Virus record (IMG/VR): IMGVR_UViG_2675903425_000024 | Direction: 5' to 3' (one strand) | DNA length: 9,366 nt | Source: a virus | Lineage: Duplodnaviria > Heunggongvirae > Uroviricota > Caudoviricetes | Shown: positions 1 to 9,366 of the stretch, piece after piece | How the letters are laid out: each line of letters begins with the position of its first letter | Numbering within the stretch: the first letter of the stretch is position 1 | The notes under the pieces: generated by a model | Told to the model about the DNA's origin: nothing | The model's database searches: none | Seen by the model: only the letters and a program-made list of their open reading frames with translations | Program-made: the position numbers and the translations under genes

Positions 1-123
1 AGGAGAGCGCGCTGGCGTGCTGGGGAATCGACAGATAAGCAGAATATTTTGCTGAAAAATGACGTTGGCCAGCGCGGGCGGATAACACGAAATCCTGCGA
101 ACTGGCAAAATGTAAGTGAATAA
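1..123 (+). CDS. 3' end of an unidentified upstream ORF (partial, runs off window start)
   Basis: Frame 1 is open from base 1 to TAA at 121-123 (about 40 codons) and is followed by a hairpin plus T-rich tract. No family motif recognisable in the fragment. Its position upstream of ant-Rz would fit the tail of an endolysin gene, but that is unverified. Confidence 0.2.
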   Translation, partial: RRARWRAGESTDKQNILLKNDVGQRGRITRNPANWQNVSE

Positions 124-147
124 AGTTAGGCAGATTATTTCACGCAG

Positions 148-177
148 AGGCACCGTAATGGTGCCTTTGTCATTTCT
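148..177 (+). terminator. Candidate rho-independent terminator
   Basis: Inverted repeat aGGCACC-gtaat-GGTGCCt (148-166, 7 bp stem) followed immediately by the T-rich tract tttgtcatttct. It lies 25 nt after the frame-1 stop at 121-123. Confidence 0.5.
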
Positions 178-225
178 GCGCTTCGCACAAGCGTAAATAA
201 ACCAAAGAACCTTTCAGGATGAGCC

Positions 226-277
226 CTGGTGGATAACCGGCAGTGGTCTGGTTAACCCTCTTTGGGCTGGTTATTCC
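226..277 (+). promoter_or_regulatory. Three direct repeats of a CTGGT(T/G)...(A/T)ACC/TTCC element upstream of the antirepressor gene (operator-like)
   Basis: ctggtggataacc (226-238), ctggttaaccc (248-258) and ctggttattcc (267-277), spaced about 19-22 bp apart. The middle copy contains the perfect palindrome GGTTAACC (250-257). Located 35-85 bp upstream of the ATG at 312. Confidence 0.3.
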
Positions 278-311
278 TGTGCGCAGGGTTCATCACTAAA
301 AGGAATCAACC

Positions 312-1007
312 ATGAAAGAGATGATTTCTGTCGATCATGAAATATCCATGAGTAGTCTGGATTTTCTGAATAACATTATTAATCCAGCCCGGGCAGAAGC
401 CGGAGAAGTCCCTCATGAACCGCGTAAGTTTCTTGCAAAAATTGAGGATGAGCTAGAGCTTGATGGAACCGGAAAAAAATTCCGGTTAAACAATAACCAG
501 ACAAGAACGGCATACTATGATCTGGATTTTGACCAGATGATGCTCGTTGGCATGAGGGAGTCAAAGGCCGTTCGTCGTTCTGTGCTGGCAAGACTCAAAG
601 CGATGCATGGTATTCAGATCCCCCGGACTTTACCTGAGGCGTTGCGATTTGCGGCAAAACTGGCTGAACAGAAAGCAGTGCTGGAAAATCAACTGGCAAT
701 AGCAGCGCCGAAGGCTGAATTTGTTGATAACTATGTTGAAGCATCTGGTCTGATGGGATTCCGGGAAGTTGCTAAGTTACTCGGTATCAAAGAAACCGAT
801 TTCCGGCTGTTTTTGTTGGAGAACGGAATAATGTATCGCCTCGCTGGAAAAATGACGCCTTACTCGCATCACCTGGATGCGGGGCGGTTTAGCGTGAAAA
901 CGGGCGAGGCGGGCAATGGTCATGCTTTTACGCAGGTTAAATTCACCCCAAAAGGTGTTCAGTGGATTGCTGGTCTGCTTGCTGCATGGAGAGCTACCGC
1001 AGCATGA
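312..1007 (+). CDS. Phage antirepressor, AntA-like N-terminal domain plus KilA-C (ANT) C-terminal domain
   Basis: 231-aa ORF with an AGGA Shine-Dalgarno at 301-304, 7 nt before the ATG. The C-terminal half (AAPKAEFVDNYVEASGLMGFREVAKLLGI...MYRLAGKMTPYSHHLDAGRF...) matches my recollection of the KilA-C/ANT domain, and the N-terminal part (KFRLNNNQTRTAYYDLDFDQMMLVGMRESKAVRR) resembles the AntA/AntB domain. Recalled from memory, not searched. Confidence 0.85.
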   Translation: MKEMISVDHEISMSSLDFLNNIINPARAEAGEVPHEPRKFLAKIEDELELDGTGKKFRLNNNQTRTAYYDLDFDQMMLVGMRESKAVRRSVLARLKAMHGIQIPRTLPEALRFAAKLAEQKAVLENQLAIAAPKAEFVDNYVEASGLMGFREVAKLLGIKETDFRLFLLENGIMYRLAGKMTPYSHHLDAGRFSVKTGEAGNGHAFTQVKFTPKGVQWIAGLLAAWRATAA

Positions 1008-1099
1008 AGATGATAAAAACGGACTGGAAATTTTTGCTGGTCTGGCTGATTCCGTTTTTATGGGTGGTTGCCCGGTTAATTACTGCTATTAAGGGGTAA
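1004..1099 (+). CDS. Tiny hydrophobic peptide (31 aa, one predicted TM helix), hypothetical
   Basis: ATG at 1004 overlaps the antirepressor stop (ATGA, 1004-1007). Translation MKMIKTDWKFLLVWLIPFLWVVARLITAIKG, stop TAA at 1097-1099. GGAGAG lies about 10 nt upstream. Below the size cut-off of the ORF track; no homology claim. Confidence 0.3.
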   Translation: MKMIKTDWKFLLVWLIPFLWVVARLITAIKG

Positions 1100-1101
1100 A
1101 G

Positions 1102-1233
1102 ATGTCAGACAAACTCATAATGCTGGCGAAGGGCCTTTGTGTAATCGTCGGTATTTCATTTTCACTAATGCTGGTTGTTCTTTTTCTTTCCATAACCTGG
1201 ATGGCGTTGACTTCGGCAGGGCTGGTGGGGTGA
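1102..1233 (+). CDS. Small membrane protein (43 aa, one predicted TM helix), hypothetical; possible lysis-associated peptide
   Basis: Strong SD AAGGGG (1091-1096) 5 nt before ATG 1102. Translation MSDKLIMLAKGLCVIVGISFSLMLVVLFLSITWMALTSAGLVG, stop TGA 1231-1233. Starts 2 nt after the preceding tiny ORF and ends 11 nt before the putative Rz start. Confidence 0.45.
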   Translation: MSDKLIMLAKGLCVIVGISFSLMLVVLFLSITWMALTSAGLVG

Positions 1234-1244
1234 GCATAAACCGA

Positions 1245-1594
1245 ATGCTTTCCGCGTNNNNNNNNNNNNNNNNNNNNNNNNNNNNNNNNNNNNNNNNNNN
1301 NNNNNNNCGTTATTCTGCTGGTGGTCTGTGGTGCGCTTAGTCTGGGGCTGAATCATTACCGCGATAACGTCATCACCTACAAAGCGCAGCGCGATAAAAA
1401 AGCCAGAGAGCTGGAGCTGGCAAACGCAACCATTACTGATATGCAGGTGCGCCAGCGCGATGTTGCTGCGCTCGATGCAAAATACTCGAGGGAATTAGCC
1501 GATGCGAGAGCTGAAAATGANNNNNNNNNNNNNNNNNNNNNNNNNNNNNNNNNNNNNNGCACAGGACTATATCCGCACTCAGTGCCTGAACTAA
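1245..1594 (+). CDS. Rz: Rz-like inner-membrane spanin (i-spanin), interrupted by two N-runs; embedded Rz1 probably hidden in the masked part
   Basis: After the first N-run, frame 1 reads [70 protein letters not shown], closely matching my recollection of lambda Rz. After the second N-run, frame 2 reads [11 protein letters not shown] then TAA (1592-1594), resembling the lambda Rz C-terminus (...QKYINEQCR). Candidate start ATG 1245 (MLSA...) precedes the first N-run. Frames do not connect across either N-run, so the N lengths are not the true lengths. Confidence 0.7.
1258..1307. other. Run of 50 N (masked or assembly gap)
   Basis: Directly visible; falls in the N-terminal region of the Rz-like gene. 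Confidence 0.99.
1521..1558. other. Run of 38 N (masked or assembly gap)
   Basis: Directly visible; falls in the C-terminal half of the Rz-like gene, where the embedded Rz1 lipoprotein gene would be expected. Confidence 0.99.
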
Positions 1595-1869
1595 GTTTTG
1601 CTGATGCGCCGTATCGTCGCTGTATTCCCTCATTAACAGAGACCGCAGCCCGACAGGGAGACTCCTCTGCGCGAGTGTGCGGGGAGAATCAAAAACGATA
1701 CGCACCGGGGTTTACCGCGTTAACGGAGCGCGGCGTTGTCCCCTCATGGTCGCTGGTTCGGTGCGATGGTGGAAGAAACCGGACGATGTGTTACCTCGCA
1801 AGACCTGTTATGTCATGTGTCTGATTTGTGATTTAAGTCGGATAATTGTCGTTGCCATTAAGCAGAGGA

Positions 1870-1900
1870 TTGATGGCCGACAGGGTGGCATTGTTAGAAT
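1870..1900 (+). promoter_or_regulatory. Candidate sigma70 promoter for the lipoprotein gene
   Basis: TTGATG (1870-1875), 19 nt spacer, then TGtTAGAAT (extended -10, hexamer 1895-1900), about 33 nt upstream of the start codon at 1933. Spacer is longer than optimal; pattern match only. Confidence 0.3.
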
Positions 1901-1932
1901 AAGACTTATTCTTATCTGTGCCGGGAATGAAA

Positions 1933-2259
1933 ATGAAAAGAAATCTTCCGTTAATTATTTTGTTGTCTTCTCTGGTTATGGGCTGTACGCAACATAAAAC
2001 AGATATGCCCCGACAGTTGGTTAAGGCATTACCACAATATCCGGCCTATGCAGCGGCAAATTATATAAAGGGACGGGTTGATGTGAAGTTTGATATTGGT
2101 GCTGATGGTACTGTCACCCGAATTGAGTTTATCCGTTCAGAGCCGCACCATCTGTTTGATGAGCAGGTTGTAAAGGCGATGGCAAAATGGCGATTTGAGA
2201 AGGACAGGCCGCGTAAAGGCGTGAAGAAAACGTTTATCTTTAGTCCTTCTGCACCCTGA
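1933..2259 (+). CDS. Outer-membrane lipoprotein consisting of a TonB C-terminal-like domain (moron)
   Basis: Signal peptide with lipobox (MKRNLPLIILLSSLVMG|C, +2 residue Thr, so predicted outer-membrane sorting). The body (YPAYAAANYIKGRVDVKFDIGADGTVTRIEFIRSEPHHLFDEQVVKAMAKWRFEKDRPRKG) aligns by eye with the E. coli TonB C-terminal domain ([61 protein letters not shown]). Alternative starts GTG 1918 or ATG 1927; GGGA at 1923-1926 favours 1933. Confidence 0.8.
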   Translation: MKRNLPLIILLSSLVMGCTQHKTDMPRQLVKALPQYPAYAAANYIKGRVDVKFDIGADGTVTRIEFIRSEPHHLFDEQVVKAMAKWRFEKDRPRKGVKKTFIFSPSAP

Positions 2260-2390
2260 TTATTTCATCAGAAATTAATTATCACTCTGTTGTTATTCTG
2301 TACATTCCGGCTGGGTAAGTCTTGTTCCGCCGGGTATGAAGATGAAATATTGTTGGAGGACAGTGGGTACCTGCTCCTGTAACCGAACGT

Positions 2391-2591
2391 TCATTTCTCG
2401 TTATTTGTCATGCTGGCCGGACGCAGATGCGTTGCATCTGTTGCCAGCCTTCTCCTGCAGGCTTCAATAACCCACGCTGAAAAGTTACCGGAACCTTTAT
2501 GTTCAAGGGCGATATTGATCTGTTCAATCATGTGATTGGGGAAACGGATATTGCGGGTTGTGGTTCTGCGGGTCCGGTTTTTCGATGACAT
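2391..2591 (-). CDS. Ribbon-helix-helix (Arc/Mnt/CopG-like) DNA-binding protein
   Basis: 66-aa product MSSKNRTRRTTTRNIRFPNHMIEQINIALEHKGSGNFSAWVIEACRRRL... The N(I/L)R(F/W)P beta-strand followed by helix and the G-S-x-N-S/F motif matches the Arc/Mnt pattern. Start chosen at the internal ATG (plus 2589-2591) with SD AAGGA 7 nt upstream; the longer track ORF (to 2651) would overlap the divergent HNH start. Confidence 0.7.
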   Translation of the reverse strand: MSSKNRTRRTTTRNIRFPNHMIEQINIALEHKGSGNFSAWVIEACRRRLATDATHLRPASMTNNEK

Positions 2592-2632
2592 ATTTATTTC
2601 CTTTACTGATTGCCATATGACGGGGATTTTAC

Positions 2633-2998
2633 ATGGCTGAGCTTCGTACACTCCAGAGCAGAATCAAAACACTGAATACCCGACGGGTGAATATTCTGAA
2701 GGGTGAACAGCGTCGTGTCAGTGGCAGTGCACGTGTTTCCCTCAAGCGTCATATCTGGCTCAGGGATGCCGGGCAGTGCTGTCTCTGTGGTCGTGTGGTT
2801 GACCTCTGTGACAGTGAACTCGATCACCGAATTGCACTTCAGTTCGGTGGTGGTAATGAGGAGACGAATCTCTGGACGCTCTGTACCGAATGCCATCGAC
2901 AAAAGTCTGCTCGTGAAGCGGCGGGTGGTATGCCGGACCCGACGCTGCCGGAGGTGTCCGGAGGTAGTGGCAGAGCGGACGACATCATCGGACTGTAA
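2633..2998 (+). CDS. HNH endonuclease (terminase-associated, HK97 gp74-like role)
   Basis: 121-aa ORF with the HNH/zinc-finger signature CCLCGRVVDLCDSELDHRIALQFGGGNEETNLWTLCTECHRQKS (Cys-x2-Cys...His...Asn...Cys-x2-Cys-His). It sits immediately upstream of the probable cos region and terminase genes, the canonical arrangement in HK97-like cos phages. Confidence 0.85.
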   Translation: MAELRTLQSRIKTLNTRRVNILKGEQRRVSGSARVSLKRHIWLRDAGQCCLCGRVVDLCDSELDHRIALQFGGGNEETNLWTLCTECHRQKSAREAAGGMPDPTLPEVSGGSGRADDIIGL

Positions 2999-3088
2999 CC
3001 CGAGCGGGGGGGTATCATCCGGCGTAAAAAACGATCGCTCCGGACACCGCGCCCCCTCTCACGCAGAGAAAAAATTCCCGTTTCAGGG

Positions 3089-3215
3089 CAGTTAACATGT
3101 TAACTGGCTGCCCGGGCATTTTTGCGGTTTTTATCTTTATTATTCAGTTTGTTGTGCGGAAAAAATGTTAACAGGCTTTTTCAGCAAATGTTAACCAGGC
3201 AGCAGTTAACATTTG
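3089..3215. promoter_or_regulatory. Probable terminase recognition region (cos/cosB-like): cluster of GTTAAC-centred palindromic and repeated elements
   Basis: Perfect 18-bp palindrome CAGTTAACATGTTAACTG (3089-3106) followed by AAATGTTAACAGG (about 3162-3175), AAATGTTAACCAGG (3186-3199) and inverted CAGTTAACATTT (3203-3214): five GTTAAC cores in about 120 bp. An A/T-rich tract (3121-3150) lies between. Located in the 288-bp non-coding gap between the HNH gene and terS. Confidence 0.5.
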
Positions 3216-3286
3216 CGGCATGAGACGCCGGGAAAAATGGGCTGAACCATACCCGGCTGAGTGCGTTCTGGACCCGGGAGGAGGCT

Positions 3287-3850
3287 GTGCTGACAACGCA
3301 AAAACGAAAATTTGCGCTGGCGCTCATGTCCGGGAAAAACAAAACAGCGTCAGCCCTTGCCGCCGGTTATTCGGCGAAGACAGCCAGGGTTAAAGGCTCG
3401 CAGCTGGCAAAAGATCCGGAGGTGCTTGCGTTTATAGCCCGTAAACAGTGCGAGACGGTGGAGGTGGATGAGGTTCCTGTTTATCGGCAGAAAAAATCAG
3501 AGCCGGAGGATAAACCCCGTCGCCGTGAGGCGGCTGCAATACCACAGCCGGACGAAACAAATCCGGAGATGCCACCGCCCGTGGTGATATCTCCTGGTAT
3601 TGAGTATATGGAGGACGGTCTTCCCGATCCGGTGAAAGCGATGGGGCGTCTTCTGGTGGAGAACATTAATACCGACCCCAGGCTGGCGCTGGATGCGGCT
3701 TATAAGCTGGCGCAGTTCACGCACCACAAAAAAGGGGATGCCGGTAAAAAATCGGCAAAAGGTGACGCGGCGAAAAAAGCGGCTAACCGTTTTGCGGTGC
3801 CACCACCACCCCGCCTGGTGGTGAATAATGATAATGAGGGCAACGGATGA
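3287..3850 (+). CDS. terS: Terminase small subunit (Terminase_2 / P27-family type)
   Basis: GTG start at 3287 preceded by the strong SD GGGAGGAGG (3275-3283). The N-terminus (TQKRKFALALMSGKNKTASALAAGYSAKTARVKGSQLAKDPEVLAFI) matches the helix-turn-helix signature of small terminase subunits (...KQ..F......A...AGYS.KTA..GS.L...P.V...I). Stop overlaps the terL start (ATGA). Confidence 0.8.
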   Translation: MLTTQKRKFALALMSGKNKTASALAAGYSAKTARVKGSQLAKDPEVLAFIARKQCETVEVDEVPVYRQKKSEPEDKPRRREAAAIPQPDETNPEMPPPVVISPGIEYMEDGLPDPVKAMGRLLVENINTDPRLALDAAYKLAQFTHHKKGDAGKKSAKGDAAKKAANRFAVPPPPRLVVNNDNEGNG

Positions 3851-5508
3851 TACCTGTGTGGAGCACGGCCTGCCCGGACTGGGCAGAGCGCCTGAAAAAG
3901 GGGCTGTCGATTATTCCGGCTCCGATTTATCCGGAGCAGGCCGCACATGCCCTGGCGATTTTTAAACAACTGCGGATTGTGGATGCACCGGGCAGCCCGA
4001 CGTTCGGGGAGTCCTGCGCACAGTGGGTGTTTGACCTGGTGGCGGCCCTGTTTGGCTCCTACGATGCGCAGACCGGTGTACGCCATATCAAGGAAGTTTT
4101 TATCCTTATCCCCAAGAAAAACAGCAAGTCCACGCTGGCTGCCGGGATCATGATGACGGCGCTGTTACTGAACTGGCGGCAGGCGGCGGGCTACACCATT
4201 CTGGCCCCGACCGTGGAGGTGGCGGCTAACGCCTTCAACCCTGCCAGGGATATGGTACGACGGGACGATGATCTGGATGACCTCTGTCAGGTGCAGACAC
4301 ATATCCGGACCATCACCCACAGGGTGACGGACACCACCCTGAAGGTGGTGGCTGCCGATCCGAATACGGTATCCGGTATCAAGTCCGTGGGGACGCTGAT
4401 TGATGAACTGTGGTTATTTGGCAAGCAGTACAAAGCGGAGGACATGTTACGTGAAGCCATAGGCGGCCTTGCCTCCCGCCCGGAAGGGTTTGTGGTGTAT
4501 ACGACCACCCAGTCGAATGAGCCGCCAGCCGGGGTGTTCAGACAGAAACTGCAGTACGCCCGGGATGTCCGTGACGGCAAAATTCATGATCCGCACTTTC
4601 TGCCGGTGATTTTTGAGCATCCTCCTGAAATGGTGGAAAGCGGGGCTCACCTGCTGATGGAAAACCTCGCCATGGTTAACCCGAATCTCGGTTATTCGGT
4701 GGATGAGGCTTTTCTGTACCGGGAGTACCGTAAAGCCCGGGAGGCTGGTGAGGAAGCATTTCGTGGCTTCATGTCAAAACATGCCAATGTGGAAATTGGT
4801 CTTGCCCTGCGTTCTGACCGCTGGGCGGGTGCGGATTTCTGGGAGCAGCAGGGCAGGCGCGTCAGCCTGGACGATATCCTGCAGCGCGCTGATGTGGTGA
4901 CGGTGGGGATTGACGGCGGGGGCCTGGATGATCTGCTGGGAATGTACGTGATTGGCCGTGACAGGGAAACCCGCGAATGGCTGGGCTGGGGCCATGCCTG
5001 GGCGCATGAAACCGCGGTGGTCCGACGGAAGAGCGAGGCGTCCCGGTTTCAGGATCTTGTTGCCTGTGGAGATATGACCATTGTCCGGCGTGTCGGGGAT
5101 GACACGGCGGAAGTGGCGGAATATGTGCGTCGCATTCATGAGGCTGAGTTACTGGACCATATCGGTATTGACCCGTCAGGGGTGGGGCAGATTCTGGATT
5201 CACTGGCGGAAGCCGGGATCCCCGACGGAATTGTGGTGGGGATAAGCCAGGGCTGGAAACTGGGCGGGGCCATTAAAACCACCGAGCGCAAACTGGCTGA
5301 AGGGGTGCTGGTGCATGGTGACCAGCCCCTGATGGCCTGGTGTGTCGGCAATGCCCGGGTGGAGCCTAAAGGTAACGCCATTCTTATCACCAAACAGGCC
5401 AGTGGACGGGGAAAAATTGACCCGCTGATGGCGCTGTTCAATGCGGTCTCCCTGATGTCCCTTAACCCGGAACCGAAAAAGAAAGAATATGCGGTTTTTT
5501 TCATATAA
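3847..5508 (+). CDS. terL: Terminase large subunit (ATPase/nuclease)
   Basis: 553-aa ORF overlapping terS by 4 nt. Walker-A-like P-loop (ILIPKKNSKST), overall length and context typical of HK97-like large terminases. Followed by head genes. Confidence 0.92.
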   Translation: MIPVWSTACPDWAERLKKGLSIIPAPIYPEQAAHALAIFKQLRIVDAPGSPTFGESCAQWVFDLVAALFGSYDAQTGVRHIKEVFILIPKKNSKSTLAAGIMMTALLLNWRQAAGYTILAPTVEVAANAFNPARDMVRRDDDLDDLCQVQTHIRTITHRVTDTTLKVVAADPNTVSGIKSVGTLIDELWLFGKQYKAEDMLREAIGGLASRPEGFVVYTTTQSNEPPAGVFRQKLQYARDVRDGKIHDPHFLPVIFEHPPEMVESGAHLLMENLAMVNPNLGYSVDEAFLYREYRKAREAGEEAFRGFMSKHANVEIGLALRSDRWAGADFWEQQGRRVSLDDILQRADVVTVGIDGGGLDDLLGMYVIGRDRETREWLGWGHAWAHETAVVRRKSEASRFQDLVACGDMTIVRRVGDDTAEVAEYVRRIHEAELLDHIGIDPSGVGQILDSLAEAGIPDGIVVGISQGWKLGGAIKTTERKLAEGVLVHGDQPLMAWCVGNARVEPKGNAILITKQASGRGKIDPLMALFNAVSLMSLNPEPKKKEYAVFFI

Positions 5509-5533
5509 CCCTGTTCACACTGTAACCATCATG

Positions 5534-5559
5534 AACCGCTGCGGCGGTTTTTTTATTTT
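5534..5559 (+). terminator. Weak intrinsic terminator or attenuator between terL and the head gene
   Basis: Short GC stem aaCCGC-tgcg-GCGGtt (5534-5549) followed by TTTTTTTATTTT (about 5548-5559), immediately upstream of SD AGGAGG (5561-5566) and GTG 5572. Confidence 0.4.
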
Positions 5560-5571
5560 CAGGAGGCTGAT

Positions 5572-7509
5572 GTGACTCTTAAACGGGCCTGTTCCCTGCT
5601 GACGGTGAAATCCTTCAGTGAGGATGAACGGGTGATCACCGGGATTGCGTCAACGCCTTCTCCGGATCGGGATGGTGACATCCTGGAGCCGGAGGGCGCG
5701 GAGTTTGGCAGTGCGATCCCGTTTCTCTGGCAGCATGACCATTCCCGCCCGGTGGGGCAGTGTACGGTGCGCCGGGTCAGCGAAGGGCTGGAAATCACGG
5801 CAACACTGGTGAAGCCCGTACCGGATATGCCGTCGCAACTGGCTGCCCGGCTGGATGAGGTCTGGGCGGCCATTAAGACCGGGCTGGTCAGGGGGCTGTC
5901 CGTGGGCTTCCGTCCCCATGAATACACCTTTCTGGACGGAGGCGGACTGCATTTTCTGCGCTGGGAACTGATGGAGGTGTCTGCCGTCACCGTGCCCGCG
6001 AATGCGGAATGCACCATCCGGACCATTAAATCTTACGACCGCCCGTTTTCTGCCGCGTCCGGCAACCGGAAACCGGTGGTGAAAATCGCATCTTCTGCCG
6101 GCGCTGCGGCACAGTCAACAACCGTTTTTCATAAGGAAAAGACCATAATGAATATTGGCGAACAGATTAAAAGTTTTGAAAACAAGCGTGCAGCGCTGGC
6201 AGCCTCCCTTGAGGAGGTCATGACCAAAGCCGCAGAGGAAGGGCGCACGCTGGATGTGGAGGAGGAAGAGCATTACGACAACACCGCAGCGGAAATCCGT
6301 CAGGTGGATGCGCACCTGAAGCGCCTGCGTGAACTGGAAGCCGGTAAGGCCGCCACGGCGCAGCCGGTGAAACAGGCCGGTAACGGGAATGTGGCCGCGG
6401 TGGCTTCTGCGCCGGTGATCCGTGTGGAGCAGAAACTGGATAAGGGGATTGGCTTCGCCCGCTTTGCCAAATCGCTGGCTGCGGCTAAAGGCGTCCGATC
6501 TGAAGCCCTGGAAGTGGCCCGTCGTCAGTATCCGGATGACAGTCGTCTGCATCATGTCCTGAAATCGGCAGTGGGCGCGGGGACCACCACGGATCCGCAG
6601 TGGGCAGGCAGCCTGTCTGAATATCAGGAATACGCACAGGACTTTATTGATTACCTGCGTCCGCAGACCATTATCGGGCGATTTGGTCAGGGCGGGATCC
6701 CTGCACTTCGTCAGGTGCCATTCAATATCCGTGTGCACGCCCAGGTGTCCGGCGGTGCTGCCGGCTGGGTGGGTGAGGGTAAGGCAAAACCCCTGACGAA
6801 GTTTGATTTTGAATCCATCACCTTCAGTCATGCGAAGGTGTCGGCCATTGCGGTACTGACGGAAGAATTGATCCGTTTTTCCAGTCCGGCTGCTGATGCA
6901 CTGGTCCGTAATGCGCTGGCGGAAGCGGTGGTGGCGCGTCTGGATACAGACTTTGTGGACCCGAAAAAAGCCGCAGTGGCAGATGTCTCCCCGGCGTCCA
7001 TCACCCATGATGTGAAGGGCACGGCATCAACCGGTAACCCGGATGCGGATGCCGAGGCTGCGTTTGGACAGTTTGTGGCAGCAAACCTGCAGCCCACCGG
7101 TGCGGTCTGGCTGATGTCCAGCACCAATGCCCTGGCACTGTCCATGCGTAAAAATGCGCTGGGTCAGAAGGAATACCCGGACATGACCCTGCTGGGTGGC
7201 TCCTTCCAGGGGCTGCCGGTGATTGTCTCCCAGTACGTGGGTGACCAGCTGGTGCTGGTGAATGCCCCGGATATTTATCTGGCGGATGACGGCGGCGTGG
7301 CAGTGGATATGTCCCGCGAGGCATCACTGGAAATGCAGTCTGAGCCGGGCGGCGACAGTACCACGCCGTCCCCGGTGGAGCTGGTTTCCATGTTCCAGAC
7401 AGGCAGCGTGGCCATCCGTGCGGAGCGCTGGATCAACTGGCGTCGTCGCCGTACTGCGGCGGTGGCGGTGATCACCGGAGTGAACTACGGCAGTGCGTCC
7501 GGCGGCTGA
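5572..7509 (+). CDS. Prohead protease (HK97/S78 family) fused in-frame to major capsid protein (HK97 fold)
   Basis: Single 645-aa ORF with SD AGGAGG 5 nt upstream of the GTG start. The N-terminal roughly 190 aa (GIASTPSPDRDGDILEPEGAEF...WQHDHSRPVG...SAVTVPANAEC) resembles HK97 gp4-type prohead proteases. From about residue 193 (MNIGEQIKSFENKRAALAASLEEV..., coiled-coil delta-domain-like, then a roughly 400-aa body) it resembles HK97-type major capsid proteins. An internal in-frame ATG at 6148 with AAGGA 10 nt upstream could also initiate the capsid protein independently. Confidence 0.9.
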   Translation: MTLKRACSLLTVKSFSEDERVITGIASTPSPDRDGDILEPEGAEFGSAIPFLWQHDHSRPVGQCTVRRVSEGLEITATLVKPVPDMPSQLAARLDEVWAAIKTGLVRGLSVGFRPHEYTFLDGGGLHFLRWELMEVSAVTVPANAECTIRTIKSYDRPFSAASGNRKPVVKIASSAGAAAQSTTVFHKEKTIMNIGEQIKSFENKRAALAASLEEVMTKAAEEGRTLDVEEEEHYDNTAAEIRQVDAHLKRLRELEAGKAATAQPVKQAGNGNVAAVASAPVIRVEQKLDKGIGFARFAKSLAAAKGVRSEALEVARRQYPDDSRLHHVLKSAVGAGTTTDPQWAGSLSEYQEYAQDFIDYLRPQTIIGRFGQGGIPALRQVPFNIRVHAQVSGGAAGWVGEGKAKPLTKFDFESITFSHAKVSAIAVLTEELIRFSSPAADALVRNALAEAVVARLDTDFVDPKKAAVADVSPASITHDVKGTASTGNPDADAEAAFGQFVAANLQPTGAVWLMSSTNALALSMRKNALGQKEYPDMTLLGGSFQGLPVIVSQYVGDQLVLVNAPDIYLADDGGVAVDMSREASLEMQSEPGGDSTTPSPVELVSMFQTGSVAIRAERWINWRRRRTAAVAVITGVNYGSASGG

Positions 7510-7525
7510 GTCTGATAAGGAGGAC

Positions 7526-7543
7526 GGGAGGCGTGCGCCTCCC
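7526..7543 (+). other. Perfect GC-rich hairpin downstream of the capsid gene (RNA stability or translation-coupling element; not a canonical terminator)
   Basis: GGGAGGCG-tg-CGCCTCCC (8 bp inverted repeat) 17 nt after the capsid stop. No T-run follows. It lies between a strong SD-like TAAGGAGG (7515-7522) and the ATG at 7554. Confidence 0.5.
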
Positions 7544-7553
7544 GTAACAGGTT

Positions 7554-7775
7554 ATGGCAAAGATCCGATATCTGCAGGGCACGCATGATGCCCGGGCCGG
7601 GGATATCCGTGATGTGGCACAGCCGTGTGCGGAGGTGCTGGTTCGCCTGGGGAAGGCGGAGTACATCACAGCGCGACGTCCGGCAGGTCAGAAAAAGAAA
7701 CGTGATGCGGAGCATGGCGAATGTGGAACCTTTTGCGGCGAACCCGAAAAAACCAGAAATCAGGACGTGACGTAA
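7554..7775 (+). CDS. Hypothetical small protein (73 aa) between capsid and portal genes
   Basis: ORF MAKIRYLQGTHDARAGDIRDVAQPCAEVLVRLGKAEYITARRPAGQKKKRD... Codon usage resembles the neighbouring head genes. No family recognised. Overlaps the best portal start (7721) by 55 nt in a different frame, so either this ORF or the portal start call may be wrong. Confidence 0.4.
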   Translation: MAKIRYLQGTHDARAGDIRDVAQPCAEVLVRLGKAEYITARRPAGQKKKRDAEHGECGTFCGEPEKTRNQDVT

Positions 7776-9366
7776 GAGAAGTGGGCTGGCGGTCCCTGTT
7801 TCAGGCGGTGGCTGAGCCTTTTGCCGGTGCCTGGCAGCAGGGGGTGAAAGCCGATCCGGAAACCGTTTTGTCCTTTCACGCGGTGTTTTCATGCATTTCG
7901 CTGATATCCCAGGATATTGCCAAAATGCGGCTTCGCCTGATGCAGACTGATGTACAGGGAATACGCCGGGAAAAGCGGCAGGGAGATACTGCCCGTCTCT
8001 GTCGTCGTCCTAATGCGCAGCAGAATCGCATCCAGTTTTTTGAACTGTGGCTGAATTCCAAATTGCGTCACGGCAATACGGTGGTGCTGAAAATCCGCAC
8101 CCCCCGGGGGCAGATCAAAGAACTGCGTATTCTGGACTGGAACCGGGTTGAACCTCTGGTGGCGGATGACGGCGAGGTGTTCTACCGCATCACGCCGGAC
8201 CGGAACTGTGGGATCACAGAGTCGGTGACGGTGCCTGCCCGGGAGGTGATCCACGACCGTTTTAACTGTTTTTTTCATCCGCTTGTGGGGCTGCCGCCGG
8301 TGTATGCCGCAGGACTGGCCGCCATGCAGGGGCATCATATTCAGGCAAATTCGACGTATTTTTTCAGAAATGGCGGGCGACCATCAGGCGTGATTGAGGT
8401 CCCCGGCAGTATTACGGAAGAAAACGCGAAAAAACTGAAGGGGAACTGGGACAGCGGATATACGGGCGAAAATGCCGGGAAGACGGCCATACTGAGCAAC
8501 GGGGCAAAATACAGCCCCACGACGTTTTCACCGGTGGATGCGCAGACGGTGGAACAACTGAAAATGACGGCTGAAATTGTCTGTTCGGTGTTCCGTGTCC
8601 CGGCCTACAAGATTGGCGTTGGCCACCCGCCTTCCAGTGACAACGTGGAGGCGCTGGAGCAGCAGTATTATTCCCAGTGTCTGCAGACGCTGATTGAGTC
8701 CATTGAACTGTTACTGGATGAGGCGCTGGAAACGGGGGAAAACGAGAGTACAGAATTTGATGTCACCACGCTGCTGAGAATGGACAGTGAGCGGCGCATG
8801 AAAACGCTGGGGGATGCGGTGAAAAATACGCTTCTCACGCCCAATGAGGCCCGTAAACGGGAGAACCTGCCGCCCCTGGCCGGCGGTGATGCACTGTATC
8901 TTCAGCAGCAGAACTACAGTCTGGAGGCGCTGTCCCGTCGTGATGCCCGTGAGGATCCGTTCGCGTCTGCCGGGAAAACAGTTTCATCACAGCTGCCTGA
9001 CGGCGCATCTGACGGTAATAAGGCAATCAGTGAAACAGAGCATGATGCGGTGAAAGCGATGTTCAGGGGGGATACTGAGAAAATGACGGAACGGGAACTG
9101 TCCATTATTCGTGCACTGGGAGAAGAATTTTCCACAGTGCTGGCGGATTTACAGCGCACATTTGAGGGGAAGATGGCCTCGCAGGCACAAGCGTTTGAAG
9201 AGAAACTGACTTCCCTGTCGGCGGTATTACAGAAGCATGTGACGGTGGATGAGGTGCGTCCGGTTCTGCAGGCGATGGTGGATGACGCTGTGGGGGCCAT
9301 TCCGGTACCGCGTGATGGTCGTGATTATGATCCGGATGTACTGCAGCAGGCGGTGAATGATGCGGT
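7721..9366 (+). CDS. Portal protein (HK97-family), 3' end beyond the window
   Basis: Frame 2 is open from ATG 7721 (GGAG at 7709-7712, 8 nt upstream) to the window end, with no stop, which is why it is absent from the ORF track. Translation contains portal-like stretches (FHAVFSCISLISQDIAKMRLRL..., ...FRVPAYKIGVGHP..., ...EQQYYSQCLQTLIESIE..., ...ENLPPLAGGDALYLQQQNY). Alternative start GTG 7781. Confidence 0.88.
   Translation, partial: MWNLLRRTRKNQKSGRDVREVGWRSLFQAVAEPFAGAWQQGVKADPETVLSFHAVFSCISLISQDIAKMRLRLMQTDVQGIRREKRQGDTARLCRRPNAQQNRIQFFELWLNSKLRHGNTVVLKIRTPRGQIKELRILDWNRVEPLVADDGEVFYRITPDRNCGITESVTVPAREVIHDRFNCFFHPLVGLPPVYAAGLAAMQGHHIQANSTYFFRNGGRPSGVIEVPGSITEENAKKLKGNWDSGYTGENAGKTAILSNGAKYSPTTFSPVDAQTVEQLKMTAEIVCSVFRVPAYKIGVGHPPSSDNVEALEQQYYSQCLQTLIESIELLLDEALETGENESTEFDVTTLLRMDSERRMKTLGDAVKNTLLTPNEARKRENLPPLAGGDALYLQQQNYSLEALSRRDAREDPFASAGKTVSSQLPDGASDGNKAISETEHDAVKAMFRGDTEKMTERELSIIRALGEEFSTVLADLQRTFEGKMASQAQAFEEKLTSLSAVLQKHVTVDEVRPVLQAMVDDAVGAIPVPRDGRDYDPDVLQQAVNDA

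Follow-up and report, generated by a model that had tools for sequence, protein, structure and literature searches.

Two short genes, ORF1 and ORF2, lie back to back and in the same orientation between the antirepressor gene ant and the i-spanin gene Rz, where they constitute a tandem of tightly coupled, accessory micro-genes, each encoding a single-helix peptide. The window, the whole 9,366-nucleotide stretch of DNA analysed here, corresponds to the late region of an E. coli lambdoid Stx1-type prophage, and the part that holds the two genes is 99-100% identical to Stx1-converting phages and to chromosomes of Shiga-toxin-producing E. coli (STEC). The explanation that we favour, and to which we give slightly less than even weight, is that both are translated late-lysis micro-genes whose products are accessory inner-membrane peptides made together with Rz, and that the product of ORF2, the representative of a family hereafter called pepB, likely tunes lysis. 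The first-pass annotation of this DNA had described two tandem single-TM micro-ORFs, 2 nt apart, between ant and Rz; their coordinates, the ATGA overlap and the Shine-Dalgarno sequence were all confirmed, and our analysis identifies them as genuine coupled single-helix genes of the late lysis operon, placed just before Rz.

All four genes are on the + strand. The ant gene (312..1007) encodes an antirepressor with a KilAC domain (Pfam PF03374, E=2.7e-28; PHROG 63), and is annotated as an antirepressor in RefSeq and phage records. Its stop codon (1005-1007) is overlapped by the start of ORF1 (1004..1099), whose ATG (1004-1006) is embedded in an ATGA and whose TAA occupies positions 1097-1099; the product is the 31-aa single-helix peptide MKMIKTDWKFLLVWLIPFLWVVARLITAIKG. 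We infer, rather than read off, the start at ATG 1004, since the open frame extends upstream to take in GTG 962 and ATG 986. ORF2 (1102..1233) begins with an ATG at 1102, 2 nt past the ORF1 stop, and ends with TGA at 1231-1233, encoding 43 aa. Its Shine-Dalgarno sequence, AAGGGG (1091..1096), is separated from the ATG by 5 nt and is made of the AAG GGG (Lys-Gly) codons that close ORF1. Rz (1230..1594) starts with a GTG at 1230 that overlaps the ORF2 stop (GTGA), the alternative start according to PGAP being ATG 1245. In the window, Rz is broken by two runs of N (1258-1307 and 1521-1558) and its native length is not kept; an internal deletion was considered and rejected, as alignment with a related locus, L004, showed that the N runs are just not length-true.

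ORF1 and ORF2 are the sole ATG-initiated ORFs of 31-60 aa on either strand of the 9.4-kb window that encode a hydrophobic product, defined by a 17-residue mean Kyte-Doolittle value of at least 2.3, and each peptide has one strongly hydrophobic stretch. Among 500 first-order Markov random sequences, such ORFs occurred at a mean of 0.06 per window, and adjacent pairs were found in 0/500. The GC content of the two ORFs is 0.41 and 0.46, vs 0.545 in the remaining window. Searches with the peptides in Pfam, NCBIfam, PADLOC and PDB sequences yielded no match, nor did an Rfam search of the region. The absence of both ORFs from the ORF list on which the first-pass annotation relied is true of that list, but it reflects a length cut-off only: ORF2 is present in RefSeq, and the record of phage PhiR5_1 lists the two of them. 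Nor can they be called unannotated, as had been proposed, given PHROG 4906, the weaker PHROG 6632 match, WP_001280923.1, the name 'membrane protein' given to the 31-aa ORF1 product in some NCBI records, and the listing of the Sakai homologue XECs191. The peptides are thus small phage membrane proteins of late operons, already recorded in RefSeq, in PHROGs and in a published Ribo-seq listing.

Conservation of the reading frames and ribosome occupancy, whose absence had been named as refuting the idea, both came out in favour of coding: the frames are conserved with a synonymous excess, and XECs191, a pepB homologue, has published footprints (PMC5597208). ORF2 matches phrog_4906 over its full length (residues 1-43, E=6.6e-24). 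In E. coli E2863, where the query region is 100% identical, it is annotated by PGAP as hypothetical protein WP_001280923.1. DNA similar to positions 960-1258, mostly to the ORF2 part, was detected at 4599 places in 1703 of the 5426 complete E. coli genomes. At the protein level, 70 clusters (90% identity) were recovered, almost exclusively from E. coli, in which full-length members measure 43-44 aa, N-terminally extended annotations excepted; across the family the length stays within 42-44 aa. Because an HMM scan of 1.84 billion representatives gave 28 hits only, with no remote relative outside the family, pepB is a narrow, Escherichia-centred family. A 34-aa Dryocola peptide was considered as a distant pepB, but the resemblance was not supported on comparison.

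Within the family, residues V16-V25 (VGISFSLMLV) are invariant in the 34 aligned cluster representatives, and C13, G17 and S21 define an invariant small-residue face of the helix. The AlphaFold2 model of ORF2 is one continuous helix spanning residues 2-38 (pLDDT 89.9), and since the basic residues lie on its N-terminal side, an N-in single-pass topology is predicted. Among 18 distinct DNA variants, pN/pS was 0.56 in frame vs 0.91 and 0.99 off frame, and in divergent pairs, which include copies found via the ORF1 family and hence independently of pepB, dN/dS was 0.26-0.53 in frame vs mostly 0.8-1.8 off frame, pointing to moderate constraint. For the Sakai homologue XECs191, MMGWLMISDKLITLVKSLCVLVGISFLVMLVAIFFSTAWRVLTLSGLVG, 49 aa as called, Hucker et al. 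2017 (PMC5597208) give a translatome RPKM of 12.6 in LB and an RCV (ribosomal coverage value) of 0.43; they class it as 'real' and predict an inner-membrane location with 1 TM helix. XECs191 is a direct pepB homologue, ~65-70% identical to ORF2, with the same core and the same position class, and differs by an N-terminal extension, MMGWLMI, that stems from a short-ant context; its footprint signal is weak, was obtained without induction and may be influenced by mapping to multi-copy prophages. Taken together, these data show that ORF2 is a real gene.

ORF1 belongs to a second family, pepA. It matches PHROG 6632 weakly (E=1.1e-4) through its C-terminal 24 residues (residues 7-30), the 45 positions of this profile fitting the 44-45-aa length of pepA, and it is 81-94% identical to the C-terminal 25 residues of pepA family members. 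It also carries the pepA hallmark, WKFxLxW followed by the TM segment and an IKG or IRWW C-terminus. In loci that lack ant, the same frame encodes 44-45 aa and has a GTG or TTG start codon preceded by a strong Shine-Dalgarno sequence, AAGGGAG, typically giving M-IDFSKLIRELRLMIKQLPNWKFLLVWAIPFLWVVSQLITAIKG. In the window, homology to pepA starts only around codon 8 (WKF...), and the 3' end of ant and the residues MKMIKTD stand in place of the conserved N-terminus; missing are the xDFSKLIRELRxM segment, the GTG/TTG start behind AAGGGAG and the upstream GC hairpin. These comparisons indicate that ORF1 is a truncated or remodelled pepA member in which the insertion of ant replaced the upstream hairpin and the first ~20 codons.

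The pepA family is coding, to judge from its pattern of substitution. Divergent copies (loci L114, L160 and L101) differ by many synonymous changes, comparison with the O104:H4 copy gave 6 synonymous and 2 non-synonymous changes when counted only in codons outside the degenerate search pattern, and the position of the stop is kept across divergent copies, be it TAA, TAG or TGA. A premature stop was found in 10/139 copies and a frameshift in 1/139. That the truncated ORF1 of the window is still functional is less certain than the coding status of its family: 4/5 of the changes in the ant-linked lineage are non-synonymous (T6M, R24Q, K30N and G31R), so this version may be drifting. None of the 46 distinct ant-linked copies seen is disrupted.

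Homologues of pepA occur in Salmonella, Citrobacter, Providencia and Cronobacter, and the family is found in several gene contexts. Some relatives lie directly upstream of spanin genes (Salmonella phage SPN3UB, phage CP-1639, Citrobacter). Others are placed between the spike and wedge genes of the baseplate (Salmonella phage SEN34, Pantoea stewartii, Dryocola) or follow a 965-aa ORF (Brenneria, Symbiopectobacterium). About 65 nt upstream of pepA are conserved in all three contexts and form a leader composed of a GC hairpin, a T run, and then CACCTTGA...CAAGGGAGAAC.T GTG; RNAalifold predicted 14 pairs in this leader, 4 of them with compensatory changes. The presence of relatives in baseplate operons and elsewhere, with a shared upstream leader, argues for pepA being mobile cargo rather than a lysis-specific gene. 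By contrast, pepB was never seen outside lysis cassettes in the loci examined.

The junctions between these genes are conserved well beyond the window. The pepA stop, 2 nt and pepB ATG arrangement is kept at ~70% DNA identity (L114 and L160), and in these divergent loci the end of pepB still overlaps, or nearly overlaps, the beginning of Rz, as ATGA in L114 and L160. In most loci pepB adjoins Rz directly, whatever lies upstream: the endolysin gene R, either type of ant, pepA, or a further small ORF, pepC. The ends of the micro-genes also serve their neighbours. As the last codons of ORF1 double as the Shine-Dalgarno sequence of ORF2, so the end of ORF2, GGG GTG A, provides the Shine-Dalgarno sequence and junction before Rz, and the TGG TGG TGA end of IRWW-type pepA genes is a ribosome-binding site for Rz or gpW. 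On the + strand, no promoter-like or terminator-like site was predicted between positions 1 and 2600, and co-transcription of ant, ORF1, ORF2 and Rz is therefore expected. The lack of such sites agrees with read-through in the late transcript.

The gap between endolysin gene and Rz is variable among prophages. In phages lambda and 21, and in the K-12 prophages DLP12 and Qin, R abuts Rz and the peptides are absent, indicating that they are dispensable for lysis. Where the module is present, it follows at least five endolysin types, namely R21-like GH24 lysozyme, GH108, M15 peptidase, GH19-like (by motif alone) and one of no recognised class, and it accompanies holin annotations of three kinds in all, class II holins, lambda-S-type holin and others. 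As this layout persists across endolysin types and holin annotations, the peptides do not depend on any single holin or endolysin partner. The same gap also holds unrelated cargo, such as ant or a DNA methylase gene, and further small TM ORFs, pepC (PHROG 1115) and pepD, shuffle in it; these two are likewise missing from the lambda-like K-12 prophages. By eye, pepA, pepC and pepD resemble each other through a W..P.L...A.L..A[IL]K[GS] pattern and IRWW ends. Paralogy of the three was considered and dropped, since hhalign gave E=0.39 for A1 vs A2, E=0.28 for A2 vs pepC and a probability of 22% for A2 vs pepD; no supported homology was obtained by hhalign among pepA, pepB, pepC and pepD. Our literature search on the function of small proteins encoded between R and Rz found nothing specific.

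The position of the two genes had raised the idea of a holin, antiholin or pinholin-like function; by structure they are neither holins nor pinholins. Holins of classes I-III have two or three TM helices, or one helix and a large periplasmic domain, and a charged C-terminal tail; each peptide has a single hydrophobic stretch, the C-terminal tails are KG (ORF1) and TSAGLVG (ORF2), and no holin family profile of Pfam or NCBIfam matches either of them. Bona fide holins are encoded upstream of the peptides in related loci. The peptides do share with lambda S105/S107 and S21 68/71 the character of small inner-membrane proteins of the lysis cassette, and the small-xxx-small face of pepB recalls the glycine-zipper faces of holin TM helices, but they differ by having one TM helix and no charged tail, and by sitting downstream of the endolysin gene. 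Pinholin S21 requires two TM helices, the first being a SAR (signal-arrest-release) helix that exits the membrane, whereas the peptides are single-helix; the module also occurs with a lambda-S-type holin. Given the variety of holins and the five or more endolysin types that go with the module, a role specific to an antiholin or SAR endolysin is improbable on comparative grounds. Neither are the peptides spanins: an i-spanin combines a TM helix with a periplasmic coiled-coil domain and an o-spanin bears a lipobox, while both peptides lack a periplasmic domain and a lipobox, and Rz is a separate gene downstream.

The nearest functional analogy is the LysA protein of phage P2, an accessory membrane protein that affects lysis timing and whose gene lies between the endolysin gene K and the spanin genes lysB/lysC. 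As in P2, a non-essential membrane protein gene would occupy the endolysin-spanin gap of a late lysis operon, but the resemblance is one of position only: LysA is ~140 aa long and has several TM helices, whereas the ORF1 and ORF2 products are single-helix peptides, and no similarity between LysA and the peptides was detected by Pfam or PHROG. Lambdoid morons such as bor, lom and HK97 gp15 are small accessory genes that phage operons carry as mobile cargo, often with membrane-located products. In size and hydrophobicity, the two products resemble small type I toxin peptides such as TisB and Hok. Unlike these morons and toxins, ORF1 and ORF2 are tightly coupled to their neighbours, and they have no homology to them. 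No promoter, terminator or antisense RNA of their own was found in the window, nor was a - strand promoter predicted across 1004-1233. The releasin gp25 of phage Mu (DUF2730), which consists of a TM anchor and a cytoplasmic domain (PMC9239132), is likewise a single-TM accessory lysis protein, acting on another membrane lysis protein. The peptides differ from it by the absence of a soluble domain and of a DUF2730 match in Pfam, and by their association with non-SAR endolysins as well. A releasin-type or SAR-endolysin-specific role was rejected, as the module also follows M15, GH108, GH19-like and another, unclassified endolysin.

We propose that ribosomes would pass from ant to ORF1, ORF2 and Rz through successive stop/start junctions, in the order ATGA, stop plus 2 nt plus ATG with the Shine-Dalgarno sequence in the end of ORF1, and GTGA. 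Each product would form a single-pass inner-membrane helix with a predicted periplasmic tail of ~2-7 residues, the N-in topology of both being predicted because their basic residues, few in number, are found mostly towards the N-terminus. Once inserted, the peptides would probably exert their effect there at a late stage of infection, alongside Rz. Both are accessory cargo of the gap between endolysin gene and Rz and are non-essential. The role that seems most likely for pepB would be to tune the membrane steps of lysis, either collapse of the proton-motive force and holin triggering, or the i-spanin, through its C13, G17 and S21 face. Such a generic membrane-level role is favoured because this face is invariant and the linkage to the i-spanin gene is fixed, independently of holin and endolysin. 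In a broader and, in our view, unlikely reading, pepA to pepD would be statistically unrelated single-pass cassettes that move between late operons of temperate Enterobacterales phages, with pepB as a new class of lysis regulator. The gaps concerned would be those between endolysin gene and Rz and between baseplate spike and wedge genes, pepA would travel with its own hairpin and Shine-Dalgarno leader, and pepB would act on the spanin or on holin triggering regardless of holin or endolysin type.

The most serious competitor of this lysis role, possible if doubtful in itself and nearly as likely as the lysis role we favour, is that the peptides are membrane-active morons unrelated to lysis, mobile cargo of late operons for which the site next to Rz is an insertion hot spot; equally doubtful is the form of it in which they would target membrane proteins of the host or shut out superinfecting phages by an exclusion-type function. 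It would account for the occurrence of pepA in baseplate and 965-aa-ORF contexts, each time with its ~65-nt hairpin and Shine-Dalgarno unit, for the presence of ant, methylase, pepC and pepD in the R-Rz gap, for the GC content of both ORFs below that of the rest of the window and for the low-level translation of the pepB homologue in uninduced Sakai. Yet expression in a lysogen is doubtful when the window has no predicted promoter proper to these genes, none of pepA, pepB, pepC and pepD matches a PADLOC anti-phage defence profile, and pepB keeps to the lysis cassette, stop/start-coupled to Rz in divergent lineages. The variable occurrence typical of morons is seen for both, together with varied contexts for pepA and as presence or absence only for pepB. 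The membrane-active moron proposed in the first-pass annotation is an option that gains weight for ORF1, because its family is also found in baseplate operons, and for ORF1 it is arguably the better supported reading, even if a promoter and terminator of its own were not found (+ strand, 1-2600). Another possibility of similarly doubtful standing bears on ORF1 only and is compatible with other explanations of ORF2: the ORF1 of the window would be a decaying pepA remnant, decapitated by the ant insertion and still open since little time has passed. It lacks the conserved DFSKLIRELR N-terminus and the upstream hairpin and Shine-Dalgarno unit, its lineage changes mostly at non-synonymous sites, and other pepA copies are already broken; set against this, an in-frame ATG fused to the ant stop has been kept, every distinct ant-linked copy seen is intact, and the last codons are needed as the Shine-Dalgarno sequence of ORF2.

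A quite improbable alternative is that the peptides are incidental and that translation of the ORFs mainly matters by bringing ribosomes to Rz after cargo such as ant had split R from Rz. All junctions are indeed overlaps or 2-nt gaps, and the end codons of the micro-ORFs encode the next Shine-Dalgarno sequence (AAG GGG; TGG TGG TGA; GGG GTG A). A pure relay would, however, not keep an amino-acid sequence, and the conservation of pepB speaks against it: its 10-residue core is invariant with synonymous variation, its dN/dS is below 1 in frame only, and its length is fixed. It is hardly credible, finally, that the two are chance ORFs or a non-coding RNA element, and for ORF2 this is largely refuted. 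The ORFs are short and independent variants of ORF1 are few, but their rarity in random sequence, particularly as an adjacent pair, the frame-specific purifying selection, the lack of an Rfam hit and the published footprints on the pepB homologue (PMC5597208) all oppose it.

About one third of complete E. coli genomes carry similar DNA, mostly pepB, in prophage lysis cassettes, and the carriers include Shiga-toxin phages, whose release of toxin is governed by when lysis occurs. Should pepB or pepA modulate this timing or the integrity of the membrane, they would be overlooked parts of a textbook pathway, and they might offer a handle on toxin release. If they are instead generic membrane cargo, they illustrate the movement of micro-genes from one phage operon to another, where they also supply adjacent genes with a ribosome-binding site.

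In the related loci compared, the micro-ORFs encoding single-helix membrane peptides occur in several arrangements. Among the IMG/VR matches, the most frequent architecture is the endolysin gene R, then pepC (60 aa, PHROG 1115), pepB and Rz. In some prophages, pepA, pepB, pepC and pepD are consecutive, flanked by Rz on one side and by the endolysin gene or ant on the other, as in the four-gene arrays of the related loci L005 (2580-2928) and L001 (3203-3551).

In the window, Rz is interrupted by two runs of N, at 1258-1307 and 1521-1558, which do not keep the native length: alignment with the locus in E. coli E2863, identical elsewhere, shows that the first replaces about 3 nt and the second about 193 nt. 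Because these runs alter the length, the seeming frameshifts in Rz are artefacts, and neither Rz nor any embedded Rz1 can be read or measured here. An older GenBank record, that of the Stx1-converting phage phi-O153 (AY838795.1), carries an 'Rz' feature at 7066-7274 that covers the pepA/pepB region; the micro-ORFs have thus been absorbed into an over-long Rz annotation. Downstream of Rz in the window, a 113-aa ORF (1918-2259, + strand), whose counterpart at the matching locus in RefSeq carries the label 'TonB family protein', combines a lipoprotein-type signal (LVMGC) with a TonB C-terminal-like domain, and is a further cargo gene of the late region.

At some loci, genes other than Rz follow the micro-ORFs. 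At L091, located in a prophage with a GH108-type endolysin, the gene after pepC and pepB encodes a lipoprotein of 60 aa whose lipobox reads LVGC (1640-1822, PHROG 7528), and Rz is not evident near this pepC-pepB-lipoprotein group. In Citrobacter, at L216 (3135-3540) and at L101, which holds a divergent pepA copy, pepA is directly followed by a gene encoding a 93-aa TM and charged protein, itself overlapped by a 69-aa lipoprotein gene. This pair looks like a non-Rz two-component spanin; its sole Pfam match is a weak, below-threshold one to DUF6779.

A leader of about 65 nt, conserved across genera and genomic contexts, lies directly upstream of pepA-family genes (L213, 1930-2000; also L214, L215, L216, L218-L221 and the divergent pepA-pepB-Rz locus L160). 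It consists of an intrinsic-terminator-like GC hairpin of 14 pairs, four of them with compensatory changes, and a T run, followed by CACCTTGA...AAGGGAGAAC.T GTG. This element may terminate or attenuate transcription, or mark the boundary of recombination. The leader is not present in the window, where ant stands in its place.

Among 139 pepA copies, 10, all from one sub-lineage (L040-L044 and relatives), carry a TTA to TGA change at codon 25, and one (L196) has a 1-nt insertion, and therefore pepA is dispensable in at least some prophages. In myovirus-type (pro)phages, pepA-family micro-genes reside between baseplate spike and wedge genes, as in Salmonella phage SEN34 (L214, 2001-2138), Pantoea (L219, 3001-3138) and Dryocola (L222, 2659-3090). 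Since the Dryocola series comprises a pepC-like 73-aa ORF and another 34-aa TM ORF, followed by a truncated pepA, rows of micro-TM genes exist outside lysis cassettes too.

Follow-up and report, generated by a model that had tools for sequence, protein, structure and literature searches.

The window, i.e., the whole 9,366-nt stretch of Caudoviricetes DNA analysed here, belongs to an E. coli O157:H7 prophage. It carries a moron on the plus strand between the Rz/Rz1 genes and the ylcI/HNH/terminase genes. The moron gene encodes a small lipoprotein with a TonB C-terminal domain (hereafter the TonB_C lipoprotein). The features of the locus are listed in Table 1.

Table 1. Features at and around the TonB_C lipoprotein gene (positions in the window)
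Feature	Position	Strand	Basis or remark
Rz (i-spanin) with embedded Rz1 (o-spanin)	1245-1594	+	EDL933 identity
Conserved spacer 3' of Rz	1604-1785		Shared by phages whether or not they have the TonB_C gene
Moron cassette, 595-bp insertion	1786-2380	+	Missing from phages without the TonB_C gene
Candidate promoter: weak -35 TTGATG (1870-1875), extended -10 TGTTAGAAT (1892-1900)	1870-1900	+	
Possible operator: perfect 8-1-8 palindrome AGAATAAG-a-CTTATTCT (1896-1912)	1896-1916		Inverted-repeat search
CDS, lipoprotein with TonB C-terminal domain	1933-2259	+	ORF call; Pfam, NCBIfam and PDB matches; dN/dS
Signal peptide, lipobox LVMG/C	1933-1986	+	Read from sequence, kept across family
TonB_C domain, residues 26-104 (E. 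coli TonB 153-231)	2008-2244	+	Gapless alignment, AF2 and Foldseek
ylcI/ynfO-family (DUF3950) gene	2391-2591	-	EDL933 annotation; convergent with the TonB_C gene
HNH endonuclease, TerS and TerL block (packaging side of the moron slot)	2633-5508	+	ORF call, EDL933 annotation
HNH endonuclease	2633-2998	+	
Terminase small subunit	3287-3850	+	
Terminase large subunit	3847-5508	+	

Locus organization and distribution of the gene

Part of Rz is hidden by N masks at 1258-1307 and 1521-1558, which are not to scale. The unmasked flanks were 100% identical to EDL933, in which Rz is normal and the embedded Rz1 is a proline-rich lipoprotein. The spacer that follows showed 93% identity to phage vB_EcoS-569R3, which has no TonB_C gene, and about 70% identity to the phage 21-type allele B region. 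No Rfam match was obtained for the whole window or for the spacer. The TonB_C gene is a discrete moron insertion that separates the lysis cassette from the packaging genes: vB_EcoS-569R3 has no 1786-2380 segment and its flanks are joined; in L002, segment 1604-1785 runs straight on into 2381-2800, overlapping it by 9 bp. The insertion junctions bear AACCGGACG and AACCGAACG, and the ylcI/ynfO gene forms the right edge. The G+C content is 0.39-0.46 across 1801-2300 versus 0.52-0.60 in the flanks. The gap between Rz and the TonB_C gene is ~340 bp. The carrier prophage also encodes sodC, lom, and NleG-type effector genes.

The earlier note had described the gene as occupying the position of bor in lambda. 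This is only loosely right: the region between the lysis genes and cos is the same, whereas a positional replacement of bor is ruled out, since lambdoid phage 21 carries both genes, with bor on the opposite strand beside the TonB_C gene and both lying between the o-spanin gene and cosQ. Unlike bor of phage 21, the TonB_C gene is located on the late-gene strand. The likeness to lambda Bor consists in being a small lipoprotein accessory gene in the lysis cassette-cos region of lambdoid phages; the two differ in sequence, which is unrelated, and in strand, which is opposite.

The family was present in 1616 of the 5426 complete E. coli genomes (about 30%), including O157:H7 and other STEC, adherent-invasive LF82, and UPEC. 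Inducible phages with the gene include phage 21 and Stx1a phages. Prophages of Salmonella, Klebsiella-type, and Serratia hold it in the same post-lysis slot, which is constant behind three Rz families that are unrelated to one another and two types of endolysin. In Klebsiella, Raoultella, Serratia, and Pseudescherichia, the gene was also found as a single chromosomal copy among housekeeping genes, and no conserved neighbouring gene was observed around the chromosomal copies examined. An independent fusion of a lipoprotein with a TonB domain (P0155) could not be traced to a source in the viral contigs, and the plasmid collection gave genuine tonB genes only. A comparison of the window allele with allele B (71% identical) yielded a dN/dS of 0.12 at a dS of about 1.5; the gene is under purifying selection and functional. 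Frameshifted variants without beta3 occur, chiefly in allele B.

The RefSeq entry for the product (WP_000828070.1) is named 'TonB family protein', and further database names are 'Protein TonB', 'TonB fragment', 'Rz-like spanin', and 'partial tonB-like membrane protein'. The label 'Rz-like spanin' comes from PHROG 1267 (category 'lysis'), which matched over the full length with E=2.6e-42. These names all fail to describe the TonB_C lipoprotein, and the PHROG and UniRef annotations need correcting. A full-text literature search found no publication on it.

Lipoprotein signal and TonB C-terminal domain

The product consists of 108 aa. The start at ATG 1933 is backed by allele B, in which AGGA stands 8 nt 5' of the equivalent ATG and no further ATG occurs upstream. 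The signal peptide comprises 17 residues and precedes Cys18 (codon at 1984-1986) and, at +2, Thr19. The segment MKRNLPLIILLSSLVMG-C18-T19 satisfies the PROSITE-type lipobox rule (basic n-region, hydrophobic h-region, and invariant Cys), and the lipobox is kept in relatives down to 35-50% identity in the forms LAVGC, FLMGC, LISAC, LLLGC, and LSAC. The lipoprotein signal with Cys at +1 and Thr at +2 had been pointed out in the earlier note, and these data bear it out. The +2 residue in the family is Thr, Ser, or Ala, with no Asp. According to the Lol +2 rule, a +2 residue other than Asp directs a lipoprotein to the outer membrane. Lipidation and outer-membrane sorting of the TonB_C lipoprotein are therefore predicted from the lipobox and this rule.

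The mature protein is essentially one TonB C-terminal domain. Pfam PF03544 (TonB_C) was matched with E=5.2e-15 (56.1 bits, cut-off 24.6) and TIGR01352 with 56.5 bits (cut-off 27.1). The PDB chains of the E. coli and Salmonella TonB C-terminal domains gave E=3-5e-16 and ~40% identity over residues 26-104 without gaps, so that the 'residue-for-residue' alignment claimed in the earlier note is accurate; residue i of the lipoprotein corresponds to TonB i+127 throughout. The TonB positions Y163, P164, F180, G186, F202, W213, and F230 are retained, of which Y163-P164 form the YP motif (Y36-P37 in the lipoprotein). The beta3 edge strand is complete (G96-F103), and the aromatic core is retained. In contrast, the TonB residues Q160, R158, and R166, which touch the Ton box or the plug (BtuB/FhuA complexes, suppressor genetics), are replaced by L, K, and Y, respectively, at positions that are variable within the family.

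An AF2 model built from a 15-sequence alignment with 35-50%-identical relatives had a mean pLDDT of 86.9, reaching 96-98 across the TonB_C domain. An alignment of 16 near-identical sequences had given a pLDDT of 62 and weak fold matches, which the inclusion of divergent relatives remedied. In the model, the fold is that of TonB's C-terminal domain, a three-stranded sheet packed on helices. Foldseek matched it to 1U07, 2GSK_B, and 2GRX_C with TM 0.88-0.92 and RMSD 1.0-1.4 Å, including TonB bound to BtuB (2GSK_B, RMSD 1.0 Å, TM 0.92) and to FhuA (2GRX_C, RMSD 1.2 Å). Thus, both computational checks named in the earlier note, an HMM search against TonB_C and superposition of a predicted structure on the TonB C-terminal domain, gave positive results. 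No significant match to the model was found in the BFVD viral fold library.

The lipoprotein is homologous to the TonB C-terminal domain (E. coli 153-235; 1U07, 2GSK, 2GRX) and has the same fold, but it is not a complete TonB. Against the PRK10819 full-length TonB equivalogs, it scored 50-73 bits versus cut-offs of 265-448 (e.g., 73 versus 315). The N-terminal transmembrane (TM) anchor of TonB is absent and the lipobox signal peptide stands in its place; the proline-rich periplasm-spanning spacer is also absent, and the domain is separated from Cys18 by only eight residues (TQHKTDMP). The N-terminal anchor is the part of TonB that couples to ExbB/ExbD. A protein without this anchor and without the spacer cannot transduce energy. 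The lipoprotein is also four residues shorter at the C-terminus, where TonB 236-239 have no counterpart, and it is phage-carried.

Candidate promoter and Fur boxes

The earlier note had also assigned the gene a promoter of its own at 1870-1900, a claim that is plausible. The extended -10 TGTTAGAAT is conserved, allele B having TGTCAGAAT and the Salmonella prophages TGTTAGTAT, and a TGTyAGwAT block is common to allele B and the Salmonella prophage relatives, despite saturation of synonymous sites in the coding region. On the other hand, the -35 is weak (19 nt from the -10), and a generic consensus scan reported no plus-strand promoter and no terminator in the window. The TonB_C gene probably has its own promoter, as the conserved -10 makes plausible.

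The palindrome at 1896-1912 stands where relatives bear a perfect 7-1-7 Fur box. It is overlapped by a degenerate Fur-box-like 19-mer at 1898-1916 that matches at 13 of the 19 positions. The window allele has no 7-1-7 Fur match at up to two mismatches, which leaves its control by Fur uncertain; in allele B, the operator is lost. The promoters of most relatives, by contrast, bear a perfect Fur box. In the Salmonella prophage and the Klebsiella/Raoultella chromosomal copies, this 7-1-7 box (TGATAATnATTATCA) is located 15-18 nt 5' of the start codon. Against the 19-mer consensus, the sites of the relatives score 14-17 of 19 positions, whereas less than 1% of background windows reach 15. These predicted Fur boxes tie the TonB_C lipoprotein family to iron/TonB physiology, which is a new observation, and iron starvation appears to be what induces the relatives. 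Relatives are complete units in which the gene has both a promoter and an intrinsic terminator; in a Serratia relative, a clear terminator was found directly 3' of the stop codon.

Proposed function and alternative explanations

A TonB-decoy function is plausible for this protein. The reading preferred here, with somewhat less than even confidence, is that the gene may constitute a self-contained lysogenic-conversion moron, whose lipid-anchored TonB mimic captures Ton boxes and uncouples receptors from TonB. The 8-residue tether would keep the complete TonB C-terminal domain just beneath the periplasmic side of the outer-membrane barrels, where the domain would capture exposed Ton boxes of TonB-dependent transporters via beta-strand addition to beta3, as TonB does. 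The Ton boxes of incoming group-B colicins might be captured as well. Receptors held in this way would be uncoupled from TonB, with tolerance to TonB-dependent phages (T1, phi80, and H8 types), colicins, and microcins as the outcome and some loss of siderophore and B12 uptake as the price. We infer both the Ton-box binding and this phenotype. The match of the fold to receptor-bound TonB, the retained beta3 edge strand and aromatic core, and the Fur boxes of the relatives are all consistent with Ton-box competition.

Several published observations bear on such a mechanism. Pairing between the Ton box and the beta3 strand of TonB is parallel (PMC11658791). According to PMC9841981, which cites Howard et al. 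2001 and Tuckman & Osburne 1992, an overproduced periplasmic TonB domain inhibits TonB-dependent iron import, and a Ton-box pentapeptide lowers colicin killing and phi80 infection. The mechanism of these engineered fragments and peptides, competitive inhibition without energy, is the same as that proposed here; the fragments are overexpressed laboratory constructs, soluble in the periplasm, whereas the TonB_C lipoprotein is natural, selected, and predicted to be lipid-anchored. A further parallel is Llp of T5, a lipoprotein of the inner leaflet of the outer membrane that binds the periplasmic face of FhuA and excludes phage (10.64898/2026.03.26.714494). Llp and Cor (superinfection-exclusion proteins, the latter of phi80, N15, and HK022; target FhuA) are likewise small phage-encoded inner-leaflet lipoproteins that act, on the periplasmic side, upon a TonB-dependent transporter, as is proposed for the TonB_C lipoprotein (10.64898/2026.03.26.714494). 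Neither has sequence or fold kinship to it, since its Pfam, NCBIfam, PDB, and Foldseek matches were to TonB_C families only. The llp and cor genes adjoin receptor-binding or tail genes, whereas the TonB_C lipoprotein gene follows the lysis cassette. Llp is FhuA-specific and acts allosterically through the plug, while recognition of Ton boxes by a TonB C-terminal domain would presumably be generic.

Other observations speak against a simple blocker. Residues Q160, R158, and R166 are not kept, and a Fur-derepressed general block of TonB would coincide with the greatest need for iron uptake. The Fur-like site of the window allele, with its 13 of 19 matches, and the lost operator of allele B do not favour the decoy reading either. 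The single chromosomal copies in housekeeping neighbourhoods suggest a cellular role, not necessarily exclusion. The C-terminal 300 aa of the carrier prophage J protein are lambda-J-like (50% identity to lambda J), which gives no sign that the carrier phage uses a TonB-dependent receptor and no support for self-exclusion; in addition, PADLOC returned no defence-system protein model at E<=1.

The decoy reading can be extended, more tentatively still, to a widespread 'anti-TonB' lipoprotein class, ancestrally Fur-controlled, an energy-dead docking domain used by phages and by some enterobacterial chromosomes, that would occupy Ton boxes when receptors are derepressed and would give broad, receptor-independent tolerance. 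If such a class exists, one 108-aa protein would make the cell tolerant of every TonB-dependent phage, colicin, and microcin, and exclusion would be generic through mimicry of the host energy transducer, unlike the receptor-specific Llp/Cor. A Ton-box decoy would bring about superinfection exclusion and tolerance to bacteriocins by a mechanism that is both new and generic. It would bear on phage-therapy cocktails using TonB-dependent receptors, on colicin- or microcin-based probiotics against EHEC and Salmonella, and on the uptake of siderophore-antibiotic (Trojan-horse) conjugates.

The perfect Fur boxes on most relatives' promoters and the single chromosomal copies in housekeeping contexts can also be accommodated by an iron-regulated accessory of TonB-dependent transport, which is unlikely; it would add a hitherto unknown component of the outer membrane to a system that has been studied very well. 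Docked on transporters, or else on a different beta-strand ligand in the periplasm, the lipoprotein would organize, prime, protect, or sense transporters or buffer scarce TonB; it would help the host under iron limitation, and prophages would carry the gene for fitness. That the family is so common tells against a costly inhibitor, and its members form an old clade separate from genuine enterobacterial TonB. Nevertheless, neither an energy source nor a partner is evident, no neighbouring gene is conserved, and in the E. coli alleles the Fur box is weak or absent. An unenergized TonB domain on a Ton box would moreover be expected to compete with TonB, as did overproduced periplasmic TonB according to PMC9841981.

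An envelope role in lytic growth, in which the protein would bind peptidoglycan, a spanin, or a holin-endolysin component and tune lysis, would account for the constant place on the late strand, right behind the spanin genes, for the same slot being used behind such varied Rz and endolysin types, and for the filing of PHROG 1267 under 'lysis'. As no terminator was detected in the window between Rz and the TonB_C gene or 3' of it, late transcripts should include the gene. This reading is nonetheless improbable, since Rz/Rz1 pairs were complete in every case checked, lambdoid relatives without the gene keep the flanks contiguous, and the Fur boxes, the dedicated terminators, and the chromosomal copies with no phage around them suggest that the gene is expressed outside lysis. 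The presence of bor in the same gap of phage 21 indicates that it is a general slot for accessory genes. The predicted outer-membrane location of a small moron lipoprotein by the lysis genes, as with bor, and a carrier prophage with sodC, lom, and NleG-type effector genes could further suggest a conversion factor like Bor/Iss or Lom (serum resistance, adhesion, and host interaction), with the TonB_C fold as a mere scaffold. That is quite improbable: the protein has no similarity to Bor, with TonB_C families as the only matches, and phage 21 has both genes. With a tether of 8 residues, a lipoprotein that faces the periplasm would hardly reach the cell surface, and the Fur boxes and chromosomal copies in non-pathogens (Raoultella and Serratia) better fit iron physiology.

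The PHROG 1267 match and the position of an outer-membrane-type lipoprotein gene just 3' of Rz would make the protein a sole or second o-spanin, to which we give next to no credence. This identity is contradicted by a separate canonical proline-rich Rz1 in or overlapping Rz at all four loci inspected, namely EDL933, Salmonella (L129), Serratia (L093), and L137, and by the separately annotated Rz1 of phage 21. Chromosomal copies occur without Rz nearby, the window copy lies ~340 bp from Rz, and a folded 80-residue TonB_C domain (pLDDT 96-98) contrasts with the short, proline-rich, largely unstructured periplasmic part of o-spanins. It is also very improbable that the gene is a functionless, decaying fragment of a captured host tonB, as older or derived annotations ('partial', 'fragment') and the frameshifted variants, mainly of allele B, might imply. 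A fossil fragment is contradicted by the dN/dS of 0.12, the separate clade, and the dedicated lipobox signal peptide, which was acquired and kept down to 35% identity; the promoter elements are conserved too. The lipoproteins form their own clade and are about 40% identical to E. coli TonB, which indicates that the capture was not recent.

Architecture and predicted structure

The intact 108-aa ORF encodes a protein starting with MKRNLPLIILLSSLVMG/C18-T19, in which the lipobox LVMGC, preceded by a basic n-region and a hydrophobic core, completes a predicted lipoprotein signal peptide of textbook type. Both TonB_C profiles were matched above their cut-offs: Pfam PF03544 (E=5.2e-15, 56.1 bits; cut-off 24.6) and TIGR01352 (56.5 bits; cut-off 27.1). 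In the PDB, the C-terminal domain chains of E. coli and Salmonella TonB matched at E=3-5e-16. Residues 26-104 align without gaps to TonB 153-231 with about 40% identity (protein residue i corresponds to TonB residue i+127). The TonB residues Y163, P164, F180, G186, F202, W213, and F230 and the entire beta3 strand are kept, and the substitutions include Y215 to F, Q160 to L, R158 to K, and R166 to Y. The structural claims of the earlier note, a lipoprotein signal peptide followed by a residue-for-residue counterpart to TonB's C-terminal domain, all hold, and the profile search and superposition it had proposed agree with them. The AF2 model had a pLDDT of 62 on a shallow alignment; with the final, deeper alignment, which included relatives of 35-50% identity, it reached 86.9 overall and 96-98 over the TonB_C domain. 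This model superposed on free TonB (1U07) with an RMSD of 1.3 Å, on BtuB-bound TonB (2GSK_B) with 1.0 Å (TM 0.92), and on FhuA-bound TonB (2GRX_C) with 1.2 Å.

Judged from its sequence, the protein is not a TonB. Full-length TonB equivalog models, with cut-offs of 265-448 bits, scored it at 50-73 bits; unlike TonB, it has neither a membrane anchor nor a proline-rich spacer, the tether from the predicted lipidated Cys to the domain being just 8 residues long.

Genomic context and distribution of the family

The window is part of a lambdoid E. coli prophage with an HK97-type head, in which the genes run holin, YdfR, lysozyme, antirepressor, Rz/Rz1, TonB_C gene, ylcI/ynfO (minus strand), HNH endonuclease, TerS, TerL, and capsid. 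The flanks of its two N runs are 100% identical to EDL933; the second run covers the 3' part of Rz and the entire embedded canonical Rz1 (MRELKMKLCVLMLPLVVSAC/GSTPPAPVP...). In phage vB_EcoS-569R3, devoid of the TonB_C gene, the counterparts of the segments on either side of the gene region are contiguous; therefore, the region between them is a 595-bp insertion. It is bordered by AACCGGACG and AACCGAACG, has a GC content of 0.39-0.46 versus 0.52-0.60 in the flanks, and can be regarded as a moron in the classical sense. The 180-bp stretch from Rz to the moron is 93% conserved in phages without the moron and about 70% in phage 21-type phages, and contained no convincing ORF or Rfam match. The carrier prophage is cargo-rich: downstream of the window it carries sodC, a gene of the lom family, and, beside the tail-fibre genes, three DUF1076 genes that resemble NleG-type effector genes.

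A word-indexed search retrieved E. coli relatives only, representing two alleles, A (window) and B (the 'TonB C-terminal domain protein' of phage 21), with 71% amino-acid identity. An exhaustive HMMER search (E<=1e-3) yielded 4933 TonB_C proteins, including a distinct subset of about 110 aa, with lipoboxes, that aligns from signal peptide to C-terminus at 35-50% identity. In the neighbour-joining tree, the lipoproteins formed a clade distinct from the genuine TonB C-terminal domains of enterobacteria; therefore, the gene was not captured recently from host tonB. Of 5426 complete E. coli genomes, 1616 carry the nucleotide family (allele A in 414, and allele B in about 1200, LF82 and UPEC strains among them), and one relative cluster occurs on at least 1000 Salmonella contigs. 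Alleles A and B differ with a dS of about 1.5 and a dN/dS of 0.12; such strong purifying selection excludes that the gene is what some records still call 'partial tonB-like' or a 'TonB fragment'. A sizeable minority of allele B copies (P0012, P0013, P0015, P0018, P0019, and P0021; one such cluster n=130) bear a frameshift near codon 90, losing the beta3 strand and reading into downstream sequence, which suggests that some lineages often inactivate the gene.

In E. coli (both alleles), Salmonella, Klebsiella-type, and Serratia prophages, holin-endolysin-Rz/Rz1 directly precedes the gene, which is on the late strand, and the small terminase gene comes after it. The upstream lysis cassettes are non-homologous, with Rz of PHROG 312, PHROG 214, or lambda type and a lysozyme-type or chitinase-like endolysin. 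Other copies are single chromosomal genes amid housekeeping genes, adjoining lacI-lacZ and a glycine-zipper protein gene in Klebsiella/Raoultella and near ycgN and dsbB in Serratia.

PHROG 1267 ('Rz-like spanin', lysis category) matched the protein over its full length (E=2.6e-42). The o-spanin identity was rejected, since at the loci checked (EDL933, one Salmonella and one Serratia prophage, and locus L137) Rz encloses or overlaps the gene of a distinct o-spanin lipoprotein rich in proline; the label is almost certainly an annotation by adjacency. PHROG 1267 members are TonB_C lipoproteins encoded beside genuine Rz/Rz1 pairs, and their label looks like an annotation error that is set to spread. 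The earlier note had placed the gene in a bor-equivalent position. In the carefully annotated phage 21 genome, i-spanin, o-spanin, bor (minus strand), TonB_C gene CPT_21_73, and cosQ follow one another; therefore, bor and the TonB_C gene share the lysis-to-cos accessory region, as supposed, and the gene does not substitute for bor.

Coordinates of features in the window and in related loci
Feature	Locus	Position	Remark
N run	window	1258-1307	4 nt in EDL933; run length not to scale
N run	window	1521-1558	193 nt in EDL933; run length not to scale
Identical segment	window	1560-2700	100% identity to E. coli O157:H7 EDL933 and many further STEC
Rz-to-moron stretch	window	1604-1785	contiguous with next flank in vB_EcoS-569R3
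Insertion	window	1786-2380	
Downstream flank	window	2381-2800	
Candidate promoter	window	1870-1900	earlier note
Extended -10	window	1892-1900	TGTTAGAAT
Place homologous to Fur boxes	window	1896-1916	
8-1-8 palindrome	window	1896-1912	AGAATAAG-a-CTTATTCT; AGAATAAGaCTTATTCT
TonB_C lipoprotein gene	window	1933-2259 (+)	WP_000828070.1, 'TonB family protein' (RefSeq)
PHROG 1267 match	window	1933-2256	
Accessory region	L273, phage 21 (OL657228)	3227-4327	
Cargo region	L194, EDL933	2112000-2140000	
Fur 7-1-7 box, perfect	L129, Salmonella prophage	6972-6986	
Fur 7-1-7 box, perfect	L137	6972-6986	
Fur 7-1-7 box, perfect	L085, Raoultella	6960-6974	
Fur 7-1-7 box, perfect	L090, Klebsiella	6972-6986	
Fur 7-1-7 box, one mismatch	L086-L089		
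Fur 7-1-7 box, one mismatch	L091 and L093, Serratia		
Second Fur 7-1-7 box, perfect	L032, allele A prophage	6787-6801	

Regulatory sequences

A generic scan of the window revealed no plus-strand promoter and no terminator, and the -35 element of the promoter that the earlier note had assigned to the gene lies 19 nt from the -10. Its extended -10 is, however, conserved: allele B has TGTCAGAAT and Salmonella prophages have TGTTAGTAT. In most relatives, a perfect Fur 7-1-7 box (TGATAATnATTATCA) lies immediately 3' of the -10, 15-18 nt before the start codon. Perfect boxes are present in Salmonella prophages as well as in the chromosomal copies of Klebsiella/Raoultella. The relatives' boxes score 14-17/19 against the Fur 19-mer consensus; a score of 15/19 occurs in fewer than 1% of 160-nt windows drawn at random from these loci. 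A Serratia relative has a strong intrinsic terminator directly 3' of the stop codon. The ancestral unit therefore probably comprised promoter, Fur operator, gene, and terminator, which would assign the family to the iron/TonB regulon. At the homologous place, the window has a perfect 8-1-8 palindrome that does not resemble a Fur box and overlaps the -10; the site scores 13/19 against the Fur 19-mer, and no 7-1-7 match within two mismatches was found in the window. In allele B, the operator segment is lost altogether. Fur control of the window's own allele is uncertain.

About 40 allele A prophage loci besides L032 have a second perfect Fur 7-1-7 box, located about 460 nt past the TonB_C stop codon and followed after about 250 nt by a Nu1-like gene. 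These prophages have a lambda Nu1/A-type terminase; the second box is absent from the window.

Possible function

The lipoprotein would be exported and lipidated at Cys18 and then sorted by Lol to the outer membrane (the +2 residue is Thr, Ser, or Ala, never Asp), as the established Lol +2 rule predicts. A very short tether would hold the domain at the periplasmic face of this membrane. TonB engages transporters by pairing beta3 of its C-terminal domain with the Ton box in a parallel beta arrangement (PMC11658791). As beta3 and the receptor-bound TonB fold are kept and no energisation is possible, the domain should act as a competitor. According to PMC9841981, an overproduced periplasmic TonB domain, an artificial construct, inhibits iron import in vivo, and a Ton-box pentapeptide lowers colicin killing and phi80 infection. 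T5 Llp exemplifies how phages deploy an outer-membrane inner-leaflet lipoprotein that acts on a TonB-dependent transporter from its periplasmic face (10.64898/2026.03.26.714494). The lipoprotein may be a decoy competing with TonB for Ton boxes, the likeliest of the mechanisms considered, yet a tentative reading to which we give somewhat less than an even chance and which is directly testable.

Against the decoy, Q160, R158, and R166, which in TonB contact the Ton box or plug (complexes, suppressor genetics), are not conserved in the lipoprotein. Derepression through Fur, as predicted for the relatives, would produce a general blocker at the very time that cells depend on iron uptake. This timing favours a subtler role, a rival reading that we consider unlikely overall; such expression could alternatively mean protection at peak receptor abundance. 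The chromosomal copies also count against the decoy, as they imply a cellular function. A role in lysis would account for the conserved position behind the lysis cassette but fits poorly with the Fur boxes, terminators, and phage-free copies, and is improbable. Self-exclusion is not indicated because the J tip of the carrier phage is lambda-J-like (its C-terminus shares 50% identity with lambda J and 81% with mEp460). PADLOC had no model matching the lipoprotein, and BFVD gave no viral structural match to it.

The gene's existence is not new, since annotators have recognised the TonB_C domain for years, under names such as 'partial tonB-like membrane protein ... CP-933N', 'TonB C-terminal domain protein' (phage 21), and 'TonB family protein' (RefSeq). 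A full-text literature search found no functional study, with most subscription journals outside its coverage, so a paper could be missed. The kinds behind the finding are known, namely the TonB_C domain and phage outer-membrane lipoproteins targeting TonB-dependent transporters. As far as we know, what is new is that the lipoprotein architecture is a trait of the whole family, together with the distinctness from spanins, the conserved post-lysis slot, the strong purifying selection, and the Fur boxes of relatives.

A separate protein, P0155 (152 aa), was not found in the viral contigs, and in the plasmid collection genuine tonB genes alone matched. Its lipobox, ALAGC/S, is followed by about 50 linker residues and by a TonB C-terminal domain that has 62% identity to that of E. 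coli and clusters with genuine enterobacterial TonB; by its sequence, it looks like an independent second invention of the lipoprotein-TonB domain architecture.

Follow-up and report, generated by a model that had tools for sequence, protein, structure and literature searches.

The gap between the HNH endonuclease gene and the small terminase gene (terS) of this prophage contained five exact copies of the half-site ATGTTAAC, arranged at 3089-3216 as a palindrome, a direct copy, and an inverted pair. This arrangement is best explained as the packaging-recognition array of cos, a functional counterpart of cosB that would be bound by the small terminase protein (TerS), and we put the probability of this reading at about 0.8; the geometry of the complex that would form on the array is far less certain. 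A preliminary description of this DNA had proposed candidate terminase sites here, a reading supported by the observation that the repeats co-vary with the recognition helix of TerS, both among phage lineages and in satellite islands. An element of this kind is to be expected, as every cos phage needs such a site, and the array appears not to have been described before in this very common and medically relevant phage group. In the literature searched, with subscription titles outside the search, neither a description of this array or of the TerS sites of these phages nor a published binding or packaging experiment on this phage or its close relatives was found.

The window (the whole stretch of DNA analyzed, 9.4 kb) is the late region of a long-tailed Stx-type lambdoid E. 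coli prophage. Region 2600-3900 shared 97.8% identity with phage 2851 and 97.5% with BP-4795, and it matched 94 phage records, nearly all from Stx1- or Stx2-converting phages. The genes were ordered HNH, gap, terS, terL, and the flanking genes were as stated in the preliminary description. The product of terL is the large terminase (TerL), which cuts at cos and drives packaging, while the HNH gene product, annotated as an HNH endonuclease in phages 2851 and BP-4795, is likely, by analogy with gp74 of HK97, to be an accessory nuclease for cos cleavage. The HNH-terS-gap region was found in 1,277 of the 5,426 complete E. coli genomes, at about 3,000 places and up to seven times per genome. In other words, roughly one quarter of the complete genomes carried this gap, often in several copies, and it was also present in the Stx1 and Stx2 phages of O157:H7. 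The features of the window are as follows, with signed positions counted from the predicted cut (+1 = 3058).

312-1007: ant
1321-1824: Rz
1918-2259: open reading frame with a TonB_C domain
2633-2998, plus strand: HNH endonuclease gene (Pfam PF01844, HNH, E=7.5e-7)
3006-3075: conserved cos core with a G-run (3006-3012), CGATCG, GGACACCGC, and CTCACGCAGAGAAAA, common to phages and satellite islands
3048-3057: cosN cohesive-end sequence CGCGCCCCCT, assigned by homology to phage Lys8385Vzw
3089-3106: site 1, an 18-bp palindrome composed of half-sites ATGTTAAC at 3091-3098 (minus strand) and 3097-3104 (plus strand); +32 to +49
3113-3160: T-rich spacer with roughly phased T-tracts, a proposed bendable segment
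3142-3154, plus strand: ATTCAGTTTGTTG, matching WATCARNNNNTTR at 12 of 13 positions, an IHF-like core or a degenerate sixth half-site
3163-3172, plus strand: site 2, direct copy AAATGTTAAC; +106 to +115
3184-3216: sites 3 and 4, inverted pair GCAAATGTTAAC - 9 bp - GTTAACATTTGC; +127 to +159
3287-3850, plus strand: terS (Pfam Terminase_2, PF03592, E=4.5e-8; 34.3 bits against a cut-off of 26.1)
3287-3454: terS residues 1-56, SF6-type helix-turn-helix DNA-binding domain, the proposed reader of the array
3847-5508, plus strand: terL (Pfam TerL_ATPase, PF03354, and TerL_nuclease, PF20441, both above gathering scores)
5572-7509: protease-capsid fusion

Inspection of the gap bore out the repeats that had been claimed for it: a perfect 18-bp palindrome (CAGTTAACATGTTAACTG, 3089-3106) and three further copies of AAATGTTAAC, at 3163-3172 (plus), 3186-3195 (plus), and 3205-3214 (minus), with a T-rich tract between sites 1 and 2 where an A/T-rich one had been noted. 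The five half-sites start at 3091 (minus), 3097 (plus), 3165 (plus), 3188 (plus), and 3205 (minus), which places them in the order -, +, +, +, - at +34 to +155, and their consensus is about aaATGTTAACnGGC. All of the exact ATGTTAAC 8-mers in the 9.4-kb window were these five, within 3091-3212. Base 3174, beside site 2, was A or T in relatives, and with T at this position site 2 matches site 1 over AACTGGCT. The arms of the inverted repeat formed by sites 3 and 4 (3184-3195 and 3205-3216, 12 nt each) were 100% complementary, and the 9-bp spacer between them, CAGGCAGCA, was largely kept across lineages.

GTTAAC occurred eight times in the window against an expectation of 1.27, a count that none of 200 shuffles reached. 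Five copies of any non-trivial 8-mer within the 229-bp gap were not obtained in any of 50,000 first-order Markov shuffles, where the maximum was four copies, seen in nine shuffles. These results indicate that the repeats exceed chance. The three GTTAAC sites outside the array were not clearly above the 1.27 expected. One of them lies upstream of ant (251-256); it had earlier been suspected of being a coincidence and is best taken as one, and this ant-upstream CTGGTTAAC was rejected as a site because it lacks the ATG/AAAT flank of the five array copies.

The position of the array relative to the cut was obtained from a close relative. Virion DNA of phage Lys8385Vzw was analyzed with PhageTerm and shown to be that of a cos phage with 3' cohesive ends, with CGCCCCCCCT at the genome end (PMC7946995). 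The TerS proteins of Lys8385Vzw and the window were 96% identical and the gaps about 99% identical over 263 bp. The Lys8385Vzw record starts with CTCACGCAGAG, which is not at a gene boundary, and ends with GGACACCGCCCCCCCT. Its cohesive end aligns to 3048-3057, 32 bp to the left of the palindrome, which agrees with the earlier suggestion that cos lies in the gap between HNH and terS. By this homology the phage in the window would have a 10-nt 3' overhang, with the top strand cut after 3057, so that the array extends from +32 to +159 and terS starts at +230. This position would be, by analogy, that of cosB in lambda. The core around the cut was invariant in an alignment of eight divergent phage and island sequences, and was present in about 20 relatives from the Enterobacterales and in at least 120 IMG/VR stretches. 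A conserved A-tract at about +12 to +17 could also contribute to recognition by TerS. Two contigs end near the cut (L008 starts at window position 3057 and L190 ends at the core); these ends were discounted as evidence for cutting, because the boundary between variable and conserved sequence there could by itself break assemblies containing multiple prophages.

Conservation of the array was examined among 69 distinct sequences of close relatives from IMG/VR and GenBank. The sequence to the left of the cut, comprising the 3' end of the HNH gene and the left part of cos, had a nucleotide diversity of about 0.10-0.11, and that to the right was much less diverse; the 3' end of HNH was hypervariable, whereas the array was fixed. 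Conservation over the whole gap among these close relatives did not by itself separate the repeats from the spacers, which required a per-column test and more divergent lineages. Only one of the 38 columns in the 8-mers varied, compared with 20 of the 91 columns elsewhere in the array (Fisher p=0.007). The repeats are thus conserved in related phages, as the preliminary description required of functional sites, and more strongly so than the sequence between them. A scan of genome contigs with a single TerS protein gave no confirmed relative, and the scan was repeated with a TerS alignment as the query.

In lineages of intermediate distance the repeats either remained the same or changed together. 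The five copies were all unchanged in the P0014, P0021, and P0036 lineages, the TerS proteins of which were 66-80% identical to that of the window, while in P0014 the stretch from the last repeat to terS was down to 79% identity. In the P0032 lineage (TerS 69% identical) the 8-mers were identical at 37 of 38 positions and the surrounding DNA at 85 of 146 (p=6e-7), and there was a sixth copy, as recorded for L181, on a 10-bp insertion, which corresponds to one helical turn. The P0023 lineage (TerS 76% identical) had the same layout, with spacings of 66, 24, and 17 bp compared with 68, 23, and 17 bp in the window, yet all five of its copies read ATGTTTAY and GTTAAC was wholly absent. There the palindrome was TATAAACATGTTTATA, the direct copy GAAATGTTTATACCC, and the inverted pair AAAATGTTTAC-N9-GTAAACATTT. 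Alteration of five copies at one position while the flanks drifted indicates that the copies are read by one common factor, which is not the same in every lineage.

TerS is the most likely reader, as judged from sequence comparison and a predicted structure. In a profile search, residues 12-57 of TerS matched the DNA-binding domain of SF6 TerS (4zc3, E=3.3e-4). The AlphaFold2 model of the N-terminal domain had a pLDDT above 90, with helices at residues 4-14, 19-25, 33-41, and 44-54, and Foldseek aligned it with 4zc3 over 56 columns (target TM-score 0.84, rmsd 1.6 A). The recognition helix is predicted to be residues 33-41, preceded by the turn Y28-T32. Beyond residue 56 the monomer model was poor (pLDDT 42-87, pTM 0.32), so that information can be taken from it for the N-terminal domain only, and the ring-forming central domain gave only a weak match, to 3zqq, on this poor part of the model. 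Contact with TerL is proposed for the C-terminal domain.

The association between the repeat motif and the recognition helix was analyzed in 110 unique pairs of array and TerS N-terminus, some of which came from a scan of IMG/VR for the cut-site core. The TerS residues that varied (30, 32, 35, 36, 38, and 39) fell in the turn and the recognition helix, and the pairs were as follows.

Helix S[AEG]KTAR[VI]KGS[QR]L: long array with five copies of ATGTTAAC, in 64 of 65 pairs
Helix SEKSARCKGSQL: long array with five copies of ATGTTTAY
Helix SEKSARSKGSQL: short form, GTAAAC-ATG-TTAAC
Helix SEKTARSQGSRL: short form, GTTAAC-GTG-TTAAC
Helix SEKSAGSKGSQL: intermediate form with 150 bp from core to terS, two direct ATAAACTT repeats
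Helix S[EG]KTARVKGWQL: islands, AAGTTACA repeats

Predictions of the motif made from the TerS sequence alone held in both cases, ATGTTTAY for P0030 (KSARCKG) and GTTAAC for P0021 (KTARVKG). Among the short-type relatives the apparent correspondence of Thr/Ser to A/T is not absolute, with L104 as an exception, which has KTAR together with one GTTTAC half-site. Since less than 250 bp separates terS from the array and the two are co-inherited, the association of motif and helix partly reflects shared descent, and the independent switches of motif are only a few.

TerS homologs were also found in islands resembling PICIs (P0063 and P0053). These islands carry AlpA, a primase or an AAA_25 replicase, TerS, and an HK97-fold capsid homolog; no terL or HNH gene was seen in the stretches examined. 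They have the same cut-site core as the phage, and downstream of it a different repeat, AAAAGTTACAC, present as two direct copies in one type of island and as six copies (five direct and one inverted) with a T-rich spacer in the other. The C-terminal domain of the island TerS proteins was 62-77% identical to that of the window and the DNA-binding domain only 46-52%. TerS proteins of distant phages showed the reverse, their DNA-binding domains being 70-77% identical and their C-terminal domains 35-46%. These comparisons suggest that phages and islands have the cut site and the TerL-facing portion of TerS in common and differ jointly in the recognition repeats and the DNA-binding domain, as a division of cos into a cosN-like and a cosB-like part predicts.

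The more distant relatives provided information on the origin of site 1. These were Salmonella phage FSL SP-016 and about 20 prophages of the Enterobacterales, from genera that include Kluyvera, Atlantibacter, Erwinia, Serratia, Enterobacter, Pantoea, and Citrobacter. Their TerS proteins were 33-48% identical to that of the window, and the gap between HNH and terS was only about 105 bp long, containing the same core in the form GGGGGGGT...CGATCG...GGACACCGCGCCCCCTCTCACGCACAGAAAAAATTCCCCTCTGGAGGGTGTAAAC-ATG-TTAAC. They had one palindromic site only, the near-palindrome GT(A/T)AAC-ATG-TTAAC, about 39 bp from the cut, in the center of which was the start codon of terS. The occurrence of this near-palindrome at the same position indicates that site 1 is homologous to the ancestral ribosome-binding-site and start region of terS. 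The lineage of the Stx phages has about 190 extra bp (~3105-3286) relative to these distant relatives, which brought in three additional motif copies and a new start of terS, GTGCTGACA, at 3287.

The spacer between sites 1 and 2 was kept as a T-rich segment of the same length in all lineages with the long array, despite only 50-61% identity. Its T runs (3119-3123, 3128-3132, 3136-3138, and 3148-3150) are about 9-12 bp apart, a spacing with which the spacer may bend. ATTCA-N4-TGTT was kept in four otherwise divergent arrays, while the strict IHF consensus WATCAANNNNTTR had no match with one mismatch or fewer in the gap. The spacer is therefore at most a weak candidate for an IHF site.

If TerS is the reader of the array, packaging could be initiated as follows. 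The N-terminal SF6-type helix-turn-helix domains of a TerS oligomer would bind the half-sites, and the T-rich spacer of about 60 bp would bend, either intrinsically or through IHF, so that one TerS assembly could hold both groups of sites. Bound TerS would then anchor TerL, with the HNH protein assisting, on the conserved core that lies 32 bp to the left, where staggered nicking by TerL would generate the 10-nt 3' cohesive ends (3048-3057). The complex would stay on the end that bears the array, and packaging would proceed rightwards into terS and the head genes.

It is improbable that the inverted repeats act instead as hairpins of RNA or single-stranded DNA, controlling the translation of terS or the processing or stability of the late transcript. 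RNA from 3058-3300 folded somewhat better than shuffled sequences (z=-2.25, with one of 200 shuffles as good), although this is unremarkable for a region rich in inverted repeats. The 3'-most pair in the P0023 lineage changed in a complementary manner (AAATGTTTAC...GTAAACATTT), so that the stem was kept, but the direct copy, site 2, changed in concert with it, and the arrays of the L165 island and of L286 consist of direct repeats only, from which no hairpin can form. Control of translation would also fit the distant relatives, in which the palindrome overlaps the terS start codon, whereas in the window the current ribosome-binding site of terS is about 70 nt past the last repeat. No intrinsic terminator was present, the only Rfam match was a miRNA at chance level (E=0.87), and the motif tracks residues of a DNA-binding helix, all of which argue against a role in RNA.

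Quite improbable as well is the alternative that the repeats are operators for a protein other than TerS, for instance a host nucleoid protein, the HNH protein, or some regulator of the phage. The sequence TTAACA is similar to a -35 hexamer, one weak promoter-like match was found on the minus strand (3194-3165), and it is by inference that the binding protein has been assigned to TerS. However, the late genes of lambdoid phages are transcribed by read-through from an upstream late promoter, which makes a promoter at this position unnecessary. Elements that share one host species carry different motifs, which makes a host factor an unlikely reader, and the HNH protein is free to vary, unlike the fixed array. 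Neither HNH nor terL was seen in the stretches of the islands examined, although these islands possess a TerS and a motif of their own, and no protein other than TerS has DNA-binding residues that follow the motif.

That the repeats are functionless leftovers from duplications of the ancestral terS start region is highly improbable and already strongly disfavored. Site 1 does have clear homology to the part of the distant relatives that holds the terS ribosome-binding site and start codon, and the ~190 bp are an insertion relative to them. Leftovers, however, would be expected to decay at random, whereas no bases of the gap are better conserved than the 8-mers, which in a sister lineage were altered in concert. 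Their spacing has been kept within 2 bp or shifted by a whole helical turn, and the array has been retained in approximately 3,000 copies across 1,277 complete E. coli genomes.

The packaging-recognition array proposed here resembles known systems in different respects. In lambda, R3 is at bp 50-65, the start of Nu1 is at bp 191, and the layout is R3-I1-R2-R1 (PMC9026076). As in lambda cosB, there are several repeats in mixed orientation between the nick site and terS, with a proposed bend segment after the first repeat, and the presumed role is to anchor TerL for accurate nicking. The likeness to cosB that had been drawn at the outset holds as an analogy of position, size, and layout, but not as homology: the N-terminal DNA-binding domain of lambda TerS differs from the SF6-like domain found here, and the lambda ends are 12-nt 5' overhangs made in a system without HNH, compared with 10-nt 3' ends (by homology) and an adjacent HNH gene. 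The IHF part of the comparison is weak, and the first site here, unlike that of cosB, is a true palindrome. The array is thus an analog of lambda cosB that falls outside that family. N15 cos has a single R3 sequence, no IHF site, and a terS start at bp 89 (PMC9026076), and the distant Enterobacterales relatives are similar to it: they have one palindromic site, and their terS begins about 40 bp from the cut. The lambda-like family and the Terminase_2-type family described here thus each include a short and a long form, although the protein family is another one and the short-form site here, unlike that of N15, overlaps the terS start codon.

HK97, the model for packaging modules with an HNH gene and the most thoroughly studied cos phage of this type, has 10-nt 3' overhangs, and its HNH protein gp74 stimulates cleavage of cos by TerL (PMC9410871). 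The window is like HK97 in having an HNH gene just upstream of terS and terL with cos in the gap between HNH and terS, a TerL with PF03354 and PF20441, 10-nt 3' ends (here by homology to Lys8385Vzw), and a TerS site, in this case a candidate, just downstream of the cut. The TerS of HK97, gp1, reads one 15-bp site at +15 to +29 and threads DNA through its ring (PMC11331095), whereas here the TerS is of the SF6 helix-turn-helix type and there are five half-sites over 128 bp. The single site of HK97 indicates that an array of multiple sites is not the only solution for cos phages with an HNH protein. The TerS of SPP1 contacts DNA at multiple points on either side of the cut and bends it, and the sequence-specific sites of SPP1 and SF6 are poorly defined in vitro (PMC9611059). 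SPP1 and SF6 G1P share the fold of the DNA-binding domain and the Pfam family Terminase_2 with the protein encoded here; they differ in using headful (pac) packaging in Bacillus, compared with the cos type assigned here from Lys8385Vzw, and the motif here is sharply defined.

E. coli PICIs that depend on lambda have a cut-site core of the helper type and a different recognition region (PMC6092414, PMC9026076), and the islands found here follow the same logic of a core that is kept and a recognition region that is changed. Those PICIs retarget the helper TerS by means of Rpp, while the islands here encode their own TerS. With its helper-like C-terminal domain and divergent DNA-binding domain, the island TerS is nearer to the strategy of SaPIs, but in a cos system and with a helper that is putative.

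On a more tentative level, the array and the DNA-binding domain of TerS may form a matched, evolvable specificity pair on a shared cut site and TerL, in which case co-resident prophages would form specificity groups (GTTAAC, GTTTAY, and others) and satellite islands would exploit the phages. The islands would then be using the cut-site core of the phage and a helper-compatible TerS C-terminal domain together with their own DNA-binding domain, AAAAGTTACAC repeats, and capsid homolog. How a small terminase of the SF6 type reads DNA was called unresolved in a recent review (PMC9611059). The natural variants, such as Thr32/Val35 with GTTAAC and Ser32/Cys35 with GTTTAY, would provide a handle on this question, and a sharp motif with natural variants paired to single helix residues makes a tractable system for a ring-shaped TerS with peripheral helix-turn-helix domains. 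Knowledge of the bases that direct packaging would indicate which prophages, defective prophages, and satellite islands are mobilized together with toxin genes, and knowledge of the array defines a minimal cos cassette for transduction tools.

A small open reading frame (3097-3171) starts at the ancestral ATG and encodes 24 hydrophobic residues, MLTGCPGIFAVFIFIIQFVVRKKC. It was judged to be a by-product of the T-rich spacer and rejected as a gene; it is 24 amino acids long in L181 as well, but only 14 in the P0023 lineage, and the ribosome-binding site upstream of it has decayed from GGAGGG to CAGGGC.

Nucleotide diversity among the 69 distinct sequences of close relatives of the window phage changed sharply at the cut site (inferred cohesive end at 3048-3057). 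To the left of the cut (window 2900-3057), which comprises the 3' end of the HNH gene and the left half of cos, it was approximately 0.10-0.11, and to the right (window 3058-3420) it was approximately 0.01-0.04. The sharpness of this change indicates that a mosaic joint coincides with cos. At its centre the cos core has a conserved CGATCG, with a homopolymer run on either side:

3006-3012, run of seven G residues, on one flank of CGATCG
3052-3056, run of five C residues, on the other flank

The G-run was invariant across all of the phages and islands examined, with its length differing by a few bases among the close relatives. Because it lies on the end that is packaged last, the run could act in termination, as cosQ does, or could be contacted by TerL or HNH. 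In the PPompW prophages, homology to the window started at about position 3009, inside this run, and an IS110-family element (ISEc20) was annotated directly to the left. The element is inserted within the invariant G-run, which may disable packaging of these prophages.

The cut-site core was also present in PICI-like E. coli islands, represented by two groups of sequences (L165-L168 and L175-L177):

2501-2989 in L165-L168, island terS
about 2458-2481 in L165-L168, island repeats
about 1820-1990 in L175, island repeats

These islands encoded AlpA, a primase or AAA_25 replicase, a TerS of 157-162 amino acids, and an HK97-fold capsid homologue of 307 amino acids. Compared with TerS of the window, the island TerS had a helper-like C-domain (62-77% identical) and a divergent DNA-binding domain (46-52%), and the island repeats (AAAAGTTACAC) were of the islands' own type. 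The islands look like satellites of this Stx-type phage group; a literature search turned up no publication on this.

One small open reading frame overlaps the array of proposed TerS recognition sites upstream of terS:

3097-3171, hydrophobic ORF of 24 codons (MLTGCPGIFAVFIFIIQFVVRKKC), starting at the ancestral terS ATG and stopping within site 2

The ORF from this ATG was also 24 amino acids in L181, another GTTAAC-array sequence, and only 14 in the P0023 lineage, in which the array is altered to ATGTTTAY; it is probably not a gene. At 397-431, L181 also had 10 extra bp between sites 3 and 4, which carried a sixth GTTAAC copy; one lineage showed this insertion. Its length equals one helical turn, and the neighbouring sites therefore stay in phase.

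The similar sequence upstream of ant, CTGGTTAAC (248-256), shared only GTTAACCAG with site 3 and lacked the ATG/AAAT flank. Features near it and elsewhere in the window included:

248-254 and 267-273, direct repeat CTGGTTA...CTGGTTA, near CTGGTTAAC
1918-2259, ORF with a TonB C-terminal domain, between the lysis genes and HNH
5572-7509, prohead protease and major capsid protein fused in a single 645-aa ORF

The same protease-capsid fusion has been reported for Gifsy-2-like heads.

Follow-up and report, generated by a model that had tools for sequence, protein, structure and literature searches.

A prohead protease-capsid fusion gene common in E. coli prophages keeps an internal start that may also yield the free capsid protein

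The gene described here lies in a 9,366-nucleotide stretch of Caudoviricetes DNA (IMG/VR record IMGVR_UViG_2675903425_000024; below, the window, in which runs of N are masked outside the gene) and serves as head gene in a Shiga-toxin-type prophage that is very common in E. coli. Its single reading frame encodes a prohead protease joined to a major capsid protein, and from its comparison with hundreds of relatives we infer that two nested, C-terminally identical proteins are produced from two independent starts, that they co-assemble, and that the strengths of the two starts, through the ratio of the products, set the dose of protease. We put the probability of this reading at roughly 70%. The features on which it rests are collected in Table 1.

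Table 1. Features of the fusion gene and its two putative initiation regions (positions in the window)
Feature	Position	Strand	Remarks
Shine-Dalgarno AGGAGG, long form	5561..5566	+	5 nt upstream of GTG; anti-SD duplex energy -10.3 kcal/mol
Long ORF	5572..7509	+	645 aa, 69.0 kDa; protease, linker, delta domain and capsid; GTG start, TGA stop
GTG start codon, long (protease-delta-capsid) product	5572..5574	+	relatives have an ATG start (MTLKRAC...) at the aligned position
HK97-type (S78) prohead serine protease domain	5713..6027	+	aa 48-152; Pfam PF04586, E 2.4e-8
Candidate catalytic residues	His55 5734-5736; Ser110 5899-5901	+	conserved in relatives
Variable disordered linker	6028..6147	+	aa 153-192; 3' end is also the internal ribosome-binding region
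Internal Shine-Dalgarno AAGGA	6133..6137	+	10-nt spacer to ATG
Internal in-frame ATG (M193), proposed start of short product	6148..6150	+	equals Met1 of standalone homologues; invariant in alignment A1
Short nested ORF	6148..7509	+	453 aa, 48.2 kDa; delta domain and capsid; canonical HK97-type capsid precursor
Delta (scaffolding) domain	6148..6426	+	about aa 193-285; C-terminal boundary approximate
Capsid shell domain, predicted HK97 fold	6427..7506	+	about aa 286-645; PF05065 and profile matches

A first, sequence-only reading of the window had claimed that protease and capsid form one ORF, and this is borne out: the frame contains no internal stop codon, and both Pfam domains score above their curated cutoffs (Peptidase_S78 34.7 bits against 21; Phage_capsid, aa 386-635, 52.7 against 24.2). 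The NCBIfam model TIGR01554 (major_cap_HK97) matches aa 204-584 with 78.3 bits against a cutoff of 27.5. The protease falls below the stricter equivalog TIGR01543 (46.4 bits against 59), and the profile search of solved structures gave no match to it. His55 and Ser110, which we take from general knowledge of the S78 family to be the catalytic pair, are invariant in 29 sequences of 38-53% identity, so the protease part of the protein appears to be functional. Among the Enterobacterales relatives the GTG at the long-form start occurs only in the E. coli lineage. The linker that follows the protease is the most variable and the sole indel-rich stretch in the alignment of relatives (A1).

The AlphaFold2 model, built on a shallow alignment of 16 sequences and hence poor (mean pLDDT 40), is usable for the delta helices alone: it places disorder from about aa 138 to 193 (pLDDT about 25) just before a helical hairpin, residues 195-222 and 229-261, that follows M193 (pLDDT about 80). 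In the family profile, positions 198-267 aligned with residues 4-71 of 9gyi_B, a capsid protein of 385 aa whose solved structure has a helical domain at the N-terminus. These two results, together with the starts of standalone homologues (see below), support the suggestion that ATG 6148 opens a delta-domain-like region. For the shell domain the profile matched the solved capsid proteins 9d9w (8.6e-16) and 8gta (2.6e-9), a better result than the single marginal capsid match of a single-sequence PDB search. The ORF lies directly after TerL and before the portal gene, and no separate scaffold gene is found between these two, the delta domain standing in its place.

The fusion could be an artefact of a stop codon or frameshift overlooked in the assembly, or the gene could belong to a prophage in decay, and the masked runs in the window as well as the many defective lambdoid prophages of E. 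coli O157 genomes could be counted in favour of such an origin. The distribution of the gene refutes it, and we give it practically no chance. At 90% identity or more the same uninterrupted ORF recurs in 93 phage records and, in 2,977 places, in 1,255 of 5,426 complete E. coli genomes, which removes the assembly-error caveat attached to the original claim; the exact 645-aa protein is found on at least 1,000 contigs, and the inducible phages 2851, BP-4795 and vB_EcoS_phi330 carry the ORF at 97.8-99.9% identity. The fused state persists down to about 45% identity, and the architecture is kept in Enterobacterales, in Betaproteobacteria and in one alphaproteobacterial MAG. Comparison with homologous prophages, proposed to see whether the fusion is conserved, found a single ORF in 103 of 109 related loci.

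The internal ATG and its AAGGA are confirmed at the positions and spacing given in Table 1, and the spacer is long. Taken in one sequence, this ribosome-binding site is unremarkable and not above chance: its duplex energy is -6.2 kcal/mol, and about 12% of the other in-frame codon positions are equally strong (calculated on the near-identical BP-4795 copy). Its significance therefore rests on the comparative data. The surroundings are more distinctive, since GC content falls to its lowest within the ORF in windows of the linker (29-31% against about 59%; 29% at the junction), and in the BP-4795 copy the junction folds with -5.8 kcal/mol against a mean of -18.3. For the 73 distinct junctions, the share of windows equally extreme in GC content and folding has a median of about 2%; part of the low GC, and of the richness in K, E and G described below, could come from a flexible linker rich in Lys, Asn and Thr and not from an RNA signal. 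When the 453-aa product is considered by itself, TIGR01554 aligns its model position 3 with residue 12. We also considered M217 (ATG 6220), preceded by GAGGAGG, as an alternative start and rejected it, the spacer being 2 nt only and the motif unconserved in relatives. Forty-nine contigs on which the 453-aa product stands as its own gene were likewise rejected as a natural split variant; they are truncations at contig edges and one assembly riddled with indels, whose TerL and portal genes are broken too.

The relatives supply evidence for the internal start. Among 107 fused cluster representatives, less than 50% identical to one another, the junction residue is Met in 99 and Val in 8, and all 73 distinct junction DNAs have a start codon there (ATG 69, GTG 4), counts that are not independent trials, the sequences being phylogenetically related. 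Of the 99 representatives with Met, 71 have it at offset 0 or -1, and of 43 standalone capsid homologues 26 begin at offset 0 or +1. The N-termini of split relatives correspond (L024 VNLQEQIK; L025 and L028 MTIEEQIN; L098 MTTKTVGEQI), and in L098 an in-frame stop codon immediately precedes the ATG. Conservation of Met was rejected as a diagnostic by itself, because the core residues M515 and M588 are also 89-95% conserved, and we used in its place a positional null within the linker: a Met lies within three residues on either side of the junction in 85% of cases, against 1-9% in equal-sized linker windows elsewhere.

The nucleotides upstream point in the same direction. Almost every one of the 73 junctions has a GGA or GGAGG core 7-11 nt before the start, although the residues encoded there vary (KE, KG, QG, TG, KEG, PEEG or QEK), and in L094 the motif even stands in a different frame (aac agg aga aag, compared with cag gag ggc). 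K, E and G account for 61% and 50% of the residues at -4 and -3 against a background of 18%, and dipeptides of the Shine-Dalgarno type are found in 53% of junctions but in 10% of the remaining windows. This suggests that the Shine-Dalgarno sequence is kept as nucleotides and not as peptide, and selection appears to act on the internal initiation site. A signal at the level of the protein, such as a protease recognition site or a delta-helix cap, could in principle also produce a conserved Met behind a K/E/G motif. Proteases of the HK97 type are known to cleave within the linker and the delta domain, and the core methionines are conserved to a similar degree. Yet the upstream peptide is unconserved where the purine-rich core is conserved, even across reading frames, the Met is replaced by Val only (GTG in the DNA) and never by Leu or Ile, and the junction position is residue 1 of the standalone proteins. 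We consider a protein-level origin of the motif very improbable.

The strength of the internal site differs between lineages. Within the group of 44-50% identity it reads AAGGAGG, GAGGAGG or CAGGAGG (-10.8 to -12.3 kcal/mol), a strength that as a rule is matched nowhere else among the codon positions of the ORF; in the E. coli and enterobacterial lineage it is weak (AAGGA or AAAGGA, -5.3 to -6.2 kcal/mol), and roughly 4-19% of other codon positions are its equal. In distant relatives the internal site, at about -11 to -12 kcal/mol, is far stronger than that of the first start (about -6). Across lineages no uniform rule relating the first to the internal initiation region was found, and the product ratio is unpredictable from the comparison.

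The most serious alternative is that the gene makes a single polyprotein, with a protease on every capsid subunit, free capsid protein arising solely by autocatalytic cleavage, and the internal ATG and its Shine-Dalgarno sequence being disused remnants from an ancestor whose capsid gene stood by itself. A published homologue bears on this directly. ORF003 of Pseudomonas phage PAJU2 (UniProt P85500, capsid polyprotein; named 'prohead protease fused capsid protein' in its record) is a true homologue, 48% identical over its full length and in the same gene order of terminase, fusion, small ORFs and portal. According to the available text of PMC8306868, citing Uchiyama 2009, it is an autocatalytically cleaved polyprotein, a proposal that also stands in the note of the record, and no internal start is mentioned in that text. 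In this cultured phage, CAGGAGG accompanies an internal ATG at aa 197. A protease, scaffolding domain and capsid are likewise combined in ORF18 of Lactococcus phage Nocturne116, studied by cryo-EM, in which the N-terminus of the mature capsid protein is residue 243, indicating cleavage at the scaffold/capsid boundary (PMC13595954). Nocturne116 shares the three-part architecture but belongs to an unrelated lineage and host, was absent from the sequence-search matches, and builds a prolate head that includes a separate vertex protein; at its protease/scaffold boundary there is an in-frame ATG at aa 145 with AAAGGAAA. The recurrence of this layout in both phages speaks for dual initiation.

Besides these two precedents, the weakness of the internal site in the E. 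coli copy agrees with a polyprotein only, and by our own rough estimate there is physical room for about 415 protease-delta chains in a T=7 shell. A relic should decay, however, and the start is kept in all 107 clusters and all 73 junctions although it lies within the most variable, indel-rich region; its Shine-Dalgarno sequence survives changes of amino acid and of frame, it coincides with the minimum of GC and structure, and in distant relatives it is far stronger than the first start. Fused and split states have often changed into one another (at least 35 switches among 148 representatives), as would be expected of a capsid gene that retains its own start in either state; with switching so frequent, some fusions could also be recent and their start site still undecayed. 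On balance we regard the polyprotein-only explanation as unlikely, although it deserves a good deal more weight than the other two alternatives. The earlier suggestion that the capsid protein could be made both fused and free is thus supported computationally by the kept start, the kept Shine-Dalgarno sequence and the minimum of GC and structure.

Under dual initiation, ribosomes starting at GTG 5572 would make a 69-kDa protease-linker-delta-capsid chain, and those starting at ATG 6148 a 48-kDa delta-capsid chain, which is a normal capsid precursor of the HK97 type. By the capsid domain that they have in common, both chains would co-assemble in the procapsid shell, and the covalently tethered protease of the long form would thereby be placed inside. 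Once the shell is assembled, the protease would excise itself together with the delta domains, so that mature shell protein remains. How many proteases a shell receives would be set by the strengths of the two initiation sites relative to each other.

Nested in-frame genes for a protease-scaffold and a scaffold protein are known from lambda (C/Nu3), Mu (I/Z) and herpesviruses (UL26/UL26.5). The analogy with lambda C/Nu3 drawn in the sequence-only reading is apt, there being an internal in-frame start with a ribosome-binding site inside a longer ORF. As in the lambda and herpesvirus pairs, one frame would serve two initiation events that yield a common C-terminus. The maturation protease would probably enter the procapsid as part of the long form, the abundant assembly protein would be the short one, and both would presumably be removed by proteolysis. 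The herpesviruses make their short form from a transcript of its own rather than by way of an internal ribosome-binding site. Unlike in lambda and the herpesviruses, the shared C-terminal part comprises here the delta scaffold domain and the capsid shell protein, with no separate scaffold, which ties the protease to a subunit of the shell. Similarities to HK97 gp4/gp5 are the S78-type protease, the capsid protein with an N-terminal helical delta/scaffold domain, the lack of a separate scaffold gene, the HNH-TerS-TerL packaging genes and the HK97-type portal. In HK97, protease and capsid are separate genes in the order portal-protease-capsid, whereas here they form one ORF right after TerL and ahead of the portal, with a protease below the TIGR01543 cutoff.

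The fusion itself is known and has been annotated since the early 2000s; BP-4795 and PAJU2 carry such an annotation, and examples from actinophages and archaea have been published. The same domain architecture is described by the NCBIfam model NF045541 ('prohead protease/major capsid protein fusion protein') and by the 'capsid and protease fusion' genes of actinobacteriophages (clusters AN, AU, AM, BI, DJ, CC, EE and AW). The 645-aa protein reaches only 54 bits against the NF045541 cutoff of 525, with a match confined to aa 48-287, and thus represents a different lineage. A report of an internal start or of two products was not found in the literature searched, and an earlier mention may exist, nor was proteomic or ribosome-profiling support for both products; the comparative support for a putative internal start is what the present analysis adds. 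The basic architecture being already known, the gain is a refinement rather than a surprise.

It is tempting to extend dual initiation to a general rule, maintained by selection, for fusion genes in phages of Proteobacteria and probably in the c2-like phages of Gram-positive hosts, and we think it somewhat more probable than its opposite. The capsid gene would then always keep its own ribosome start, fused and split states would be interchangeable arrangements one stop codon apart, switched dozens of times. The long form would be a minor, covalently targeted subunit for delivery of the protease, its dose tuned at the first start, in E. coli by means of the GTG and an overlapping ATG-TGA start-stop.

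Pipeline labels for the gene vary between 'major capsid protein', 'prohead protease' and 'hypothetical protein', and the nested product appears in none of them, which is of consequence for annotation practice. The gene is present in about a quarter of complete E. coli genomes, Shiga-toxin phages included, and being so common it is easy to test. A standing question of capsid assembly is how the right small number of proteases comes to lie inside a shell of about 400 capsid subunits, and the known solutions are a targeting tail on the protease, as in HK97, and a nested protease-scaffold gene, as in lambda and the herpesviruses. The fusion family points to a third and very economical solution, in which the protease would be tethered to a minority of the shell subunits and the ratio set at translation.

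The unbroken frame, the protease and capsid domains and the internal ATG with its AAGGA, which a sequence-only reading had described, are all present on re-reading the fusion ORF (window 5572-7509, + strand), which has 645 codons and zero internal stops. The same unbroken ORF is shared, at ≥90% identity, by 93 phage records, mostly Stx1a-, Stx2a- and Stx2c-converting phages (including 2851, BP-4795, YYZ-2008, 1717 and vB_EcoS_phi330), and by 1,255 of 5,426 complete E. coli genomes, where it lies at 2,977 places with up to 7 copies per genome. At 73-78% identity, the usual form in Salmonella, Enterobacter, Klebsiella, Serratia, Pantoea and Kosakonia is a fused protein of 644-650 aa. Of 109 related loci retrieved from viral contigs and genomes, 103 have a single unbroken ORF; these extend to about 35-45% identity, with Proteus, a Reyranella MAG, a Burkholderiaceae MAG and Candidimonas among them. 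Comparison with homologous prophages thus shows a conserved fusion, and an assembly error, on whose absence the earlier reading had depended, or any other artefact or pseudogene is excluded.

Features of the window and of the fusion protein (nucleotides of the window; aa, residues of the fusion protein)
Feature	Position	Strand	Remarks
TonB_C lipoprotein, 113 aa	1918-2259		TonB C-terminal domain; between lysis genes and HNH/terminase
DUF3950 gene	2391-2651	minus	Between lysis genes and HNH/terminase
TerL	3847-5508		Directly precedes fusion ORF in gene order
Long-form start	GTG 5572	+	AGGAGG 5 nt upstream
Peptidase_S78 prohead protease	aa 48-152		Pfam
Internal in-frame ATG (M193)	6148	+	AAGGA at 6133-6137, 10-nt spacer
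HK97 major capsid	aa 204-584		TIGR01554
Phage_capsid	aa 386-635		Pfam
73-aa ORF			3' of fusion ORF, before portal
Portal, HK97-type			3' of 73-aa ORF, runs past window end; TIGR01537, E 1e-108

Conservation is high in the protease part, where H55 and S110 are invariant in 29 sequences of 38-53% identity. In the alignment, aa about 155-192 are the most variable and the sole indel-rich stretch of the fusion protein, and are predicted to be disordered (pLDDT about 25). A confident helical hairpin (H195-222 and H229-261, pLDDT about 80) begins at residue 195 of the predicted structure. In a family profile this hairpin matches residues 4-71 of 9gyi_B, a capsid protein of 385 aa whose solved structure has a helical domain at the N-terminus, which places M193 within about three residues of a canonical delta-domain capsid start. 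The computed masses of the predicted products are 69.0 kDa (long form) and 48.2 kDa (short form, from M193).

The internal Shine-Dalgarno (SD) is modest in this sequence (-6.2 kcal/mol), with about 12% of other in-frame positions matching its strength in the near-identical BP-4795 copy, and the case for an internal start therefore rests on comparison. A GAGGAGG also lies 2 nt 5' of an in-frame ATG at 6220 (M217; window 6211-6222); this start was rejected, its spacer being too short and the motif not being kept among relatives, and the motif probably just reflects Glu-Glu codons.

A search with aa 193-645 against 1.84 billion cluster representatives gave 5,645 matches, the best 150 of which comprise 107 fused proteins (<50% identical pairwise) and 43 standalone capsid proteins. 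The standalone starts align with M193 (offset 0 in 17, +1 in 9), and the junction residue is Met in 99 and Val in 8 of the 107 fused representatives. Met lies within ±3 residues of the junction in 85% of the latter, compared with 1-9% for equal-sized linker windows elsewhere. All 73 distinct junction DNA sequences carry a start codon (ATG 69, GTG 4), with a purine-rich SD core 7-11 nt upstream in nearly all. In the group of 44-50% identity this reads AAGGAGG, GAGGAGG or CAGGAGG (-10.8 to -12.3 kcal/mol), a strength usually matched by no other codon position in the ORF. The junction is also the lowest-GC stretch of the fusion ORF (29% vs about 59%, in the window) and its least-folded spot (-5.8 vs a mean of -18.3 kcal/mol, BP-4795 copy); across the 73 junctions, windows as extreme make up a median of only about 2% of the same ORF.

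K, E or G stands at -4 and -3 of the junction in 61% and 50% of cases against 18%, and 53% of junctions have an SD-type dipeptide, compared with 10% of other windows. That the conserved junction is a protein-level motif is nevertheless very improbable, because the signal is kept as nucleotides and across frames: the residues encoded by the SD core vary (KE, KG, QG, TG, KEG, PEEG, QEK, NRRK), and in one related locus (L094) the motif is read in another frame. The main rival, for which we see a lesser but real chance, is that only a polyprotein is made and the internal start is an unused relic; for phage PAJU2 an autocatalytically cleaved polyprotein has been proposed (PMC8306868). This rival does not agree with start codon and SD having been kept throughout, within the region of the protein that evolves fastest.

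Where a relative has the two genes split, its capsid gene has an SD of its own and begins at the codon homologous to ATG 6148 (Snodgrassella MTIEEQIN, Acidovorax VNLQEQIK), and in locus L098 the capsid ATG is immediately preceded, in frame, by the protease stop codon, so that a single codon separates the split and fused states. Parsimony on an NJ tree of 148 representatives gives at least 35 fused/split switches, a count that tree error may inflate, and switching is clearly recurrent. In the cultured phage PAJU2, CAGGAGG precedes an ATG at aa 197, and MKTTAEQIAEFE follows it. Lactococcus phage Nocturne116 belongs to an unrelated lineage; its ORF18 (L119 7804-9354) has AAAGGAAA followed in frame by an ATG at aa 145, which coincides exactly with the protease/scaffold boundary. 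This ATG is not mentioned in the publications consulted. According to cryo-EM, its mature capsid protein begins at residue 243 of a three-domain precursor (PMC13595954). The comparative start-codon, SD and GC/folding evidence supports the earlier interpretation that an internal start could also give free capsid protein.

Comparison of the two initiation regions across lineages gave no single rule. In distant relatives the internal SD far exceeds the first in strength (about -11 to -12 vs about -6 kcal/mol), the first is the stronger in Enterobacterales, and the internal site is the more accessible in 58 of 72 loci. Among the loci compared, the first ATG is replaced by GTG in the E. coli lineage only. 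An out-of-frame ATG followed by TGA (ATGTGA, window 5570-5575) overlaps GTG 5572 and shares its AGGAGG, possibly as a 'start-stop' damping long-form initiation; Enterobacterales relatives have in its place a plain ATG about 8 nt after the SD. A terminator-like hairpin (GAACCGC-TGCG-GCGGTTT plus T-run, window 5533-5559), 3' of the TerL stop and 5' of the fusion gene, is the sole one in 5300-7800 and is not above shuffle expectation; T-rich sequence directly upstream of the SD is also found in relatives.

By ORF and domain reading, the window holds a lambdoid-prophage late region, with KilAC antirepressor, Rz-like spanin, TonB_C lipoprotein, DUF3950 gene, HNH endonuclease, TerS and TerL upstream of the fusion ORF. 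N runs (X in translations) mask portions of the Rz/spanin region at about 1250-1560, and ORFs there are therefore not readable through. The TonB_C lipoprotein, absent from the annotated features of the matching BP-4795 stretch, and the DUF3950 gene look like moron-type cargo (window 1918-2651). The order TerL, protease-capsid, 73-aa ORF, portal (last part 7554-9366) is atypical among HK97-like heads and is the same in PAJU2. The portal ORF starts within the 73-aa ORF, and intact copies of it (L113/L114) have 753 aa, which implies a long C-terminal extension past the portal domain; BP-4795 annotation splits it into ORFs 58 and 59.

The protease-capsid fusion architecture is already known: the annotation reads 'putative major head protein/prohead protease' for BP-4795 ORF56 and 'prohead protease fused capsid protein' for PAJU2 ORF003, several actinobacteriophage clusters routinely have a 'Capsid and protease fusion', and NCBIfam NF045541 models such fusions, the window protein falling outside it (54 bits, cutoff 525). 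In archaeal proviruses, S78 or chymotrypsin-like proteases are fused to the capsid protein (PMC6563490). One protein from our search (P0143) joins a ClpP-type (S14) protease to the same capsid family, also with Met at the junction, and looks like an independent fusion; two others (P0123, P0126; about 1,090 aa each) combine an AAA ATPase and a capsid domain, with an S78 domain detected in P0126. Elsewhere the fusion gene is named 'major capsid protein', 'phage prohead protease', 'phage head maturation protease', 'capsid and scaffold', 'structural protein' or 'hypothetical protein', and the PGAP name 'phage major capsid protein' conceals its protease domain. In the accessible literature we found no paper that reports or tests the internal start; it may have been mentioned earlier elsewhere.

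HK97, lambda C/Nu3 and herpesvirus UL26/UL26.5 are established systems, and it is by analogy with these that co-assembly, processing and a product ratio may be proposed for the ORF, domains and conserved start signals observed here. The sequence comparisons support the conserved nested start as a variant, undescribed so far as we found, of the lambda C/Nu3 principle. Two nested products would have the delta-capsid part in common, the long form bringing its covalently tethered protease inside the shell, of which the short form would be the bulk building block, and the protease would cut away itself and the delta domains once the shell is assembled.
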